Of a stretch of 64,000 nt of DNA, positions 1 to 64,000 are shown one piece after another. Made by a program: the position numbers and the translations under genes. A model generated the notes under the pieces. The model was not told where the DNA came from and did not search any database. It was given only the letters and a program-made list of their open reading frames with translations. The first letter of the stretch is position 1, and each line of letters opens with the position of its first letter. The DNA is from Fidelibacterota bacterium (GTDB lineage Bacteria > Fidelibacterota > UBA2242): assembly GCA_035448825.1 (NCBI GenBank), contig DAOTJS010000005.1, positions 6,096-70,095 of the forward strand, in the 5' to 3' direction.

Positions 1-1192
1 TAACCGTTCTGCAAAAGAGCGCCCAGACTTACCACTTTCCTTTAAAATAATCGTAGAAAATCCTACCAAACAGGTTCGTAAAGACGCGATGGTTAGAATA
101 AATGTGGCTGACATAAAAGCCAAATACCCGGATTTTAATCCAGAAGCCTGGGCTGTTTTCGCCGGGGAGACGGAAATTCCATCTCAGGTGAATTTTGAAA
201 AAACCGAAATTTTATTCGTTACCGATTTTGCTCCTTCCGAGAAGAAAACCTTCACAATTCATTATGCTAAGGAAGGAACGATTACTCACAATTATCCCAA
301 GCGAACGCAGGCGGAATTATCTCATAAAGTCGGTGGACGTTTTGTTAATCGGATTTATGAAGGTGGACAATTTCAGAATGTAAAATATCTGCGGGTACCG
401 CCTGAACATACCGATCATTCCTTGTTCATTCGCTATGAAGGACCGGGATGGGAATCCGATAAAGTCGGCTATCGTTTTTATCTCGACTGGCGCAATGCCA
501 TAGACGTCTTTGGTAAGAAAGTACCCGATATGGTTTTACAAGAAATCGGCCAGGATGGCTTTGAATCGTATCATAGTATGTGTCCCTGGGGAATGGATGT
601 GCTGAAAGTCGGCGAATCGCTCGGTCTTGGTTCGTTGGGTATGTGGTATGAAGGTAAAGCCGAGCGGATTGCCGTCACTGACAGTGTAATTTGCGAAATT
701 TTACAGGATGGCATACTTGAATCGCGCATCCGTACCCGTTATTATGGCTGGCAAATCGGAGGTCAAAAATATGATTTGGTGTCCGAACTCTCGATTGCCG
801 CCGGTAGTCGCTTGACCCGTCACGATATCCAAATTAACGACGAGCCGCCCAATCTGTGTACCGGCATCGTGAAAATGGAAAACGTGTCGCTACTTAGTTC
901 GACTGATCAAAATCGTGACTGGATGTACTTTGCCACTTATGGTAAACAGAGTCTGGCGAATGACAAATTAGGATTGGCGGTGCTTTTCCGTCGCCAAGAT
1001 TTGATCCAGATAACCGATGATGAAAATAGCTATGTTGTGATTTTGAAACCGACGGCGGGGAAATTGACGTATTATTTCTTAGCCGCCTGGGAACAGGAGC
1101 CGGACGGCATTAAAACCGAAAGCCAGTTCGCAGATTATCTGAACGAAACGGTAGCAATACTGGATAACGAATTAATTATCACTATAAAATAG
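1..1192 (+). CDS. DUF4861-like protein (pectin/hexuronate-locus associated); N-terminus lies outside the window
   Basis: The frame of ORF 89..1192 is open from nt 2 (..SFKIIVENPTKQVRKDAMVRINV..), so the real start is upstream of the window. Blocks FIRYEGPGWESDKVGYRFYLDWRNAIDVFGKK and WGMDVLKVGESLGLGS match my recollection of DUF4861 proteins. It is adjacent to a uxaE-like gene. Confidence 0.6.
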   Translation, partial: NRSAKERPDLPLSFKIIVENPTKQVRKDAMVRINVADIKAKYPDFNPEAWAVFAGETEIPSQVNFEKTEILFVTDFAPSEKKTFTIHYAKEGTITHNYPKRTQAELSHKVGGRFVNRIYEGGQFQNVKYLRVPPEHTDHSLFIRYEGPGWESDKVGYRFYLDWRNAIDVFGKKVPDMVLQEIGQDGFESYHSMCPWGMDVLKVGESLGLGSLGMWYEGKAERIAVTDSVICEILQDGILESRIRTRYYGWQIGGQKYDLVSELSIAAGSRLTRHDIQINDEPPNLCTGIVKMENVSLLSSTDQNRDWMYFATYGKQSLANDKLGLAVLFRRQDLIQITDDENSYVVILKPTAGKLTYYFLAAWEQEPDGIKTESQFADYLNETVAILDNELIITIK

Positions 1193-1293
1193 AACAGCGT
1201 ATAACATTATTTTTCGGAATTTTTATTTTTTAAATTCACAAGAATTTGTAAATAAAGACCAGTTTTTTTAATTGCTAAAAGGAAATAGTCAAA

Positions 1294-2544
1294 ATGAAAT
1301 TAGGAAAATATTCGCTGGGAATAGGGGATCGCTTCGGGTATCAAGCAGAAGCCCAATTAACCGCAATAATCAAAGCCGCCGAAAAGGGCGTCCAGATCAC
1401 GCCGGTCTGGAATAAGTCGTTTCGCGAACATAATATCATCGGTAGTCAACCGGCGGATGTGCGCCGTTCGGCGGAGAAAGCGGTACGGGCTTTGAACTGG
1501 TCGCAGGGATATTTTGTTGATGCCGATCATATCAGTCTCAAAACTGTGCCCCATTTTATCGAATCGTCCGATTTCTTTACGTTGGATGTGGCGGATGCCA
1601 TCGGTGCTCCGGCAAGTGAAAACGATATTCAGGAATTTTTAAAATTTGCCGAAAAATATACGCGGCCATTTGAAATTCCAGGTATTCCGCAGAAAATCGA
1701 GGTCACTTCTAAATCCATCGAAAATATCGCCCGCAAGTACTTAGCGGCGGTACTATCCGCGGCCGATACTTATCACTACATTCAAGATAATTGTCAACAC
1801 GATTATGTCATTGAACTTTCCGTTGATGAAACTGACACGCCGCAAAGCCCGCTGGAATTATTTTTCATTTTGGCGCTGGCGGCCTGGCAGGAACTGCCGC
1901 TGGCTACAATTGCGCCGAAATTTTCGGGGCGTTTCAATAAGGGTATTGACTATGTCGGTGACCCGGTGAAATTTGCGGTTGAATTCGAGCAGGATGTCGC
2001 CGTGGTAAAATTTGCTGTCGGGGAATTTTCCTTGCCGGAAGGATTGAAACTCAGCGTTCACTCCGGCAGTGATAAGTTCTCGCTCTATCCGCATATTAAT
2101 CGTATTATTACCAAAACTAATGCCGGTCTGCATCTCAAAACTGCCGGAACGACCTGGCTGGAGGAACTGATTGGTTTAGCCACGGCTGATGGCGAAGGTC
2201 TGGAAATAGCGCGTGAAATCTATAGCCGGGCTTTTGAACATTATGAGGAATTAGTCAAACCCTACGCAACTGTTGTGGACATTGATCGAACGAAATTGCC
2301 AGCACCTTCGGTCGTCAATAGTTGGACTTCTCGCGAGTATGTAGCGGCTTTACGTCATAATCAGAATGAAAAAGCCTATAATCCGCATCTGCGCCAACTA
2401 TTGCACGTCGGCTATAAGATTGCGGCTGAGATGGGTGAGCGTTACCTTGCGGCTCTAAATAAATACGCCGAGTTTATTGCCCCGAACGTGACCGAAAATC
2501 TCTACCAAAGACATATCCAGCCGTTGTTTGGGATATATGGTTAG
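1294..2544 (+). CDS. uxaE: tagaturonate/fructuronate epimerase (UxaE family)
   Basis: 416-aa ORF. Blocks SVDETDTPQSP, FSGRFNKGIDYVGD, LSVHSGSDKFSLYP and LKTAGTTWLE match the Thermotoga UxaE family as I remember it. A purine-rich AAAGGAAA lies upstream of the ATG. Confidence 0.65.
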   Translation: MKLGKYSLGIGDRFGYQAEAQLTAIIKAAEKGVQITPVWNKSFREHNIIGSQPADVRRSAEKAVRALNWSQGYFVDADHISLKTVPHFIESSDFFTLDVADAIGAPASENDIQEFLKFAEKYTRPFEIPGIPQKIEVTSKSIENIARKYLAAVLSAADTYHYIQDNCQHDYVIELSVDETDTPQSPLELFFILALAAWQELPLATIAPKFSGRFNKGIDYVGDPVKFAVEFEQDVAVVKFAVGEFSLPEGLKLSVHSGSDKFSLYPHINRIITKTNAGLHLKTAGTTWLEELIGLATADGEGLEIAREIYSRAFEHYEELVKPYATVVDIDRTKLPAPSVVNSWTSREYVAALRHNQNEKAYNPHLRQLLHVGYKIAAEMGERYLAALNKYAEFIAPNVTENLYQRHIQPLFGIYG

Positions 2545-2558
2545 TTGATAACTTATTG

Positions 2559-3728
2559 TTATTTAAATATTGACAGAAAAACCCCGGCGGCGATAGCCGA
2601 ACCGATTACACCGGCGACATTCGGCCCCATAGCGTGAAATAGTAGGTGATTGTCTTTGTCGTAGCGCTGAGCATAAATATGAACCACCCGCGCTGAATCG
2701 GGAACCGCCGAAACACCCGCCGCTCCGATTAGCGGGTTGATTTTATCTTTCAAGAATAAGTTCATCAATTTGGCAAATAATAGTCCACCGGCCGTGGCGA
2801 TCACAAAAGAAAAAAATCCGAGGAAGAATATACTCAGCGCTCGCGGTGTTAAAAATCCAACATTGATGCCGTTAACGTAACGTGCGGCTTGGGTACTGGC
2901 CCCGACCGTAAAAGACAAAAGAATAGTGCAAGTATCCAAAATCGCCGTGCCGGCTGTTTTCGCCAGGCGATCGGTCACGCCGCTCTCTTTCAATAAATTG
3001 CCCAGCATCAACATACCTACTAATGGGATAGACCCCGGCACGATCAATGCTGATAAAATTGCGACGATAATCGGGAAGAGGATTTTTTCCTTACGAGACA
3101 CTCTGCGAGCTGGCTTCATCCGAATGCGGGCTTCTTTTTCCGTAATCAATAGTTTCATAACCGGTGGCTGAATCAGGGGAACGAGCGCAATATACGAATA
3201 ACCGGCAATTGCGATTGGTCCCAATAATTGGGGCGCAAGTTGAGATGCGAGAAAGATCGAAGTTGGCCCATCTGCCCCTCCGATTATACCGATTGAAGCG
3301 GCTTCCGGCGCCGAAAAGCCAAGAAGCAACGCACCAATAAAAGTGAGGAAAATGCCTAACTGAGCGGCGGCTCCCAGCAGAAGTGATTTCGGATTGGAAA
3401 TTAATGATGAAAAATCAGTCAATGCTCCAATGCCCAGGAAAATCAACGGTGGAAATACACCCGAAGTCACTAAATAATAAATCATACTGAAAACGCTGTT
3501 ACTCGAAGCGCCATTCTCGACTGTGTCGAAGACTCCAATTGCAATGGATGTAATGGAAGGGATATTGCCGACGATAATGCCGAATCCGATTGGCAAAAGC
3601 AGGAGCGGTTCGTACTTTTTGGCTATGGCAAAGTAAATGGCAATCAATCCGATAAAAATCATAATAATGTTACCGAGCTGAATATTGGCAAAGCCGGTCG
3701 TTTGTATAATTTTCAGGAAATTATCCAT
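2559..3728 (-). CDS. mmdB: Na+-translocating decarboxylase beta subunit (OadB/GcdB/MmdB family)
   Basis: 389-aa polytopic membrane ORF with Gly/Ala-rich helices (IGIIGGADGPTSIF, GAAGVSAVPDSARV). It is the last gene of the decarboxylase cluster. Confidence 0.9.
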   Translation of the reverse strand: MDNFLKIIQTTGFANIQLGNIIMIFIGLIAIYFAIAKKYEPLLLLPIGFGIIVGNIPSITSIAIGVFDTVENGASSNSVFSMIYYLVTSGVFPPLIFLGIGALTDFSSLISNPKSLLLGAAAQLGIFLTFIGALLLGFSAPEAASIGIIGGADGPTSIFLASQLAPQLLGPIAIAGYSYIALVPLIQPPVMKLLITEKEARIRMKPARRVSRKEKILFPIIVAILSALIVPGSIPLVGMLMLGNLLKESGVTDRLAKTAGTAILDTCTILLSFTVGASTQAARYVNGINVGFLTPRALSIFFLGFFSFVIATAGGLLFAKLMNLFLKDKINPLIGAAGVSAVPDSARVVHIYAQRYDKDNHLLFHAMGPNVAGVIGSAIAAGVFLSIFK

Positions 3729-3731
3729 CTG

Positions 3732-4208
3732 TCACTCCCCTGATTGCAAAATTATAAGGGTATCGCCTTCGTTGACGGAATCGCCGATGCGGACTTTAAT
3801 ATCTTTGACAATTCCGTCGCGACTGGTCTGGATCTCGTTTTCCATTTTCATTGCTTCCATAGTCAGGACGTGCTGACCAGCGCGGACAGTATCCCCGACT
3901 TTGACTAAAATATTTTGAATCAAACCCGGCAGAGGCGCTACCACGGCGGAGCTGTCAATCACTGATTTTGGCCGATGCAGCTGGGTTGGTGGCGTCACAC
4001 CGACTGGTTGAATGCCTGGTACGGCTGATTCAGGAACATTAATCAGTTTGGGTTTAATGTCTGCCACCTGATCGAGGCCCAGGTCTTTTAAGCCGACTTC
4101 ATAGGTGCGATCATTGACGGTTACGGAGGCGTGATAGGCGGTAATTTCATTGATAACTACTGTGTAGGGTTGGCCGTTTATTTCTAATTCTACTTTTTTT
4201 TCTTTCAT
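3732..4208 (-). CDS. mmdC: biotin carboxyl carrier subunit of methylmalonyl-CoA decarboxylase
   Basis: 158 aa with the C-terminal biotinyl-lysine motif LTMEAMKMENEI and a Pro-rich linker. It sits between the small membrane subunit and the beta subunit. Confidence 0.9.
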   Translation of the reverse strand: MKEKKVELEINGQPYTVVINEITAYHASVTVNDRTYEVGLKDLGLDQVADIKPKLINVPESAVPGIQPVGVTPPTQLHRPKSVIDSSAVVAPLPGLIQNILVKVGDTVRAGQHVLTMEAMKMENEIQTSRDGIVKDIKVRIGDSVNEGDTLIILQSGE

Positions 4209-4209
4209 A

Positions 4210-4563
4210 CTATTTCCTCAAGAATTGACTGGCGATTGAGCCGATTTTCCAATTGCTCTGCTGATTACCGCGTATAAATGTAATCTGGCTGGGTAACTGA
4301 TCGAAGTGGATTTTGCGATAAAGTTCAATTGTTGTAGCAATGGCGACTACATCTTCTTCTGGGATGGCGATGCGTTTGATTGACGCCGAATGTTTTTTAG
4401 TTGCGGGCGATGGCGATGAAGCCGCAATTTGGGCTTTCTGTTCTTTTTTGGCAAAATACCGGTTGAAAAGAGAAATAACGAATTCAATAATTACCAATCC
4501 GACAAATACGGTAATCAATCCACCAATACCGATTATGATTCCATTCAATAATTCCGGACTCAT
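4210..4563 (-). CDS. mmdD: small membrane anchor subunit of Na+-decarboxylase (OadG/MmdD-like)
   Basis: 117 aa. An N-terminal TM helix (IIIGIGGLITVFVGLVIIEFVISLF) is followed by an Ala/Ser/Lys linker. The position between the carboxyltransferase and the BCCP subunit is typical. Confidence 0.7.
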   Translation of the reverse strand: MSPELLNGIIIGIGGLITVFVGLVIIEFVISLFNRYFAKKEQKAQIAASSPSPATKKHSASIKRIAIPEEDVVAIATTIELYRKIHFDQLPSQITFIRGNQQSNWKIGSIASQFLRK

Positions 4564-4572
4564 TGCTTGCTC

Positions 4573-6123
4573 CTATAAAGGAATATTGCCATGTTTCTTA
4601 GATGGAAGAGTATCGCGCTTATTAGAAAGCATCTCCAGCGTTTTGATCAATTTGTAGCGCGTAATTTTGGGCTCGATCACTTCATCAATGTAGCCTTTGG
4701 AAGCGGCGACATAGGGATTGGCAAATTTTTCGCGATATTCTTCGACTTTTTCGGCAAAACGCTGTTCCGGATTTGCGGCAGTTTTGAGATCATGCGCAAA
4801 GATAATTTCTGCGGCGCCTTCCGGACCCATTACGGCTATTTCCGCACTTGGCCAGGCGAAGCTATAATCACCGCGCAGTTGGCGGGAATTCATAACGCAG
4901 AATGCGCCGCCGTAGCCTTTGCGCGTAATGACCGTGATTTTGGGAACGGTTGCCTCGGCAAAAGCATAGAGCAATTTCGCACCGTGCTTGATAATGCCAT
5001 TGAATTCCTGTGCGGTACCTGGCATAAATCCCGGCACATCTTCGAAAGTAATGATGGGGATGTTGAAACAATCGCAGGTGCGCACGAAACGAGCGGCTTT
5101 GTTCGAAGCGTTAGTATCAATAACGCCGGCTAGCGATCTGGGTTGATTGGCGACAATGCCGACGACTTTGCCGTTTAACCGGCCGAACCCGATCAGCATA
5201 TTAGGGGCATACAACGCCTGAACTTCGAGGAATTGGCCGTTGTCCAGAACTTTGGCGAGGATTTCCTTCATATCGTAAGGCTTATTGGGATTTTCGGGCA
5301 CGATATAGTTCAAGTCCTCGTCAATGCGATCAACCGGATCGGTCGGGGCAATCGCCGGTGGCTCTTCCATATTGTTCTGCGGTAAATAGCTCAGCAGTTC
5401 ACGGATACCGGCGAACAGACCTTGTTCGTCGTCATAGGTAAAATGAGTGATACCGCTTTTGCTGGCGTGGACGTCAGCACCACCCAGTTCATCGGCAGTG
5501 ACATCTTCATGGGTAACGGTTTTGACAATTTTCGGACCAGTCAGGAACATATAGGCTGATTTTCTGACCATAAAAATAAAATCGGTCAGAGCCGGTGAAT
5601 AAACCGCGCCGCCGGCACAAGGTCCAACAATAGCGCTGATTTGAGGAATAACACCTGAATAAAGTACATTCCGCAGGAAAATTTCAGTGTAACCAGCCAG
5701 CGAATCCACCCCTTCTTGAATTCGTGCACCTCCGGAGTCATTGATACCGATTAACGGAGCGCCGACTTTGGTAGCCATTTCCATAATTTTGACAATTTTT
5801 TCAGCGACGACTTTAGACAGTGAACCGCCGAAAATCGTGAAGTCAAAAGAATAAACGAATACGACTCGACCACTGATGGTACCATAACCGGTTACGACAC
5901 CGTCGCCGAGAAATTTCTTTTCAGCCATACCGAAATCGGTGCAGGAATGAGTGCGGAAGGCATCTATTTCCTCAAAACTGTTCGGATCGAGAAGTAATTG
6001 CAGGCGCTCGCGAGCAGTCAGCTTGCCGCGCTGATGCTGTTTTTCAATGGCTTCCGCACCACCGCCCATTCTGGCAAGTTCCATTTTATCTTTTAATTCA
6101 AGTAATTTGCGTTGACGACTCAT
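4573..6123 (-). CDS. mmdA: methylmalonyl-CoA decarboxylase alpha subunit (carboxyltransferase, PccB/AccD fold)
   Basis: 516 aa. The N-terminus GKLTARERLQLLLDPNSFEEID and the rest are typical of acyl-CoA carboxyltransferases. AAGGAG lies just upstream of the ATG. It is clustered with oadB-, oadG- and BCCP-like genes. Confidence 0.9.
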   Translation of the reverse strand: MSRQRKLLELKDKMELARMGGGAEAIEKQHQRGKLTARERLQLLLDPNSFEEIDAFRTHSCTDFGMAEKKFLGDGVVTGYGTISGRVVFVYSFDFTIFGGSLSKVVAEKIVKIMEMATKVGAPLIGINDSGGARIQEGVDSLAGYTEIFLRNVLYSGVIPQISAIVGPCAGGAVYSPALTDFIFMVRKSAYMFLTGPKIVKTVTHEDVTADELGGADVHASKSGITHFTYDDEQGLFAGIRELLSYLPQNNMEEPPAIAPTDPVDRIDEDLNYIVPENPNKPYDMKEILAKVLDNGQFLEVQALYAPNMLIGFGRLNGKVVGIVANQPRSLAGVIDTNASNKAARFVRTCDCFNIPIITFEDVPGFMPGTAQEFNGIIKHGAKLLYAFAEATVPKITVITRKGYGGAFCVMNSRQLRGDYSFAWPSAEIAVMGPEGAAEIIFAHDLKTAANPEQRFAEKVEEYREKFANPYVAASKGYIDEVIEPKITRYKLIKTLEMLSNKRDTLPSKKHGNIPL

Positions 6124-6145
6124 TTATGCTCCTTGTTTAATTTAT

Positions 6146-6284
6146 TTGACAAGATTAACTCCGAAGGAGTCTCTGATGAGACAAGATTGACATTTTACTA
6201 TTTTTGACAAGATTAACAAGATTGACTTTTTTTCTTTTGACAAGATTAACTCCGAAGGAGTCCCGCTTGGCGGGACAAGATTGA
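6146..6284. repeat. left-flank array: six copies of GACAAGATT(A/G)A plus two ACTCCGAAGGAGTC+hairpin units
   Basis: Motif copies start at 6148, 6180, 6206, 6216, 6239 and 6274. Composite units lie at 6153-6188 and 6244-6282. The array overlaps the 3' tail of the GxxExxY ORF. Confidence 0.85.
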
Positions 6285-6688
6285 TTTGATTGTTTTAATG
6301 ATCTTATTTTACGTTTTATTTCGACTTTCTCTTCTCCGAAATTTATTAGTAGTCCAATATTTATTCCGGTAGCTGTTAGGTAATTCACTAATTGAACTTC
6401 GTGACTTTTCGTCAAAGTAGCCACAGATTTTAATTCAACGATTATTTTTTCTTCAACAAAAAGGTCAGCAATAAAATGTCCGACAATTTGGTTATCATAA
6501 TAGACATCGATTGCTTTCTGAAATTCGGACTTCAAACCTGCTTTAGTCATTTCGATTATCAGAGCCTTTTCATAGACGGACTCTAAAAATCCAAATCCCA
6601 GGTTTTTATAGACTTTGTAAGCACAACCGATTATGGCGGCTGTCAATTCCTTCTCCTTGTATAACTCTTCGTGTATTTTATTATCCAT
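6155..6688 (-). CDS. GxxExxY protein (PD-(D/E)XK nuclease-like, PDDEXK_3 type) with a repeat-encoded C-terminal extension
   Basis: GFLESVY is the GxxExxY motif, and the body ..IADLFVEEKIIVELKSV..QLVNYL..GLLINFGEEKVEIKRKI matches the family. Family members are usually about 125-135 aa. The last ~45 codons here (VNLVKRKKVNLVNLVK..) simply translate the flanking repeat. Confidence 0.8.
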   Translation of the reverse strand: MDNKIHEELYKEKELTAAIIGCAYKVYKNLGFGFLESVYEKALIIEMTKAGLKSEFQKAIDVYYDNQIVGHFIADLFVEEKIIVELKSVATLTKSHEVQLVNYLTATGINIGLLINFGEEKVEIKRKIRSLKQSNQSCPAKRDSFGVNLVKRKKVNLVNLVKNSKMSILSHQRLLRS

Positions 6689-6718
6689 CTTAGTTCTAAA
6701 TATTAATAAACAACATGT

Positions 6719-6768
6719 AAATCTTGTTAATCTTGTCTAATTAATCTTGTCTAATTAATCTTGTCTAA
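6719..6768. repeat. right-flank array: the same motif in inverse orientation (TTAATCTTGTC), with three perfect 14-nt tandem copies
   Basis: TTAATCTTGTCTAA occurs three times at 6727-6768, preceded by a degenerate copy at 6719-6727. Bases 6755-6765 are the exact reverse complement of 6148-6158. Confidence 0.85.
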
Positions 6769-6770
6769 AA

Positions 6771-7175
6771 CTACCTCTTTTCCTCACAGATTTCAGTCAA
6801 GACCTTGCCAGTGGATTTCGGGTGCAGGAAAGCAATGCGAGTATGATGCGCGCCGCCTCTCGGCTTTTCGTCAATCAAGGCAACATTATGTTTTCTTAAA
6901 AATTGCAGTTCTCGTTCGATGTTGTCGCTTTGGTAAGCCAGATGATGCAAACCTTCGCCTCTTTTCTCGAGAAATTGGGCAATTGGACTATCGGGCGCGG
7001 TGGCTTCGAGTAATTCGATCCGGGTTTCACCGACCTGAAAGATGGCGGTTTTGACTTTCTGATCGGCAATTTCTTCAATGCCGACGAACTTTAATTGCAA
7101 AATATCCCGGTAAAACGGAATGTGTTCAGCGATTGAATTGACCGCAATGCCGATGTGGTTGAGTTTTTTTATCAT
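6771..7175 (-). CDS. mce: methylmalonyl-CoA epimerase (VOC/glyoxalase fold)
   Basis: 134 aa: LNHIGIAV..ETRIELLE..GEGLHHLAY..RIAFLHPKS. The context is the mutase genes. Confidence 0.9.
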   Translation of the reverse strand: MIKKLNHIGIAVNSIAEHIPFYRDILQLKFVGIEEIADQKVKTAIFQVGETRIELLEATAPDSPIAQFLEKRGEGLHHLAYQSDNIERELQFLRKHNVALIDEKPRGGAHHTRIAFLHPKSTGKVLTEICEEKR

Positions 7176-7179
7176 AGAA

Positions 7180-8130
7180 TTAGGAGTCCTTTAATAATTG
7201 ATTAATTTGAGAATTGATCAAGGCATAAGGCGCTTGCTTTTGTTTTCCGATTTGTTGAGCCCATTGCGTGATTTTTTGGTCAATTTGCAGATGTTTTTCA
7301 GCCATTTGGTGGATTTTGGTGTTGACGATTTTTCTGACTTCGTTTTCGATCCGCTGTTGACGGCGAGTTGCCAGCCGTCCGTCGGCCTGCATTCGGGCAA
7401 GGTAATCGTCAATAGTTTGGAGTGTTTCCGGTAAGCCTTCATTGTGAATCGCTGAAGTTAATAGAACCGGATTTATTGCGGATTCATTACTGATTGACTT
7501 GAGGTGGAGGACATACTCGACTTCGGCTTTGAGTTTGAGAGCGCCGTCGAGGTCTTTTTTATTGATAATGAAAATATCACCAATTTCCATGACGCCGGCT
7601 TTCATCGCCTGAATTTCATCACCCGCTCCCGGCACCAGAACGAGCATAACGATATCAGCCAGTTCGACGACTTCGATTTCAGCTTGCCCGACACCAATGG
7701 TCTCAATCACGATTAAATCATAGCCGGCGGCATCCAAAATTTTAATAGTGTCAGCCGTGGCAGTGGCAATGCCACCTAAATGTCCGCGCGAAGCCATCGA
7801 GCGGATGAAAACGCCTAAATCGGTGGCATGTCTTTGCATGCGTAAACGATCACCGAGAAGCGCTCCGCCAGTAAACGGTGAACTGGGATCAACCGCGACT
7901 ACCGCCACCGTCCGGTTTTGAGCCCGCAAATTGGCGATAAGACCATCCAGCAAAGTGCTTTTTCCACTGCCGGGTGCGCCAGTGATTCCCCAAACTACTG
8001 CCCGATTGGTGTGCGGGAAAATTTCGTCAATTAATTGTTCGCGGTCTCTGCCGTCATTTTCTACAATAGAAATGGCACGACCGATGCTCCGCTGGTCGCC
8101 TTTCAAAATTTTTTCAGCCAATTCGCTCAA
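7180..8130 (-). CDS. meaB: methylmalonyl-CoA mutase-associated GTPase MeaB (ArgK family)
   Basis: 316 aa with P-loop GAPGSGKST, then [16 protein letters not shown] and NKKD. A 4-nt overlap with the upstream mutase subunit gene. Confidence 0.92.
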
Positions 8131-8531
8131 TTTTCGATTTTGCTCCGACAGGATTCAATAAAATCTATGACAGCTTTAATTGGCGTCCCGGGTGTAAAAA
8201 TGGCGGCTAATCCTTTTTCCTTTAAACCGGGAATATCACTTTCTGGGATAACGCCACCGCCGAAAACAATGATGTCGTCAGCCTGATTTTCACGTAAAAG
8301 TTCGACAACTCGCGGGAAAAGCTCATTGTGAGCCCCGGACAACAGGCTGAGACCGACGAAGTCAACATCTTCCTGAATAGCAGTTTTGACAATGGCTTCC
8401 GGTGTCTGACGAATTCCGGTGTAGATTACCTCATATCCGGCATCTTTCAGAGCGCGGGCGATGTACTTGGCGCCGCGGTCGTGTCCATCCAGCCCGGGTT
8501 TGGCAATTAATATTCTGATCTTTTTAGCCAT
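8127..8531 (-). CDS. methylmalonyl-CoA mutase, cobalamin-binding small subunit
   Basis: 134 aa with the DxHxxG motif (LDGHDRGAK) and a Rossmann-like B12-binding domain. Confidence 0.92.
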
Positions 8532-8540
8532 ATTGAATCC

Positions 8541-10214
8541 TTATAAAACGATTGATTCCTGGTATTCGCCGAATTCCTGGCGCAGAATGCCACAGATTTC
8601 GCCCAGTGTGGCATATTCCTTAACGGCGGCGAGAATGGGAGGCATAAGATTCTGCTCCGTTCGGCGCGCAGTTTCTCGTAAAAGTTCAAGTTTTTCCTTA
8701 ACTGCTTGATTGTTGCGTTGTTTTTTGACAGCGTTAGTTTTTTGGATTTGGATGCGCTGAAGTTCGGAATCAACTTTTAATAAATTTTTCGGTGTTTCTT
8801 CGTCGATGGTGAATTTATTGACGCCGACGATGATGCGCTCGTTGCTTTCGATTTCTTTCTGGTAGCGATAAGCCGCATCCTGGATTTCTTTCTGGATAAA
8901 GCCCTTTTCAATAGCTGGAATCATCCCGCCAATGGCTTCAATTTGATCGAGATATTGCCAGACTTCGCTTTCGATCTGATCGGTAAGATTCTCAATCAAA
9001 TAGGAGCCGCCCAGCGGATCAACTGAGTTAGTCACGCCGGATTCGTAGGCGACAATTTGCTGAGTGCGCAGGGCAATACGCACGGAATCTTCGGATGGTA
9101 AAGCCAGAGCTTCGTCGCGGGAATTGGTGTGTAGGCTCTGGGTGCCGCCGAGCACTGCCGCTAATGTCTGAATCGCAACCCGCACGATATTATTATCCGG
9201 CTGTTGGGCAGTGAGAGTACTGCCGGCAGTTTGTGTATGAAAGCGCAACATTTGCGATTTCGGATTCTGGGCGTGGAATTTATCGCGCATAATTTTAGCC
9301 CAGATGCGTCTTGCCGCACGGAATTTGGCGACTTCTTCCAATAAATCATTATGAGCATTGAAAAAAAATGAAAGCCGGTCGGCAAAACTATCAACGTCCA
9401 TACCGGCGTTCAAAGCGGCTTTGACATATTCAATGCCATCGGCCAGAGTGAAAGCAACTTCCTGGACGGCAGTTGCACCGGCTTCGCGAATGTGATAGCC
9501 GGAAATACTAATAGTGTTCCATTTCGGGACTTCGCGAGCGCAAAATTCAAAAATATTAGTAATCAAACGCAGAGACGGCTTGGGCGGGAAAATATAGGTG
9601 CCGCGGGCGATGTATTCTTTCAGAATGTCATTCTGAATCGTGCCATCGAGTTGGTCGAATCTGACTCCTTGTTTTTCAGCTACTGCGAGGTACATTGCCA
9701 GTAAAATTGCGGCAGGAGCATTAATGGTCATCGAGGTGGAAACTTTATCCAAAGGGATACCGTCGAAAAGTATCTCCATATCGCGCAGAGTATCAATCGC
9801 TACGCCGACTTTGCCGACTTCCCCTTCGCTATGCGGATCGTCGGAGTCATAGCCGATTTGAGTCGGCAAATCGAAAGCGATTGATAAGCCGGTTTGCCCC
9901 TGACCGAGCAGAAATTTATAACGCCGGTTGGATTCTTCAGCCGTTCCGAACCCGGCGTACTGCCGCATAGTCCAGAGACGACCACGATACATCGTGGGCT
10001 GAACGCCGCGCGTGAATGGAAATTCCCCGGGGAAGCCAAGTTTTTCCAGATACTCATCGTCGGTAGTAATTTCTGGCAGAGCCGTGCGTTCGACCGGCAA
10101 CCATGAGCCTGTGGTGAATTCGGTTTTCCTTTCCGGATTGCGAGAAATGACTTTTTTGAGAGTAGTCTCTTCCCACTTTTTACGCTGTGCGTTTATTTTA
10201 TCAGAGGTTGGCAT
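8541..10214 (-). CDS. methylmalonyl-CoA mutase, catalytic (TIM-barrel) large subunit
   Basis: 557 aa: [24 protein letters not shown], and the substrate-barrel region. The split large/small architecture is present. Confidence 0.93.
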
Positions 10215-10592
10215 AGAGAGCTCCTGATTAACTATTATTTAGACCGGTTATGGTATGGAGAAGAAATGGTTGTTTTGTGAGCGACATTGATGTTACATCT
10301 CGCTGTCAAATTGACTTAAAAAATTAAAGAGGAATTGCGAGAAAAACAAGATGACTTATAACCTAGGTTTTACTTCAAATTTCTTGATTTTGTGACAGGT
10401 ACCGAGTCAGATTTGAGAATCTGAGATAACTATTATGTTTCTGAAATAAGTCCGCAGGTTTTCCTTCGCCCGACCTCGTTGTCGGACTTTTTTTACATTG
10501 ATGTTATTTCAAGGTTTTTCCCGCCTATGTAATTCTGAACCTGCCACTGGTGGGGGAAGAACTGCTTGAGTTCTTCCGCATGGACTATAGCG

Positions 10593-10660
10593 ATCCTTCC
10601 GAAAGTCTAACGAAAGTTTAACTTTTAAGGTTGACTGCTCCATCCGACTTTCGGAAGGAT
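10593..10660. repeat. REPIN-like inverted REP doublet (CCTTCNGAA family)
   Basis: ATCCTTCCGAAAGTC (10593-10607) and GACTTTCGGAAGGAT (10646-10660) are perfect 15-nt reverse complements separated by 38 nt. It lies about 85 nt downstream of the fhs stop. Confidence 0.8.
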
Positions 10661-10744
10661 GACCCCCATTGGATGTTGGATAAATTATTGTAGTAATTAA
10701 GACAAGGGAAGATATTGTAATTTCGATTAAAATCGCAGATGGTA

Positions 10745-12409
10745 TTAAAACAATCCAGAAATATTACCTTCGTCATCAATAGTAACGTTCTCAGCGACTG
10801 GTTTAGTCGGCAAGCCGGGCATCAATAGCATATTGCCGGTCACAGGCACTAAAAAACCAGCTCCGGCGGAAATTCCGATTTGTCTTATACTGACTGTATA
10901 ATTGCGCGGTCTTCCGATGAGATTTGGATTGTCGGAAAGGCTATTTTGGGTTTTGGCGATGCAGATTGGCAGATTCTCGAGGCCGAGGTTTTTAATTTGT
11001 TGCAAATCGGCGCGAGCCTCCGGGGTAAATTCGACTTCTTCGGCGCCATAAATCTTTTGGCAAACGGTATTAACTTTTTCAATCACTGGTGTATCCAGTT
11101 CGTATAATGGCGTAAAATGCCGATCATTTTGTGCGATTTCGGTGACTTTCTCAGCCAGTTCAATCGCACCGGCGCTTCCTTTTTCGAATGAATCCACGAC
11201 CGCGACCGAGTAGCCTCTGGACGCCACCAATTCTTTTAATAGACTAATTTCCGCCTCAGTATCGGTGGCAAATCGGTTTAAAGCCACGATTCCCGGGATG
11301 CCGAAGTAAGCGAGGTCCTCGAGATGTTTTTCTAAATTTTCAAAACCTTTTCGAATGGCTTCAAGGTCAGGAATATCCAGCTCGGATTTAGATTTACCGC
11401 CGTGCATCTTGAGTGCCCGAACCGTAGCCACTAACACGACTGCCTGTGGATTAAGACCGTTCATTCGGCAGACAATATCGAAAAATTTCTCACCGCCGAG
11501 ATCGAACCCAAAACCGGCTTCTGTAACGACGAAATCTGCCAATCCAGCCGCCATCTTCATAGACATTATCGAGCAAGTTCCCTGCGCAATATTGGCAAAC
11601 GGTCCACCATGCACAAAAGCCGGAGTTCCTTCGCTGGTCTGTACCAGGTTGGGTTTCAAGGGCTCTTTTAATAAAGATGCAACCGCTCCGGTAATTTTTA
11701 AATCGCCTAAACACACCGGCTCGCTGTCGTAAGTATAGCCCAGAATGATGTGTTTAAGTTTTTCTTGCATTTCGGAATACGATTTCACCAAGCAGAGAAT
11801 CGCCATAATTTCGGAAGCGGCGGTTATAATGAATCCCGTCTCACGAGGAATTCCATTAGATTTGCCGCCCAAACCAACGATGATGTTTCGTAAAGCCCGG
11901 TCATTCATATCCATAACCCGTGGCCAGGTAACCCGCCGCGGATCAATTAAAGGCTCCTTGCGACGGAAAATGTGATTATCAAGACAGGCGGCAATCAAGT
12001 TGTGAGCGGCAGTTACGGCATGTATATCACCCGTAAAATGAATATTGATCTCTTCGACTGGAAGTACTTTGGCTTTGCCGGCGCCGGTCGCGCCGCCCTT
12101 CATACCAAAAAGTGGTCCCAAGGATGGTTCCCTCAGTGTAACAATCGCACTTTTACCAATGCGGTTCAATCCCATTGCCAGACTGATTGCTACGGTTGTC
12201 TTACCTTCACCAGCCGGGGTTGGCGTCATAGCCGAGACCAGAATTAATTTATTTTTAGCGTTGGGAGGGAGCTGATTGAAGTAACTCAGTTTGATTTTGG
12301 CTTTGTAATCACCATATAAATCCATTGCTTCGGGAGGGATTCCAATTTTTTCCGCAATTTGGCGAATTGGGACAAGACCTGCTGAAGCCATCGAAGATTC
12401 ATTGACCAT
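10745..12409 (-). CDS. fhs: formate--tetrahydrofolate ligase
   Basis: 554 aa with PTPAGEGKTT and other Fhs-typical blocks along the full length. Confidence 0.95.
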   Translation of the reverse strand: MVNESSMASAGLVPIRQIAEKIGIPPEAMDLYGDYKAKIKLSYFNQLPPNAKNKLILVSAMTPTPAGEGKTTVAISLAMGLNRIGKSAIVTLREPSLGPLFGMKGGATGAGKAKVLPVEEINIHFTGDIHAVTAAHNLIAACLDNHIFRRKEPLIDPRRVTWPRVMDMNDRALRNIIVGLGGKSNGIPRETGFIITAASEIMAILCLVKSYSEMQEKLKHIILGYTYDSEPVCLGDLKITGAVASLLKEPLKPNLVQTSEGTPAFVHGGPFANIAQGTCSIMSMKMAAGLADFVVTEAGFGFDLGGEKFFDIVCRMNGLNPQAVVLVATVRALKMHGGKSKSELDIPDLEAIRKGFENLEKHLEDLAYFGIPGIVALNRFATDTEAEISLLKELVASRGYSVAVVDSFEKGSAGAIELAEKVTEIAQNDRHFTPLYELDTPVIEKVNTVCQKIYGAEEVEFTPEARADLQQIKNLGLENLPICIAKTQNSLSDNPNLIGRPRNYTVSIRQIGISAGAGFLVPVTGNMLLMPGLPTKPVAENVTIDDEGNISGLF

Positions 12410-12452
12410 AACGCGCCTTTATTAGTTAATTAATTTAATCAACGGCTATATG

Positions 12453-13004
12453 TTAACTAAATTTATTTAAATAAACAAAATTTTCGAGAGGCAAGCGCGC
12501 CGGTCGTTCTTTTTCGGCTAATTTTTGATAATCGCTTAAAATTGGATCAATTTCATCCGCTTGTTTACCGATATTTATGAGAGCAATTACCTGGTATTCA
12601 GTGGGAATATTCAAAGCCTCCTTGACTTTATCCTCATCGTAACCGGCAATGGGATGGGCGACCAATCCCATTTCGGTTGCGCGCAGGATGAGAGCCGCAG
12701 TCGCCATTCCGGTGTCGAATAGATAATATTCTCGATCTTTGATGACGCAGTCGAGGTCTTTTTTGGAGAAAACTGCGACAATCAGCGAAGCCTTTTTAGC
12801 CCATTCGTTGCCCTTGTTAAGAGCTGAATGCAGATTGGTCAATTGTTCTTTATCATAAACAAAAACGAAACGCCAGGGTTGCTTATTAAAACAAGATGGC
12901 ATTAATCGGGCACTTTCTGCTAAATCCTTTATCAACGGCGGAGTAATTTCAACCGGCGCCAGCGAGCGCGTGGCACGGCGTTTTTCTAAAATATCTTTCA
13001 GCAT
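12453..13004 (-). CDS. nitroreductase family protein
   Basis: 183 aa: RRATRSL..NKQPWRFVFV... The size and pattern fit the NfnB/NAD(P)H-flavin nitroreductase fold. Confidence 0.75.
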   Translation of the reverse strand: MLKDILEKRRATRSLAPVEITPPLIKDLAESARLMPSCFNKQPWRFVFVYDKEQLTNLHSALNKGNEWAKKASLIVAVFSKKDLDCVIKDREYYLFDTGMATAALILRATEMGLVAHPIAGYDEDKVKEALNIPTEYQVIALINIGKQADEIDPILSDYQKLAEKERPARLPLENFVYLNKFS

Positions 13005-13104
13005 AATAAATCTCCCTTCCTTAATCTTTTGTATTTTGACTTGTTTTGCACGCCTTTCAATGTTTATCTTTAGAGAAGATAATGAATTAAATTGTTACAG
13101 AGCG

Positions 13105-14247
13105 ATGACCGGTAAAAACAAAAATATCAGGCTTTCAATTATTTACTTATCTTTAATCGGTTTATTCTCCAAACCGGTTATTGCCAACGAATGGCAGGAA
13201 CAGAAAATTCAGCAAGCCCTGTTCGAAATGTATAATTTGAATAACGTCGCCGCGCACCAGCATTTTAAAGAAGTATTAAATAGCCAACCGTTTCACCCAT
13301 TGGCGCCGATGGCGGAAGTGGCAACCGACTGGTTGAAAAATCAGGAGGAATTGGGTTATAAGGAGGGCAATCGAATCCTGGCGGCGCGGATTGACTCCGT
13401 TTTGGCAATTTACCGCGATAAATTGAAAGCCGACTCGCGTAACGGCGAGCTGGAATTCTATTATGGTTGCACTTACGGTTTAAAAGCCCGACTGTCGCTC
13501 GGTGAAAAAGATTACCTGGGTGTCTTGATTAATGGCTACAATGCAGTGCGCTATATCAAGGCGGCGGAACGTCATCAACCCGATTTCATCGAGCTTCAAA
13601 TACCTTTTGGTGTTTTCAATTATTATGTCGGCATTTCGCGGGGTTATATGCAAATCGCCTCGTGGATTATGAATACATCGGGGAGCAAAGAGGACGGGTT
13701 AGCACAGATGAGCTATGCCGCCCATAATGCGCGTTATAGTTGTTACGAAGCACGCAGTATTCTGGCAATGGTGACTTTATATTTCGAAGGTGACTATGAG
13801 TCCACTCTCTATAATGCGGAGATGATGGCGTCCGACTTCCCCAATAATCCGTATTATAATTACCTGGCTGGAGAGGCGCTAATTCAAATGGGGCGTTACG
13901 CCGATGCCGAGAAGCAGATTAAGCGAATCCAACAATTACTGCCGAAATTAAAGCCCAAAACGCAACAGGAGTATTGGTCAAAATTACACCAGTTACAGGG
14001 CAGTCTGGCGCTTAAAAAGGGTGATTTAGCGACGGCTGAGAAGGAACTTAGGGCGGTAATTGATAATTACGACCAGGAAATGGATGTTCAATTAGGATTT
14101 GCGCTTCTTAGATTGGGCAATGTCTATGACTTAACCGGTCGGCGGGAATTAGCGATTCAATGTTACCGGCGAGCGTCTGGATTGAAGAACCGCTCGCAAG
14201 CCTGTAAATTAGCCGAACTGTATTTGAAAACACCCTATACGCAATAG
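13105..14247 (+). CDS. secreted TPR-repeat protein
   Basis: I prefer the ATG at 13105 (MTGKNKNIRLSIIYLSLIGLFSKPVIANE, which looks like a signal peptide). The ORF-track start at 12970 overlaps the nitroreductase gene. The C-terminal half has TPR-like helices. Confidence 0.6.
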   Translation: MTGKNKNIRLSIIYLSLIGLFSKPVIANEWQEQKIQQALFEMYNLNNVAAHQHFKEVLNSQPFHPLAPMAEVATDWLKNQEELGYKEGNRILAARIDSVLAIYRDKLKADSRNGELEFYYGCTYGLKARLSLGEKDYLGVLINGYNAVRYIKAAERHQPDFIELQIPFGVFNYYVGISRGYMQIASWIMNTSGSKEDGLAQMSYAAHNARYSCYEARSILAMVTLYFEGDYESTLYNAEMMASDFPNNPYYNYLAGEALIQMGRYADAEKQIKRIQQLLPKLKPKTQQEYWSKLHQLQGSLALKKGDLATAEKELRAVIDNYDQEMDVQLGFALLRLGNVYDLTGRRELAIQCYRRASGLKNRSQACKLAELYLKTPYTQ

Positions 14248-14597
14248 TAGGTCGAGGTCGAGGTTGAGGTCGAGGTCAAGGTCACTCTTCGATGGACTCA
14301 GAGTGACATTTCTTATCCGTCATCCTGAGCCTGTCGAAGGATGAGGTTATCGGAAAACTACTGGTCGAGTTGCCAACTCGACCTACATATTCTCTTTTCT
14401 CGACCTTAACCTTGACCTCTTTTCCGTGCCTTTGTGTCTTTGTCCCGCCGAGCGGGACTCTCTCAACAGAGACTCCTCCGGAGCTTGCAAATAATTCGTG
14501 GGCTATTCTTAACCGGTAACTTGTAACCTGTTACCCTGCCTGCTTGCGCAGTCAGGCAGGCTGTATCCTCTCAGCCTCGACCTCGACCTCCGCCTCA
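14247..14597. repeat. hairpin mosaic flanked by (GGTCGA)n / (TCGACC)n hexamer arrays
   Basis: GTAGG followed by 5.7 copies of GGTCGA-like hexamers (14250-14283). Reverse-orientation hexamers lie at 14398-14419 and 14574-14595. At least seven separate hairpins lie in between (stems at 14281/14300, 14320/14338, 14363/14375, 14442/14452, 14473/14480, 14515/14530, 14535/14553). Confidence 0.85.
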
Positions 14598-15731
14598 GCC
14601 CGTTGCCTTTCTTACGCCAAGTCCCGGTCTATCTGCAGGGAACTGTCGGCCATCCTTGAAAATCACACCGCTGAAAGGATCATTCGAAATTAATAGATTA
14701 CCATCTAGGTCAGCGTAATCAATTAGTGAACAAAGTTGCGCCGCGGCTGAGATGGCAACTGAACTTTCGATCATACAACCGATCATAATTTTCAAACCAA
14801 GTGATTTAGCCAGCCAGACCATTCGCAGGGCTTCCTGAAGGCCGCCGGCTTTCATCAGTTTGATATTGATGCCATCGAAAACCTCGGCTAATTTAGGAAT
14901 ATCGGAAGCAGTCTTGACGGCTTCATCGGCGATAATCGGAATGTCAATTCGGTCACGAATCCAGCGAGTTTCTTCCAGCATTTCGGCCGGCATAGGTTGC
15001 TCAACCAGCTCGACGCCATTTTTCGCTAACCATTCGATTTTACGAATAGCGATTTCCTTGTCTTTCCAGCCTTCGTTGGCGTCAACCCGGATGGGTTTAT
15101 CCGGTGCGACACTGCGCACGGTGGTGACCATCTCCTCATCGTTTGAGCCTCCGACTTTGATTTTGAGAATTTTAAAAGGCTCGGCTTCGCGCGTTTTCTG
15201 TTTGACAATTTCCGCCGTGTCAATGCCAATTGTAAAGGAGGTCAGCGGGGCTTTGTTAGGATCGAGTCCCCAGAATTTATAAAGCGGGAGGTTGAGAGAC
15301 TTGCCAATCCAGTCCATTAAAGCCAGATCAATGGCGCATTTGCCGGCAGTCTGGCCGGACTCGATTGCTTGCAGCTCGAGGCTAAATTGGGCAAATTCCC
15401 AGGGATTGAGTTTTTCGATTAACGGTGTGGCTTTTTTAATCAGTGTGATAGTTGATTCCGGGGTTTCATCATAGCGAGTATTCGGTGCGGCTTCGCCGAT
15501 GCCGGTGACGCCGTCCTTTTCGAGATAGACAAAGACATTATTCTTGACGTCACCAGAGTTGCGTGAAATTGTCCAGGTATGTTTCAATTTCAAAGTCTTG
15601 ATTTCGTAATGTACTTTCATACCTGCATCTGTAGTTTTGGTTTTTAATTGAGGGAAAAGGGGAAAAGCCTGAGCTATGCGCGCGACGGCGGCAGTGACGC
15701 CTAAAGTACCGATAAATTCGCGTCGTTTCAT
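14595..15731 (-). CDS. dipeptide epimerase (enolase superfamily, L-Ala-D/L-Glu epimerase-like) with a Tat signal peptide
   Basis: 378 aa. The N-terminus MKRREFIGTLGVTAAVARIAQA has a twin-arginine motif. KIKVGG, RVDANEGW, EQP and ADE blocks fit the MLE-subgroup epimerases. Confidence 0.75.
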   Translation of the reverse strand: MKRREFIGTLGVTAAVARIAQAFPLFPQLKTKTTDAGMKVHYEIKTLKLKHTWTISRNSGDVKNNVFVYLEKDGVTGIGEAAPNTRYDETPESTITLIKKATPLIEKLNPWEFAQFSLELQAIESGQTAGKCAIDLALMDWIGKSLNLPLYKFWGLDPNKAPLTSFTIGIDTAEIVKQKTREAEPFKILKIKVGGSNDEEMVTTVRSVAPDKPIRVDANEGWKDKEIAIRKIEWLAKNGVELVEQPMPAEMLEETRWIRDRIDIPIIADEAVKTASDIPKLAEVFDGINIKLMKAGGLQEALRMVWLAKSLGLKIMIGCMIESSVAISAAAQLCSLIDYADLDGNLLISNDPFSGVIFKDGRQFPADRPGLGVRKATG

Positions 15732-15908
15732 TTCGATCCTGCTAAAATTTGAATCTGATAACGCCTCAATTTAATCTCTTTGCGAAACTGAGCAAAGTTC
15801 TTTTGGTATAAATATTTCGACCTGAAGCTTGCGTCATAATTGGAAATGTCATAAAATCAGTCAAATTTATGTTGCAATTAATTTTCAATTCATCGGAGGA
15901 TTTACCAG

Positions 15909-17126
15909 ATGGAAGAAGTTCGCTTTAAAGTTTATCCTTATCGCTGGGTCGTGCTGATTGCTTTTATGATTGTTATTGCGGTGAATCAGCTTTGCTGGAT
16001 TACATTTGCGCCAATCACCGGCCGGGCGGCGCAATTTTACGGTGTTTCCGACCTTAGTATTGGTTTATTATCTATGATTTTTATGATAGTGTATATCGTT
16101 ATTTCGATTCCGGCTTCCTGGATTATTGACACGTACGGAATTAAAATCGCAGTCGGGATCGGTGCCGCCTTAACCGGAATATTCGGTTTAATGCGCGGTT
16201 GGCTGGCGACGAGCTATCAATATGTGCTTATTGCCCAGATTGGACTCGCCATTGGTCAGCCATTTATTTTGAATGCCATTACGAAAGTTGCGGCACGCTG
16301 GTTTCCAATTGAGGAGCGCGCGACGGCTTCCGGTTTGGGTTCGCTGGCAATGTATGTCGGCATCATAATCGGTATGGCATTGACGCCGTATCTGACGATT
16401 CAGGCCGGAATCGAAGGCACATTGTTGCTATATGGGATTGTTTCAGTTATCGGGACTATTATCTTTTTCGTTCTGGTGAGGGAACATCCGCCGACGCCGC
16501 CCTGTCCGGCCGGTCAGGAGGAACGGGCTTTGGTTTTCGATGGCTTGAAGCAAATGCTGAAAATGAAAGAATTTCAGCGACTGATGCTGGTATTTTTCAT
16601 CGGGCTCGGAGTTTTCAACGGAGTAACGACCTGGATCGAGAATATTGTCCGTCCGCGCGGTTTTTCGATTACTCAAGCCGGCTTGACTGGTGGTCTAATG
16701 ATTATCGGCGGGATAATCGGGGCGGTAATCGTTCCAATGCTTTCCGATCGGGTGCGGAAAAGAGTGCCGTTTATCATTCTGGCATTGGTGGGAGCAACGC
16801 TGGGATTTATCGGTGTTACGTTCGCTCCTATGTATTGGTTATTATTGACTTCGGCTTTCGTGATGGGGTTTTTCCTGTTGGGTGTTGGCCCGCTAGGATT
16901 TCAATACGGGGCGGAAATTTCCTACCCGGCTCCGGAAGGAACCTCGAACGGATTATTGTTGCTGATGGGACAAATATCAGGGGTGCTGTTCATTTTCGGA
17001 ATGGATGGTTTGAAATCACCCCAGACCGATTCGATGACTATCCCGCTAGTAATTTTAATTGGTCTGATGGTTTTATGTACCTTGCTCAGCCTTAAACTGA
17101 AAGAATCGAATTTACTGCGAAAATAA
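15909..17126 (+). CDS. MFS transporter
   Basis: 405 aa with about 12 predicted TM helices and an MFS-like loop between the helices. Confidence 0.8.
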   Translation: MEEVRFKVYPYRWVVLIAFMIVIAVNQLCWITFAPITGRAAQFYGVSDLSIGLLSMIFMIVYIVISIPASWIIDTYGIKIAVGIGAALTGIFGLMRGWLATSYQYVLIAQIGLAIGQPFILNAITKVAARWFPIEERATASGLGSLAMYVGIIIGMALTPYLTIQAGIEGTLLLYGIVSVIGTIIFFVLVREHPPTPPCPAGQEERALVFDGLKQMLKMKEFQRLMLVFFIGLGVFNGVTTWIENIVRPRGFSITQAGLTGGLMIIGGIIGAVIVPMLSDRVRKRVPFIILALVGATLGFIGVTFAPMYWLLLTSAFVMGFFLLGVGPLGFQYGAEISYPAPEGTSNGLLLLMGQISGVLFIFGMDGLKSPQTDSMTIPLVILIGLMVLCTLLSLKLKESNLLRK

Positions 17127-17271
17127 AGTGAAAGAATCTACCGATTAAAAACCGATTATGAGACTTTTTAATATCAATTATCTCATAAATGGCAAAATTT
17201 TTGCTCTTATTAACATTGAGTTGTAATTTATCGCGTGATATTTTAAATAAAGAAAAAAGAAAGGAGACATT

Positions 17272-17709
17272 ATGAAAAAGTTAGTCTTAAGTGTAGTAGT
17301 TGTGATGTTTTTAATGGCCAGTTTAAGTTATGGATTTGGTCTGGGTATTATGCTCGGTGAACCTTCTGGTTTAAGTGGCAAATATTGGATGAGTGAAAAG
17401 AATGCTATCGCTGGTGGATTGACCTGGTCGTTGAGTCACGATTATTTGCATGTGCATGCGGATTATCTCATTCATAACCTTAACTTGATTAATGTTGGTG
17501 GCACTGTTCTTCCATTTTATTATGGATTGGGTGCAGGTCTTGGTTTCGGCGATGATATCCATCTTGGGGCGCGGATTCCGGTTGGAATTGAATATTTCTT
17601 TGCCGATCGGAAATTTGACGTCTTTTTTGAATTGGTTCCAGTAGTAGGTTTACTGCCTGATTTTGGTTTTGGGGTTAGTGGCGCAATCGGCCTGAGATAT
17701 AATTTCTAA
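17272..17709 (+). CDS. small glycine-rich outer-membrane beta-barrel-like protein
   Basis: 145 aa with a signal peptide, alternating hydrophobic pattern and C-terminal ..GLRYNF. GAAAGGAG lies upstream of the ATG. Confidence 0.55.
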   Translation: MKKLVLSVVVVMFLMASLSYGFGLGIMLGEPSGLSGKYWMSEKNAIAGGLTWSLSHDYLHVHADYLIHNLNLINVGGTVLPFYYGLGAGLGFGDDIHLGARIPVGIEYFFADRKFDVFFELVPVVGLLPDFGFGVSGAIGLRYNF

Positions 17710-17737
17710 CAGGCGATTACAAATATTTATGAAAAAT

Positions 17738-17770
17738 AGCCGGAGGATAAATTCCTTCGGCTTTTTTTTT
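17738..17770 (+). terminator. intrinsic terminator
   Basis: AGCCGGAGG-ATAAATT-CCTTCGGCT stem-loop followed by a run of 9 T. Confidence 0.8.
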
Positions 17771-17814
17771 ATATTCTATTATTGAGAATCTAAATATCGG
17801 TTAAGTTTTTCTGC

Positions 17815-18180
17815 ATGAACATTAAAAGTAAGGTATTGTTAATTATTACCATTTCTTTAATAAGTGGTTGTTCGCCAAATCAAGGTCAGCTGACGATTGT
17901 GGATAATGGTGTAATAACCTGGCAATCCGAAACCGGCGAGAAAATCGTGACGCGATTTTATTCCTTATCGGATAGTAGTCTGGAATTCGTCAAAGTGATT
18001 CTGCCGAATGGCGAAGAATACACATTGCCACAGGTTGTATCTGCTTCGGGTGTGCGCTATACCGATGAACGGGAAATCGTGTTCTGGATGAAAGGCGAGA
18101 CGGCGTTTGTCCAGCATCGCGCCCTGGATGGCGAATGGCAGATTTTGTATGATAACTGCCGGATGATTTCAAAACGGTAA
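17815..18180 (+). CDS. MliC-family lipoprotein (lysozyme inhibitor-like)
   Basis: 121 aa with lipobox LISGC. SASGVRYTDEREIVFWMKGETAFV resembles the MliC SGxxY..W.KG.EA motif. Confidence 0.6.
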   Translation: MNIKSKVLLIITISLISGCSPNQGQLTIVDNGVITWQSETGEKIVTRFYSLSDSSLEFVKVILPNGEEYTLPQVVSASGVRYTDEREIVFWMKGETAFVQHRALDGEWQILYDNCRMISKR

Positions 18181-18656
18181 TGGAGTGCGCTAATAATATT
18201 AGCGCTCAAAACTTTGAGGTTGTAGATAGGTACTTTCCTCACTTCGTTCGGAAATGCATTAACGTTGTTGATGCCATCCGGTAGGGGGGAAATGGAGTGC
18301 GCTAATAATATTAGCGCTCGAAACTTTGAGGCTATGGATAGGGTACTTTCTTCGCTTTGCTCAGAAATGCATCAACGCTGTTAATGCCATCCGGTAGGGG
18401 AAAAATGGAGTGCGCTAATAATATTAGCGCTCAAAACTGTAAGGTTGTAGATGGGTACTTTCCTCGCTTTGTTCGGAAATGCATTAACGTTGTTAATGCA
18501 ATCCGGTAAGAGAAAAAATGGATTGCGCTAATAATATTAGTGTTCACAACGGACAGGCTGGCGATAGGTACTTTCCTCGCTTTGCTCGGAAATGCATCAA
18601 CGTTGTTGATGCAATCCGGTAAGAGAAAAAATGGAATGCGCTAATAATATTAGCGC
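18179..18656 (+). repeat. tandem array of 113-nt double-hairpin repeats (4 full units plus a first half-unit)
   Basis: Units start at 18179, 18291, 18404, 18517 and 18630. Each carries hairpin 1 GCGCTAATA-A-TATTAGCGC and hairpin 2 GCAT(T/C)AAC-GNT-GTT(A/G)ATGC. Confidence 0.95.
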
Positions 18657-18694
18657 ATATAGCTGAAAGAAAAATTATCTGCGTAGTTGAAACA

Positions 18695-19270
18695 ATGCTG
18701 AGAATGGATTATATTTACTCTGGAATGGAGGTCTACAAAACATACGAACATAATCCACCTCATTTATTCCGGGAGAACGGAATCTATTTTATAACCGCAT
18801 CAACCTATGGTAAACTTCATCATCTTACCGATACCAACGTGAAGACGTTTTTACGCGATTCTATTTTCAAAGCCTTTAGCGAGGCTGATTGGGAAGTAAC
18901 TGATTGGGTAATTCTTGATAATCATTATCATTTATTAGTAAAAGCAACCGAGCATCCGGAAATATTACCCGAAATTATAAGGGCAATTCACCGTTTTTCA
19001 GCTATTTATATCAGGAAAAACGGGTTAGCTAAGGAAGGTGCTGCCCGAATCTGGTATAATTACTGGGATAGCTGTATTAATACGCTTAATGATTTCTATA
19101 CAGTTGTTCATTATATCTGGTATAATCCAGTAAAGCACGGTTATGTAACGAGTCCCTTTCTGTGGGAATTCGGTAGTTTTCGTAAAAGGTTTATTTCCGA
19201 GGCGGATTATTGTACAAAAATAATGTCTGAATATCCATTGAGCAAAGTAAAGTATTGGGATGATTTCTAA
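18695..19270 (+). CDS. IS200-like / REP-associated tyrosine (Y1, HUH) transposase
   Basis: 191 aa with HUH motif DNHYHLLV and tyrosine motif VVHYIWYNPVKHGY. The start is uncertain (Met at 18695, 18704 or 18725). Confidence 0.8.
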   Translation: MLRMDYIYSGMEVYKTYEHNPPHLFRENGIYFITASTYGKLHHLTDTNVKTFLRDSIFKAFSEADWEVTDWVILDNHYHLLVKATEHPEILPEIIRAIHRFSAIYIRKNGLAKEGAARIWYNYWDSCINTLNDFYTVVHYIWYNPVKHGYVTSPFLWEFGSFRKRFISEADYCTKIMSEYPLSKVKYWDDF

Positions 19271-19299
19271 AGTGGTTATTTTTAGTGCGCAAAAAAATT

Positions 19300-19480
19300 G
19301 ATAGGTACTTTCCTCGCTTTGCTCGGAAATGCATCAACGCTGTTGATGCCAATCCGGTAAGAGAAAAAATGGAATGCGCTAATAATATTAGCGCTCAAAA
19401 CTGTGAGGTTGTAGATAGGTGCTTTCCTCACTTCGTTCGGAAATGCATTAACGCTGTTAATGCAATCCGGTTGGGAATGA
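19300..19480 (+). repeat. continuation of the 113-nt repeat array (second half-unit plus one full unit)
   Basis: GATAGGTACTTTCCTCGC..GCATCAACGCTGTTGATGC spans 19300-19367. A full unit spans 19368-19480. Confidence 0.9.
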
Positions 19481-19481
19481 A

Positions 19482-20804
19482 CTAACTCAGCAACAGTTCC
19501 TTGAACTCGTCATACTCACTGGAAATCACCCGAGACAGAATTTTGCGATCCAGGAATTTTTTCAGGCGGTCGGGAATGGGAACTGTAGCCCCGATGACTG
19601 GTTCGACGATGTCGCGAAACTTCGCAGGGTGAGCCGTTTCCAGAAAAATACCGGTGTCTATTTCTGGATGTTTGGCGAGATAATTTTGAATGCCAAGATA
19701 GCCGACGGCGCCATGAGGGTCAAGAATATAACCGAAATTTCGATAGACTTCGGCAATCGCGCTGCGAGTTTCATCGTCATTAAAATAACTTCCAGCCAGA
19801 TCGCGCCGCATTTTCTCAACGGAATGATCGTAGAGTTCCAGCATCCGGGCGAAATTGCTGGGATTGCCAACGTCCATAGCGTTGGAAATAGTCTGAATTG
19901 AGGTGCGTGGTTCATATTTCCCGGTCGCCAGGTAATCCGGAACGACGTGATTGATGTTAGTAGCGGCGATGAAGCGTGCGACCGGCAAGCCCATTTTTTT
20001 AGCAATTAGTCCGGCAGTCAAGTTGCCGAAATTGCCGCTCGGCACGCAAATGGCGATTTTTCTAGAATGAAAATTGGGGACCTGGCGAATTGCATTGAAA
20101 TAATAGAAAGTTTGAGGAATCAGCCGGGCAATGTTGATCGAGTTAGCTGAACTGACCATCAGAGTTTTCTGAATGTCTGGGTCAACCAGGGCGGTTTTGA
20201 CCAGACGCTGGCAGTCGTCGAAAGTGCCTTCTACTTTTAAGGCGCTGACATTCTCGCCGAGAGTCCCAATTTGTTTTTCCTGAATCAGACTAATCTTTCC
20301 GGCTGGATAAAGCACGACGACATCGATGCCCGGTACCTGGAAAAAACCGTTGGCAACTGCACTGCCGGTATCGCCGGAGGTGGCAACTAGTATTGTGAGT
20401 TTGCGATTATCATTGCGAATGAAATGAGCCATCAGGCGCGACATAAAACGGGCGCCGACATCTTTGAAGGCGAGAGTAGGTCCGTGAAAAAGTTCGAGAA
20501 TTTTAATCTTTTCCGAAAGGTTTACCAGTGGCGTTTCGAAATTTAGAGCCTCGGCAATGATCTCTTGAAGAACCTCAGATGGTAAATCATCGCCAAGTAA
20601 AGCTTTAGCAATTTCATAAGACAGCGATTGAAAAGTCATTTCCGGCAAGTCTTTGAAAAATTTGTCCGGCATAATCGGCAGTGATTCCGGCAGATAAAGC
20701 CCACTATCCGGTGGCATACCCTTTAATACGGCTTCTTTCAGAGCTACTTTATGCGAACGATCAGCAGTACTGTAGTAAAGCAAATTTTTATCCTTCCTGT
20801 GCAA
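19482..20804 (-). CDS. thrC: threonine synthase
   Basis: 440 aa with the PLP-lysine block FHGPTLAFKDVGARF. Confidence 0.93.
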   Translation of the reverse strand: MHRKDKNLLYYSTADRSHKVALKEAVLKGMPPDSGLYLPESLPIMPDKFFKDLPEMTFQSLSYEIAKALLGDDLPSEVLQEIIAEALNFETPLVNLSEKIKILELFHGPTLAFKDVGARFMSRLMAHFIRNDNRKLTILVATSGDTGSAVANGFFQVPGIDVVVLYPAGKISLIQEKQIGTLGENVSALKVEGTFDDCQRLVKTALVDPDIQKTLMVSSANSINIARLIPQTFYYFNAIRQVPNFHSRKIAICVPSGNFGNLTAGLIAKKMGLPVARFIAATNINHVVPDYLATGKYEPRTSIQTISNAMDVGNPSNFARMLELYDHSVEKMRRDLAGSYFNDDETRSAIAEVYRNFGYILDPHGAVGYLGIQNYLAKHPEIDTGIFLETAHPAKFRDIVEPVIGATVPIPDRLKKFLDRKILSRVISSEYDEFKELLLS

Positions 20805-21726
20805 TGATTTTTGGGCCTTCTGTGTTAATCGTCGAGATATAGATTTGGTTGCAGATTTCGTAATTGGCTAAGACAGCCTGCATAGAACCGGCGATTTTTT
20901 GAGCAATTTCTGGCGAGTTTGAAAGCGCAAAAAGCGATGGACCGGAGCCGGAAATACTACATCCGAGAGCGCCGCTGTCCAGAGCAACCTTTTTCATCTC
21001 GTAGAAATGAGGAATGAGTTTTGCCCGCTGAGGTTCGATAATATAATCATTCATTGATCGGCTAATCAACGCTATGTCTTTCCGGTATAGCCCGGCGACC
21101 AGTCCGGCTGTGTTAGCCCATTGTTTTACGGCGACTTTTAGAGGAACGTTCGGGGAAAGAATGTTGCGGGCGTCGGCCGTATTGATTTCGATTTCAGGGT
21201 GAATAATCGTGCAGTAGAGATTTTCCGGAACCGGCAACTCTATGATGTCCGGCGGTTCATAGGAGCGAATTAAAACGAAACCGCCAAAGATAGCCGGCGC
21301 GACATTGTCGGCATGGGCGGCGCCGCAAGCCAATTTCTCCGATTGCATAGCGATCCTGAGCAGTTCGGATTTTGTCAGCCGGTTATCGAAAAGGGTGTTA
21401 AGGGCAAAGAGTACCGCCACAGCACTGGCGGCGCTAGAACCCAATCCGCTACTAAGCGGCATTTTTTTGTGCAATTCGATGGCAACACCTTGCCGGGATT
21501 TAATAGCTTCGAGATAGCGGATGGCGGCGAATCCAGCAGTGTTTTTTTCGGCGGCTTTTGGCAATTTCCCATTGTCGCCGGTTATGCGTGTAATTTCGAC
21601 TCCGGGATTTGCGCGGAGAGTGACTTTGGCAACATCGCCCGGTTCATTAACAGCAAAACCAAAAATATCGAAACCGCAAGCGACATTAGCCACAGTAGCC
21701 GGTGCGAAAACAGTGATAGACTTCAT
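20788..21726 (-). CDS. thrB: homoserine kinase
   Basis: 312 aa with the GHMP kinase motif PLSSGLGSSAASAVA. Confidence 0.93.
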   Translation of the reverse strand: MKSITVFAPATVANVACGFDIFGFAVNEPGDVAKVTLRANPGVEITRITGDNGKLPKAAEKNTAGFAAIRYLEAIKSRQGVAIELHKKMPLSSGLGSSAASAVAVLFALNTLFDNRLTKSELLRIAMQSEKLACGAAHADNVAPAIFGGFVLIRSYEPPDIIELPVPENLYCTIIHPEIEINTADARNILSPNVPLKVAVKQWANTAGLVAGLYRKDIALISRSMNDYIIEPQRAKLIPHFYEMKKVALDSGALGCSISGSGPSLFALSNSPEIAQKIAGSMQAVLANYEICNQIYISTINTEGPKIIAQEG

Positions 21727-24194
21727 CAGAAACTCTTGCTTTTCATAACAGCGTTGGCAATTTTAAAAATGTCAGCCATTACGCCGGCGGCGGTAACTTC
21801 GGCCCCGGCCCCGGCGCCTTTGATAACCAATGGATTTTCAGCGTAGCGTTTCGTAGTGAATGCGACGATGTTATCACTACCGCTCAGGAAGTAGAAGGGA
21901 TGAGTTGCTTCAACCTGAACTAATTTCAGTTCGGTTTTTTCATTTTCGTAGGTTGCGATATAGCGTAAAACTTTACCTTCCGCAGACGCTTGCCAGAGCA
22001 ATTGATCAAAATAGTCATTGGATTTTTCGAGTTCGGCAAAAAACGCTTCTATTGTCGGGGCTTCGAGGCAATTTTCCGGCAAAAGCGGTTCGATTTGAAT
22101 GTCAGAAAGTTCGGCGGGAATACCGATTTCGCGGACGAGCAGCAAAACTTTGCGGGCGAAATCCAGTCCACTAAGATCGTCGCGTGGATCAGGTTCGGTA
22201 AAACCCCGAGCTTTAGCTTCACGCACGACGGCGCTGAACTTCTTCCCCGGTTTGAAATTATTGAGAATATAACTAATTGTGCCGGAAAGAATCGCTTCGA
22301 TTCGGATAATTTGGTCGCCGGAATTGATCATATCGCGCAGAGTGCTGATAATTGGCAGAGCCGCCCCGGCATTGGTTTCATAGAGAAAATGAACGTGTTT
22401 GCTTTTCGCCAATTCGTGGAATTTCCGATATTGAGCATATGGACCAGTGTTGCCGATTTTATTCGCCGTCACAATGGAGGTGCGGCCGGCTAAAATTTTT
22501 TCATAATAATTCACAATATCGGCGCTGGCGGTGCAATCTACGAAGACATTGTTGTCGAGGTTCAGTTTCTTTATTTCAGCCAATAAAACCTGCATATCAT
22601 TTTTGACCTGACACTTATTGAGAGAATCGCGCCAGTTGTTTAGATCGATTCCGTCCGGCTCGATCAGCATTTTCCGGCTATTGGCAAGGCCGACGACTTT
22701 AATATCCAGACTATAATTTTCCAGTAAATTGATATAATTGGCTTTAATTTGTTCAATTAAAGTTGAACCGATTAAACCTACCCCGAAGAGAAACAAATTC
22801 AATTTAATTTTTTTGGCAAAAAAAGCGTTATGAATGGCATTAAGCGCCGGTTTTTCATCTTTTTGGTCAATTACGATGGAGATATTCAATTCCGAGGAAC
22901 CTTGAGCGATGGCAATGACGTTAATGGATTTTTCTCCTAGCGCGCTGAAAAGACGTCCCGCCAGGCCGGTGGTGCGGCGCATTCGTTCGCCCACAACAGC
23001 GATGATGACCAGATCATTTTCCACTACGACCGGATCAACTAGGCGGAGTTTAATTTCAAGGGCGAACTCTTCTTCGATGACTTTTTTGGCAATATTGACA
23101 GAATCGCGTAAAATGGCGACACAGATTGAGTGCTCGGATGAAGCCTGGGAAATTAAAATCACGTTGACATTGACTTTAGCGAGAGCACCGAAAAGACGAG
23201 AGGAAATGCCACTGACGCCGACCATACCGCTACCTTGAACCGTCAGCAGTGAAATGTCGCGGATTGAAGTGACACCTTTGACAAAGCCACCGTTAGCGGA
23301 AGGATTTTTGCGAATAACTGTGCCGGGGAAATCCGGATTAAAAGTGTTCAGGATACGAATAGGAATATTCTTATCAATCACCGGCTGAATAGTTGGCGGA
23401 AAGAGCACTTTGGCGCCGAAATGACTGAGTTCCAAGGCTTCTTCGTAGCTGAGTTCGGCTAATGAAAAAGCTTCTTTGACTTTGTTAGGATCAGCCGACA
23501 TAAAACCGTTGACGTCTTTCCAGATTTGAATTTCCTCAGCGTCGAGAGCGGCACCGATTAAAGATGCAGTCAAGTCCGAACCGCCGCGGCCTAAAGTTGT
23601 AGTAATGCCATCTTCCGTAGCCGCGATAAAGCCGGTGACGACTGGAATTCCAGTGAAATTTTTAAAAAAGGCCTGGATTTTTGGATTGGTAATATTCGGA
23701 AGGATATGCGCCGCTCCGAAATGATTGTCTGTTACCAGAAATTGCCGGGCGTCAACGTATTTTGTTGGATAACCTATGGATTGGCCGTATGCGGCGATAA
23801 TTGTGCAAGCCAGGCGTTCCCCGAAACTCAGGATCAGGTCGAGAGATTGCCCGGATAATTCTTTTAATAAGAAAACGCCGTGGACAATTTCTTTTAATTC
23901 CGTGAGGATGTTTTCGATTTCGGCGTTGAGGGTCTTCTGCCTGTCTGATGGTATTAATTTTTCGATAAAGTAAAAATGTTTCCGGGAAAGGTCATCGAGA
24001 ATAATTTGGTAGGTTTTATCTTTTTGGGCCGCTAATTGGCTGATTTCTTTCAATTGATCAGTGACATTATTGAAAGCTGAAAAAACTGTAATGACGGCGT
24101 TTCCGCTCTGGATTTCCTTAGCGATGATATTAAAAATGGTTTGCAGATTTTCCGGCTTGCCGACTGAACTGCCACCGAATTTTAAGACTTTCAT
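21726..24194 (-). CDS. thrA: bifunctional aspartokinase / homoserine dehydrogenase
   Basis: 822 aa: N-terminal KFGGSSVG kinase, ACT region, and C-terminal homoserine dehydrogenase (GVGLIGSTL..). Confidence 0.93.
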   Translation of the reverse strand: MKVLKFGGSSVGKPENLQTIFNIIAKEIQSGNAVITVFSAFNNVTDQLKEISQLAAQKDKTYQIILDDLSRKHFYFIEKLIPSDRQKTLNAEIENILTELKEIVHGVFLLKELSGQSLDLILSFGERLACTIIAAYGQSIGYPTKYVDARQFLVTDNHFGAAHILPNITNPKIQAFFKNFTGIPVVTGFIAATEDGITTTLGRGGSDLTASLIGAALDAEEIQIWKDVNGFMSADPNKVKEAFSLAELSYEEALELSHFGAKVLFPPTIQPVIDKNIPIRILNTFNPDFPGTVIRKNPSANGGFVKGVTSIRDISLLTVQGSGMVGVSGISSRLFGALAKVNVNVILISQASSEHSICVAILRDSVNIAKKVIEEEFALEIKLRLVDPVVVENDLVIIAVVGERMRRTTGLAGRLFSALGEKSINVIAIAQGSSELNISIVIDQKDEKPALNAIHNAFFAKKIKLNLFLFGVGLIGSTLIEQIKANYINLLENYSLDIKVVGLANSRKMLIEPDGIDLNNWRDSLNKCQVKNDMQVLLAEIKKLNLDNNVFVDCTASADIVNYYEKILAGRTSIVTANKIGNTGPYAQYRKFHELAKSKHVHFLYETNAGAALPIISTLRDMINSGDQIIRIEAILSGTISYILNNFKPGKKFSAVVREAKARGFTEPDPRDDLSGLDFARKVLLLVREIGIPAELSDIQIEPLLPENCLEAPTIEAFFAELEKSNDYFDQLLWQASAEGKVLRYIATYENEKTELKLVQVEATHPFYFLSGSDNIVAFTTKRYAENPLVIKGAGAGAEVTAAGVMADIFKIANAVMKSKSF

Positions 24195-24273
24195 ATAGCG
24201 TCTTTCTATCTGGTTGTCAATTGTTCAATTATAACTTGAGAAAATACGATTTTTTTAGGAACTAGAAAAGACT

Positions 24274-24348
24274 ATGAACCTTCAGAAGGTCATAATTGGA
24301 AATTATGTGTTAAGCACAGTTTTTTGGAATGACCTTCTGAAGGTTGAT
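24274..24348. repeat. REPIN-like inverted doublet of the CCTTCNGAAGG REP family
   Basis: ATGAACCTTCAGAAGGTCAT (24274-24293) compared with the reverse complement of ATGACCTTCTGAAGGTTGAT (24329-24348) is 19/20 identical. Confidence 0.8.
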
Positions 24349-24529
24349 ATCGGAAGGTCTCAGAAATTTTACAAAATATTTAGTATTTTGCTTAAGGTAC
24401 ATCATTTTCGGCTTTAACTTTGAATATGCAACAATTTTACCACATTTTGAGATGTATTTTTATCCCGAATTATATATGTTGTTACAAGTATGGCATTAAA
24501 AGACAATAAATACATAAGGAAAATGTGAG

Positions 24530-26008
24530 ATGAAAACAAATCCTTATAGTACAAAGCCAGTTAAATCTATTTTAAAAAAAACCTATTTGGCTATTTTTCT
24601 TTGCGGATTGTTCTTTAACCCGTCGCTTTTTGCCCAACTGCCAACAGCCCAGCAGATAGCCAGCCGAATGAAAGTCGGCTGGAATCTTGGTAATACTCTG
24701 GAAGCCATTGGTGGTGAAACCGCATGGGGCAATCCTAAAACCACTCAACGACTTATTGATTCTGTAAAGGCTGCCGGCTTTAATTCAATCCGACTTCCGG
24801 TAGCCTGGTTCGATCACTCGGATACAAATACCTGTGAAATTAATGCTGACTGGATCGCTCGTGTAAAAGAAGTTGTGGACTACTGCATTAACGATAGTCT
24901 GTATGTAATTATCAATATCCATTGGGACCATGGTTGGCTGGAAAACCGGGTAAACTCTGCCAATCAGAACAAAGTAAATGAAAGGCAGAATGCCTATTGG
25001 ACCCAAATCGCTAATTATTTCAAAAATTATGATGAACATTTATTATTTGCCGGAGCCAATGAACCCAATGTCGATAATGCCGCCGGAATGGCGATTTTAT
25101 TATCCTATCACCAGACATTTATTGATGCTGTGCGCGCGACAGGAGGCAATAATAGCTCCCGTACATTGATTATTCAGGGTCCATCAACGGATATCGAAAA
25201 AACTAATAAATTAATGAATACTATGCCCACAGACCGAATTGCTGATCGTCTAATGGTGGAAGTTCATTACTACAGTCCCTATCAATTTTGTCTAATGACT
25301 GAAGATGCCAGCTGGGGTAAAATGTTTTACTATTGGGGAAGCGGTTATCATTCCGCTAAAGAGACCAGCCGGAATGCCACCTGGGGTGAGGAAACTTATT
25401 TAAATGAATCCTTGGAATTAATGAAAACCAAGTTCGTTGATCAGGGGTTTCCGGTGATAATCGGTGAATATGGTGTCATCAAACGAACTCTTCCGGCGAA
25501 TTCAGATCAGGCTCTTCATATCGCCTCCCGTGAATATTATTACAAATATTTCGTTAAATCTGCCGTCAGTAGGGGTATCATTCCATTTAATTGGGATACT
25601 GGACCATATTGGACGAATGCGATGGGAATTTTTGATCGCCAAACGGGAGCAACAGTTGATCGGGGACTTTTGGATGCCATTATGGAAGGCGTAGAATTAG
25701 GAAACAGTACCGATATATTTGACGACTCTATGTTAGATTCGCCCGACAAATTTCGCCTCGATCAGAACTATCCCAATCCCTTCAATCTATCAACGCAAAT
25801 CAGCTACCAACTACCAACAAGCACTTTCGCTGTCTTAAAAGTGTTTGATATTAAGGGAAAGGAACTGAGAACTCTGGTCAATGAAAGACAGAGCCAAGGC
25901 AATCATTCGGTAACATTTGATGCCACTGATCTGTCGAGTGGAGTATATCTATACAGGCTTGAAACCCCAATCGGAATTAGCACCCAAAAACTTCTTTTAC
26001 TCAAATAG
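24530..26008 (+). CDS. GH5 glycoside hydrolase (endo-glucanase/hemicellulase type) with T9SS C-terminal sorting domain
   Basis: 492 aa with a signal peptide, GWNLGNTLEA, FAGANEPN (acid/base Glu), IIGEYG (nucleophile Glu) and the C-terminal domain QNYPNPFNLSTQISYQL..GVYLYRL. Confidence 0.85.
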   Translation: MKTNPYSTKPVKSILKKTYLAIFLCGLFFNPSLFAQLPTAQQIASRMKVGWNLGNTLEAIGGETAWGNPKTTQRLIDSVKAAGFNSIRLPVAWFDHSDTNTCEINADWIARVKEVVDYCINDSLYVIINIHWDHGWLENRVNSANQNKVNERQNAYWTQIANYFKNYDEHLLFAGANEPNVDNAAGMAILLSYHQTFIDAVRATGGNNSSRTLIIQGPSTDIEKTNKLMNTMPTDRIADRLMVEVHYYSPYQFCLMTEDASWGKMFYYWGSGYHSAKETSRNATWGEETYLNESLELMKTKFVDQGFPVIIGEYGVIKRTLPANSDQALHIASREYYYKYFVKSAVSRGIIPFNWDTGPYWTNAMGIFDRQTGATVDRGLLDAIMEGVELGNSTDIFDDSMLDSPDKFRLDQNYPNPFNLSTQISYQLPTSTFAVLKVFDIKGKELRTLVNERQSQGNHSVTFDATDLSSGVYLYRLETPIGISTQKLLLLK

Positions 26009-26018
26009 TAAGCAGAAA

Positions 26019-27566
26019 ATGCTAGTGATGAAAAACCGATTCAAAGTAATTATTATTCTTTCCATTGTTCAATTATTTCTCCAATTAGCCAACAATGCAA
26101 ATGCCCAATACCAAAAAAGTAGCATTGATGTAAAAAAAGGTTATTATCTGAACCCGATCTTTTCCGGTGATTATCCCGATCCAAGTATCCTTAAAGACGG
26201 CGACGATTACTATCTCGTAAATTCATCCTTTGACTATTATCCAGGTTTATTAATCTGGCACTCGAAAGATTTAATCAATTGGTCACCAGTAACGAATGCC
26301 TTGTATCAATGCGTTGGTTCGGTTTGGGCGCCGGACCTAGTAAAATATAGAGGTAAGTATTACATCTATTTCCCAGTGCCTGATAAACAGACGAACTATG
26401 TAGTATATGCTGATTCGATCAAAGGACCTTGGAGTGTCCCAATCAATTTAAAAGTTAGCCATATAGACCCAGGTCACTTCGTTGATGAAAATGGCAAACG
26501 CTATTTATATTTTAGTAGTGGCGACTATATTCCGTTATCGGATGATGGACTTTCTGTAGTTGGTGATTTTACGCATGCTTATGATGGCTGGCCGATCCCG
26601 CGCGACTGGACAATTGAACTTTTTGCTCTGGAAGGTCCCAAGGTTACCAAACGAGGAGACTATTATTATCTAACTGTTGCCGAAGGCGGCACGGCTGGTC
26701 CAGCAACCGGTCATATGATTATTTCGGCCAGGTCAAAATCGCCATTCGGTCCCTGGGAAAATTCCCCCTTTAATCCAATTATAAGAGCCAGTAGCAAGGA
26801 AGAACGTTGGTGGTCAAAGGGTCATGGTACTTTGTTTGAAGACACCGAAGGAGATTGGTGGATAATTTTCCACAGCTATGAAAAAGATTACCTAAATATG
26901 GGCCGGCAAATCCTATTAGAACCGGTCGAGTGGACCAATGACGGTTGGTTTAGAACACCTAATATTAAAACCGATAAGCCGATTAAAAAACCTTACGAAA
27001 AAGTCGTGCACTCAACCTACACCTTGAATGATGACTTTAGCGGTCCGGAATTAAAGCACCATTGGAAATTTTTTCAGGAATATGATACCAGCAGATTTTA
27101 TTTTGCCAATAATTGTTTGATAATTAAGGGTAAAAGCCAATCAGTAGAAGGCTCTTCCCCATTATTATGTATTCCGTCTGATCATTCTTATACTGCCGAA
27201 GTAGAACTCACGATTAAAGGTGACGCAATCGGCGGTTTGGTGCTTTTTTATAATGATAACTATCATTCGGGAATTCTGGCCGATGATAAAAATATCCTTG
27301 CCGATCTGCGAGGCTGGCAATTTCCAACCGAAAAAAATGTAATCGCTCGCCATGTTTTTCTAAAACTGAAAAACATAGAGAATACGGTTGATATGTATTA
27401 TAGTAAAGACGGCAAAGACTGGAATAAAATTGAGACCTCGGCTGAAGTTTCAGGATTTAATCACAATGCGCTGAGCGGATTTCTCAGTTTGCGTATTGGT
27501 TTATGTTCAATTGGCGATGGAGAAGTCGCATTTAAAAACTTCAAATATGAACCTATAAATAAGTAA
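26019..27566 (+). CDS. GH43 beta-xylosidase/alpha-L-arabinofuranosidase with C-terminal ConA-like domain
   Basis: I prefer the ATG at 26019 (MLVMKNRFKVIIILS.., a signal peptide). The 25917 start overlaps the GH5 gene. NPIFSGDYPDPSI, WAPDLVKY and LEGPKV are GH43 five-bladed propeller blocks. Confidence 0.85.
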   Translation: MLVMKNRFKVIIILSIVQLFLQLANNANAQYQKSSIDVKKGYYLNPIFSGDYPDPSILKDGDDYYLVNSSFDYYPGLLIWHSKDLINWSPVTNALYQCVGSVWAPDLVKYRGKYYIYFPVPDKQTNYVVYADSIKGPWSVPINLKVSHIDPGHFVDENGKRYLYFSSGDYIPLSDDGLSVVGDFTHAYDGWPIPRDWTIELFALEGPKVTKRGDYYYLTVAEGGTAGPATGHMIISARSKSPFGPWENSPFNPIIRASSKEERWWSKGHGTLFEDTEGDWWIIFHSYEKDYLNMGRQILLEPVEWTNDGWFRTPNIKTDKPIKKPYEKVVHSTYTLNDDFSGPELKHHWKFFQEYDTSRFYFANNCLIIKGKSQSVEGSSPLLCIPSDHSYTAEVELTIKGDAIGGLVLFYNDNYHSGILADDKNILADLRGWQFPTEKNVIARHVFLKLKNIENTVDMYYSKDGKDWNKIETSAEVSGFNHNALSGFLSLRIGLCSIGDGEVAFKNFKYEPINK

Positions 27567-27647
27567 TTTTGATACAAAGGACTAATGAAGTAAAAAAGAT
27601 TGGAAATATTACTCATTAAAATAAGCACAATAGAAAGGAATCTTGCT

Positions 27648-29234
27648 ATGAATGACAAATATTTGAAAATAAATCTCAAAAAATTTGTGCTAAGCATCTG
27701 CTTGCTTACCACCATCTTATTGGCACAATCAACTGATCGAGAAATCAATCTAAATTTCAATCAGATCGAAGGCCCATTAAATACTATGTTTAAGGAATGT
27801 ATTGGTGCCGGCCGCGCTAATGAAGGCTTACGCGCCGATTGGCAGAAACAATTGGCTTATGTCAAGAAGGAATGTGATTTCAAGTATATTCGTATGCATG
27901 GATTATTGACTGATGATATGGGAGTTTACCAAGAGGACCGAAACGGAAATCCGCAGTATAATTTTCAATACGTTGATGTCTTATACGATTATATTCTTGA
28001 AATCGGAATGAAACCTTTTGTGGAATTGGGATTTATGCCAAACGCTCTGGCAAGTGGCACAGAGACAATTTTCTGGTGGAAAGGAAATGTTACGCCGCCT
28101 AAGGATTATAAAAAATGGGAGGAACTGATTCGCAATTTGGCAATTCATTTTACAGAACGTTATGGTGAGGATGAAGTAAAAACCTGGTATTTTGAGGTAT
28201 GGAACGAGCCAAATCTTTCACCGGGTTTCTGGACTGGAACTCAGGAAGATTATTTTAAATTGTATAAACATTCTGCCATTGCTATCGAGAGTGTGAATAA
28301 TGAATATAAAGTCGGTGGACCTGCTACTGCCGGAGCCGCCTGGGAAGTGGAAATGATCGAGTTCTGTCAAAAGAATAACGTTCCTCTGGATTTTATCAGT
28401 ACCCACGCCTATGGTGTGGACCAGGGTTATCTTGATGAATTTGGCAATTCCGGTACTATCCTTGCCTCTGATCCAATGAGTCTGAGCAGAGATGTATTGA
28501 ATTCTCGTAAAGAAATCGCCGGTTCTTCTAGGCCAAATCTGGAACTTCATTATACCGAATGGAATTCTTCTTACACACCGGCTGATCCGATTCATGACAG
28601 TTACCATCAGGCTGCCTATATTCTCGACAAAATTAAAAAAGTTGGTGATGCTGCCAATTCAATGTCCTATTGGGTATTTACCGATATTTTTGAAGAAGCT
28701 GGTCCACGTTTGACACCCTTTCACGGTGGTTTCGGATTAATTAATTATCAGGGTATTGCAAAACCCGCTTTTTACGCTTATAAGTTTATGAATCAACTCG
28801 GAACAACAGAATTGAGTAACAGCGACTCCTGCTCCTGGGCAACCATTGATGCTAATGGAAATGTTCAAATTTTGCTATGGGATTTTACCTATACTCTACC
28901 TAAAGATTCGGTTGATAATCAGGATTATTACATTCGTGATTTGCCGGCAAAATCAAAAGGCAAGGTGAAAATCACTATTTCAAACATTCCTGAGGGAAAG
29001 TATATCGTAAAAGTCAACCAGGTGGGCTATCGGGTGAATGATCCCTATACAACCTATTATGATATGGGCAGACCTAATCAGCTGAACAAAGACCAGGTAC
29101 GAAAAATTAAAGAAGACAACAACGGTCGCCCAATCTCCAGTGAATATATTAAAATTAAAAAGGGAAAATCCTACTCTACAGAACTTGGAATTCGCGAAAA
29201 TGATGTTTTTCTAATTACTATAGAAAAACAATAG
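27648..29234 (+). CDS. GH39 beta-xylosidase-like glycoside hydrolase
   Basis: I prefer the ATG at 27648 (MNDKYLKINLKKFVLSICLL.., a signal peptide, with AAAGGAA upstream). FEVWNEPN and YTEWNSSY are the catalytic Glu blocks typical of GH39. Confidence 0.8.
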   Translation: MNDKYLKINLKKFVLSICLLTTILLAQSTDREINLNFNQIEGPLNTMFKECIGAGRANEGLRADWQKQLAYVKKECDFKYIRMHGLLTDDMGVYQEDRNGNPQYNFQYVDVLYDYILEIGMKPFVELGFMPNALASGTETIFWWKGNVTPPKDYKKWEELIRNLAIHFTERYGEDEVKTWYFEVWNEPNLSPGFWTGTQEDYFKLYKHSAIAIESVNNEYKVGGPATAGAAWEVEMIEFCQKNNVPLDFISTHAYGVDQGYLDEFGNSGTILASDPMSLSRDVLNSRKEIAGSSRPNLELHYTEWNSSYTPADPIHDSYHQAAYILDKIKKVGDAANSMSYWVFTDIFEEAGPRLTPFHGGFGLINYQGIAKPAFYAYKFMNQLGTTELSNSDSCSWATIDANGNVQILLWDFTYTLPKDSVDNQDYYIRDLPAKSKGKVKITISNIPEGKYIVKVNQVGYRVNDPYTTYYDMGRPNQLNKDQVRKIKEDNNGRPISSEYIKIKKGKSYSTELGIRENDVFLITIEKQ

Positions 29235-29310
29235 TATTGTAACTTAAAATTTTATTATAACCTCTATCGTTTTTTAATTGAGAAATTGTATGTTAGGCAC
29301 GATCTTTCGG

Positions 29311-29335
29311 AATGACCTTCTGAAGGATGATATTA
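29311..29335. repeat. REP copy (CCTTCNGAAGG family) upstream of the second transposase gene
   Basis: GGAATGACCTTCTGAAGGATGATAT is nearly identical to 24326-24350 (GGAATGACCTTCTGAAGGTTGATAT). Confidence 0.8.
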
Positions 29336-29407
29336 CTTTTGTTAATAAGGATAACTTTAAATAATTTAAGAAGAATTAGTAATCAGTAAATTCGAAGAAG
29401 AAACGTA

Positions 29408-30043
29408 TTGGAAAAAGATTATAAGTATTATCACCTTTATAATCGCGGTTGTAATCGGGAATTGATATTTTTCAAAGACGACCATTATCGTCTCTTACTG
29501 AGAAAAATTAAGGAAAATTATCAGAGATTTTCCCTTAGGATAATTGCCTATTGTTTGATGCCCAATCATTATCACTTAATGGTGGGAGTGCCTGTGGCCG
29601 AACCTTCCGAAGGTTTAAATATGAGATTTACGCAAAACGGTAATTTATCTTACCAACTTACGGAAGGTTCGGTTGCGCTCTCCCGGTTTATGCAGAGAGT
29701 TTTCAACGGCTATGTCCAGGCTGTTAATATTGATATGCACCGTAAAGGCACACTGTTTGAATCAAAATACAAATCCATTGTAATTGACAAGGAGGAATAT
29801 TTATTACAGTTGGTGCGTTATATTCATATTAATCCGGTGCTGGCTGGACTTTGTACAAATCCTGAAGATTGGGAATATTCAAATTGCAAGGAGTGGCTGG
29901 GGTTGAGAAAAGGAATATTGTTCGACTCCGAATTTTTTGGTACATATTTCCAAACAAATGAGCAGTACAGAGAATTTATTAATTCTTACAAAGAGGAAAA
30001 ACTTACCCAGAAGGAGATAAAAAGGTTTTGGATTGACTGGTGA
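29408..30043 (+). CDS. IS200-like / REP-associated tyrosine (Y1, HUH) transposase, second paralog
   Basis: 211 aa from a TTG start. YHLYNRGCNRELIFF at the N-terminus, HUH motif PNHYHLMV, and tyrosine motif VRYIHINPV. It contains an internal REP-like inverted repeat (29598-29672). Confidence 0.75.
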   Translation: MEKDYKYYHLYNRGCNRELIFFKDDHYRLLLRKIKENYQRFSLRIIAYCLMPNHYHLMVGVPVAEPSEGLNMRFTQNGNLSYQLTEGSVALSRFMQRVFNGYVQAVNIDMHRKGTLFESKYKSIVIDKEEYLLQLVRYIHINPVLAGLCTNPEDWEYSNCKEWLGLRKGILFDSEFFGTYFQTNEQYREFINSYKEEKLTQKEIKRFWIDW

Positions 30044-30054
30044 TCTATTTAAAT

Positions 30055-30117
30055 CCTTCAGAAAGTCTCAGATAGGTATATAAAAAGGTTGAGGTTAGCG
30101 ACTCGACTTTCTGAAGG
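30055..30117. repeat. REPIN-like inverted doublet, probably also the argD terminator
   Basis: CCTTCAGAAAGTC (30055-30067) and GACTTTCTGAAGG (30105-30117) are perfect 13-nt reverse complements, 6 nt from the argD stop. Confidence 0.8.
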
Positions 30118-30122
30118 TTTGC

Positions 30123-31286
30123 TTACGATTCCAGCAGCGCTTTTCCAATGATCGCAACCGCTTTGTCAATCTGTTCCTTAGTGACGTTTATAGCAGGCAT
30201 CAGGCGCAAAACAGTCTGGTGCGTGCAATTAATCAGCAGATTTTGGGCGCGGCACTTGTCAACGATTTCCGCCCCGGGCTTGGTCAGTTCAACGCCCAGC
30301 ATAAGTCCGAGCCCACGAATTTCGCGGATTAATGGCGATTGGCTCTTCAGTTCTTCCAATTTTTGCCGGAAATAAGCGCCCATTTCAACGGCATTCTCAA
30401 GCAGGTTTTCCTCGTGAATAGCTTGAAAAACCGCGATTCCGGCGGCGCAAGCCAGCGGGCTGCCGCCGAAAGTTGAACCGTGACTACCAGGTTGTAAAAT
30501 ATTGCAATATTTGCGTGCCACGGCAAAAGCACCAATCGGCATGCCGCCGCCGAGTGATTTGGCGAGAGTCATAACATCCGGTTGGACATCGAAATGTTGG
30601 TAAGCAAACATTTTACCGGTGCGCCCGATACCGGTCTGAACTTCATCAATGATTAGCATAGCGTCAAACTGGTTGCAAAGTTCACGAGCCGTCTGGATGA
30701 ATTCTCGAGTAACTGCGGTAATACCACCTTCGCCTTGAACGACTTCAAGCATAATAGCCGCCACGTTTTCGTTCATTAAACTTGCGAGCATGGCGCAATC
30801 ATTGATATCGCAATAGACAAAACCACCAAGCAGGGGATCAAAGCCTTTCTGGTATTCGCTCTGGCCGGTTGCGGTAACCGTAGCCAGCGTGCGTCCATGA
30901 AAGGAATTATTCAGCGTAATGATCGTTTTCTTATTGGGGTTGCGTTTGCGCACTAACTTCAGCGCTCCTTCATTGGCTTCGGCGCCGCTATTGCCGAAGA
31001 AAACCTGTCCATCGAAACTGTCTTTAATGATTAGTTTAGCCAGTTCGCCGGCTTTCTCGTTATAATACACATTTGGCACGTGCATAATTTTGTCCAATTG
31101 TTCGTGCAGAGCCGCGACGACTTTTGGATGGCAATGGCCGATATTGCCGCTACCCCAGCCGGGGAAAAAGTCGAGGTACTCGTTACCTTCATCATCCCAG
31201 ACCTGCATACCGCGTCCTTTTACCAATGTAATTGGGAAACGCTTGTAAGTCGGTAAAACGTAATTATCGAATTCTTTCCGATCCAT
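30123..31286 (-). CDS. argD: acetylornithine aminotransferase
   Basis: 387 aa class-III aminotransferase (GNSGAEANEGALK, DEVQTGIGRTG, TLAKSLGGG). Confidence 0.92.
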   Translation of the reverse strand: MDRKEFDNYVLPTYKRFPITLVKGRGMQVWDDEGNEYLDFFPGWGSGNIGHCHPKVVAALHEQLDKIMHVPNVYYNEKAGELAKLIIKDSFDGQVFFGNSGAEANEGALKLVRKRNPNKKTIITLNNSFHGRTLATVTATGQSEYQKGFDPLLGGFVYCDINDCAMLASLMNENVAAIMLEVVQGEGGITAVTREFIQTARELCNQFDAMLIIDEVQTGIGRTGKMFAYQHFDVQPDVMTLAKSLGGGMPIGAFAVARKYCNILQPGSHGSTFGGSPLACAAGIAVFQAIHEENLLENAVEMGAYFRQKLEELKSQSPLIREIRGLGLMLGVELTKPGAEIVDKCRAQNLLINCTHQTVLRLMPAINVTKEQIDKAVAIIGKALLES

Positions 31287-32157
31287 CTTTTAATATCTCC
31301 GTTCCTATTCCTTCTTTAGTGAAAATTTCAAGTAAGAGCGAGTGCTTGATGCGCCCATCTATAATGTGACCTTTGTTGACGCCGAACCGCAAAGCGTCGA
31401 GGCAGGAGTTGACTTTAGGGATCATACCGCCCTCGATGATGCCCTCGGCAATCAGTTTTTCAGCCTCTTTGCGATTAATGGTACTAATGACACTTTTCTC
31501 ATCGCCGGGTATACGTAAAATGCCGGGGGTATCAGTTAAATAAACTAACTTGCGAGCTCCAATCGAAGCCGCGATTTCACCCGCTACGAGGTCGGCATTG
31601 ACATTATAGCTCTGGCCATCATCGCCTAAACCTATTGGCGCAATCACGGGAATTTTTCCAGTTTCTACAATACGATTAAGAAAATTAGCGTTAATGTAGC
31701 GCACCTGACCAACGAAACCCAGGTCTACCGATTGCCCGTTATTTTCGGTGAACATTTTATCAACGCGAATTAATCCATTATCGAGACCGGAAATACCAAC
31801 TGCCTCGCCGTCCATCATATTTAGTAGGTTGACAATTTGAGCATTGATTTTATGGGCGAGAACATTTTCGACGATTTCCATAGTTTTACGGTCAGTGACG
31901 CGCAGTCCATTAACGAATTGTGGCTTGACTCCACGATTATTCATTGCTTCGCTAATGGCTTTGCCACCGCCATGAATAATTACCGGCAACCAGCCGACAT
32001 ATTTCATAAAGACAATGTCCTGCAAAACGGATTTCATCGCGTTTTCACTATCCATAATACTGCCGCCGAATTTGATAACGATTTTTTTGCCGTGAAATGC
32101 CTTGATGAAAGGCAGTGCTTCTATCAAAACAGCGGCTTTGTCAATGATTTTTTGCAT
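31264..32157 (-). CDS. argB: acetylglutamate kinase
   Basis: 297 aa: VIKFGGSIM, IIHGGG, NVNADLVAG. Confidence 0.93.
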   Translation of the reverse strand: MQKIIDKAAVLIEALPFIKAFHGKKIVIKFGGSIMDSENAMKSVLQDIVFMKYVGWLPVIIHGGGKAISEAMNNRGVKPQFVNGLRVTDRKTMEIVENVLAHKINAQIVNLLNMMDGEAVGISGLDNGLIRVDKMFTENNGQSVDLGFVGQVRYINANFLNRIVETGKIPVIAPIGLGDDGQSYNVNADLVAGEIAASIGARKLVYLTDTPGILRIPGDEKSVISTINRKEAEKLIAEGIIEGGMIPKVNSCLDALRFGVNKGHIIDGRIKHSLLLEIFTKEGIGTEILKDGSERIR

Positions 32158-32165
32158 AGAATCCT

Positions 32166-33374
32166 CTAAGTATGATATTGAGCGTTAATTTTGATATAGT
32201 CGTAGGAAAGGTCGGTAGTGTAAACTACAGCGCCGGCTTTTCCGAGGTTACAATCGAGTACAATATCCAGCTCGACCGGCGTCATCATACATTGAATTTC
32301 AGTTTTGTTCAAACCAAGCGGTTCACCCTGCCGATAGAGGTAAACTCCATTGATGCGCAAATCAGCAACGGCCGGATCAAAATGGGCAAATACCATTCCC
32401 GCCGCGGAGAGAATTCGACCCCAATTTGGGTCACATCCGAAGAGAGCGGCTTTGACCAGCATGGAATTGGCGATGCCGAAGGCCATTTTTTTAGCGTCGT
32501 CGAAACTAGCGGCGCCATTGACCGTCACCGTCACGAACTTGGTGGCGCCTTCGCCGTCTCGGACAATGGACTTGGCCATTTCGGTCATTAGTATCAGGAG
32601 AGCATTTTCAAAAATTTCAGCGGCCGGCGAACCGGCGGTAATTGTCTGATTACCTGCTAAACCGTTTGCCATAATCAAGGCGGTATCGTTGGTGCTGGTA
32701 TGACCGTCAACAGTGATCATATTGTAAGTTTTTGCGACCGCTGTGGCGAAAGTCTTTTCCAGAAAATCATGGTCAATGTCGGCGTCAGTAGTGACGAAAG
32801 CCAGAGTCGTTGCCATATTAGGCTGAATCATACCGGAACCTTTGGTGATGCCGCAGAGCTTGATTTCTGCGCCATTGACTTTGAATTTTAAGCCGAAAGA
32901 TTTTTCGACGGTATCGGTTGTCAATATCGCTTCGGCGCAGGCGGTACCGCCTTCCACACTAAGGCGCGGTACGAGGTGGGCAATACCATTCAGCATTTTT
33001 TCCATATCCAGGCGATGGCCAATTACGCCAGTGCTGGAAGCCAGAATCAATTCCTCCGGAATATTAAGCTGGGCGGCCAGCAAACTCAGAGTTTCGTGTA
33101 CATCGTTCAAACCCTGCTGACCGGTACCAGCATTGGCATTACCGGAATTGATGATCAAAGCCTGCAGGCGATTACCGGATTTGCGTAAATTTTCCATAGC
33201 GACGATAAGCGGCGCGGCTTTGACGGCATTGGTGGTGAATTTAGCTGAACATTTAGCCGGCACGTCGCTTTTGATGATGCACAGGTCTTGGCGTTTGCGC
33301 TTGAAGCCGGCATGCATTGCCGCACCGGTAAAACCTTTTGGGTCGGTGATTTTAGAATTGTCGTAAAAATTCAT
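32166..33374 (-). CDS. argJ: bifunctional ornithine acetyltransferase / N-acetylglutamate synthase
   Basis: 402 aa with the ArgJ autoprocessing region ..MIQPNMATTLAFVTTDA... Confidence 0.93.
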   Translation of the reverse strand: MNFYDNSKITDPKGFTGAAMHAGFKRKRQDLCIIKSDVPAKCSAKFTTNAVKAAPLIVAMENLRKSGNRLQALIINSGNANAGTGQQGLNDVHETLSLLAAQLNIPEELILASSTGVIGHRLDMEKMLNGIAHLVPRLSVEGGTACAEAILTTDTVEKSFGLKFKVNGAEIKLCGITKGSGMIQPNMATTLAFVTTDADIDHDFLEKTFATAVAKTYNMITVDGHTSTNDTALIMANGLAGNQTITAGSPAAEIFENALLILMTEMAKSIVRDGEGATKFVTVTVNGAASFDDAKKMAFGIANSMLVKAALFGCDPNWGRILSAAGMVFAHFDPAVADLRINGVYLYRQGEPLGLNKTEIQCMMTPVELDIVLDCNLGKAGAVVYTTDLSYDYIKINAQYHT

Positions 33375-33386
33375 ATTATTCCATCC

Positions 33387-34433
33387 TTATAATAATCCGG
33401 TTGTTTCAGGATAACCGAGCATGATGTTCAAATTCTGGACTGCCTGCCCGGAAGCGCCTTTAATTAAATTGTCAATTGCGCTTAGCAGAATCAAGTGGTC
33501 GCCGATAACTTTCAAGCCAATATCGCAAAAATTGCTATTGGCGACGTTTTTTAATTGCGGAATCTGGTTATTCGGCAAAATGCGCACGAAGGGTTCCTCT
33601 CGATAGTCCTTTTGATATAAAGTCAATAATTCGGTTTGAGGAATTGGCCGCCGCAATTTGGCGTAAATCGTGCTAAAAATACCGCGTGTCAAAGGTACAA
33701 GATGAGGCACGAAGATTATATCAACTGCCGAATCGGCCATTTTGCTCAATTCCTGTTCGATTTCCGGCTCATGTTGATGCGAGGCGACTTTATAGGCGGT
33801 CAGGTTCTCGTTACATTCGGGGAAGTGATAAGCCGGTTTGGGAGCACGTCCAGCGCCGGAAACTCCGGTTTTGCTATCAACGAAAATTGCCGTGGTTTCG
33901 ATTAATCCGGCTTGTAAAACCGGCTTCAAAGCCAGTTCTATTCCAGTGGGAAAACAGCCGGGATTGGCGATGGTTTTAGCTGTCTTGATCTTAGCGCGGT
34001 TAAATTCCGGCAGACCATAGACAAAGTCCGGCAAATGCTTACGGTCAGCGTGGGCAACGCCATAAGTATTTTGGTAAAGTTCCGCCGAGTTAAGGCGATA
34101 GTCGGCACTAAGATCAATCAATAATTTTTCACTTCCCATAAAATCCGGGACGTAGGTCATACTAACCGTATGCGGCAAACAAAAGAAAATTACATCGCTT
34201 TCGCGTTTGATTTCCGGAACGTCAATCGCAGTACAGGTTAAATCGCATAGTCCTTTTAGTGCCGGAAAAATGTCCGAAAGACACAAACCGACTTCTTCAG
34301 CGATTACTGCCAGACGGCTGATCGTTACGTACGGATGGTGTAGCAGAATTTTTACTAGTTCGAAACCGGCGTAGCCAGTAGCGCCGACTACAGATACACG
34401 AATTTTAGCATTTTTTTTCATTTTTTCCCTCAT
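33387..34433 (-). CDS. argC: N-acetyl-gamma-glutamyl-phosphate reductase
   Basis: 348 aa: VSVVGATGYAG and active-site ANPGCFPT. The start may be the Met at 34421 (MKKNAKIRV..). It overlaps the argH 3' end either way. Confidence 0.92.
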   Translation of the reverse strand: MREKMKKNAKIRVSVVGATGYAGFELVKILLHHPYVTISRLAVIAEEVGLCLSDIFPALKGLCDLTCTAIDVPEIKRESDVIFFCLPHTVSMTYVPDFMGSEKLLIDLSADYRLNSAELYQNTYGVAHADRKHLPDFVYGLPEFNRAKIKTAKTIANPGCFPTGIELALKPVLQAGLIETTAIFVDSKTGVSGAGRAPKPAYHFPECNENLTAYKVASHQHEPEIEQELSKMADSAVDIIFVPHLVPLTRGIFSTIYAKLRRPIPQTELLTLYQKDYREEPFVRILPNNQIPQLKNVANSNFCDIGLKVIGDHLILLSAIDNLIKGASGQAVQNLNIMLGYPETTGLL

Positions 34434-35604
34434 ATTCCTGACTGATTTGACGATAAGCTTCGCGGAAAGGCACGCCGTTTTTTACTAATTGATAGACTTT
34501 CTCGGTAGCAAATAATTCAGAAGTCATAGCTTGCCGACAGTTTTTACGGTTGACCGCTAAATTTTCAAATAAAACCGTGGTAATTTGAACCGATGCCAGG
34601 GTTGTTTTAAAGGCTCGGATAATGGCTTCTTTGGTCAATTGCAGGTCGCGATGATAGCCGGAAATTAAGTTTACCGGGGTATTGCGAACCTGCATTTCAT
34701 AGGCGAAAACCTCATAATATTTGGCGCGCAATAATTCCAGCACGTCCGGATTTTTCTTGTGCGGCATAATGGATGAGCCGGTGAGAAATTCCTCCGGAAG
34801 GGTGAAATAATTAAACTCCGGCATTGTAAATACAATGAGATCGGAGGCAACTTTGTTTAAATCATACATAATTTGTGACATTACGCTGAGAGCAAAACCT
34901 TCGAATTTGCCGCGACTATTTTGAGCGTAAATCGGATTTTCTTGAATGCGAGCGAAATGTAACTCTGTGGTCGTCATCTGGCGATCGAGAGCCAGCGGAA
35001 CGCCATAGCCAGCGCCGGTGCCAAGTGGATTTTGATCAATCAATTTCGTAGCACAGGCTAGCAAATCAAGGTCATCCGTGAGGGCATCTCGCAGAGCGCC
35101 AGCCCACATTGCGACGCTGGATGGCATAGCTTTGCGCGTGTGCGTAAAACCGGGAATCGCAATCTCGCCGTATTTTTGGATAAATGCGGCGATAGTTGAG
35201 ATCGTAGTTTGAACGGCGGATGAAATCTCATTTAATTTAGTTTTGCAGTAAAGACGCAAAGCCGTTAAGACCTGATCATTGCGACTGCGACCGGTATGGA
35301 TTTTTTCACCGGCAACGCCGATTTTCTGGGTCAGGAAATTTTCGATAGCTGTGTGGCAATCTTCATCTTCGGGGCGAATAACAAATTGACCTTTGGCATG
35401 TAAATCGAGGATTTGATCAATTCCGGTGAGTAAATCTGCTGTTTCAGAGTCCGAAAGAATGCCGATTTTGTTCAGCATGCGAGCGTGAGCTCTGGAAGCC
35501 TGGCAGTCGAACGGTACAAGTTCCTGATCGAGTAGATAGTCGTTGCCGACGGTGAATTTTTCGACAGCGGCGTTGAGATCATATTTTTTTTGCCAAAGTT
35601 TCAT
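34405..35604 (-). CDS. argH: argininosuccinate lyase (short C-terminus)
   Basis: 399 aa with fumarate-lyase signature GSSIMPHKKNPD. It ends about 15 residues after the VPFREAY block. Confidence 0.9.
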   Translation of the reverse strand: MKLWQKKYDLNAAVEKFTVGNDYLLDQELVPFDCQASRAHARMLNKIGILSDSETADLLTGIDQILDLHAKGQFVIRPEDEDCHTAIENFLTQKIGVAGEKIHTGRSRNDQVLTALRLYCKTKLNEISSAVQTTISTIAAFIQKYGEIAIPGFTHTRKAMPSSVAMWAGALRDALTDDLDLLACATKLIDQNPLGTGAGYGVPLALDRQMTTTELHFARIQENPIYAQNSRGKFEGFALSVMSQIMYDLNKVASDLIVFTMPEFNYFTLPEEFLTGSSIMPHKKNPDVLELLRAKYYEVFAYEMQVRNTPVNLISGYHRDLQLTKEAIIRAFKTTLASVQITTVLFENLAVNRKNCRQAMTSELFATEKVYQLVKNGVPFREAYRQISQEYEGKNEKKC

Positions 35605-35607
35605 AGG

Positions 35608-36858
35608 CTAATCCTTGATGCGCCAGTTGTAGGGTTTTTTCTTTTTGAGGACGATTTTATGAGCTTTCAAACGGAGAGCATTGACGCGAATAAAGCCCAG
35701 ACTGTCATTAGCATTGAAACCGCCTTCGATGTCCATACTCGATAAAGCCTGATTGTATAACGAAATTGGCGAACGACGTCCGATGGGAATGACATTGCCT
35801 TTGTAGATGGCGACCGTGACCGAGCCGTCAATCTTTTCCTGACTTTTCTCGAAAGCACTCATTAAAAAATCCATTTCAGGCGAAAACCAGAAGCCGTTGT
35901 AGATTAATTCGGCGAATTTTGGCGAAAGCATATCCCGCAGATGCATCACTTCCTTATCCATAGCAATACCTTCCAGGTCGCGGTGCGCCGCCCACAGAAT
36001 CGTAGCGCCGGGAGTTTCATAGACGCCGCGCGATTTGATGCCGACGAAGCGGTTCTCGACCATATCAACTCGTCCGACGCCATTCTGACTGCCAATTTCA
36101 TTAAGATAACAAAAAAGTTCTAAAGAATCTTCTTTGACGATACCATCGCTGAGATTTGTAACTTTAATCGGATAACCGTCTTTGAATTCTATTTCCAAAA
36201 TCGTCTCTTTATCCGGCGCAACTTGCGGCGAGACGGTTCGGCTGAAGACATTTTCCGGCGGTCGGAAAGCCGGGTCTTCAAGAACACCGGCTTCGTGGCT
36301 AATGTGCATCAGATTTTCGTCTTCGCTGTAAGATTTGGCTAAAGAAGCCTTGACGGGAATGTTCCACTTTTCCGCATATCTAATCAAGTCACTGCGGCCT
36401 TTGAATTCGGCGAGAAACCCCGGGTCTTTCCAGGGCGAAATCACAATTGCATCGGTATCAAGGGCATAATAAGCAAATTCAAAGCGAACCTGGTCATTGC
36501 CTTTGCCGGTTGCGCCGTGAGCGTAGTAATGGGTTTTTTCTATCTGGGCGATCTCGACTTGCCTCTGAGCAATTAAAGGACGTGCCAGAGACGTGCCTAA
36601 CAAATAACGTCCTTCGTAGATGGCATTACCGCGCAAAGCTGCGAAAATATAGTCGTTCACAAATTCGCGGCGCAGGTCTTCGATATAGACTTTCGAAGCG
36701 CCAGTTTTGAGGGCTTTTTGCTCGACGGCGGCAAAATCTTCCCGCTGGCCGACATTGGCGACATAGCAAATTACCTCATAGCCTTTATTGACGAGCCACC
36801 TGAGGATTACCGAGGTATCCAGACCTCCACTATAGGCTAATATTACTTTTTTGGGCAT
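35608..36858 (-). CDS. argG: argininosuccinate synthase
   Basis: 416 aa: AYSGGLDTS and [14 protein letters not shown]. Confidence 0.95.
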
Positions 36859-36934
36859 TGATTAATTCCTTTTATAATAGTTAATTCTACCGGATAGATA
36901 TATTAGTTAAGGTTAACTTTATGAAAATCCCGGC

Positions 36935-37408
36935 CTAAATTCGATTACGTAATTCCGGGCAACGTTCCACGAGCGCCGATCGAAAGCGCTCGTGAGACAA
37001 TCCTTCTTTTAGGATAATTAAAACGGTATCATCACCGGCAATTGTGCCGATTATTTCATCCATTTCATAGGCATCAAGAAGCAGAGCGACACTCGGAGCG
37101 AAAGAGGGCAGACATTTAAGCACAGCGAGATTACCGGAAAAGGAGATCGAACGGCAGGTTTGCAGAGGAGAGCTGCCTTCGACCGACGGCTTTGAACTTT
37201 GAAAGTTTTCGGAAAGCGCATAAATATACCCTTTCTCGGCATCGGGGACTTTAATAATCTTCAAAGCCATTAAGTCGCGCGAAAGAGTTGCCTGGGTTGT
37301 GGCAAAACCCTGTTTTTCGAGAACGTCTTTTAATTCGTTCTGGTTAGAAATTTGTCCGGAGGCAATAATTTTCCGGATAGCTCTGTGTCGGTCTCTTTTA
37401 GTATTCAT
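36935..37408 (-). CDS. argR: arginine repressor
   Basis: I prefer the Met at 37408 (MNTKRDRHRAIRKIIASGQISNQNELKDVLEKQGFATTQATLSRDL.., an ArgR winged-helix N-terminus). The C-terminal oligomerisation block is GTIAGDDTVLII. The ORF-track start at 37504 adds a non-homologous extension. Confidence 0.88.
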   Translation of the reverse strand: MNTKRDRHRAIRKIIASGQISNQNELKDVLEKQGFATTQATLSRDLMALKIIKVPDAEKGYIYALSENFQSSKPSVEGSSPLQTCRSISFSGNLAVLKCLPSFAPSVALLLDAYEMDEIIGTIAGDDTVLIILKEGLSHERFRSALVERCPELRNRI

Positions 37409-37415
37409 CTTAAAA

Positions 37416-37471
37416 CGTATAAATATACTTAAAAAGCGAATAAATATACAACCTCCTTTACATATATGCAA
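37416..37471 (-). promoter_or_regulatory. candidate sigma70-type promoter (TTGCAT-17-TATATT) overlapped by two ARG-box-like palindromes
   Basis: On the minus strand, the -35 element is at 37471-37466 and the -10 element at 37448-37443. Boxes CGTATAAATATAC (37416-37428) and CGAATAAATATACA (37437-37450) are 21 bp apart. They resemble the GAATAAAAATTC-type ARG box. Confidence 0.45.
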
Positions 37472-37656
37472 ATAATATTTTGGGATTCGATAAATGAAAG
37501 TCAATAGTTTGATTTAAATATCAAAACTTCCCCCAATTTTTTAGTAAGTTTTTCTTATACAGAGTAGGTGATTTTTAAATTAAATAATCTCTACAATACT
37601 TTAAGGTCTTCAGTCTAATCTGGATTTTATGGTAGTAAGATAGAGTTTTTAGATTG

Positions 37657-37695
37657 GATTAACTCCGAAGCAGTCCCGCTCGGAGGGACAAGATT
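37657..37695 (+). repeat. solitary copy of the GATTAACTCCGAAG..hairpin..CAAGATT element
   Basis: GATTAACTCCGAAGCAGTCCCGCTCGGAGGGACAAGATT aligns with 6244-6282 and 6153-6188. Confidence 0.8.
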
Positions 37696-37960
37696 TTTAC
37701 CTTTTTTCTCATACCGCGTAGCGGTTAAGGTATTGTAGATCTGAGGAAAGTCCTGTTAAGTATATTTTAAACAATCAGTTGGTCTTTAAATCCAATCAAT
37801 TTATTTAAAAGCAGGGTTAAAGAAAAGCAAGCGGCTTTTAGGATATTATTCTTGAAATAAAGATGCGGAATCGTTATTATTAGATGTAATTGGGAATGGT
37901 GTAAGAGAGTGCAGAGATTTAAATCAAACATATTTATCAAAAAAATTAAAAGGATAGAAG

Positions 37961-38995
37961 ATGTCTAAGCCGTTTGAAACTTACATTCTGCCACTAACAA
38001 TTGTAGTAATCAGTGCCTTAATAGGATTACTGCTGGATAGGTTAGTGTTTAGCCGATGGAGAAAAAACATTCGCAAAACAAGGCATCCGGTATTTAAGGT
38101 TATTGGTCATTCGATGCGTGGTATTTTGATAATCCTGATGGGATTGGTGGGTTTGTACATTGCTTTAAGTTATTTTGGGATCGAGCAAGAAGTTCTAAGT
38201 AGCCTGCGCAAATTACTAATAGTGTTGATTATTTTGACGTTTACGGTTTTGCTGGCACGGATTGCGGTTGGTTTTATCGAGAATTTAGGTCGCCATAGAA
38301 AAATGCCTTCGTTGACTCTCTTTATTAATCTGACAAAGATTGTAGTTTACGTAATCGGATTTTTGATCATTCTGCAAACGCTAGGTATTTCAATCACGCC
38401 ATTATTGACAGCTTTGGGAGTTGGCGGTTTGGCGGTGGCTCTGGCACTCCAAGATACACTTTCTAATCTTTTTGCCGGTATTTTTATCATCGGTACGAGG
38501 TTGGTTCGACCGGATGATTATATAATGCTATCGGGCGGCGTAGAGGGATATGTGAAAGACGTTAACTGGCGCAATACGATTATCAGAACGATGACGAACA
38601 ACGAGAATGTCATTCCTAATTCGGAACTTTCTAAAGTAATAATTACTAATTACAGCCGTCCAGACAAAAAAATGTCTTTGATCGTACCAGTATTGATCGG
38701 CTATAACAATGATTTGAATAAAGTTGAAGAAGTTCTAATCCAGATTGCCAGAGAAGTTCTAAACGAAATTGAAGGCGGTGTAAAAGATAGCGAGCCCCTG
38801 GTGCGTTTTAGTATCTTTGGCGAAAGTAATATCAGCCTCAACTTGATTGTCAAGGTGCGAAATTACGAGGCTCAGTTTCCTATTCGCCATGAATTGATTA
38901 AGCGCATTCACCAGCGCTTTAAGGAGGAAAATATCGAAGTACCTTACCCGGTGCGCACAGTTTATTTAAAATCGCCAGGCGAACAGGAAATCTAA
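37961..38995 (+). CDS. mechanosensitive ion channel (MscS family)
   Basis: 344 aa with N-terminal TM helices, pore-helix block GVGGLAVALALQDTLSNLFAGIFI and a beta-domain. Confidence 0.88.
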   Translation: MSKPFETYILPLTIVVISALIGLLLDRLVFSRWRKNIRKTRHPVFKVIGHSMRGILIILMGLVGLYIALSYFGIEQEVLSSLRKLLIVLIILTFTVLLARIAVGFIENLGRHRKMPSLTLFINLTKIVVYVIGFLIILQTLGISITPLLTALGVGGLAVALALQDTLSNLFAGIFIIGTRLVRPDDYIMLSGGVEGYVKDVNWRNTIIRTMTNNENVIPNSELSKVIITNYSRPDKKMSLIVPVLIGYNNDLNKVEEVLIQIAREVLNEIEGGVKDSEPLVRFSIFGESNISLNLIVKVRNYEAQFPIRHELIKRIHQRFKEENIEVPYPVRTVYLKSPGEQEI

Positions 38996-39281
38996 GGTCA
39001 ATGTTTTGAATAAAATATGAACTCTAGATTTCATTGAATTTAATACCGTGACGAAATGAAATTTATCAACTTTTTCCAAGAATTATAGACGAGACAGCGA
39101 CGACAGAATATTTGTCATACAACTCTTGACTTTTAATTTCTTATTTCATAAAGTTAGGATGTGAATGGAGAGTGTAGAATAAAACTAATTCCAACTGCAC
39201 CAGAGAGAAAATCATATTTTATAAATAGGCTGGCTTATTATAGGCCAGACTATTTAATCTTTCAACCTTAAACGAAGGGAG

Positions 39282-42200
39282 ATGGTTATGAAAAAATTTA
39301 AGTTATTGACAATTAGTCTGATTATCCTGTTCGGACTGAGTGTGGCAGTCAACGGACAGCAAGTAATCGGTTCTTTCCCGACTATGGACGGTGGATTTGA
39401 AGGACAAACTGAAGGGGTGTTAGTAGGAACGAGTATTGCTACTGGTGTACAAAGAACTGATTGGACTACAAGTAGTTCAAATTTAGGAACGATTTATACA
39501 ATTGGAGGTAGGTCTGGTCCACGATATATGAATGCATGGACTACATCTACAGGTAAACGTTGGCAATCACCTACGGCAGGTGAAGGTGCAATTACAAATG
39601 TTGAGTACACCGTTCAGTACTATTATAGAACATCTGGTACAACTGCTACTGCTGAATGTATGCAAATTGGTGTAAGTCCGGATGGAACTGGTTCACCAAA
39701 ATATTACCCAGCCTCTACTCCATTTATTTCGTTACCAGGTACTAATGGAGTGTGGGCAAAATACTCTGCTCAAGTTACTGTACCAACAGCAGGGGGGGCT
39801 GGTAAGTATGGAATTGGAATGATTCGTGCAAACACTCCAACAATGGGAGTAGCTCTTGATATAGACGATTTCGTGATGTACGAAGGTGCCTTAGACGAAA
39901 TTGCTCCAGATGAACCGATAAGTCCAGTTGTTTCTGGAGAAACTACGACATCCTTAAATATTAGTTGGACTGCACCGGCTACTGGCGTTGACGGCGGCGG
40001 TTATTTAGTTGTCAGAGGCTCAGCCGATCCGACTACCGCTCCGAACGTAAACGGAATTTATGCAATTGGAAATACCATTGCAGCTGGAGAGGAAGTAGTT
40101 TATATAGGCACGGCCACCTCTTTTACTGACGAAAACCTGTCGAGTGAGACAACATACTATTATCGGGTTTATACTGTTGATAAGGCTTTTAACTATTCTG
40201 CAGGTGTCCCGGTCAACGGGACCACTTTAGGAATATCTGGGCCAGATGATCCAGTTCCAACTCTTTCCGGTAGAACAACGACTTCTATCAGCTTCACCTG
40301 GGCTAAAAATGTTGCCAGTGATAATGTTATGCTGGCCTATAAAACCACTGACGATATTGGAACTCCGGTTAATGGAACTGCCTATGCCGTTGGTGAACAT
40401 TTAGCTGATGGTGCGACGGTGCTTTACAATGGCGGTGATCAGACAAGTTATACTCACTCCGGTTTGACGCCGAATACAACCTACTATTACAAATTCTTTT
40501 CCGTGGATGGAAGCCTGAATTACTCCACTGGTGTTAGTAGTAGCGCCAAGACTTTGATGGCAGAGCCTTCCAACCATGCCGCATCTTTTACGGCTACCGA
40601 AGTGACCTATACCAGTATCAAACTGACCTGGTTGGATAACGATGGTGATTATCCCGCCGAACAATTTCTGGTAGTTCTGGAAACCGCCAGTGGTTTTGCC
40701 CCGGAAGATGGGCAAGTGTATTCTGATATTGATGCAAATAAATGGGTAAAATATGTTAATCATGGTGTCCAAACCGTGACTTTCACCGGTCTGGAAGACG
40801 GCGTTACTTATTACGCCAAAATCTGGCCGGTTTCTAACACTGGCGGCAGTGCCGAATACTATGATTACAAAACTGACGGTACAGTTCCGGAGCTTTCTCA
40901 AGCGACTCCAGCCTATCCGAGCTTGCCATTCGTTGAGAACTTCGATTATACGATCGGTGACTTGCTCACCAATCACGGGTGGGTTGCTCATAGTGGCGCC
41001 GGAAATCAATCTATTGATGTGACCAGCGGATTGGTGTTTGATGGCTATCTGGGTTCCGGCGTCGGCGGTGCCGCGAATCTGGATAATAATGGAGAAGATG
41101 TTCATAAAGTTTTTGATCCAGTCACGGCGGATTCAATCTATGCCTCGTTCATTATTCAGACTGAGAGCTCGAATGCAGCAGGTTATTTCCTCCATTTAGG
41201 CAAATCAGAAATTGGTACGACCTGGTTGGGAAGAGTATGGGTTAACGCGACTGGTGATGGGGTAGCGATTAGTAGTGGAAGTGCCCCAGCCAGTTATGTT
41301 CCGATCACAGCGGGTAAGCCGACGCTCTTAGTGGTAAAATATAATTTGAGTACGAAAATCAGCAGTCTGTATGTTTTTGATACGTTTCCGACTGAGGAAC
41401 CGGCGACACCCAATCTTACCTTTACTGAAACCAGTAACTTTGCAAATGTCGGCAGTATTGCCTTGAGACAATACAATGCCAATCAGCGAGTTATCGTTGA
41501 TGGCATTCGGGTAGCCAAGACCTGGGCTGAGGCAGTTGCACCCGCGCCGCTCGATCTGGTCAGCACGCCGACTTTTGATCCACCAGCCGGAAATTATTAT
41601 ACTACTCAAAATGTAACTATCTCAACGACTACTGAAGGGGCGACGATTTACTATACTACTGATGGCAATGATCCGACTGATAGCAGTCCAGTTTATACGG
41701 TACCGATTCCGGTGAGTAGTACAACGACTATAAAAGCTAAGGCATATAAAACCGGTTATACACCAAGTTCGGTTGCCACGGCCGTATATTCTTTCCCAAT
41801 TGAAGTAGCTAATATTGCGGCTTTAAGAGATTTACCGACCGGACCAACCTGGTACAAGCTTACTGGAGAAGCTGTCTTGACTTTTAAATCTACTACCCGG
41901 CATACTAAATATATTCAGGATGCCACCGGTGCTATTCTAATTGATGACTATTCCGGCGTAATTACAACTCCATACAATCTGTACGATGGAATCACCGGAA
42001 TTATCGGATCTTTGCAAGATTATAATGGAATGTTACAATTTGTGCCAGTAACCGACCCCGGTCCGGCGACCAGTACCGGGAATGCAGTTGCACCAGTTGA
42101 AGTTACTCTCGCAAATCTGAATACTGATTACCAAGCGAAATTGGTTAAGATCAAGAATGTGGTAATTTCAGGAACTGGTAATTTTGCCGCCAGTACCAAT

Positions 42201-44597
42201 TATACAATCACTGACGTAACTGGATCGGGCGTTATCCGTACTCAATATGCCGATCTGGATTACTTAGGTAAGCCGATTCCCACTACTCTCCAGAATTTAA
42301 CTGGAGTGGTTTTGCAATATCAGACAACGACACAATTTATACCGCGTAGTCTGGCAGATTTCGAAGACGCCTCACTGACGCAATACCGTAGCAAAACCAG
42401 TGGTAATTGGACCGATGCAAGTACCTGGCAAAAATTGGTTGGATCTGAATGGATAGACGCCACCAGTGCGCCAGAAGGCTTTTCCGATTATATCACAATT
42501 AAAGCTGGTGATACTGTTACCGTAAATGATACTCTTCGAATAGGTTCTGGTGCGAAAGTAAATGTCAATGGTTATTTAAAGAATAAGGTTAGCATTATTA
42601 GTAATGGTACGTTTGTTTTCACCAACGGAAGTATCTACGAACATGCAATTGACAAAGACGCCATTCCTAAAGCAACATGGGAAGAAGGAGCGACATGTTT
42701 GATAACTGGCATAACCGGGACTTCAGCGCCAACGGGACTTAACCAGGAGTTCTATAATTTTACCTGGAATTGCCCATCTCAAAGCGGTAATCTCAATTTT
42801 AACGCTAATTTGACCACCATTAAAGGCGATTTCAATGTTTTAAATACTAACGGTAAACAATTAAGATTAGGAAGTGTAGATCTGACTGTCAATATTGGCG
42901 GTGATGTGAATATCGGACAAAATGCACTGTTGACCAGCTCCGGTTCAGCCGGTACATACACGATTACGGTGAATGTTGGTGGTGATATTAATATATCTGG
43001 CGGAACATTGTATTTAGAAAATGCGGGGAGTCTAGTCGCTGACTGGAATCTGGCAGGCGATTTAGTAATGTATAATGGAACATTAGGCAGGCAGGGCTCA
43101 GGGACCGGTAATTTAAACTTCATAGAAGGTTCACATGTTTTTAACCGAACGGGTGGAACAATTACCAGTAATAACGGTGGCCCTATTTTTAATGTCAAAA
43201 CGGGAGCTACTCTGGATTTGGGTACCAGCCGAATCGAACAAGGACCTTTTAATTTAGATTCTGCGGCGACTTTAATCTGTGGCAATCCGGGTGGACTCGA
43301 CAGTAGTTTAACAACTCCAAGGGCTATCACTTTTTCGCCTTATGCCAATTACGTATTTAATTGCCCCAGTGAACAAGTTACCGGTAAACTGTTACCGGCG
43401 GTTGTTAACAACCTGACCTTTGAGAGTTCCGTTGGCGATACTTTGTCGCATAATGTCACTGTCAATGGTTTGCTGACTGTGAATAGCGGTTATTTAGAGA
43501 TCTCTGGTGATACTATCACGCTTGGACCAGCCGCTATGCTTGCTGAAACCGGCGGTCTGGTCAAAGGTGACGGTATTATGACTACTACCCGCACTTTGAA
43601 TAATATCAATGCTGAAAATGTGGCCGGTTTGGGTGCCGTAATGACCACTACGAAAGATATGGGTTCGACAGTCGTGACCCGTGGTCATTCAGCCAATTCT
43701 GTGAATGGCAGACCTAGGCCTAGTATTAGACGTTATTATGATATTCTGCCGACGAATAATAGCGGACTTAATGCGACGCTAGTTTTCAAATATGATGAAT
43801 CGGAATTGGGTGATTTATCAGAATCAGATAAACTGGTGCTATTTAGTCGCTCTGAGGAGGCATCTTTCTGGAGTGAAAGGGGTGGCATATTGGATACCGC
43901 CAATAATCAAATAACTTTAGCAGGCATTGATAAATTATCAAGATGGACGATTGGGGTGCATGTAAATACTCCGCCTTCGCCCGTTACTATGTTGAAACCT
44001 ACCGAAGGCTATGTAGTTACCAATAGCGATATTGTTCAGGATTCACTGATTGAATTAAAATGGAGCAAAGCCGTTGATCCAGACGGTGAGGCGTTGACTT
44101 ATAATTTATTTATCTTGAAGGTGGATATAGATTCGATTGTTGTCGCGATTGAAATACCGGATACGTCTGTTCTGATTAAGGCGCCGACTTACAAAGACAA
44201 TGGTAGTTATAAAGTCTATGTTCTAGCTTATGATCCCTGGGAGGCTTTCAGCAGTTCCGATACGGTCAATTTTACCATTAATCTTACCCAGGTAGGTATC
44301 AAAGGAGACTTGATTCCGAAAGTCTTTGCCCTGCATCAGAACTACCCGAATCCATTTAATCCGATTACCACGATTAAATACGACTTGCCCAAAGATGTGT
44401 ATGTCAAGCTGGTGATTTATGATCTTATGGGGCGGGAAGTTCGCACACTGGTCAATGAGAAACAGCAAGCCGGGTATCAGTCAATCATCTGGGATGCCAG
44501 GAATAATTATGGAATGCAGGTTAGTTCTGGCTATTACATCTGCGTAATGCAGGCAGGCGAATTCCGTAAGAACCAAAAGATGGTATTAATGAAATAA
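39282..44597 (+). CDS. giant secreted multidomain surface protein with T9SS sorting domain (FN3 repeats, LamG-like, CHB_HEX_C-like, beta-helix-like)
   Basis: 1771 aa. The start is 39282 or 39288 (MKKFKLLTISLIILFG.., a signal peptide, with GAAGGGAG upstream). There are three FN3-like repeats ending ..TTYYYRVY/..TTYYYKFF/..VTYYAKIW. GATIYYTTDGNDPTDSSPVY lies near 41640. A Gly/Asn/Thr-rich beta-helix-like region spans about 42400-43700. The C-terminal domain is QNYPNPFNPITTIKYDL..GYYICV. Confidence 0.85.
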   Translation: MVMKKFKLLTISLIILFGLSVAVNGQQVIGSFPTMDGGFEGQTEGVLVGTSIATGVQRTDWTTSSSNLGTIYTIGGRSGPRYMNAWTTSTGKRWQSPTAGEGAITNVEYTVQYYYRTSGTTATAECMQIGVSPDGTGSPKYYPASTPFISLPGTNGVWAKYSAQVTVPTAGGAGKYGIGMIRANTPTMGVALDIDDFVMYEGALDEIAPDEPISPVVSGETTTSLNISWTAPATGVDGGGYLVVRGSADPTTAPNVNGIYAIGNTIAAGEEVVYIGTATSFTDENLSSETTYYYRVYTVDKAFNYSAGVPVNGTTLGISGPDDPVPTLSGRTTTSISFTWAKNVASDNVMLAYKTTDDIGTPVNGTAYAVGEHLADGATVLYNGGDQTSYTHSGLTPNTTYYYKFFSVDGSLNYSTGVSSSAKTLMAEPSNHAASFTATEVTYTSIKLTWLDNDGDYPAEQFLVVLETASGFAPEDGQVYSDIDANKWVKYVNHGVQTVTFTGLEDGVTYYAKIWPVSNTGGSAEYYDYKTDGTVPELSQATPAYPSLPFVENFDYTIGDLLTNHGWVAHSGAGNQSIDVTSGLVFDGYLGSGVGGAANLDNNGEDVHKVFDPVTADSIYASFIIQTESSNAAGYFLHLGKSEIGTTWLGRVWVNATGDGVAISSGSAPASYVPITAGKPTLLVVKYNLSTKISSLYVFDTFPTEEPATPNLTFTETSNFANVGSIALRQYNANQRVIVDGIRVAKTWAEAVAPAPLDLVSTPTFDPPAGNYYTTQNVTISTTTEGATIYYTTDGNDPTDSSPVYTVPIPVSSTTTIKAKAYKTGYTPSSVATAVYSFPIEVANIAALRDLPTGPTWYKLTGEAVLTFKSTTRHTKYIQDATGAILIDDYSGVITTPYNLYDGITGIIGSLQDYNGMLQFVPVTDPGPATSTGNAVAPVEVTLANLNTDYQAKLVKIKNVVISGTGNFAASTNYTITDVTGSGVIRTQYADLDYLGKPIPTTLQNLTGVVLQYQTTTQFIPRSLADFEDASLTQYRSKTSGNWTDASTWQKLVGSEWIDATSAPEGFSDYITIKAGDTVTVNDTLRIGSGAKVNVNGYLKNKVSIISNGTFVFTNGSIYEHAIDKDAIPKATWEEGATCLITGITGTSAPTGLNQEFYNFTWNCPSQSGNLNFNANLTTIKGDFNVLNTNGKQLRLGSVDLTVNIGGDVNIGQNALLTSSGSAGTYTITVNVGGDINISGGTLYLENAGSLVADWNLAGDLVMYNGTLGRQGSGTGNLNFIEGSHVFNRTGGTITSNNGGPIFNVKTGATLDLGTSRIEQGPFNLDSAATLICGNPGGLDSSLTTPRAITFSPYANYVFNCPSEQVTGKLLPAVVNNLTFESSVGDTLSHNVTVNGLLTVNSGYLEISGDTITLGPAAMLAETGGLVKGDGIMTTTRTLNNINAENVAGLGAVMTTTKDMGSTVVTRGHSANSVNGRPRPSIRRYYDILPTNNSGLNATLVFKYDESELGDLSESDKLVLFSRSEEASFWSERGGILDTANNQITLAGIDKLSRWTIGVHVNTPPSPVTMLKPTEGYVVTNSDIVQDSLIELKWSKAVDPDGEALTYNLFILKVDIDSIVVAIEIPDTSVLIKAPTYKDNGSYKVYVLAYDPWEAFSSSDTVNFTINLTQVGIKGDLIPKVFALHQNYPNPFNPITTIKYDLPKDVYVKLVIYDLMGREVRTLVNEKQQAGYQSIIWDARNNYGMQVSSGYYICVMQAGEFRKNQKMVLMK

Positions 44598-44623
44598 GGC
44601 ATTTCCTGAGGTTTTGTGAGAGA

Positions 44624-44653
44624 AGAGGCTGTCGTATGACAGCCTCTTTTTTT
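44624..44653 (+). terminator. intrinsic terminator of the giant gene
   Basis: AGAGGCTGTC-GTAT-GACAGCCTCT followed by a 7-T run. Confidence 0.85.
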
Positions 44654-44854
44654 GTAGGACAGGCATTCTTGCCTGTCTATGGGATGATGTAGGTCGAAAT
44701 GGTATTTCGACCATGGCGATTTAGCAAATCGCCCTACAATGTTAAGGTATTCCTGCCTGTCGGAAATAGACAGCCTGGAAAGGCTGTCCTACGTATTTTG
44801 AGGGATGGGCTTTTTTGCTTATCTATTACTGACAGCCTGGAAAGGCTGTCCTAC
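44654..44854. repeat. cluster of five GTAGG-headed REP hairpins
   Basis: GTAGG+GACAGGCA/TGCCTGTC (44654-44677). GTAGG+GGTCGAAAT/ATTTCGACC (44689-44712). GGCGATTT/AAATCGCC+CCTAC (44715-44737). GACAGCC/GGCTGTC+CCTAC occurs twice (44769-44792 and 44831-44854). Confidence 0.85.
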
Positions 44855-44919
44855 AAAAAATTATTTGATATTTTCAATTATTTTCGGCAAATTTGCACGC
44901 TTTTTAAGGAGTAATGAAA

Positions 44920-45114
44920 ATGTCGAAAGTTTGTGATATTTGCGGAAAAAAGTCGCTTCACGGTAACAAAGTTAGTCACGCTAATAATAAAACTCATCGG
45001 AGATGGGAACCAAATTTGCGCAAAATAAGAATATTGGACAATAACGGTTCGATTAAGACTGTAAAAGTTTGTCTGTCCTGTCTCAAAAGCGGTACAATAC
45101 AAAAAGCGGTTTGA
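44920..45114 (+). CDS. rpmB: 50S ribosomal protein L28
   Basis: [33 protein letters not shown].. is a typical L28. AAGGAG lies 8 nt upstream of the ATG at 44920, and the ATG at 44914 is too close to it. Confidence 0.92.
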
Positions 45115-45137
45115 TAGTGATACTCTGAAGATTAATA

Positions 45138-45172
45138 TTAAAAGCCCCTGATTTTACAGGGGCTTTTTGTTT
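45138..45172. terminator. bidirectional intrinsic terminator (rpmB / ftsZ)
   Basis: AAAGCCCCTG-ATTTTA-CAGGGGCTTT has T-runs on both strands. It lies between convergent stops at 45114 and 45195. Confidence 0.8.
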
Positions 45173-45194
45173 AATAGTAGAGGAATAGGTCGGA

Positions 45195-46394
45195 TTATTT
45201 AATTTTGTAACGTAGATAAGTTGGAATATTAGTCTGTTGTGCTTTACGAGAAGTATAACTAGCCGCATTTATTTCAGCGGGATTCGGAATTTTCAGGACT
45301 TCTTCATCGTTAAAAAGACTAACAGGCTGGCCGGGTTCAGCGATTCTATTCCAGATGTCATCCTCCTTTGGCGGTTCATTTTTAATCGGAAAAGAGAAAA
45401 CCTCCGTATTGGCGGTCAGATTAATCGGTATCGGCGCTTCGCCAAAACCGGTCGCGATGACGGTAATCATAATTTCATCGGTGTAGTTTTCGTCCACAAC
45501 CATACCGAAAATAGTTTCAGCATTGGAACCAACCTCGTCCCTGATTATTGAGCAGGCTTCGTCAACTTCATGAATATCGAGATTAGTCGGTCCGGTAATG
45601 TTAATCAACAGGCCTTTGGCGTCTTTGATATTTACTTCGTCGAGTAGCGGACTGGAAATAGCTTGCTGAGCGGCTAGAACAGCGCGTTCCTCGCCGGTTG
45701 CCAGACCGGTGCCCATAATAGCTTCCCCCATATTTTTCATAATGGTTCTAACGTCGGCAAAATCTAGATTGATAACGCCATTTTTATTAATCAGGTCCGA
45801 AATGCCGCGAATCGCTTGATACAATACACTGTCAGCGGTTTTGAAAGCGTCCATGATGGAGGTATTACGTTCGACAATCGCCAGTAATTTTTGGTTCGGA
45901 ATGACGATCAAAGTATCAACGCATTTCTTAAGTTCGGCGATACCCTCTTCGGCGCGTGCCATCCGCTTAGGTCCCTCGAAATTAAAAGGTTTAGTGACGA
46001 TTCCAACGGTCAATGAGCCTTGTTCACGTGCCAGTTGAGCGACAATCGGCGCGGCACCGGTTCCGGTTCCGCCTCCCATTCCAGCGGCTATGAAAACCAT
46101 ATCGGTATTTTCGAGTATTGTGGCTATCGTTTGGCGGTCGGCTTCCGCCGCTTTCCGTCCAATATCAGCGATAGCCCCGGCGCCCCGACCACGAGTCAAT
46201 GCCCGTCCTATCTGATATTTTATAGGAGCTTTACAACGGTCAAGAGCCTGTATGTCCGTATTAAGACCAACAAAATCCACTCCGGTTAATCCATTCTCAA
46301 TCATTCTAGTAATGGCGTTTCCACCGCCACCTCCGATGCCAATGACTTTCGTTTTGGCTTGTTGATTGGCTAATTCTTCGAATTCAAATAACAT
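45195..46394 (-). CDS. ftsZ: cell division protein FtsZ
   Basis: 399 aa: GIGGGGGNA, GGGTGTGAAP, and the C-terminal peptide NIPTYLR. Confidence 0.97.
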   Translation of the reverse strand: MLFEFEELANQQAKTKVIGIGGGGGNAITRMIENGLTGVDFVGLNTDIQALDRCKAPIKYQIGRALTRGRGAGAIADIGRKAAEADRQTIATILENTDMVFIAAGMGGGTGTGAAPIVAQLAREQGSLTVGIVTKPFNFEGPKRMARAEEGIAELKKCVDTLIVIPNQKLLAIVERNTSIMDAFKTADSVLYQAIRGISDLINKNGVINLDFADVRTIMKNMGEAIMGTGLATGEERAVLAAQQAISSPLLDEVNIKDAKGLLINITGPTNLDIHEVDEACSIIRDEVGSNAETIFGMVVDENYTDEIMITVIATGFGEAPIPINLTANTEVFSFPIKNEPPKEDDIWNRIAEPGQPVSLFNDEEVLKIPNPAEINAASYTSRKAQQTNIPTYLRYKIK

Positions 46395-46407
46395 TTTGCC
46401 TCCCTAA

Positions 46408-47679
46408 TTACATTACATTTTCGGTTACATGTTTTATCCAGCCCCTCATTCTGCGAAGGGGACCGGCGGTTGTTTTATTTGAAGCCGAACCGCTAATCTG
46501 TTCGGCAATTGCATACTTAATTAATCCAATTGCGACGGAAAAGATTGGATCACTTAACTCCGTAACGTATTCTTGGAAACCACGTGGGGCTACCACTTTT
46601 GCTGGAGTATTGAAAATCATCTCGGCTAATTCATCCGTGCCTTTTAATAGAGCGCCGCCACCGGTTAGGACGACTGCTAAAGTATTAGTCAAAGAAATAT
46701 CGGCTTTTTTAGCTTCGAGATATGCTTCACGCAAAATTTCTTCCATACGCGGTTCGATCCATTCGGCTAAATTAAAAAGAGAAATTTCCCGAGGTGACCG
46801 CCCTCCCAGACTATCCAATTTGAAAAATGCTTCTTTGTCGGTCAAAGAAACCTTGGCAAAACCATGCTCGCGTTTTATACTTTCGGCTTTTTCGAGGGGA
46901 ACTCTCAGCATATAAGCAATATCATTGGTAACGCTATTAGCTCCCAGATTGACGACTCCGGTATGGTGAACGCCGTCATCGTAAAAAACGATTATGTCAA
47001 TAACTCCACTGCCGATGTCCAGAAGCACACTGCCCATCGTTTTTTCACTCTCTTCCAGACAGGCATAGGCGGCCGCCAGAGAACTCAATACAAAGCCGTC
47101 AATTTCCAGATCGGCATTCTTGATACATTTACTTAAATTGGAGAGAACGGTGGTATTATAGGTGGTCAGATGTACCTTGGCATCCAGCCGTCGACCGCTG
47201 AGATTCAACGGATTTTTTACTCCCGGCTGTTCATCAATGATGTATTCCTGAGGAAGAACATGTAGAATCTGCCGATCTAACGGAAGCGGTACCGCCTTGG
47301 TATGTTCGATTACGCGCTCGATATCTTCGTTCTCAATTTCCCGGGCTTCGCCTAAGCCGGTGCGTGAATCGCGCGAGATTGCCATCATTCCACGTGTATT
47401 CAAACTGCGGATATGATCGCCCGAAACTCCTACCAGGCAGGAATTAATCGAAAAACCAGCCATTTTTTCAGCTTCGCTAATGGCATTAACAATTGACTGG
47501 GTCGCATTTTCGATATCAACAACCAAGCCTTTCTTAATTCCTTTAGAAGGACTGATACCGTACCCTTTAATAATAGGTTCGGTTGAATCGGGAGTAACTT
47601 CGGCAATTACGGCGCAGACTTTAGATGAGCCAACGTCGAGACCGGTCAGGATTTGGTTTTTTAGTTTTAACATTTTCAT
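46408..47679 (-). CDS. ftsA: cell division protein FtsA
   Basis: 423 aa with an actin-like ATPase fold (GLDVGSSKV, DIGSGVIDI, LTGGGALL). Confidence 0.95.
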   Translation of the reverse strand: MKMLKLKNQILTGLDVGSSKVCAVIAEVTPDSTEPIIKGYGISPSKGIKKGLVVDIENATQSIVNAISEAEKMAGFSINSCLVGVSGDHIRSLNTRGMMAISRDSRTGLGEAREIENEDIERVIEHTKAVPLPLDRQILHVLPQEYIIDEQPGVKNPLNLSGRRLDAKVHLTTYNTTVLSNLSKCIKNADLEIDGFVLSSLAAAYACLEESEKTMGSVLLDIGSGVIDIIVFYDDGVHHTGVVNLGANSVTNDIAYMLRVPLEKAESIKREHGFAKVSLTDKEAFFKLDSLGGRSPREISLFNLAEWIEPRMEEILREAYLEAKKADISLTNTLAVVLTGGGALLKGTDELAEMIFNTPAKVVAPRGFQEYVTELSDPIFSVAIGLIKYAIAEQISGSASNKTTAGPLRRMRGWIKHVTENVM

Positions 47680-48492
47680 TTATGATTTTCGTTCTTTCGC
47701 TATGATTTGTTTATCCCAGCGCAAATCTAAATATTGATAATCGGCGAAATTGCGCTTGGATTTAATTAATGTTTGAAAAGTCGCCAGAATATAAAGTTGC
47801 TTGATTAAATCGCCGCGTCCGATATAAATCGGCGTTCCACCGTTGACGGTATAGATGATGAACTCGCCCTCTTTCCAGGCAAAGATTTCTGAAATTTCGG
47901 CGTACAATGCGTCGGCTTTCAATGCAGCCGTCTGGATAAAATTCAAAGCCTTGACCATTTCGGGATTAGGTGCCGGCTGGCCAGGCCGACAACGCGCGGA
48001 ATCTTTCTCGAAACCGGTAATGACCGGTAAGTTAGCTTTTATTTTCTCCTTGCGAAGCGGTAATATGATTCCCTGTTGATCAATTAGCCAGAGTGTACCC
48101 GTATTCAAATAACAAACCGGGATTCGTTCTTTGATCATTATTTTCACGCGATTCGGAAATTCGCGACTGACGACTGCCGCCTGAATATAAGGTTCCAGTT
48201 CGAGTCGGTTCTGGATTTGGCGAGTATCCAATTTTCGCAGGCTGGAGCCTGTCTTAAAGCCCGCGATTTTTATAATTTCTTCACTGGATAAAATTGAAAC
48301 GCCGCTAACTTCGATTTTGTCGAGATTAAGGAAATGGGTGTATTCGCACCAGTCAATTGCCAGATATACTAGATAGCCGAATCCACCAAGCAATGCTATC
48401 CAAAGAAATAACCACATCCTTGTTCTGGGACGCTTGTCCTGTTCTTTCTGGCTGATTTTAGTCCCTTTTTCTACTGTCATTTCACTAATCAT
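47680..48492 (-). CDS. ftsQ: cell division protein FtsQ (POTRA domain)
   Basis: 270 aa with an N-terminal TM helix, then POTRA-like ..LNLDKIEVSGVSILSSEEI... It lies immediately upstream of ftsA. Confidence 0.85.
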   Translation of the reverse strand: MISEMTVEKGTKISQKEQDKRPRTRMWLFLWIALLGGFGYLVYLAIDWCEYTHFLNLDKIEVSGVSILSSEEIIKIAGFKTGSSLRKLDTRQIQNRLELEPYIQAAVVSREFPNRVKIMIKERIPVCYLNTGTLWLIDQQGIILPLRKEKIKANLPVITGFEKDSARCRPGQPAPNPEMVKALNFIQTAALKADALYAEISEIFAWKEGEFIIYTVNGGTPIYIGRGDLIKQLYILATFQTLIKSKRNFADYQYLDLRWDKQIIAKERKS

Positions 48493-48515
48493 AAACTATT
48501 TGATCCAAAACCTGT

Positions 48516-48666
48516 CAGGGTTCCCGAGACTAATAGCAAAATTATCTGGCGTTGCATTATCTTCAGATCGAAATCTTTGCTCGTAGGATAACCGAATACG
48601 GAAATTTTTCGGTGCTGAAGAGCCGGCGTTGTGATGTTTTGCCCCCCATATCTGCGGGAACCCTGG
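48516..48666 (-). other. nested inverted-repeat element in the murC-ftsQ gap (structured RNA or MITE candidate)
   Basis: Outer 11-bp perfect stem 48516-48526 / 48655-48665. Inner stems GCAAAA/TTTTGC (48536-41 / 48637-42) and CTTCAG/CTGAAG (48561-66 / 48615-20). Hairpins ACCGAA/TTCGGT (48591-96 / 48608-13) and AGAT-CGAA-ATCT (48565-76; a UUCG loop on the minus-strand RNA). Confidence 0.45.
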
Positions 48667-48801
48667 AAATTTTTTATCCAAAATGTTCTATCACAAAGTT
48701 TATCTATGTCACGGTACTTTCTAATAAAAGAAGAGAAACTCTGAACACATAACCATCTTTGCGATTTATTTTTTAAGGTCATCAATTTCTGTTTCAATTT
48801 C

Positions 48802-50160
48802 TTATTCCATTAATTTTGGTAGAATTTTATTGACATCACCGGCGCCCAGAGTGATAATCATATCGCCGGTGAGTTTTATCTTTTTTAGTAATGCCAGAGC
48901 TTCAGCGGGTGTGCTGGTAAGGTAAACGTTTTGCTCTCGGTCTTTGCGAATTTCATCATAAATCAAGCGAGAACTTACGCGTTTCAGAGGTGCTTCTCGT
49001 GCTGGATAAATTTCTAGAAGAACAATGACGTCAGCAATTTGAAGCACCCGCGCAAAATCGGCATAAAAATCGCGAGTACGAGAAAATAAATGGGGTTGAA
49101 AAACGGCAACGATTCGTCTCGGCCAGCCTTGGCGAGCAGCGCTGAGGGTTGCCATAATTTCACTGGGATGATGGGCATAATCATCTACCAACATAAGATT
49201 ATCGTCTTCTCGTAGAATCTCGAATCGCCTTTTAACGCCCCGAAAAGCTGCCAGACCTTCTTGAATAACTGAAAAGGGTACGTTTAGTAAAGAAGCAGTT
49301 GTGATAGCCGCTAGTGCGTTTTTAATATTGTGCAAACCAGGAACATTTAACTGTATTGAGCCCATTAAATCTGAATTACGATAGACCTCGTAGGTACTCG
49401 AATTACCTATAACACGGATATTACGAGCTTGAAATTCTCCGGTATAAAGACCATAAGTCGTATAAGGACGCTCGAGCCGTTTCAGGAAGTCGGGTATTTC
49501 TTTTTCGTCCGAACAGGCGATGACTCGACCGCTGTCCGGTATCTTAGCGGTAAATTCATAAAAAGCATTCTTAATTTGTGTGAGGTTTTCATAGCAATCC
49601 AGATGTTCACTCTCGATATTCGTGATAATGGCATAAGTCGGAGATAATTGCAGGAAACTGCGATCAAATTCATCGGCTTCGGCAATCCCTATCTCACCGT
49701 GGCCGATTTGAATCGGACTACCGCTATTTTTCAAAATACCGCCACTTAGAATGAGCGGGTCCATTCCTGCCTTAGTCAAAACCTGTCCGATCATCGCCGT
49801 AGTAGTAGTTTTCCCGTGAGTACCACTGACGGCAATCCGAAGGGACTTGGTGGCGAAAATTTGGCCGAGCAATTCGGCTCGTCGCAGAGTTGGGATGTGA
49901 CATTCGGTTGCTACCATTCTTTCCGGATTGTCGGGTTTAACCGCCGAAGAATATACTAGGTAGTCGCAATCACCCACGTTTTCGCGGCGATGTCCATATT
50001 TGATTTTGGCCCCCTGTTTTTCCAACCGTTCCGTATTTTCTGAAGGCGCCAGATCAGAACCGGTAACGATTTGACCATTGTATAATAAATATTCAGCCAA
50101 GCCGCACATACCGATGCCGCCGATTCCAACGAAGTGATATTTTTTGACTTCAGAGTGCAT
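48802..50160 (-). CDS. murC: UDP-N-acetylmuramate--L-alanine ligase
   Basis: 452 aa: FVGIGGIGMCGLAEYL and GTHGKTTTT. Confidence 0.95.
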   Translation of the reverse strand: MHSEVKKYHFVGIGGIGMCGLAEYLLYNGQIVTGSDLAPSENTERLEKQGAKIKYGHRRENVGDCDYLVYSSAVKPDNPERMVATECHIPTLRRAELLGQIFATKSLRIAVSGTHGKTTTTAMIGQVLTKAGMDPLILSGGILKNSGSPIQIGHGEIGIAEADEFDRSFLQLSPTYAIITNIESEHLDCYENLTQIKNAFYEFTAKIPDSGRVIACSDEKEIPDFLKRLERPYTTYGLYTGEFQARNIRVIGNSSTYEVYRNSDLMGSIQLNVPGLHNIKNALAAITTASLLNVPFSVIQEGLAAFRGVKRRFEILREDDNLMLVDDYAHHPSEIMATLSAARQGWPRRIVAVFQPHLFSRTRDFYADFARVLQIADVIVLLEIYPAREAPLKRVSSRLIYDEIRKDREQNVYLTSTPAEALALLKKIKLTGDMIITLGAGDVNKILPKLME

Positions 50161-51289
50161 TTATTTCGATAGAACTTAAAATATCATCAATGATTAATTT
50201 TGCCGAATCCGGTTTGGCTAATGCTTGGGCATTGGCCGACATTGCTTGAAGACGTGACTCATCTTTCAGCAAGGCGATCAGTTCTTTCGCTAAACGGTCG
50301 TTAGTCAATTCTTTCTGGAGTATCAGAATGGAAGCGCCACGCTGTTCCATATTGCGGGCGTTGATTTCCTGATGATTTCCGGCCGCGGTTGGTAAAGGAA
50401 CGAGAATGGAAGGTTTCCCATAAAGACAAAGTTCCGCCAGCGATAGAGCGCCCGCCCGACTAATGACTACATCGGCGGCACAATAGGCGATCCCCATTTC
50501 ATGAATGAAAGGCGTGACGTGCACCCAGGGATTATCACTAAAAATATTATCAATTGTTTTAAAATCGCGTTGACCAGTTTGCCAGATGAATTGACATTTG
50601 ACGGCTTCTAAAACTGTATTAATATTCTCGACCCAATAAGAATTAATGGCCTGTGAGCCTTGACTGCCTCCGAAAATAAAAACGGTTTTGCGATCGGGTT
50701 CCAATTCAAAAAAATAAATCGCCTGTTCTCGCGGAACAATTTGCAGGGAACGCCGGAGAGGAGTGCCGAGATAGACGGCGTTTTCCAGATAGGTTTGTGA
50801 CTCTTCAAAAGAAGTATAAAGACGCTTAGCTTTTTTTGCCAACATTTTAGTCGTAGCGCCTGGGATGACATTCTGCTCGTGGAGAAAAATCGGGATTTTC
50901 AACATTGCGGCAATTCGGAGCGGTGGTCCAGCCGTGTAACCGCCAGTTCCAATGGCAATGTCGGGATCGAAATTTTTTATAATGAAAAATGATTGAATCA
51001 GACTAACGATCAATCTGATGGGGAATAATAAATTGACCAGAATATCGTTCAGAGTCCAACCACGTTGCCAGCCGCGAATCCAGATTTTATGAAATTCAAA
51101 ACCGAGACTTGGAACTATCTGGGATTCCAGGCCGCGCCGCGTTCCAATAAAAATGATTTCGAGACCGTCAATTTGAGATTTACGCATCTGGAGTTCTTCC
51201 GCCAGAGCGATCGCCGGAAAAAGATGGCCACCGGTACCACCGCCGGTTATTAATACTTTTAAACTTCGGGATTCGGTTTTCTTAGTCAT
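50150..51289 (-). CDS. murG: undecaprenyldiphospho-muramoylpentapeptide beta-N-acetylglucosaminyltransferase
   Basis: 379 aa: ITGGGTGGHLFPAIALAEEL and the C-terminal GT28 domain. Confidence 0.95.
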   Translation of the reverse strand: MTKKTESRSLKVLITGGGTGGHLFPAIALAEELQMRKSQIDGLEIIFIGTRRGLESQIVPSLGFEFHKIWIRGWQRGWTLNDILVNLLFPIRLIVSLIQSFFIIKNFDPDIAIGTGGYTAGPPLRIAAMLKIPIFLHEQNVIPGATTKMLAKKAKRLYTSFEESQTYLENAVYLGTPLRRSLQIVPREQAIYFFELEPDRKTVFIFGGSQGSQAINSYWVENINTVLEAVKCQFIWQTGQRDFKTIDNIFSDNPWVHVTPFIHEMGIAYCAADVVISRAGALSLAELCLYGKPSILVPLPTAAGNHQEINARNMEQRGASILILQKELTNDRLAKELIALLKDESRLQAMSANAQALAKPDSAKLIIDDILSSIEINAL

Positions 51290-52424
51290 TGAACCTCACC
51301 AACGAATTTGTTTTTTCTTTCGGGACCGCATAACGCGAAATGTTCAGAATGATCCCAACACAGGCAAAATTGAATAACATCGAAGAACCGCCGTAACTGA
51401 TAAAGGGCAGAGGCAAACCGGTTACCGGTAAAAGCCCACAGGTTACACCTACATTGACAATTACATAAATGAACAAACAACTCGATAACCCGATGCCCAG
51501 CAAATTACCGAAAATATCCGGCGCCCGCAGAGCAATTTTAATTCCCCTGATAAACAGGTAAAGGTAAAGCGATAGTAAAATCACTGCCCCAATAAAACCA
51601 AGCTCCTCACCAACCACCGAGAAAATAAAATCGGTATGCATATCAGGTAAGAACAAATTTTTCTCGATACTACCACCCAGACCGCGACCGAAAAAACCAC
51701 CGTTACCCAGCGTGATCATTGATTGATGAATTTGGTAACCGGCGCCCTGTAAATCCTTTTCCGGTTCCAGAAAAGTCAGGATGCGTCGTAATTTATACGG
51801 TGAACGCAAAATCGTAACTACCGACAGCAATGCAAATCCACCGATGAAGGGTAGAAAATGAAGCAATTTAGTGCCACCGATAAACAGGACAATTAGACCG
51901 AAAACAGTAAAAACAGCGGCCGTGCTGTAATTCGGCTCAACCATAATCAAGGCTACCATAATTAACATAATGGCAACCGGCGGTATAAAACCGCGCTTGA
52001 AATCATCCAGATGCCTTTCGTGTCGTTCAATAAAGGACGAGAGATAGATAATTAACGCCAATTTGGCAAACTCCGAAGGCTGAAAATTAAAGCCGCCAAT
52101 CGGAAACCAACGCGCAGTCGCTTGACCAGGATGCAATTTGTGATAAACCAGAGTCGCAATCAGCGAAATGATGCCGGCCAGGACAATCCAGAACGCACAT
52201 TTTTTAAAAATTTGATAATTGATAAAGGTACAAATAAGACCAACAACCATACCCAGCACAATCCGAATAAACTGTCCACGAACATAAAAAGACGGATCGT
52301 CGAAACGGGCTTCACCCAGCGAAGAACTGGCGCTGTATTGCATAACTAAACCAAACCCTAACAGAATAAAAAAGGCGATCAAGTATTTTTGGTCAACTTT
52401 TCCTTTTTTAAAAGCCACATTCAT
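51282..52424 (-). CDS. ftsW: SEDS-family peptidoglycan polymerase FtsW
   Basis: 380 aa polytopic protein: QPSEFAKL and LPFISYGGSS. It occupies the dcw position between murD and murG. Confidence 0.92.
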   Translation of the reverse strand: MNVAFKKGKVDQKYLIAFFILLGFGLVMQYSASSSLGEARFDDPSFYVRGQFIRIVLGMVVGLICTFINYQIFKKCAFWIVLAGIISLIATLVYHKLHPGQATARWFPIGGFNFQPSEFAKLALIIYLSSFIERHERHLDDFKRGFIPPVAIMLIMVALIMVEPNYSTAAVFTVFGLIVLFIGGTKLLHFLPFIGGFALLSVVTILRSPYKLRRILTFLEPEKDLQGAGYQIHQSMITLGNGGFFGRGLGGSIEKNLFLPDMHTDFIFSVVGEELGFIGAVILLSLYLYLFIRGIKIALRAPDIFGNLLGIGLSSCLFIYVIVNVGVTCGLLPVTGLPLPFISYGGSSMLFNFACVGIILNISRYAVPKEKTNSLVRFND

Positions 52425-53815
52425 ACTTTGGAGTCCTTTTGCAAATTCATCACGATTTCCTTAAAAACTCGACCACGATGTTCATAATCGTTAAACATAT
52501 CAAAACTGGCACAAGCCGGGGAGAGCAAAACTATATCACCCGGCACAGCCAGACTGCGGGCAATTTCCACAGCTTTCGGCATTGAATATCCGGCGTCGTA
52601 CACCTCGACGATGCCGCTCAACGACTGGCGAATTTTATCAGCGGCTTTGCCAATTAAAACGGCGGCTTTGACATGTTCTTTAATTTGCGGGATGAGTAGC
52701 GTGAAATCGGAGTCTTTATCTTTTCCACCCAGAATGACAATCACCGGGCGATTGAAACTTTTCAGGGCATAATTGACCGAATCAACATTAGTGGCTTTGG
52801 AATCATTGTAGTAGTCAACGCCGTCTATCGTTGTCACAAATTCCAAACGATGTTCGATGCTTTTGAAATTATATATTGCATTTTGTAAATGCGCGATTGG
52901 GATCTGATACAATCGCCCGGCCGTCAAGGCAGCGGTCAAATTATAAAGATTATGTTCACCGAGTAGAGCCACTCGTGCTCGTTCGATAAATTGATCTTCT
53001 TCGGTAAAGTAAATTTTCTCGGCGTCCGAGGTAATTAATTTCCGGGAAGTGGAATGTAATCCAGCAGGAACCAAACGACATCGCGACGGCAAATTAGCCT
53101 TTAGCAATTCATCATCGTCATTGTAAATGTAATAGTCGTCTTCGGTCTGGTTCAGCGTTATGCGCAATTTGGCGGCTAAATAAAGCTCCATACGGTGGTC
53201 GTAGCGATCCAGATGATCGGGTGTTATGTTCAGGATTATCGAAACCTTAGGCCGGAAATGAACAATTCGTTCTAATTGAAAACTACTCAGTTCCAGAATG
53301 AAAATTTTCTGGGGATGAGCGGAATTTTCAGCTTCGACGATTAAATGACTAAAAGCCGTTCCGATGTTGCCGCCGCAGTACGGCTCGTATTGACTACCTT
53401 TAAAAATCTCGTAAAGAAGGGTAGTGGTGGTAGTTTTGCCATTTGAACCGGTGACGGCGATGATATTATCCGTCGGACAGAACCAGTAAGCCATTTCCAC
53501 TTCTGCTACAATCGGTATTGAACGTCTAGTAGCTTCAACGACGATCGGAGCGTCATTGGGAATCCCCGGACTAAGAACAATCAGGTCGGAATCGAAAATT
53601 TTCGAGGTATGGCCGCCAGTCTCCAATTGAACGTTGTTTTGCTTTAATTCTAAGCGTTGTTCTGGAGCGATTTCCAGATTCGCGGCATCTGATAAAAGAA
53701 CCTCAGCTCCCCGTCGAGCGGCTAATATCGCGGCCGCAATTCCACTGCGTTTAGCGCCCAGAACGGCGACTTTTAAATTTTTTAGATTAGTTGGTTTGGT
53801 TTTTAAATCTATCAT
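52421..53815 (-). CDS. murD: UDP-N-acetylmuramoylalanine--D-glutamate ligase
   Basis: 464 aa: VLGAKRSGIAAA and GSNGKTTTT. Confidence 0.95.
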   Translation of the reverse strand: MIDLKTKPTNLKNLKVAVLGAKRSGIAAAILAARRGAEVLLSDAANLEIAPEQRLELKQNNVQLETGGHTSKIFDSDLIVLSPGIPNDAPIVVEATRRSIPIVAEVEMAYWFCPTDNIIAVTGSNGKTTTTTLLYEIFKGSQYEPYCGGNIGTAFSHLIVEAENSAHPQKIFILELSSFQLERIVHFRPKVSIILNITPDHLDRYDHRMELYLAAKLRITLNQTEDDYYIYNDDDELLKANLPSRCRLVPAGLHSTSRKLITSDAEKIYFTEEDQFIERARVALLGEHNLYNLTAALTAGRLYQIPIAHLQNAIYNFKSIEHRLEFVTTIDGVDYYNDSKATNVDSVNYALKSFNRPVIVILGGKDKDSDFTLLIPQIKEHVKAAVLIGKAADKIRQSLSGIVEVYDAGYSMPKAVEIARSLAVPGDIVLLSPACASFDMFNDYEHRGRVFKEIVMNLQKDSKV

Positions 53816-54915
53816 AGGATTTTAAAAGTACTTAGACTAAACAAAGCCAATAAAATGCCGACTATCCAGAAACGGATTACAATTTTACTTTCCGGTAAGC
53901 CCAGCATTTCGAAATGATGGTGGAGCGGAGCCATCTTGAAGACCCGTTGACCGACGCCAGTGCGCCTTTTTGTCCATTTAAAGTAAACTACTTGGATTAT
54001 GACCGAGAGGGCCTCGGCAATGAACAAAGCCCCTAGGAAAATGAACAATATTTCCTTTTTCAGTAAAATCGCCAGAGTGGCAAGGGCACTGCCCATTGAT
54101 AGGGAACCAGTATCGCCCATAAAAACTTCCGCCGGTTTGGCATTGAACCACAAGAAACCGAGAAATGCTCCGGCGGCAGCCATACAGAATATTGATAATT
54201 CACCGCTTCCCGGCAAGTAAATCGTATTCAAATAACTACTGAAATCAACTCGCCCGGTTATGTAAGCAACGACTGCCAGTGTCAGCGCGACAATTCCCAT
54301 TAGTCCGGCGGCCAGTCCATCCAGCCCGTCGGTCAGATTGACAGCATTGGATATTCCGGTGATGAAAAAAATAATGAATGGGATATAAAACCACCCAAAA
54401 TCGAGATAATTGTTTTTCAAAAATGGAACTGAAGTGATCGAGTTAATATTAGCAAATTCTGGCGAGAAGTAGAGATAACAACCAATCAATACACCCAGAG
54501 CGATTTGTCCTAACAGTTTATAACGCGCAATCAGCCCTTTTTTCTTTTTCTTAACTACTTTTAAATAATCGTCGAGGAAACCGAATATGCCCATCCAGAC
54601 CGTGCTTAGTAAAATTAGATTGATATAAGTGTTGGTAAGATTAGCCCACAAAAGCACCGGCACGATTACCGAAAATAAAATGATGATTCCGCCCATAGTT
54701 GGGGTGCCTTTTTTCTCCAAATGGGTTTGCGGACCATCTTCCCGAATCAATTCGCCGATCTGATATTTTTTTAGTTTTTTAATAATGTACGGCCCAATGA
54801 TAAAACTTATCAGTAAGGCCGTAATAGCCGCCATAGCCGCCCGAAAAGTGATGTACTGAAATAGATTGAATCCCGTGAAGTACTTTTTTAACGGATAAAG
54901 GAGATGGTAAAACAT
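53812..54915 (-). CDS. mraY: phospho-N-acetylmuramoyl-pentapeptide transferase
   Basis: 367 aa: KKGTPTMGG, NAVNLTDGLDGLA, and HHHFE. Confidence 0.96.
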   Translation of the reverse strand: MFYHLLYPLKKYFTGFNLFQYITFRAAMAAITALLISFIIGPYIIKKLKKYQIGELIREDGPQTHLEKKGTPTMGGIIILFSVIVPVLLWANLTNTYINLILLSTVWMGIFGFLDDYLKVVKKKKKGLIARYKLLGQIALGVLIGCYLYFSPEFANINSITSVPFLKNNYLDFGWFYIPFIIFFITGISNAVNLTDGLDGLAAGLMGIVALTLAVVAYITGRVDFSSYLNTIYLPGSGELSIFCMAAAGAFLGFLWFNAKPAEVFMGDTGSLSMGSALATLAILLKKEILFIFLGALFIAEALSVIIQVVYFKWTKRRTGVGQRVFKMAPLHHHFEMLGLPESKIVIRFWIVGILLALFSLSTFKIL

Positions 54916-54916
54916 A

Positions 54917-56266
54917 TTATTGCTTCAGTCCTTCGATAATTTCTTCCATACAACTGCCACGTGAGCCTTTTACGAGCAGAGTATCGCCTTCTTTAAGGTC
55001 GGATTTCAGTGCAGCTAATAAATCCGTTTTGGTTTGAAAATGATATACGGTTTTTAAGCCGGCCTGAGCAGCAGCTTCAGTGGCATAAGCTATCAGCGTT
55101 CCAACGCCATAAAATTGGTCAATGCCAGCCTGGGCGACCGCCTGTCCAACTCGTCTATGCCCTTGAGAGGAATATTGACCTAATTCGAGCATATCACCCA
55201 TTACGAAAATGCGCCGTCCGCTAGTTTTAATCCGTCCGAAAGTTTCCAAGGCGGCAACGGTCGAATCGGGATTGGCATTGTAAACATCATTGATAACCTG
55301 ATAGGGGCCAACTTTAATCTGCACAAAACGTTGATTAATCGGTTGAAATGATTCAAGAACTTCAATAATTGCTTTTTCATCTACGTTATAAGATAAACCG
55401 ACTGCGACCGCTGCCAGCGCATTTAAAGCGGCAATTTTACCGGGAATTGACAGATGAATGTCGAACCTGGAATTGATGTTTAAGGTCGCTTGACCTTCAT
55501 CATTGTAGTCTAAGATTTTGCCGCGGAAATCAACGTCTTTATTTTCGAAACCGTATTTGATTTTACGTCCGGCTACCGGCATTTTAATAATTAGAGGGTC
55601 GTCAGCATTGACAAAAGCGATTCCATTTTCCGGCAAAGCGGCGAATAGTTCCGATTTAGCCCGTGCCACGCCTTCGATATTTCCGAAAAATTCAATATGC
55701 CCCCAACCGACATTGGTGATTAAACCGGCGTTCGGATGGGCAATTTCACATAATCGGGTAATTTCACCAAAATGATTCGTTCCCATTTCGAGCAGACTGA
55801 ATTGGTGCTCGGGTCTTAAATTCAACAAAGTAAGCGGTAAACCGAGTTGGTTATTGAAATTACCAGAAGTTGTATGCAGGATATAAGCAGTTTTTATAAT
55901 TGCAGCGCACATCGCGCGAGTGGTCGTTTTTCCGTTAGTTCCGGTAATCGCCAATACCGGAATGGAGAATGATAGTCGCCATTTTTCGGCTAATTTCTGG
56001 AGGGCTTTTTCGGGGTCGGGTACGATCCAGAGGGGAGCAGAAATCGGATTTTTCGCCGCCCAATCTTCCGCTACCACGCACAAAGCGGCGCCTTTCTGTA
56101 AAGCATCCTGAACATAATTATGACCATCAGAACTCTCACCTTTTAAAGCGAAGAAAGCCGCGCCAGATTGAAGTTTACGGCTGTCAATTTCGGCGCCATT
56201 GATTGCCCCTTCGAAATTTACTATTTGTCCAAGACCGAGTGACCGAATGAAATCGGCTTTAATCAT
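54917..56266 (-). CDS. murF: UDP-N-acetylmuramoyl-tripeptide--D-alanyl-D-alanine ligase
   Basis: I prefer the Met at 56266 (MIKADFIRSLGLG..), which overlaps the murE stop by 8 nt. The ORF-track start at 56389 would overlap murE by 131 nt. GTNGKTTT is present. Confidence 0.92.
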   Translation of the reverse strand: MIKADFIRSLGLGQIVNFEGAINGAEIDSRKLQSGAAFFALKGESSDGHNYVQDALQKGAALCVVAEDWAAKNPISAPLWIVPDPEKALQKLAEKWRLSFSIPVLAITGTNGKTTTRAMCAAIIKTAYILHTTSGNFNNQLGLPLTLLNLRPEHQFSLLEMGTNHFGEITRLCEIAHPNAGLITNVGWGHIEFFGNIEGVARAKSELFAALPENGIAFVNADDPLIIKMPVAGRKIKYGFENKDVDFRGKILDYNDEGQATLNINSRFDIHLSIPGKIAALNALAAVAVGLSYNVDEKAIIEVLESFQPINQRFVQIKVGPYQVINDVYNANPDSTVAALETFGRIKTSGRRIFVMGDMLELGQYSSQGHRRVGQAVAQAGIDQFYGVGTLIAYATEAAAQAGLKTVYHFQTKTDLLAALKSDLKEGDTLLVKGSRGSCMEEIIEGLKQ

Positions 56267-57722
56267 TGGAACCACCATAAAATTTTTGCACGATTTCTCC
56301 GTCGTAAAATGGATACCTGACTCCGCGAATTTCCTGATAAGGTTCATGACCTTTACCAAGAATTGCGATGATGTCGTTTTGCTGAGCATTTTTTAAAGTA
56401 TCAAAGATGGCTGATTGTCGGTCAACGATTACTTTGAAATTGTACCCACTTGAAAAACCCTTAATAATGTCAGCAATAATATCTTGCGGCTCTTCGAAGC
56501 GCGGATTGTCGGTAGTGACGATAGCCAAATCGGCTAAGGATTCGACGGCCTGCGCCATCTTGGGACGTTTATCGCGATCGCGATTGCCGCCGCAACCGAA
56601 AACCACAATTAAACGCCCATTTGCAGGAAGCATCCTGCGTAAAGTCTGTAGGACGTTAGTGATTGCATCTGGTGTATGAGCATAATCTATGAAAACGCGA
56701 AAATTGCCGGGTTGCGCAATTTCCTGCAAACGACCAGGTACAGATGTTACTCTGGCTAAAGCTGAGGTGATGGTTTTTTCGTCAATGTTCAGATTGACCG
56801 CTACCGCCGTAGCCGCTAAAATGTTTTTCAAATTGAATTGTCCCGATAGGCGACTCTTGATTTCTATTTTGCCGTGCGGAGTTAAAATTTCACCGGAAAT
56901 GCCGTCAACCCAGGTTACTCCGGGCGCCCAGGTAAAATCGGCGGCTTTCGTTAGAGAATAGGTGACTAGACGGGATTTCGCAGATTTCTGGAATAAATCG
57001 GAATAATTGTCATCGAGATTATTGACTACGAATCCATCTTTTTCGATCATTCCGAAAAGTTGGCTCTTGGTTGCGGCGTATTCATCGAGACTATGGTGAA
57101 AGTCAAGGTGATCCTGCGAAATATTAGTAAACACGGCGGCTTTAAAATGGACATCATCTACGCGATGAAGCGCAAGAGCATGTGAAGATACTTCCATAGC
57201 CGCTACCTCGACCCCGCGATCGAGCATTTTTTTGAAAATTTGCTGTAATTGAATACTGTCGGGAGTAGTCAAGTTAGAGGAAAAACGCTCGTCTTCGATT
57301 GAGTAACCCAGTGTACCGACTGTGCCGCGCTTTATCCCGGCTTCTTTGAATATTTCATTTAATAGGTAAACGGTAGTAGTTTTCCCATTTGTGCCAGTAA
57401 CACCGACGATCGTCATATTTTTTGTCGGATTATCATAGAAATTGGCGGCGGCTTTAGAAAGCGCCATTTTGGTGTCGGCAACGATAATCTGCGGGATAGA
57501 TTCGTCGGCGACTGGTTCTTCGACCACAACGGCAGCCGCGCCGTTTTGAATTGCATTTTTAACATATTTATGGCCGTCATCCTTAGCGCCGCGAATTGCG
57601 AAAAAGAGAGCGCCCTCAATCAACTCGTTGGAATTAACACTAAGAACCGATACCGAAAAAGGCAAGTTTCCGAGCCGACGATATTCGATACTTTTTAATA
57701 TTTCGGAAATTAAATTACTCAA
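56259..57722 (-). CDS. murE: UDP-N-acetylmuramoyl-L-alanyl-D-glutamate--2,6-diaminopimelate ligase
   Basis: 487 aa with GTNGKTTT. The DNPR motif (TTDNPRFE) is characteristic of meso-DAP-adding enzymes. Confidence 0.95.
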   Translation of the reverse strand: MSNLISEILKSIEYRRLGNLPFSVSVLSVNSNELIEGALFFAIRGAKDDGHKYVKNAIQNGAAAVVVEEPVADESIPQIIVADTKMALSKAAANFYDNPTKNMTIVGVTGTNGKTTTVYLLNEIFKEAGIKRGTVGTLGYSIEDERFSSNLTTPDSIQLQQIFKKMLDRGVEVAAMEVSSHALALHRVDDVHFKAAVFTNISQDHLDFHHSLDEYAATKSQLFGMIEKDGFVVNNLDDNYSDLFQKSAKSRLVTYSLTKAADFTWAPGVTWVDGISGEILTPHGKIEIKSRLSGQFNLKNILAATAVAVNLNIDEKTITSALARVTSVPGRLQEIAQPGNFRVFIDYAHTPDAITNVLQTLRRMLPANGRLIVVFGCGGNRDRDKRPKMAQAVESLADLAIVTTDNPRFEEPQDIIADIIKGFSSGYNFKVIVDRQSAIFDTLKNAQQNDIIAILGKGHEPYQEIRGVRYPFYDGEIVQKFYGGSND

Positions 57723-59718
57723 GGGGCGTCCGTATCGGTTGAAGTTTCAATGTGCATTTGGCGTGCGGATTGATTGGCGAATGAGGTGCCGGTTTTTGAG
57801 CTACTACCACTCCCGCGCCGTCAATTTCAATATCGTCAATTCCGATTTCATGTAAAATTCCCACAGCCTGTCTGAGAGTTTTTCCACAAAGATCCGGCAT
57901 TTGATTGGTATAAATCGCAGTCGTCAGATTAGGATGATAAGTGTCATCGGACGTTTGAGGAATATCGGCAACAGCCGGTTGGGTTTCATAGGCATAATTA
58001 GCTGGAGGGGTCGGCAGGGGAGCGGGTTCATCAAAGAATAAATCATCAGACTGGTTCACGATCCTTTTGAAAACTTCTCTGACAACCGGCGCCGAAACTC
58101 CACCGCCGGTATGTCTGATACCTTTAGGATTGTCAATTACGACTACACATAACAATTTAGGATTATCAGCCGGAAAGAAGCCGACAAAGGAAGCCATATA
58201 CTCGGTCTGACTGTAAACCCCATTGACGACTTTCTGGGCGGTTCCAGTTTTTCCTGCAATGGCTAAACCATTGATATCCGCCCGTGTACCGGTGCCACTA
58301 ATGACAGTCAATCTCAGCAATTCGCGCAGGGTGTTCATTGTCTCGCTACTGGCAACTCGCCTGATGTAAACCGGTTGGGCGTTGAAAATTTCAATGCCGT
58401 CTTTGGTTTTGATAGTTTTGACGATTTGGGGTTTAAGCAATAAGCCACCGTTAGCGATGGCCGCGTAAGCCATCCCGGTTTGTAAAGCCGTGACGCAGAC
58501 TCCTTGACCAATAGCAACTTGCGCCAGAACAAGGTCAGTCCATTTTTTGAATGGGTGTAAAATTCCGGATTCTTCACCGGGAAATTGGATGTCGGTTTTT
58601 GCTCCAAACCCGAACTTTCGGGCATAGTTAAATATTCGATCTTTTCCCGTTAACTGGGCGACTTTGATAGTTCCGACGTTACTGCTGTTTTTAATAACTT
58701 CGGCGAAAGTTAATATACTGTATTTATCGTGATCGCGAATTATCCGATTTCCGACTTGAACATAACCGGGATTGCAATCAATTTTGTGGTTAGGTTGCAA
58801 TACTTTATTATCAAGAGCGGCGGTAGCGGTTACGATCTTGAAGATTGATCCGGGCTCGAAAATATCCGAAACTACTGCATTACGTTGAACCGAGACTGGG
58901 TATTTAGAAGGTTCATTAGAATTGAAAGGTGGTAAATTGACCATCGCCAGAATACTGCCATCATTGGGATTTATCACGATGCCCATCGCTTTTTCGGCTT
59001 TGGTTTCGGTATAAGCCTGTAAAAGTTCCTCATATAAAATCGTCTGGTATTCTTGATCAATCGTCAAGACAATATCATTGCCGTCAATACTATTTTTAGA
59101 AGGTAAATCCGGCCGATAATGAAGTCGTCCCCAGCCGTCTTTTTGAACCATAATCCAGCCGGGCGTTCCGCAAAGTAAACCTTCTAATCCGTTTTCCAGA
59201 CCGCAAACTCCCCGATTATCTATGTTGGTAAAACCAAGCAATTGACCGGTTATTTCACCCAGTGGGTAATAGCGTTTAACATTTTTTTCGATAACCAATC
59301 CAGGAGTTTTTTCGTATTTTTCATAATTTTGAAAACCAGAGTAAGGAACTTCGCGTTCCAACCAGACGAAAGTCTTGTTGGATTCTAAAAGTTTAAGGTA
59401 TCGGTCGGGTTTGGCACTCAAATCATTAGCCAGAGCGCTGGCTAAACGGGCTTTATCTGGAACCAAATAGGGATGCGCCGCAATTGAATAACTAATTAAA
59501 TCAATGGTTAAAGCCTTGCCATTGCGATCGTAAAACGTACCTCGGCGCGGTAAAATTGCTTTTCGCAAATTGGCTTGATTACTACACAATTCCTGATATT
59601 TTTTAGAATTTAAAACTTGAATATAAAAAAGTCGTGCTATTAAAGCTGCCCAGAGAATGACTAATGTGCCACTAACCAGTAAAGTCTTTTTTCGTATAGA
59701 TTTAAATTGATTAGCCAT
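57715..59718 (-). CDS. ftsI: peptidoglycan D,D-transpeptidase FtsI (class B PBP) with a C-terminal PASTA-like domain
   Basis: 667 aa with an N-terminal TM helix, SIFK (SxxK), SSN and KTGTA motifs. The C-terminus MPDLCGKTLRQAVGILHEIGIDDIEIDGAGVVVAQKPAP..KCTLKL is PASTA-like. Confidence 0.93.
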   Translation of the reverse strand: MANQFKSIRKKTLLVSGTLVILWAALIARLFYIQVLNSKKYQELCSNQANLRKAILPRRGTFYDRNGKALTIDLISYSIAAHPYLVPDKARLASALANDLSAKPDRYLKLLESNKTFVWLEREVPYSGFQNYEKYEKTPGLVIEKNVKRYYPLGEITGQLLGFTNIDNRGVCGLENGLEGLLCGTPGWIMVQKDGWGRLHYRPDLPSKNSIDGNDIVLTIDQEYQTILYEELLQAYTETKAEKAMGIVINPNDGSILAMVNLPPFNSNEPSKYPVSVQRNAVVSDIFEPGSIFKIVTATAALDNKVLQPNHKIDCNPGYVQVGNRIIRDHDKYSILTFAEVIKNSSNVGTIKVAQLTGKDRIFNYARKFGFGAKTDIQFPGEESGILHPFKKWTDLVLAQVAIGQGVCVTALQTGMAYAAIANGGLLLKPQIVKTIKTKDGIEIFNAQPVYIRRVASSETMNTLRELLRLTVISGTGTRADINGLAIAGKTGTAQKVVNGVYSQTEYMASFVGFFPADNPKLLCVVVIDNPKGIRHTGGGVSAPVVREVFKRIVNQSDDLFFDEPAPLPTPPANYAYETQPAVADIPQTSDDTYHPNLTTAIYTNQMPDLCGKTLRQAVGILHEIGIDDIEIDGAGVVVAQKPAPHSPINPHAKCTLKLQPIRTPLE

Positions 59719-60032
59719 TATTTAACTGCCAAAATTTTTGGATCTATAATAACTGCTAATGTTTCCGGTAAGGGAGTAACCATCTCGATTTCAGTTGTCG
59801 CAATATTTTTAATGCGATCTGCCCGACTTAAACTTTCAATTTCGACTACCAGCATTTGATTGCGGGCAATTAGGCTGGCTTCTTTGCGTTTCAATTGGTC
59901 AATTTCGCGATACAGAGCGTTGGTAGTGTTGTAAATCCAGACATAAAATACCATCGAACCGACGAGCACAAAAAAACCAACGACCAATAATAGATTTTTT
60001 CTCCTTTTATGAGATGACCTTCGGCTGGACAT
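59718..60032 (-). CDS. ftsL: cell division protein FtsL
   Basis: 104 aa with a basic N-terminus, a single TM helix and a coiled coil (..YREIDQLKRKEASLIARNQML..). It lies between rsmH and ftsI. Confidence 0.8.
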   Translation of the reverse strand: MSSRRSSHKRRKNLLLVVGFFVLVGSMVFYVWIYNTTNALYREIDQLKRKEASLIARNQMLVVEIESLSRADRIKNIATTEIEMVTPLPETLAVIIDPKILAVK

Positions 60033-60041
60033 ATTTTCTCT

Positions 60042-60980
60042 CTATAATTTCTCCGCCGCCCGCAATCTGGCACTCCGCGCCCGTGAATTTCTTTGGATTT
60101 CGGATTTATTCGGAACTATCGGACGATTCGTTAAAATTTTCAACTGAGCGTGGTGATTACACTGACAAATCGGGAATTCCGGAGGGCAGATGCAATCGCG
60201 GGCTTCATTTTGAAAAAATTGCTTGACAATCCGATCCTCAATTGAATGATAAGAAATGACGACTATCCGTCCGGAAGGGGCTAATAAGGAAATAGCATCT
60301 GATAGACCTTGTCGCAAAGCGTCTAATTCCCGATTAATGTGAATCCGAATTGCCTGAAAAATGCGACTCAAAGTTTTTACCTGGAATTGACCTGGAACTT
60401 CTTCACGAATGATAGCGGCTAATTGACCGGTAGTTTTAATAGGGTCTTTAGCTCTTTCCGTTATTATTCGACGGGCAATTTTCTGGCTGAAACGCTCTTC
60501 ACCATATTCTTTGAAAACCGATGCCAATTCTTTTTGGGAAGCCGTATTGATAAACTCCATTGCATTCTGAGCAGTATCAGGCGAGAAACGCATATCGAGA
60601 GGCCCATTCTGACTAAAAGTGAAACCGCGCTCCGGATTGTCCAGAGCAAACGACGATAGCCCCAGATCCATTAAAATGCCGTCAACTTTTGGAAATCCTG
60701 CCCGATAGCAAACCCGTTTCAAATCAGCAAAATTAGCCGTAATAAACTGGTGGGGTTGAGATATCGAAATATTTTGGGCGCAATACTGCACCGCACTCGG
60801 ATCGGCATCTATGCCAATTAGATATGCGTCATTATCTAAATGCTGAGCTATTGTTTGAAAATGACCACCGGTACCCAGCGTGCAGTCAACGTAAATTCCC
60901 GTCGGTCTATTGATCAAAAATTGGATTGTTGGTTCAACCAATACGGGAATATGAAGGGTAGTCATGCCATAATTTTCCAA
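60042..60980 (-). CDS. rsmH: 16S rRNA (cytosine1402-N4)-methyltransferase
   Basis: 312 aa: HIPVL, DCTLGTGGH, DLGLSS, and SYHSIEDR. Confidence 0.96.
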   Translation of the reverse strand: MENYGMTTLHIPVLVEPTIQFLINRPTGIYVDCTLGTGGHFQTIAQHLDNDAYLIGIDADPSAVQYCAQNISISQPHQFITANFADLKRVCYRAGFPKVDGILMDLGLSSFALDNPERGFTFSQNGPLDMRFSPDTAQNAMEFINTASQKELASVFKEYGEERFSQKIARRIITERAKDPIKTTGQLAAIIREEVPGQFQVKTLSRIFQAIRIHINRELDALRQGLSDAISLLAPSGRIVVISYHSIEDRIVKQFFQNEARDCICPPEFPICQCNHHAQLKILTNRPIVPNKSEIQRNSRARSARLRAAEKL

Positions 60981-60989
60981 ACATCAAGA

Positions 60990-61442
60990 TTAAAGAATAT
61001 CGCCCAGGTCTTCGTAATATTCATCATCCAGAGGAATCGAAGACTCTTCATGTTTTTCAAGTGTTTCTGGATCCCATAATTCGAGACGATTCAATACCCC
61101 AATGATTGTGGCTTCCTTTTTAATATGAGCGTATTCCAGCAAACTTGTCGGTATCAAAATACGTCCCTGACCGTCACATTTCAAACGAACGGAACTACGA
61201 GCCAGTGCCCGAATAAATGCCCGATTTTTCTTCTTAAAATAGGATAATTTCAGCAGTTTTTCAGATAACGCATCCCATTCTGTCGAAGGATAGGCGACCA
61301 GACAGGGATCTGAACCTTTAGTAACAACGAAGGTACACTCGCCGTCCTGACCATCCGACCAGTGACGATACTTTGCGGGAATGCTCAAGCGATTTTTTTC
61401 ATCGAGTGGGTGGCGGGTTTCACCGGCAAAGGCAGTAATCAT
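60990..61442 (-). CDS. mraZ: transcriptional regulator MraZ
   Basis: 150 aa with two DxxxR-type SpoVT/AbrB-like halves (LDEKNRLSIPAKYR / CDGQGRILIP). Confidence 0.93.
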   Translation of the reverse strand: MITAFAGETRHPLDEKNRLSIPAKYRHWSDGQDGECTFVVTKGSDPCLVAYPSTEWDALSEKLLKLSYFKKKNRAFIRALARSSVRLKCDGQGRILIPTSLLEYAHIKKEATIIGVLNRLELWDPETLEKHEESSIPLDDEYYEDLGDIL

Positions 61443-61467
61443 CAGGTTAGAAGTTTCCTCGCATTTT

Positions 61468-61532
61468 TGGGATTATTTGGGATTTCTTACCACATTCACC
61501 CACAAAATAGGACAAAAAAAACTAATTGTCAA
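61468..61532 (-). promoter_or_regulatory. candidate dcw promoter (TTGACA-17-TATTTT) followed by four 10-bp-phased TGGG-type MraZ-box candidates
   Basis: On the minus strand, the -35 element is at 61532-61527 and the -10 element at 61509-61504. Next come GTGGG (61503-61499) and GTGGT (61493-61489). On the plus strand, TGGGA occurs at 61478-61482 and 61468-61472. All four have 10-11 bp spacing. Confidence 0.45.
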
Positions 61533-61612
61533 GAGTTTTTTTTAAAGGTTTTAAGAAGATTAATGGGTTATTTAAAAAGAGGAGAAATTAAAATGAAGAA
61601 AAGTTATTGAGA

Positions 61613-62392
61613 TTAAAAACTCTGACGCCTAATAATCCCATCATTGGTTATTATTAAACGGGTTGGAATGCCAGGAACGCCAACCGGGCCTAAGTCTTTT
61701 CCATTTAAAACTAGATTAATAGAAGCGGGGCGACCAATTTGCATATCGAATTGCTCTTTGGCGATCATTTCTTTTTTATAAAGTGGTGGCAGAGTTGCTT
61801 CAAAAGTCGTACGATTATCTGTGACAATCCGCACCCAGCAGCTGTCTTTAGTTGTAATAGTTAAATTCAATTCGCTTTTGGGAACTGCTACTTCGAGATC
61901 GGAACTCGGAGGAATAGTTTGAGTTGTGTCAGTTGGAGTAATTTTCGGTAGTGCGGTATTACTGCTCGTCTTTTTTTCATCCATTAAAACCTGTCTGAGG
62001 ACTGCAATCAAAAAAACGAGAATCACAAAAACGATTATTACAGTAGAAAAATTGCGATTTTGTTTTTTTACTGTTATTGGTTTTTCTGGTTTTTCCGGCT
62101 TTTGTGAAATGGGTAAACTCGGCTTAATGTTGTTGTCAGGAACTGCCGGTGTCTCAACTGGTTCGCCGAGCGATTCCTCGAAATTTTTAAGAATTGCTTC
62201 AGGGTCTAAATTTAATTCCTGAGAATAGGCTTTCAGGAATAAACGCATATATGTTTTCGGCAATATTTTTAGATCACCGGATTCGATGGCTGTGATTATT
62301 TCTTTGCTGATTTTGGTCCGGCTGGAAATCTGCTCAACGGTAAGTCCCTGTGCTTCTCTGCTTTGTTTTAATATTTCATAAAACGTTGCCAT
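61613..62392 (-). CDS. rodZ: RodZ-like cytoskeleton protein (HTH, TM helix, C-terminal DUF4115-like domain)
   Basis: 259 aa with an N-terminal XRE-type HTH (GLTVEQISSRTKISKEIITAIESGD), a central TM helix (FSTVIIVFVILVFLIAVL) and a C-terminal beta-rich domain. Confidence 0.75.
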   Translation of the reverse strand: MATFYEILKQSREAQGLTVEQISSRTKISKEIITAIESGDLKILPKTYMRLFLKAYSQELNLDPEAILKNFEESLGEPVETPAVPDNNIKPSLPISQKPEKPEKPITVKKQNRNFSTVIIVFVILVFLIAVLRQVLMDEKKTSSNTALPKITPTDTTQTIPPSSDLEVAVPKSELNLTITTKDSCWVRIVTDNRTTFEATLPPLYKKEMIAKEQFDMQIGRPASINLVLNGKDLGPVGVPGIPTRLIITNDGIIRRQSF

Positions 62393-62459
62393 TGTTCCTC
62401 TAGTTCATTTCCATTGTTGCAAATATCAGAAAAATTCCTATTAATTTCAATAAAAACTT

Positions 62460-63059
62460 TCAGAGGCAGATAGAAAGTTCATTTTTAACCTGTTCGTAGA
62501 AAGCCGGTAGCGGAAAACCGACCACATTATAAAAACATCCGTTAATCTTCTCGACGAAAATAGCGCTGAAATCCTGAATGGCGTAAGCCCCGGCTTTATC
62601 GAACGGATGATAATTTTCGACGTAATATTGGATTTCCGCCAAAGGAATTTCTTTAAATCTGACCCGGGTTCGTACTGCATTTTTTAAATAACGACCATTT
62701 GCGGAATTCAGAACGCAATATCCAGTGAAGACACTATGTTCGACGCCGCTCAGGAATTTTAACATCTGAACTGCCTCGTTTTCGTTCTGTGGTTTTCCTA
62801 AAATTCTGTTTTTACAAACGACGACAGTATCGGCTCCGATAATCCAAGCTTTCGGATAGCGAGGTGCTACGGTTTGGGCTTTATTCAGGGCATGTTTTAT
62901 AACGATGGTTGTCGGCGATTTGCCAATTGAATTGTTTTCGATATAATGGGGAGGACAGACTTCGTATTTCAGTCCAATCATGTCTAAAATTTCTTTCCGG
63001 CGCGGCGATTGAGAAGCCAAAACAACCGGCATGGAATACCAATTGAGTTGGGTCGTCAT
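62460..63059 (-). CDS. maf: Maf-like nucleoside triphosphate pyrophosphatase
   Basis: 199 aa: VLASQSPRRKEIL, GADTVV, and GAYAIQ. The start may be the Met at 63032. Confidence 0.9.
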   Translation of the reverse strand: MTTQLNWYSMPVVLASQSPRRKEILDMIGLKYEVCPPHYIENNSIGKSPTTIVIKHALNKAQTVAPRYPKAWIIGADTVVVCKNRILGKPQNENEAVQMLKFLSGVEHSVFTGYCVLNSANGRYLKNAVRTRVRFKEIPLAEIQYYVENYHPFDKAGAYAIQDFSAIFVEKINGCFYNVVGFPLPAFYEQVKNELSICL

Positions 63060-64000
63060 GATTTCACCATTTTTCCAATGAAGGTATCTTTTTGGTTTGA
63101 ATCGGATGATTGGACTTGAATTTTATAGAGATAAATACCTCGGGAGATTTCATCGCCGAAATCGTCACATCCGTCCCAATTCACTTGATGGAAACCGGGC
63201 GGTAAGATTTCATCACTCGATATAGTTTTAATTTTTAGTCCGCGGATGGTAAAGACGGTGATTTTTACTTGTCCGGGTTGAGTAAGATAAAAGACAAAGT
63301 CGGTTGTACTACTAAATGGATTGGGATAATTGACCACTTTTTCCAATTTCAATTTATCAGAACTGGCAAGGACAAATTCAGCCGTGGCGGTCGAATAATT
63401 GTTAGCGTTATCCCAGGCTTTAACGGTGAGTTGATGGGTTCCCGGTGAAAGATCCGGCAAATTGCTGGTGATAATACCTGAAGAGTCGCTATCTACATCG
63501 TACACAAAATCTTCGGTCATTTCAAAAATAAGGTCCTCGTCATTATCAAAACAAAAGGTTATATCATGTCCGAGTTTGCCGGCGATGTTAATTCCGACCG
63601 GATCTATAATTGATACTTTTATTTTAGCATCAGGGGCGATGACATCGCCGCTTTTAAAATCCATACCTTCGAAGCCGATAACAATTTGCGGTCCGCTAGT
63701 GTCCTCGAATTGAGTGGTACCGATAAACAACAGCGAATCATAACAACCGGCAAAATCAATCATGTTCGAAGTATTCCAACCGTAAACCTTGATCCTACCA
63801 AAAAGGTTCATATAACTAAGGTCTTTTGGGATGTAAAAGCGAGAAGAAAATTCGCTATTTTCAATTTTCAGATTGCCCCGATAGAGTGCTTCGCCGGAAA
63901 GAGTGTAACTAAGACTCTGCTTAACTTTAGCATCGTCGAGGTAATAGCGAGTTACATAGCGATCACTGTCAAAGACATTGATAAGACCGTCGCCGTTGAA
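63056..64000 (-). CDS. T9SS-sorted large protein, C-terminal part (5' end outside window); possibly peptidase C25/PorU-like
   Basis: The frame is open from 63811 up to nt 64000 (FNGDGLINVFDSDRY..). It has an Ig-like block GTHQLTVKAWDNANN and the C-terminal domain VVNYPNPFSSTTDFVFYL..GIYLYKIQV. The family assignment beyond the T9SS domain is tentative. Confidence 0.7.
   Translation of the reverse strand, partial: FNGDGLINVFDSDRYVTRYYLDDAKVKQSLSYTLSGEALYRGNLKIENSEFSSRFYIPKDLSYMNLFGRIKVYGWNTSNMIDFAGCYDSLLFIGTTQFEDTSGPQIVIGFEGMDFKSGDVIAPDAKIKVSIIDPVGINIAGKLGHDITFCFDNDEDLIFEMTEDFVYDVDSDSSGIITSNLPDLSPGTHQLTVKAWDNANNYSTATAEFVLASSDKLKLEKVVNYPNPFSSTTDFVFYLTQPGQVKITVFTIRGLKIKTISSDEILPPGFHQVNWDGCDDFGDEISRGIYLYKIQVQSSDSNQKDTFIGKMVKS

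Follow-up and report, generated by a model that had tools for sequence, protein, structure and literature searches.

A GxxExxY nuclease gene and its inverted repeat arrays in a methylmalonyl-CoA operon: a likely instance of a widespread nuclease-palindrome module

Why does a small gene of the GxxExxY family, bracketed by inverted arrays of a short repeat, sit in the middle of a methylmalonyl-CoA operon, and do gene and repeats belong together? In the window, by which we mean the whole 64-kb stretch of DNA analyzed here, the operon lies on the minus strand in the order mcm-mcmB12-meaB-mce-X-mmdA-gamma-BCCP-beta, with the GxxExxY gene as X. A sequence-only reading of this DNA had proposed that gene and arrays form a small selfish cassette or, alternatively, that the arrays are operators for an unidentified binding protein. 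We give somewhat better than even odds (about 0.55) to a different reading, in which the locus would be one copy, old and passed on vertically, of a widespread module made up of a minimal RecB/Cas4-like nuclease and its cognate palindromic repeats, similar in lifestyle to REP-RAYT systems.

The gene, its neighbors and the arrays

The GxxExxY open reading frame (ORF) was found between mce and mmdA as first reported, at 6155-6688 on the minus strand with 177 aa. The features of the locus, in the direction of transcription, are as follows.

6771-7175, minus strand: mce, methylmalonyl-CoA epimerase, the upstream neighbor (Pfam Glyoxalase_4; homologs named methylmalonyl-CoA epimerase)
6741-6768, minus strand: two extra 14-nt tandem units, TTAGACAAGATTAA in gene orientation (repeat family; copy number polymorphic between strains)
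6714-6740, minus strand: upstream (left) arm of the shared type, probably ancestral, TTAGACAAGATTAACAAGATTTACATG in gene orientation, with two sub-repeats of 9-nt period (conserved in L010, L017, L021 and L106)
6293-6688, minus strand: GxxExxY/PDDEXK_3 nuclease gene, conserved core, aa 1-132 (Pfam and NCBIfam matches, invariant alignment columns, AF2 model, dN/dS)
6290-6292, minus strand: stop-loss codon CAA, which is TAA in orthologs (window compared with L010, L014, L017 and L021)
6155-6289, minus strand: read-through tail, not conserved, aa 134-177 plus the stop codon at 6155-6157 (translation of the downstream repeat array)
6239-6284, plus strand: two further right-arm sub-repeats (6239-6249 and 6274-6284), a second 13-nt hairpin (6249-6261) and a GC hairpin, GTCCCGCTTGGCGGGAC (6260-6276) (invariant among 9 strain contigs)
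6206-6226, plus strand: right-hand (downstream) counterpart of the shared-type arm, GACAAGATTAACAAGATTGAC, mirroring the upstream one (inverted pairs; best flank inverted repeat 18 nt)
6148-6190, plus strand: two further right-arm sub-repeats (6148-6158 and 6180-6190) and a hairpin, ACTCCGAAGGAGT (6158-6170) (exact repeat matches)
4573-6123, minus strand: mmdA, carboxyltransferase subunit, the downstream neighbor (Pfam Carboxyl_trans, E 9e-198)

The protein matches PF13366 (PDDEXK_3; E 7e-41, 139.7 bits against a cut-off of 22) and TIGR04256 (GxxExxY; E 3e-42, 143.5 bits against a cut-off of 35), and both matches are confined to aa 13-127 of the 177, ending at aa 126-127. PDDEXK_3 is its only Pfam match, with no DDE, HUH, serine or tyrosine recombinase, and nothing else is encoded between the arms. 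The catalytic-type residues E36, D75, E85-x-K87 and Q99-xxx-Y103 are present; in an alignment of 57 homologs the GxxExxY motif (G33-E36-Y39), D75, E85-x-K87 and QxxxY are invariant, and C22 is the only invariant cysteine. An AF2 model of the core (pLDDT 91.9) has Cas4 SSO0001 as its best fold match in the PDB, followed by MGME1 and lambda exonuclease, with TM-scores of only about 0.5, and RNA-splicing endonucleases appear among the weak fold matches. A Cas4 HMM also matched weakly, while a sequence search of the PDB gave no match. The family comprises 16,070 clusters at 50% identity, includes tandem two-domain fusions, and has been recorded as 'Unknown, multiple transfers' (Steczkiewicz 2012, PMC3424549).

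At 177 aa the ORF exceeds the family's typical length of about 120-135 aa, with its core intact. Eleven close homologs (81-89% identity) finish at ...KRKIRSLK, giving 132 aa, and the additional length in the window is due to a TAA>CAA stop loss that, by sequence comparison, extends the ORF 45 codons into the downstream arm. The suspicion that this tail of roughly 45 codons is translated repeat was therefore correct; it is missing from all of the 132-aa orthologs and is not conserved as protein. The ORF is best annotated as a gene of 132 aa followed by a stop-loss tail. One homolog, P0001, carries a different C-terminal tail.

Ten copies of the core ACAAGATT surround the gene in inverted orientation, and only one lies elsewhere in the 64 kb, where no further array was found outside the GxxExxY locus. 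The 11-mer GACAAGATTRA has eight exact matches (plus strand 6148, 6180, 6206, 6239 and 6274; minus strand 6727, 6741 and 6755) against 0.08 expected, a number reached in none of 100 shuffles. Six copies had been counted on the left flank and four on the right; five and three of these are exact, whereas those at 6216 and 6720 are truncated and retain only the core. The three perfect 14-nt tandem units were confirmed, at 6727-6768, and the outermost inverted pair, first given as 6148-6158 and 6755-6765, spans 6145-6158 and 6755-6768. TTGACA-like hexamers occur at the arm ends.

The outermost upstream repeat lies 3 nt from the mce stop codon, and the upstream arm ends about 25-31 nt before the ATG of the gene. 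This arm is conserved in L021 in the form ACAGGAT. Within one species, strains differ in having 2 or 3 upstream 14-mers: the window and L002 have three, L007 has two, and L001 and others have two including one variant. On the other side, the stop codon is followed immediately by the downstream arm in L010, L014 and L017, and in the window the arm's last copy contains the ORF's TAA stop, 25-35 nt before the mmdA ATG (6121-6123; Shine-Dalgarno sequence 6130-6135). A 36-nt duplication (6136-6171 and 6227-6262) is found in the downstream flank. What the window has in common with other species is an arm of two sub-repeats, at 6714-6740 upstream and 6206-6226 downstream of the gene. Sequence comparison shows that all sub-repeats in the window are of the ACAAGAT variant and that both arms were amplified through tandem duplication.

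Between mce and mmdA there was no promoter or terminator signal, the promoter scan remaining at background. RNA evidence comes from low-depth Logan contigs of related strains, which give hints that the gene is transcribed and that transcription reads through from mce; a single thin metatranscriptome contig runs from the end of mce across the repeats into the start of the gene. From these observations we suggest, more tentatively, that the GxxExxY gene is probably expressed through transcripts reading on from mce. We rejected a sigma-70 promoter in the arm (TTGACA), for which a consistent -10 element is missing and the scan does not rise above background, and also an intrinsic terminator, because an A-run follows the hairpin on both strands.

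Age of the copy and recurrence of the module

Orthologs with 70-92% identity hold the same slot between mce and mmdA in related Marinimicrobia. Comparison with these slot orthologs gave dN/dS of 0.06-0.18 at a saturated dS of about 1-2, so the gene is under strong purifying selection, and the arms are under selection as well, with 92-100% identity between arms against only 35-46% at synonymous sites. On these comparisons the window's copy has been inherited vertically across a Marinimicrobia clade and is not a recent insertion. A fixed slot also exists in Bacteroides, between radA and the gene of an FAD-protein, and in both groups the gene behaves like a single-copy, vertically inherited housekeeping gene. 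Identical proteins were found in one context only, never in a second, which lends no support to recent transposition. A further GxxExxY gene lies within a methylmalonyl-CoA operon in L020, between meaB and mcm.

An insertion would be expected to leave empty mce-mmdA junctions in relatives. The loci L108 and L109 lack the gene at this position and retain a degenerate relic resembling the right arm, GGTCAATCACGTCAAAAA, so the site may reflect loss rather than a slot that was never occupied. Intermediates of decay exist, one with an in-frame deletion of the gene and both arms kept (L106) and one with a gene fragment (L077).

The package of gene and inverted arrays is not peculiar to this operon. 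Gene and arrays form one unit, found also in unrelated settings throughout many phyla and in a single contig labelled archaeal, and the 11-mer family is strongly enriched beside other GxxExxY genes. Among 70 GxxExxY genes, drawn from over 10 phyla and the contig labelled archaeal, 48 reached a flank inverted-repeat score of at least 13, in contrast to 0/173 size-matched control ORFs from the same loci and a maximum of 12 in shuffles. Forward arrays upstream with reverse arrays downstream are present in 47/75 independent loci, and 67 of the 75 have at least one array. An arm nearly always has the form TTTWG(ACARGAT-N1-2)x2-4, with a sub-repeat spacing that varies from 8 to 9 nt and an outer-end consensus of TTTWG followed by ACAGGAT; the left arm ends a few tens of nucleotides before the ATG and the right arm begins just after the stop codon. 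The exact 11-mer of the window is not the shared word: the family-wide word is ACAGGAT, of which ACAAGAT is a local variant. The same ACAGGAT arms stand in an unrelated context on the contig labelled Methanoperedens (archaeon). CsrA-type GGA sites, suggested by the likeness of ACAGGAU to CsrB repeats, were rejected, because the window's copies read AGA, half of all copies lie antisense and the contig labelled archaeal carries the motif too.

In 1.08 Mb we counted 284 double sub-repeats, 79% of them no more than 300 nt from a GxxExxY gene; shuffles had 0. The forward-to-reverse pairs are bimodal, 52 enclosing a GxxExxY gene (379-580 nt) and 64 being gene-less (8-240 nt), with one carrying other cargo. 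About 18 of the 80 20-kb loci also contain gene-less arrays, at distances of 0.3-9 kb from the gene, and local tandem copies occur in L089 and L090. Some genes lie outside the hairpins: they either stand between complete hairpins or follow the order reverse-gene-forward. When the exact 18-mer of the window was searched in metagenomes, 3/80 adjoined a GxxExxY gene among the matches listed; the others listed were gene-less palindromes and some chance matches in coding DNA, with no further loci of the window's own genome among them.

Distant subfamilies have the same architecture with other sub-repeats (CACAGAGGA in Bacteroides, CACAGAGA in Bernardetia and ACTGAAGAAGG in Gemmatirosa), so that protein and repeat co-vary. 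A concerted change from ACAGGAT to ACAAGAT in the window was first entertained as co-evolution and then downgraded: both forms are mixed within single arms elsewhere, so position 4 is degenerate and the change is weak evidence. Mismatches between arms are non-wobble in 126/195 cases and have no strand bias (G:T 38 vs A:C 31), suggesting that constraint acts on the sub-repeat sequence rather than on pairing. No target-site duplication was detected, observed values equalling those expected for k = 2-8 across 96 distinct elements. PHROGs gave no match and a scan of viral contigs no relatives, indicating that the element is not phage-borne. Rfam covariance models had no match in the window region and produced only sub-threshold miRNA-hairpin noise in nine related loci. 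No published description of the repeats or the module was found in the literature searched on GxxExxY, PF13366 and TIGR04256.

Competing accounts of the arrays

The arms could instead act in RNA. They would pair in the operon transcript and loop out the ORF, the stem being processed by RNase III or by GxxExxY as an RNase, or else insulating or stabilizing the flanking cistrons, similar to the inverted-repeat-bounded intervening sequences of 23S rRNA or to REP stabilizers of mRNA; the repeats would persist because they let the operon tolerate the insertion. In 38/61 loci the gene runs in the same direction as both neighbors, with short gaps, and the missing promoter and terminator signals, the transcript contig across the mce junction and the presence of RNA-splicing endonucleases in the PD-(D/E)XK fold are all compatible with this account. 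Long-range helices nested about the ORF are predicted for the mRNA, with a fold z-score of -5.7, but such a score follows trivially from an inverted repeat. A plain stem does not need a primary sequence that is conserved across phyla, nor does pairing explain why the sub-repeats within one arm resemble each other; the G:U bias expected on the sense strand is absent from the mismatches, some genes lie outside the hairpins, and no Rfam family matches. We therefore regard an RNA-level element as unlikely, with some weight left to it.

We consider it more doubtful still that the locus is an active transposon or homing cassette recently inserted in the operon. The inverted terminal arrays, the unrelated contexts across phyla and on the contig labelled archaeal, the relative without the gene at this slot and the MITE-like gene-less copies all speak for mobility, and one element of the original cassette proposal, the gene-arm unit, is borne out. 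This copy, however, did not arrive recently, with orthologs down to 70% identity in the same slot, saturated dS and low dN/dS. No target-site duplication, no DDE, HUH, serine or tyrosine recombinase, no identical copies in second contexts and no relatives in viral contigs were found, and the 'empty' site keeps an arm-like relic, which is consistent with loss. There is no intron or intein at the locus, as might house a homing endonuclease gene; the gene is free-standing in an intergenic spacer.

Operator arrays are, in our view, improbable. They would be sites for a transcription factor, or for GxxExxY as an autorepressor whose catalysis is irrelevant, regulating the methylmalonyl-CoA operon through looping, and short multi-copy sites on either side of the gene, the hexamers at the arm ends and the second GxxExxY gene in such an operon in L020 would suit this. 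Yet the arrays flank GxxExxY genes in dozens of unrelated operons and also occur gene-less elsewhere, the catalytic residues are invariant, the sub-repeat spacing varies, the promoter scan yielded nothing above background, and the motif is the same on the contig labelled archaeal, where promoters differ. The earlier operator alternative does not fit because the GxxExxY gene is the only constant neighbor of the arrays across phyla and the sub-repeat changes with the protein subfamily. The spacer between mce and mmdA should be treated as an element rather than as regulatory DNA of the operon. Finally, chance or replication slippage in low-complexity DNA unrelated to the gene has a negligible probability: slippage does occur, as the 14-mer copy number varies between strains, but it does not account for the excess of exact 11-mers, a motif conserved across species at saturated dS, or the family-wide recurrence against none of the controls.

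A proposed mechanism and its closest parallels

Under the preferred reading, the module would be a PD-(D/E)XK nuclease gene of about 125 codons enclosed by inverted arrays of its own cognate sub-repeat. Several nuclease subunits would bind the tandem sub-repeats of each arm, possibly with a dimer as the working unit, as the two-domain fusions hint. The substrate would probably be hairpin, cruciform or single-stranded DNA, cut at or near the arms, after which host repair or replication could propagate or maintain both gene-carrying and gene-less palindromic copies, much as a single-copy RAYT services REP/REPIN sequences and likewise without target-site duplication. We infer cleavage and mobilization by GxxExxY, and binding from the co-occurrence and co-variation of protein and repeat. 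To our knowledge, strand transfer is impossible for a lone nuclease, which counts against spread by GxxExxY alone. Further points weigh against this reading: pairing of the arms is expected in the polycistronic mRNA too, where they may have a role, and there is no array elsewhere in the 64 kb, so no dispersed REP-like population is seen in the window.

The closest parallel is REP/REPIN-RAYT (TnpA-REP) (PMC5581495, PMC3337134, PMC8266576, PMC3733652). In both, a single-copy, vertically inherited, selection-kept nuclease-type gene is flanked inversely by its short cognate palindromic repeats, intergenic DNA contains palindromic doublets of that repeat without the gene, the repeat sequence shifts with the protein clade and target-site duplications are absent. 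Dispersed copies were seen here in the roughly 18 loci noted above and not in the window. The protein differs, being PD-(D/E)XK and RecB/Cas4-like where RAYT is an HUH/Y1 (IS200-like) transposase, and so do the arms, which consist of 2-4 tandem 7-nt words with an 8-9-nt period, whereas a REP is a single imperfect palindrome of 20-40 nt with a GTAG/CGTC tag. That tag is missing here, where the outer end is TTTWG before ACAGGAT, and a contig labelled archaeal carries the module too.

MITEs and their autonomous parents (IS-derived MITEs, Correia/NEMIS-type) share the terminal inverted repeats and a size series with identical ends, from gene-carrying copies (about 0.45-0.6 kb) through internally deleted ones to short palindromes. 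Unlike them, the module has neither target-site duplication nor a recognized transposase, and its gene-carrying copy is fixed and conserved here rather than multi-copy and decaying. IS200/IS605 elements and integron attC sites are similar in their likely folded-palindrome substrates, their small enzyme and the lack of target-site duplication, but rely on an HUH enzyme or tyrosine recombinase instead of PD-(D/E)XK; in the module, symmetric inverted arrays take the place of asymmetric subterminal hairpins. An integron cassette, with its single attC at the 3' end, is further set apart by the symmetry of the arrays on both sides and by the absence of an integrase within the 20-kb flanks and of an attI nearby.

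Some intervening sequences of 23S rRNA carry a small ORF, of the four-helix-bundle S23p family, bounded by inverted repeats in a transcription unit, and are tolerated since their ends can pair. The module likewise places a short ORF between inverted repeats within a transcription unit, but its host is not an rRNA gene, its protein has another fold, its sub-repeat sequence is conserved and no RNA excision was seen. As for the enzyme itself, Cas4/RecB nucleases (SSO0001, AddB, lambda exonuclease, MGME1) share the fold and the motif set E, D, ExK and QxxxY, whereas GxxExxY is about half their size, has no four-cysteine Fe-S cluster, with C22 the sole invariant cysteine, and has no CRISPR or helicase partner in the window, its neighbors being methylmalonyl-CoA pathway genes.

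As a broader and tentative proposal, to which we give less than even odds, GxxExxY/PDDEXK_3 proteins could be the dedicated nucleases of a pan-prokaryotic class of palindromic repeats. Each subfamily would recognize arrays of its own 7-11-nt sub-repeat and spread or maintain gene-carrying and gene-less palindromes without target-site duplication or HUH chemistry, probably on hairpin or single-stranded DNA, amounting to a second, independent REP-RAYT lifestyle on a minimal Cas4/RecB-like fold. PF13366/TIGR04256 is among the larger prokaryotic families still listed as of unknown function, with members inside housekeeping operons of gut Bacteroides and of many uncultured phyla, and the cognate arrays offer it a concrete candidate substrate. 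They also define an unnamed class of intergenic palindromes that would otherwise be taken for terminators or MITEs. If the reading is true, a vertically kept nuclease that services genomic repeats would have a second natural case beside REP-RAYT, and a 125-aa sequence-specific nuclease with subfamily-dependent specificity would be a possible tool.

Inverted arrays around GxxExxY genes

The only GxxExxY gene of the window lies in its methylmalonyl-CoA operon, where the word GACAAGATTRA is found eight times in exact form (0.08 expected by chance), five times on the plus strand downstream of the gene and three times on the minus strand upstream. Its 8-nt core, ACAAGATT, has 10 copies at this locus and 1 in the other 63 kb of the window. 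A repeat search agreed with the sequence-only reading on the outermost inverted pair and on the 14-mer, present in three perfect copies, and the factual claims of that reading all hold; the "sixth" and "fourth" copies it counted are truncated.

Features of the window locus
2.5-10.2 kb, minus strand: methylmalonyl-CoA operon, in the order mcm large subunit, B12-binding subunit, meaB, mce, 177-aa ORF, mmdA, gamma, biotin-carrier and beta subunits
6155-6688: the 177-aa ORF, matching PF13366 PDDEXK_3 and TIGR04256 GxxExxY over residues 13-127 only
6727-6768: upstream 14-mer array

The inverted-array bracket is a property of the GxxExxY family. We fetched 80 loci encoding relatives at 50-69% identity from species-representative genomes of Planctomycetota, Verrucomicrobiota, Calditrichota, KSB1, Cloacimonadota, Desulfobacterota, Bacteroidales, Armatimonadota, Hydrogenedentota, Lentisphaerota and others.

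Flanks of GxxExxY genes in the fetched loci
Best ungapped flank inverted-repeat score of at least 13: 48/70 GxxExxY genes; 0/173 size-matched control ORFs from the same loci; shuffle maximum, 12
Forward arrays upstream plus reverse arrays downstream: 47/75 genes
At least one array at the gene: 67/75
Sub-repeat period: 9 nt in 92 cases, 8 nt in 39
Median gap between the end of the left arm and the ATG: 47 nt
Median gap between the stop codon and the start of the right arm: 16 nt

An arm is nearly always (T)TTWG followed by two to four ACAGGAT words at 8-9-nt spacing, with no conservation outside its T-run, and loci scored as array-less still hold variant words, such as ACAGAAT or GGATAA-type hairpins. 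Since ACAGGAT prevails across the family, the ACAAGAT of the window is a local variant; the two forms are mixed inside single arms at other loci. On a contig labelled Methanoperedens (L024), a 70%-identical gene lies between AbiGi and CTP synthase, a context unrelated to that of the window's gene; GACAGGATTAACAGGATCGACAGGAT stands on one side of it and the reverse complement on the other, matching at 96% over 26 nt. A 71%-identical gene on a contig labelled Calditrichota (L020, 3961-4423) also lies in a methylmalonyl-CoA operon, in a different slot between meaB and the mcm large subunit, with arms GACAGGATGAACAGGAT and ATCCTGTTCATCCTGTC.

In cultured organisms, replicon-borne relatives at 34-59% identity carry other words in the same layout, so that repeat word and protein subfamily vary together under an unchanged arrangement.

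Repeat words of distant subfamilies
Bacteroides finegoldii, radA / GxxExxY / FAD protein: CACAGAGGA three times, mirror image downstream
Bernardetia, ade / GxxExxY / manC: CACAGAGA three times
Gemmatirosa, context not annotated: ACTGAAGAAGG three times, 11-nt period, 42-nt inverted repeat

Further flank repeats in Treponema and on a Fusobacteria plasmid are not clear inverted arrays, those of the plasmid being in direct orientation. Thousands of assemblies are indexed as carrying the Bacteroides protein, and it occupied the slot between radA and the FAD protein gene in every place read.

Expression, ORF tail and age of the window's copy

Metatranscriptome contigs of related strains (identity 90-99%, depth of 2-3) span window positions 6656-6869, comprising the end of mce, the repeats and the gene start, and, separately, the gene interior (6468-6626), a hint at read-through transcription of the gene from mce. 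No Shine-Dalgarno sequence can be recognised ahead of the GxxExxY start codon (6689-6713, TTTAGAACTAAGATG), and mmdA, 31 nt past the ORF, has AAGGAG, suggesting low translation of the nuclease. Pairing of the arms around the ORF in mRNA deserves some weight as an alternative explanation of the bracket, as the arms would pair in this way, no promoter or terminator lies between mce and mmdA, and the gene is co-directional with both neighbours at 38/61 loci. However, arm mismatches show no G:U bias (38 vs 31) and are mostly non-wobble, conservation extends to the sub-repeat word as such, and Rfam gave no match.

The last 45 residues of the ORF are a stop-loss read-through instead of a domain, and the earlier view of them as translated repeat is borne out. 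In eleven close homologs (81-89% identity), the protein has 132 residues and ends in ...KRKIRSLK, and codon 6290-6292 is CAA in the window and TAA in orthologs. Past it, the frame crosses the right-hand repeats and stops at a TAA within the last copy. The extra residues align to no homolog, and a relative at 92% identity has a different tail.

Selection acts on the gene and on its arms. The closest homologs carry the names Candidatus Neomarinimicrobiota or Marinimicrobia, and all five close homologs looked up, down to 70% identity, occupy the mce-mmdA slot in related species. Slot orthologs have dN/dS of 0.06-0.18 at dS of about 1-2, and such constraint in a fixed slot marks a protein long kept by selection at one position. 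The window's copy is thus old and vertically inherited, which disfavours the recently arrived selfish insertion first proposed. The upstream GACAAGATTAACAAGAT and its mirror image right after the stop codon are identical in the window, L010 and L017, and match L021 at 22/24 positions, in the ACAGGAT form; synonymous sites in these comparisons are only 35-46% identical. The right arm was amplified separately in each lineage, as 33-35-nt tandem units. Among same-species strains (window and L001-L009), the downstream array is invariant and the upstream 14-mer array varies, with three copies in the window and L002, two in L007, and two with a TTATACAAGATTAA variant in the seven others.

In the same slot of related Marinimicrobia (L106 3432-3683, also L107), an in-frame internal deletion took the D...ExK core and left an 83-aa remnant with both arms, apparently a step on the way to a gene-less palindrome. 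More distant Marinimicrobia (L108 and L109, 3409-3472) have a 64-nt spacer with no gene, containing an arm-like stretch (GGTCAATCACGTCAAAAA; GGTCAATCACGTCAAAAATAATC) that resembles a degenerate right arm; this empty slot may reflect gene loss rather than a never-occupied site.

Gene-less and multiplied copies

Double sub-repeats number 284 in the 1.08 Mb of fetched loci and 0 in shuffles. A GxxExxY ORF is no more than 300 nt away in 79% of cases; most of the others pair up, forward with reverse, as palindromes 0.3-9 kb off. Over all loci, forward-to-reverse pairs enclose GxxExxY in 52 cases (379-580 nt) and are gene-less in 64 (mostly 8-240 nt). GxxExxY is the sole recurrent cargo between arms, the one other case being a minus-strand ORF (L088 6013-6837) of 207 aa, weakly NTP_transf_5 nucleotidyltransferase-like and under the Pfam cut-off. 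Arms were mirror-symmetric in period in 86/101 cases, and no target-site duplication was seen across 96 distinct elements. Among the matches listed in a metagenome scan with the window's exact 18-mer, at least about 25-30 were clear palindromes that have the same ends and no gene; the others were sister Marinimicrobia loci and some chance coding matches. In one Bacteroides strain (L237 5198-5346), a gene-less palindrome with arms TTCAC(CACAGAGGA)x3...GTGAA (CACAGAGGA and TCCTCTGTG, three times each) starts right after the stop codon of a GerE-family gene, and the DNA at this position differs in four related assemblies.

L089 (5960-7480) has a single GxxExxY gene flanked by four gene-less elements, near-identical and each ~230 nt, with duplicated N-terminal gene fragments (MEHEELTKEIIG...) between them, a layout indicating local tandem amplification of arm-plus-gene-start units. 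L090 has a tandem run of three palindromes, each ~125 nt and with ACGGGAT/ACAGGAT arms, immediately downstream of a GxxExxY gene (10428-10800). Forward-only ACAAGAT arrays start 12 nt downstream of tRNA-Ser genes on two unrelated contigs (L122 729-934 and L131 1056-1073), the latter with a GxxExxY ORF 3.6 kb away.

The protein and a proposed mechanism

A 2012 survey of PD-(D/E)XK proteins listed PF13366 as of unknown function (PMC3424549); at 50% identity the family falls into 16,070 clusters. Residues E36, D75, E85-x-K87 and Q99-xxx-Y103, invariant in 57 homologs, make up the RecB-family motif set. The confident AlphaFold model (pLDDT 91.9) has Cas4 SSO0001 as its best PDB neighbour, followed by a Spirosoma restriction-endonuclease-like protein, MGME1 and lambda exonuclease, with TM-scores of about 0.5. 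PADLOC also gave a weak Cas4 match. The protein lacks the cysteine cluster of Cas4. About twenty of the best 150 family representatives are tandem two-domain fusions of 250-277 aa (including P0361, P0362 and P0364-P0366), suggesting a dimeric working unit.

The nearest analogue in behaviour is REP-RAYT, in which single-copy, vertically kept genes are flanked by cognate repeats (PMC5581495, PMC3337134, PMC8266576), but enzyme class and repeat anatomy differ, so the GxxExxY module is not a member of that family. Full-text literature searched by family names, accessions and 16-mers did not describe repeats flanking GxxExxY genes. An operator array, the other early proposal, is disfavoured for this bracket, as is chance. 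We hypothesize that the nuclease recognises the sub-repeats, probably with one subunit per word, that its target would be folded or single-stranded DNA, and that it would cut at the arms, after which repair or replication would maintain or spread the palindromes. The descriptive finding is solid: the GxxExxY gene and its inverted arrays form one conserved, recurrent module.

Follow-up and report, generated by a model that had tools for sequence, protein, structure and literature searches.

Within the window, a 64-kb stretch of DNA (64,000 nucleotides), the gap between a gene for an MliC-like lysozyme inhibitor and the convergent thrC gene is occupied by an array of short repeats and by a 191-aa open reading frame (Table 1). 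The TAA stop codon of the MliC-like gene (18178-18180) extends into the first base pairs of the first unit (U1), the array beginning at 18179, and the stop codon of thrC (19482-19484) lies 2-4 nt past the last unit (U6). The list of open reading frames and Tandem Repeats Finder thus confirm the initial annotation in that the repeats and the gene are present at these positions and the array fills the gap from stop to stop.

Table 1. Features of the mliC-thrC gap and of its two bordering genes (positions in the window)
Feature	Position	Strand	Basis or remark
MliC-like lysozyme-inhibitor gene, left boundary	17815..18180	+	ORF list; Pfam PF09864 MliC, E 1.3e-13
U1-U4, four complete 113-nt units	18179..18630	+	Tandem Repeats Finder, pattern counts, unit profile
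U1	18179-18291	+	element coordinates
U2	18292-18404	+	element coordinates
U3	18405-18517	+	element coordinates
U4	18518-18630	+	element coordinates
Solo REP1 (tag GGAAT 18633-18637, hairpin 18638-18656)	18631..18656	+	directly 5' of the rayT leader
rayT leader	18657..18724	+	aligns with L007 from ~18690 on (alignment A3)
rayT (TnpA-REP), 191-aa ORF	18695..19270	+	NCBIfam NF047646, Pfam Y1_Tnp, PDB 4ER8
Damaged unit	19271..19367	+	alignment A2, unit profile positions 18-111
U6, last complete unit	19368..19480	+	unit profile; 92% identical to U1; end 2 nt short of the stop codon of thrC
thrC, right boundary, convergent with the MliC-like gene	19482..20804	-	ORF list; homologues named threonine synthase

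The array comprises about six units of 113 nt, with six copies of each of two hairpins, on a single strand. Tandem Repeats Finder reports a period of 113 nt over 18179-18656 (4.2 copies, 86% matches), which, together with the pattern counts, bears out the tandem repetition described initially. Hairpin 1 (GCGCTAATAATATTAGCGC) is found on the plus strand at 18187, 18299, 18412, 18525 (two mismatches), 18638 and 19376, with a chance expectation of about 0.01, and hairpin 2 (GCATYAACGYTGTTRATGC) is found at 18256, 18369, 18481, 18594, 19331 and 19445, with a chance expectation of about 0.12. U1-U4 match the unit profile with E values of 1e-34 to 1e-36, and the pairwise identity among units is 82-92%. 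Readings of the array as CRISPR-like or as a structured RNA gene were dropped, as the units abut without spacers and a search of the whole window against Rfam at the gathering threshold gave no match.

The complete units U1-U4 exhibit, in order, a tag GGA(G/T)T, the REP1 hairpin GCGCTAATAATATTAGCGC, a degenerate C hairpin, module B (TTTCCTCRCTTYGYTCGGAAA), the inverted REP2 hairpin GCATYAACGYTGTTRATGC and a closing tag complement, (C/A)ATCC. The elementary repeat is a 24-nt REP, in which a 5' tag GGA(G/T/A)T directly precedes a G-C-closed hairpin of 19 nt (stem of 7-8 bp, loop of 3-5 nt), and this one layout fits both hairpin 1 on the plus strand and hairpin 2 on the minus strand. Such a repeat corresponds to a REP, i.e., a 20-40-nt extragenic palindrome with maintained stem pairing, as it measures 24 nt and lies in an intergenic gap that the array fills. 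Each 113-nt unit consists of two REPs in inverted orientation, with the tags outermost, which enclose a spacer formed by the small C hairpin and the 21-nt module B hairpin. The stems of the two REPs differ (GCGCTAAT versus GCATCAAC), and folding predictions accordingly give separate hairpins instead of one long hairpin for the unit. The unit is therefore distinct from REPINs, in which near-identical inverted REPs form a single long hairpin. It is a BIME in the terms used for E. coli and an HH heterodimer in those of Di Nocera: as in BIME-2 (definition from PMC3333891), a REP and an inverted REP of another type are joined by linkers and repeated in tandem, here with a period of 113 nt. The tag, which is followed by a G, is invariant at positions G1, G2, A3, T5 and G6. 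The canonical GTAG (GT[AG]G) tetranucleotide is absent from the 5' foot of these REPs, and REPtron subclasses lacking GT[AG]G have been reported (PMC6006769).

Within the 64-kb window, no copy of hairpin 1, of hairpin 2 or of the unit profile was found outside the locus. When one genome per species was scanned for the hairpin-1 19-mer, six single matches in unrelated taxa were obtained, as chance predicts, and a metagenome scan for the 26-mer comprising the tag and hairpin 1 gave no match.

The open reading frame lies where the initial annotation had placed a transposase gene, between the end of a hairpin 1 (18656) and GATAGGTACTTTCC at 19300. The proteins of relatives start with MEIYKTY or METYKTY, so the true start is likely the ATG at 18725, which would give a protein of 181 aa. 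The predicted protein scores 101.2 bits against the RayT model NF047646 (REP_Tyr_transpos; cutoff 80) and 18.4 bits against the IS200 model NF033573 (cutoff 55). Its best relative of solved structure is the E. coli TnpA-REP (PDB 4ER8, E 4.7e-10), whereas the ISDra2 TnpA is matched with an E value of 0.35. The HUH motif H77-Y78-H79 (18923-18931) is aligned with the HMH of the E. coli enzyme. The predicted catalytic residue Tyr140 (codon 19112-19114) lies within YIWYNPVKHG, and Y140 and N144 correspond to Y115 and N119 in E. coli; the roles of the HUH, Tyr and Asn residues in TnpA-REP are taken from PMC6006769. No tnpB was found at the locus. Judged by its sequence, the protein is a RayT/TnpA-REP and not an IS200 transposase. 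The HUH/Y1 enzyme of the RayT kind that had been suspected is thus supported by model score and motifs alike, whereas the two scores lend no support to the idea that it is intermediate between IS200 and RayT. A total of 661 homologues were retrieved and, among those listed, the named ones belong mostly to uncultured lineages such as Marinimicrobia, KSB1 and Ignavibacteria. One homologue, P0011, is found at the same genomic place on 24 contigs, i.e., it shows single-locus behaviour. The 64 kb contain one copy of this rayT clade, which is syntenic with that of the related locus L007 and missing in the closer relative L141. Between the window and L007, dN is 0.08 and dS is 0.98 for rayT, which indicates purifying selection.

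The gene had been described as embedded in the fifth unit, splitting it, in the manner of an IS200/IS605 element whose left and right ends would be hairpin 1 and hairpin 2, with the units being tnpA-less miniatures that insert by their own end motif. The locus would then be an intermediate between an insertion sequence and a REPtron. The literal order in the window is indeed hairpin 1, gene, hairpin 2, and a palindrome-bordered gene is common to IS200/IS605 elements and REPtrons (PMC8266576). The junctions tell otherwise. With the profile of intact units, 18631-18668 is matched over unit positions 1-38 and 19280-19366 over 18-111; the two pieces overlap, so the fifth unit is not cleanly split. 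Past the stop codon, a new unit begins with a degenerate start, TTAGTG (~19282-19287), after which 25 nt of the REP1 body are missing, and continues with GATAGGTAC, module B (19309-19329) and the inverted REP2 with its tag (19331-19355). In alignment A2, which took in the window junction, L007, U3, U6 and the solo unit of L117, this start lies at the same offset as that of the closest relative, L007 (TTAGTG versus GGAGTG). Upstream of rayT, the window is 41 nt longer than L007, solo hairpin 1 included, and this solo REP1 is missing at the matching position in L007 (alignment A3).

In seven related loci (L007, L008-L011, L040, L133 and L135), rayT lies between complete units, in the order inverted REP with ACTCC, ~12 nt, ATG to stop, 5-13 nt, and GGAGT with a REP. 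Hairpin 2 is thus upstream of the gene and hairpin 1 downstream, which is the opposite of the order expected for an insertion sequence of this kind. Given this gene position and the degenerate unit start after the stop codon, the junctions of the supposed split unit fail to align once more copies are compared, and the gene lies between units and not inside one. The junctions of the window, with an extra solo REP1 on the 5' side and a 25-nt REP1 deletion on the 3' side, are best explained by secondary rearrangement of the layout in which the gene stands between two units. Solo units in relatives are bounded by two tags and not by insertion-sequence-like ends; the units are pairs of inverted, tagged REPs with a structured spacer, which also occur in rayT-free gaps, and not hairpin-linker-hairpin miniatures. 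Together with the failure of the IS200 model and the lack of tnpB, the relatives largely refute the interpretation as an autonomous insertion sequence, which we consider very improbable.

A rayT gene flanked by cognate REPs, inverted copies included, is observed in the window as well as in L007-L011, L040, L133 and L135. Six copies of REP1 on the plus strand and six of REP2 on the minus strand surround the gene in the window, which supports the initial proposal that the repeats are the cognate hairpins of the RayT and that the locus is REPtron-like. The mliC-thrC gap is therefore very probably an ordinary REPtron, i.e., a domesticated RayT gene amid tandem copies of its own paired-hairpin repeats. 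Its host is a Marinimicrobia-like bacterium, and its GGAGT tag is unusual.

The REPs of the window and of its relatives comprise 25 distinct stems, with two-sided changes in six of the eight stem pairs (38 cells) and a covariation score of 0.46, versus 0.20 for shuffled stems and 0.04-0.14 with partners slid; only the stem diversity is informative, as hairpins entered this count when at least 7 of their 8 positions paired, which makes the percentage paired circular. The GGAGT/GGAAT tag is retained around RayTs with an identity of only ~50% (L132, L133 and L135), which argues for continued recognition of the REPs by the protein. This conservation bears on a further explanation, according to which replication slippage or unequal recombination of the host built the array, the array is kept for a host role such as termination or stabilisation of the thrC transcript, and RayT is a passive or decaying passenger. 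The most similar units are not adjacent (U1, U3 and U6 are 90-92% identical), and a period of 225 nt scores slightly above that of 113 nt in Tandem Repeats Finder. This pattern suggests duplication of a two-unit block, and the array could accordingly have arisen by ordinary unequal recombination without RayT. Read on the thrC strand, the REP1 hairpins precede ATTCCATTTTTT, a T-run, and score as terminator-like (five sites in the region versus 1.5 expected), and REPs have been credited with terminator and mRNA-stabilising roles (PMC3333891, PMC3733652). Nevertheless, the RayT reading frame is intact, exhibits all catalytic motifs and is under purifying selection relative to L007, the tag is conserved across the clade, and L141 copes with the same gene pair separated by a 150-nt gap without units. 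We therefore regard a purely host-driven array as unlikely.

The relatives also carry units in intergenic gaps without a nearby rayT. Two units lie 5 kb apart in L117, a tandem pair with a period of 194 nt is found in L106, L062 harbours three copies with a period of 172 nt, and further dispersed units are present in L026, L044, L082 and L104. At the thrC locus itself, L141 (ThrC 89% and ThrB 91% identical) has neither rayT nor units in its 150-nt gap, whereas the less closely related L007 (ThrC 77%) has rayT in the corresponding place. This distribution could mean that the whole REPtron, gene and flanking units together, is horizontally mobile, and that it entered the thrC-mliC gap after the split from L141 or was exchanged between the lineages of the window and of L007. 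At third codon positions, the window and L007 are 65% identical in rayT and 46-50% in thrC/thrB, and dS is lower for rayT (0.98) than for thrC/thrB (1.5-2.2). The GC3 of rayT (0.35/0.43) is below that of thrC (0.49/0.64) in both genomes, and more distant rayT relatives are found in unrelated contexts. However, these dS values are close to saturation, and composition differs between the genomes, which inflates the thrC differences. No identity gradient towards the REPtron, the mark of a recombination tract, was found in thrC. Presence in the ancestor followed by loss in L141 fits too, and tnpA-REP is known to have been lost in E. coli (PMC3333891). When the gap of the window was searched for remnants of that of L141, the outcome was only a marginal 12-nt match to the unit tag region, beside the mliC stop of L141 (E 0.009). 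Horizontal movement of the whole REPtron is thus possible but not the probable course of events.

By analogy with the TnpA-REP of E. coli, Stenotrophomonas and Marinomonas, the RayT of the REPtron, a predicted single-tyrosine HUH endonuclease for ssDNA, would bind single-stranded DNA at the tag and the folded REP, and would then cleave close by and rejoin the strands. Such reactions may mobilise the units in trans and assemble or expand tandem copies beside the gene, which would itself remain outside the copied unit. In E. coli, BIME-2 are tandem composites bordering tnpA-REP, and strand transfer by TnpA-REP can assemble tandem BIMEs in vitro (PMC3333891), while in Marinomonas the REPs are concentrated near tnpA (PMC8266576). 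Heterodimers, structured spacers and tandem-reiterated dimer clusters have all been described for REPs (PMC3733652), so strictly tandem arrays of long composite units are not, as had been suggested, foreign to classical REPtrons.

Among known systems, the E. coli REPtron (tnpA-REP/yafM with BIME-2 arrays) likewise has one RayT-family HUH/Y1 gene flanked by composite units. Each of these is made of two different inverted REPs and linkers, and they are arranged head to tail in numbers that vary between relatives. The E. coli system differs in its tag (GTAG in E. coli, GGA(G/T/A)T here) and in its stems, which are bulged and imperfect in E. coli and perfect 8-bp palindromes here. In addition, the present spacer contains two extra small hairpins, no dispersed copies occur in the 64 kb, and the host is Marinimicrobia-like. 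In REP geometry, with a perfect 8-bp palindrome whose loop measures 3 nt and whose stem immediately follows the tag, the locus resembles the REPtron Sm of Stenotrophomonas maltophilia, and in the gathering of REPs beside the tnpA gene it is like the Marinomonas REPtrons Ma/Mb; these systems belong to group 2/3 TnpA-REP (PMC8266576). Compared with them, the tag sequence is another one and the heterodimeric units are longer, with a structured spacer that is conserved. As in the REPIN-RAYT systems of Pseudomonas (PMC3116915), the putative mobile unit comprises two inverted REPs, RayT may be encoded at a single locus (one copy of the clade in the 64 kb), and relatives show singlets and tandem clusters, but here the REPs of a unit have different stems and are predicted to form separate hairpins. 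With IS200/IS605 elements (IS608, ISDra2), the locus shares the HUH/Y1 catalytic core and a gene lying between subterminal hairpins that are each preceded, on the 5' side, by a short motif. In contrast to these elements, the protein fails the IS200 model, tnpB is lacking, the gene lies outside the repeated unit, and the units multiply without it.

The locus leaves the understanding of REPtron systems unchanged. With it, REPtrons whose cognate REPs are well defined are now also seen in an uncultured phylum that has been little studied. The GGAGT tag is clean and conserved across a RayT clade with freely varying stems, which makes it useful for asking how RayTs recognise the tag, as distinct from the hairpin. 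Three states, namely an array with a gene in the window, a gene flanked by units in L007 and an empty gap of 150 nt in L141, form a natural before-and-after series for studying the gain, loss and local amplification of REPtrons.

Module B, the spacer hairpin, is the sole element here that might lead to something new. It is a 21-nt hairpin of the form TTTCC-GA-RC-NNA-GY-GA-GGAAA, found in at least 97 unrelated sequence contexts on metagenomic contigs of 31-66% G+C. It is often located at the tips of longer hairpins, beside tRNA 3' ends or just 5' of start codons. A role as a hairpin hiding the ribosome-binding site was convincing in only about 6 of 97 cases. Module B corresponds to no Rfam family; at E<=1, Rfam searches of seven carrier contigs gave, apart from tRNAs, a single match, which was below threshold and to an unrelated plastid family. 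Its sequence strings retrieved nothing in a full-text literature search, one of its contexts had no match when searched against plasmids, and clustering of all ORFs within 2.5 kb of the matches revealed no recurrent partner protein. Nearest-neighbour folding of module B alone is insignificant (z -0.3 to -1.3), and covariation alone argues for its structure: the R-Y pair, one covarying base pair, obeys Watson-Crick pairing in 92 of the 97 contexts. It is conceivable, though rather doubtful, that the GGAGT-tagged REPs and their RayT clade form a third tag superfamily, beside GTAG and CGTC, across Marinimicrobia and neighbouring uncultured phyla, and that module B is a structural or mobile single-strand module in its own right, so far undescribed.

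The gap between the convergent MliC-like gene and thrC is occupied, stop codon to stop codon, by a REPtron with BIME-2-like arrays, i.e. a gene for a RayT (TnpA-REP) and its cognate REPs. Tandem Repeats Finder reported an array with a 113-nt period (4.2 copies, 86% matches), and a profile of the intact units detected five full units (E 1e-34 to 1e-36) and two partial ones. Hairpin 1 (GCGCTAATAATATTAGCGC) and hairpin 2 (GCATYAACGYTGTTRATGC) are each present six times in the window, always on the plus strand and with no copy beyond the locus, for 0.01 and 0.12 copies expected by chance, respectively. The initial annotation had placed the hairpins, the array, and the 191-aa ORF correctly.

Features of the thrC-mliC gap and of other repeat elements in the window (window positions)
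Feature	Position	Strand	Remarks
MliC-like gene	17815-18180		Pfam MliC, E 1e-13
113-nt period array	18179-18656		
Partial unit	18631-18668		unit positions 1-38
rayT ORF	18695-19270		191 aa
Partial unit	19280-19366		unit positions 18-111
Module B	18234-18254, 18347-18367, 18459-18479, 18572-18592, 19309-19329, 19423-19443		
Terminator-like REP1 sites	18412-18430, 18636-18658, 19376-19394	minus	terminator score
thrC	19482-20804	minus	
Second RayT-like gene	29408-30043	plus	211 aa; motifs PNHYHLM, RYIHINPV
Palindromes of second RayT-like gene	24278, 24332, 29315, 29602, 30106		
(A)CAAGATT(A/G) repeats	6144-6282, 6181-6250, 6727-6768, 37648-37695		unrelated to array

The rayT gene is intact. As the RayTs of relatives start at the position corresponding to ATG 18725, its product probably comprises 181 aa. 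This product passes the NCBIfam equivalog for REP-associated tyrosine transposases (101.2 bits, cutoff 80), scores 18.4 bits on the IS200/IS605 model, below its cutoff of 55, and matches Pfam Y1_Tnp weakly. Among solved structures, its best match is E. coli TnpA-REP (4ER8, E 4.7e-10), ISDra2 TnpA reaching only E 0.35. In the 4ER8 alignment, H77-Y-H79 and Y140/N144 correspond to the HUH motif, Y115, and N119 of the E. coli protein, residues whose roles are described (PMC6006769). Homologues number 661 at E<=1e-5; among those listed, the named ones belong mostly to uncultured lineages, e.g. Marinimicrobia, KSB1, and Ignavibacteria, with one each from Zixibacteria, WOR-3, TA06, Cloacimonadota, and Planctomycetes. 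Judged by its ThrC homologues, the window belongs to Marinimicrobia/Fidelibacterota.

Both hairpins exhibit a GGA(G/T/A)T tag directly followed by a 19-nt hairpin opening with GC, a rule which holds for every related locus. Since hairpin 2 shows this layout on the minus strand and hairpin 1 on the plus strand, the unit reads as two REPs (REP1 and REP2) with different stems, inverted and with their tags outside. In the 25 distinct tag-plus-hairpin sequences gathered, G1, G2, A3, T5, and G6 are invariant, and six of the eight stem pairs have changed on both sides (38 cells). The stem covariation score is 0.46, versus 0.20 after shuffling and 0.04-0.14 with the partners slid; as the hairpins had been chosen for at least 7/8 pairs, only the variety of the stems counts as evidence. 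Judging from these sequences, the tagged hairpins keep their pairing, and the tag is kept around RayTs that are just ~50% identical (L132, L133, and L135, three of the related loci compared with the window). Between the two REPs lies a spacer comprising a small C hairpin (ACAACC-N4-GGTTGT), which has decayed in the window, and module B, a hairpin of 21 nt whose outer stem has a compensatory TTTCT...AGAAA version in unit 2 of the array. With the two REP stem types and rayT as reference, this spacer block has opposite orientations in two sets of loci, the window, L007, and L117 on the one hand and L008, L009, L040, and L062 on the other, which reflects either an inversion of the spacer or a swap of the REP stems.

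The anatomy of the unit agrees with published descriptions of BIMEs, in which a REP and an inverted REP are joined by linkers and which, for BIME-2, occur in multiple tandem copies (PMC3333891), and of REP heterodimers with tags outside, small stem-loops in their spacers, and tandemly reiterated clusters (PMC3733652). The tag here is GGAGT instead of GTAG, some subclasses without GT[AG]G having already been reported (PMC6006769). Perfect 8-bp stems, extra hairpins in the spacer, and the host phylum also distinguish the locus from known REPtrons with BIME-2.

The initial annotation regarded rayT as embedded in one unit, which it would split. The relatives argue against this. In the closest one, L007 (RayT 84% identical), which is syntenic, with rayT adjoining thrC and thrB, hairpin 2 lies directly upstream of rayT and a complete unit comes after the stop codon, with a compensatory change in its hairpin 1 (GCGCCAAT...ATTGGCGC). 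The same order, i.e. inverted REP with ACTCC, about 12 nt, ATG, then stop codon, 5-13 nt, and GGAGT with a REP, is repeated in L008-L011 and L040 (66-70% identical) and in L133 and L135 (~50% identical), so that rayT lies between whole units in all of these loci. In the window, the sequence 3' of the rayT stop codon aligns with the unit start at the offset of L007, 25 nt of the hairpin-1 body being absent thereafter; upstream, 41 nt more than in L007 are found, including a solo REP1. The window locus is therefore best regarded as a rearranged form of an arrangement with the gene between two units, and not as a unit that a gene has split.

L141 is closer to the window than L007 is (ThrC 89%, ThrB 91%, and MliC 80% identical; L007 ThrC 77%) and keeps its gene order. 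Its thrC-mliC gap of just 150 nt contains no rayT and no unit, with only a marginal 12-mer match to the window gap (E 0.009); it is filled by the palindrome type of the second RayT-like gene. This absence fits a loss in L141, and a later horizontal arrival of the REPtron at this site fits as well. Between the window (18725-19267 for rayT, 19485-21726 for thrC and thrB) and L007, third-position identity is 0.65 for rayT and 0.46-0.50 for thrC/thrB, with dS values, near saturation, of 0.98 and 1.5-2.2, respectively. The lower silent divergence of rayT, together with its absence from L141, could result from horizontal exchange or from a second insertion into the same site; slow evolution of rayT and its loss in L141 could also account for both. 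In both genomes, rayT is more AT-rich at third positions than thrC, and thrC exhibits no identity gradient towards the REPtron between the window and L007.

The BIME-like units are in tandem beside rayT and dispersed in relatives, where they occupy intergenic gaps that lack a neighbouring rayT of this clade: two units separated by 5 kb in L117, a tandem pair with a 194-nt period in L106, three copies with a 172-nt period in L062, and single units in L026, L044, L082, and L104. By analogy with the E. coli, Stenotrophomonas, and Marinomonas enzymes (PMC3333891, PMC8266576), RayT would bind the folded REP and its tag on ssDNA, cleave close by, and transfer strands, which could move units in trans and build tandem copies. 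Unequal recombination is a further possible contributor to the array, as the most similar window units are non-adjacent and a 225-nt period scores slightly higher than 113 nt. A REP1 hairpin with a T-run (ATTCCATTTTTT) behind it scores as intrinsic-terminator-like on the thrC strand (5 such sites in the region versus 1.5 expected). The array may terminate or stabilise the thrC transcript, and a benefit for the host is possible.

Module B (other strand: TTTCC-GA-RC-NNA-GY-GA-GGAAA) is not specific to the units of this REPtron. A metagenome scan with TTTCCTCRCTNNGYTCGGAAA matched at least 120 stretches (L012-L131), and beyond window-type units the module occurs in at least 97 distinct unrelated contexts; the contigs concerned have a G+C content of 31-66%. 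Among the matches listed, R and Y form a Watson-Crick pair in 92 of 97 contexts (p about 1e-21), the flanks add 6 bp or more to the stem in 11/118 matches versus 2/555 controls, and no neighbouring or partner gene recurs. No Rfam family and no paper were found for it. Some copies cap longer hairpins; others follow tRNA 3' ends (L045, L072, L093), lie within a tRNA-like gene (L110, one copy) or 1-2 nt ahead of an ATG (L027, L061, L085, L103, L123), or adjoin tandem repeats of 7 nt or form part of a 48-nt tandem array (L088).

The second RayT-like gene scores 73.7 bits on NF047646, just below the cutoff of 80, and has its own palindrome family (ACCTTCWGAAGGT, 5 copies versus 0.02 expected), one copy lying inside the gene, in an insert that follows the HUH motif and is bordered by inverted repeats. 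The small (A)CAAGATT(A/G) repeats comprise a 33-nt unit (2.1 copies), TTAATCTTGTCTAA (n=3), and a 48-nt family, TTTTGACAAGATTAACTCCGAAGGAGTCCCGC...GGGACAAGATT, with three copies, one of them 31 kb off.
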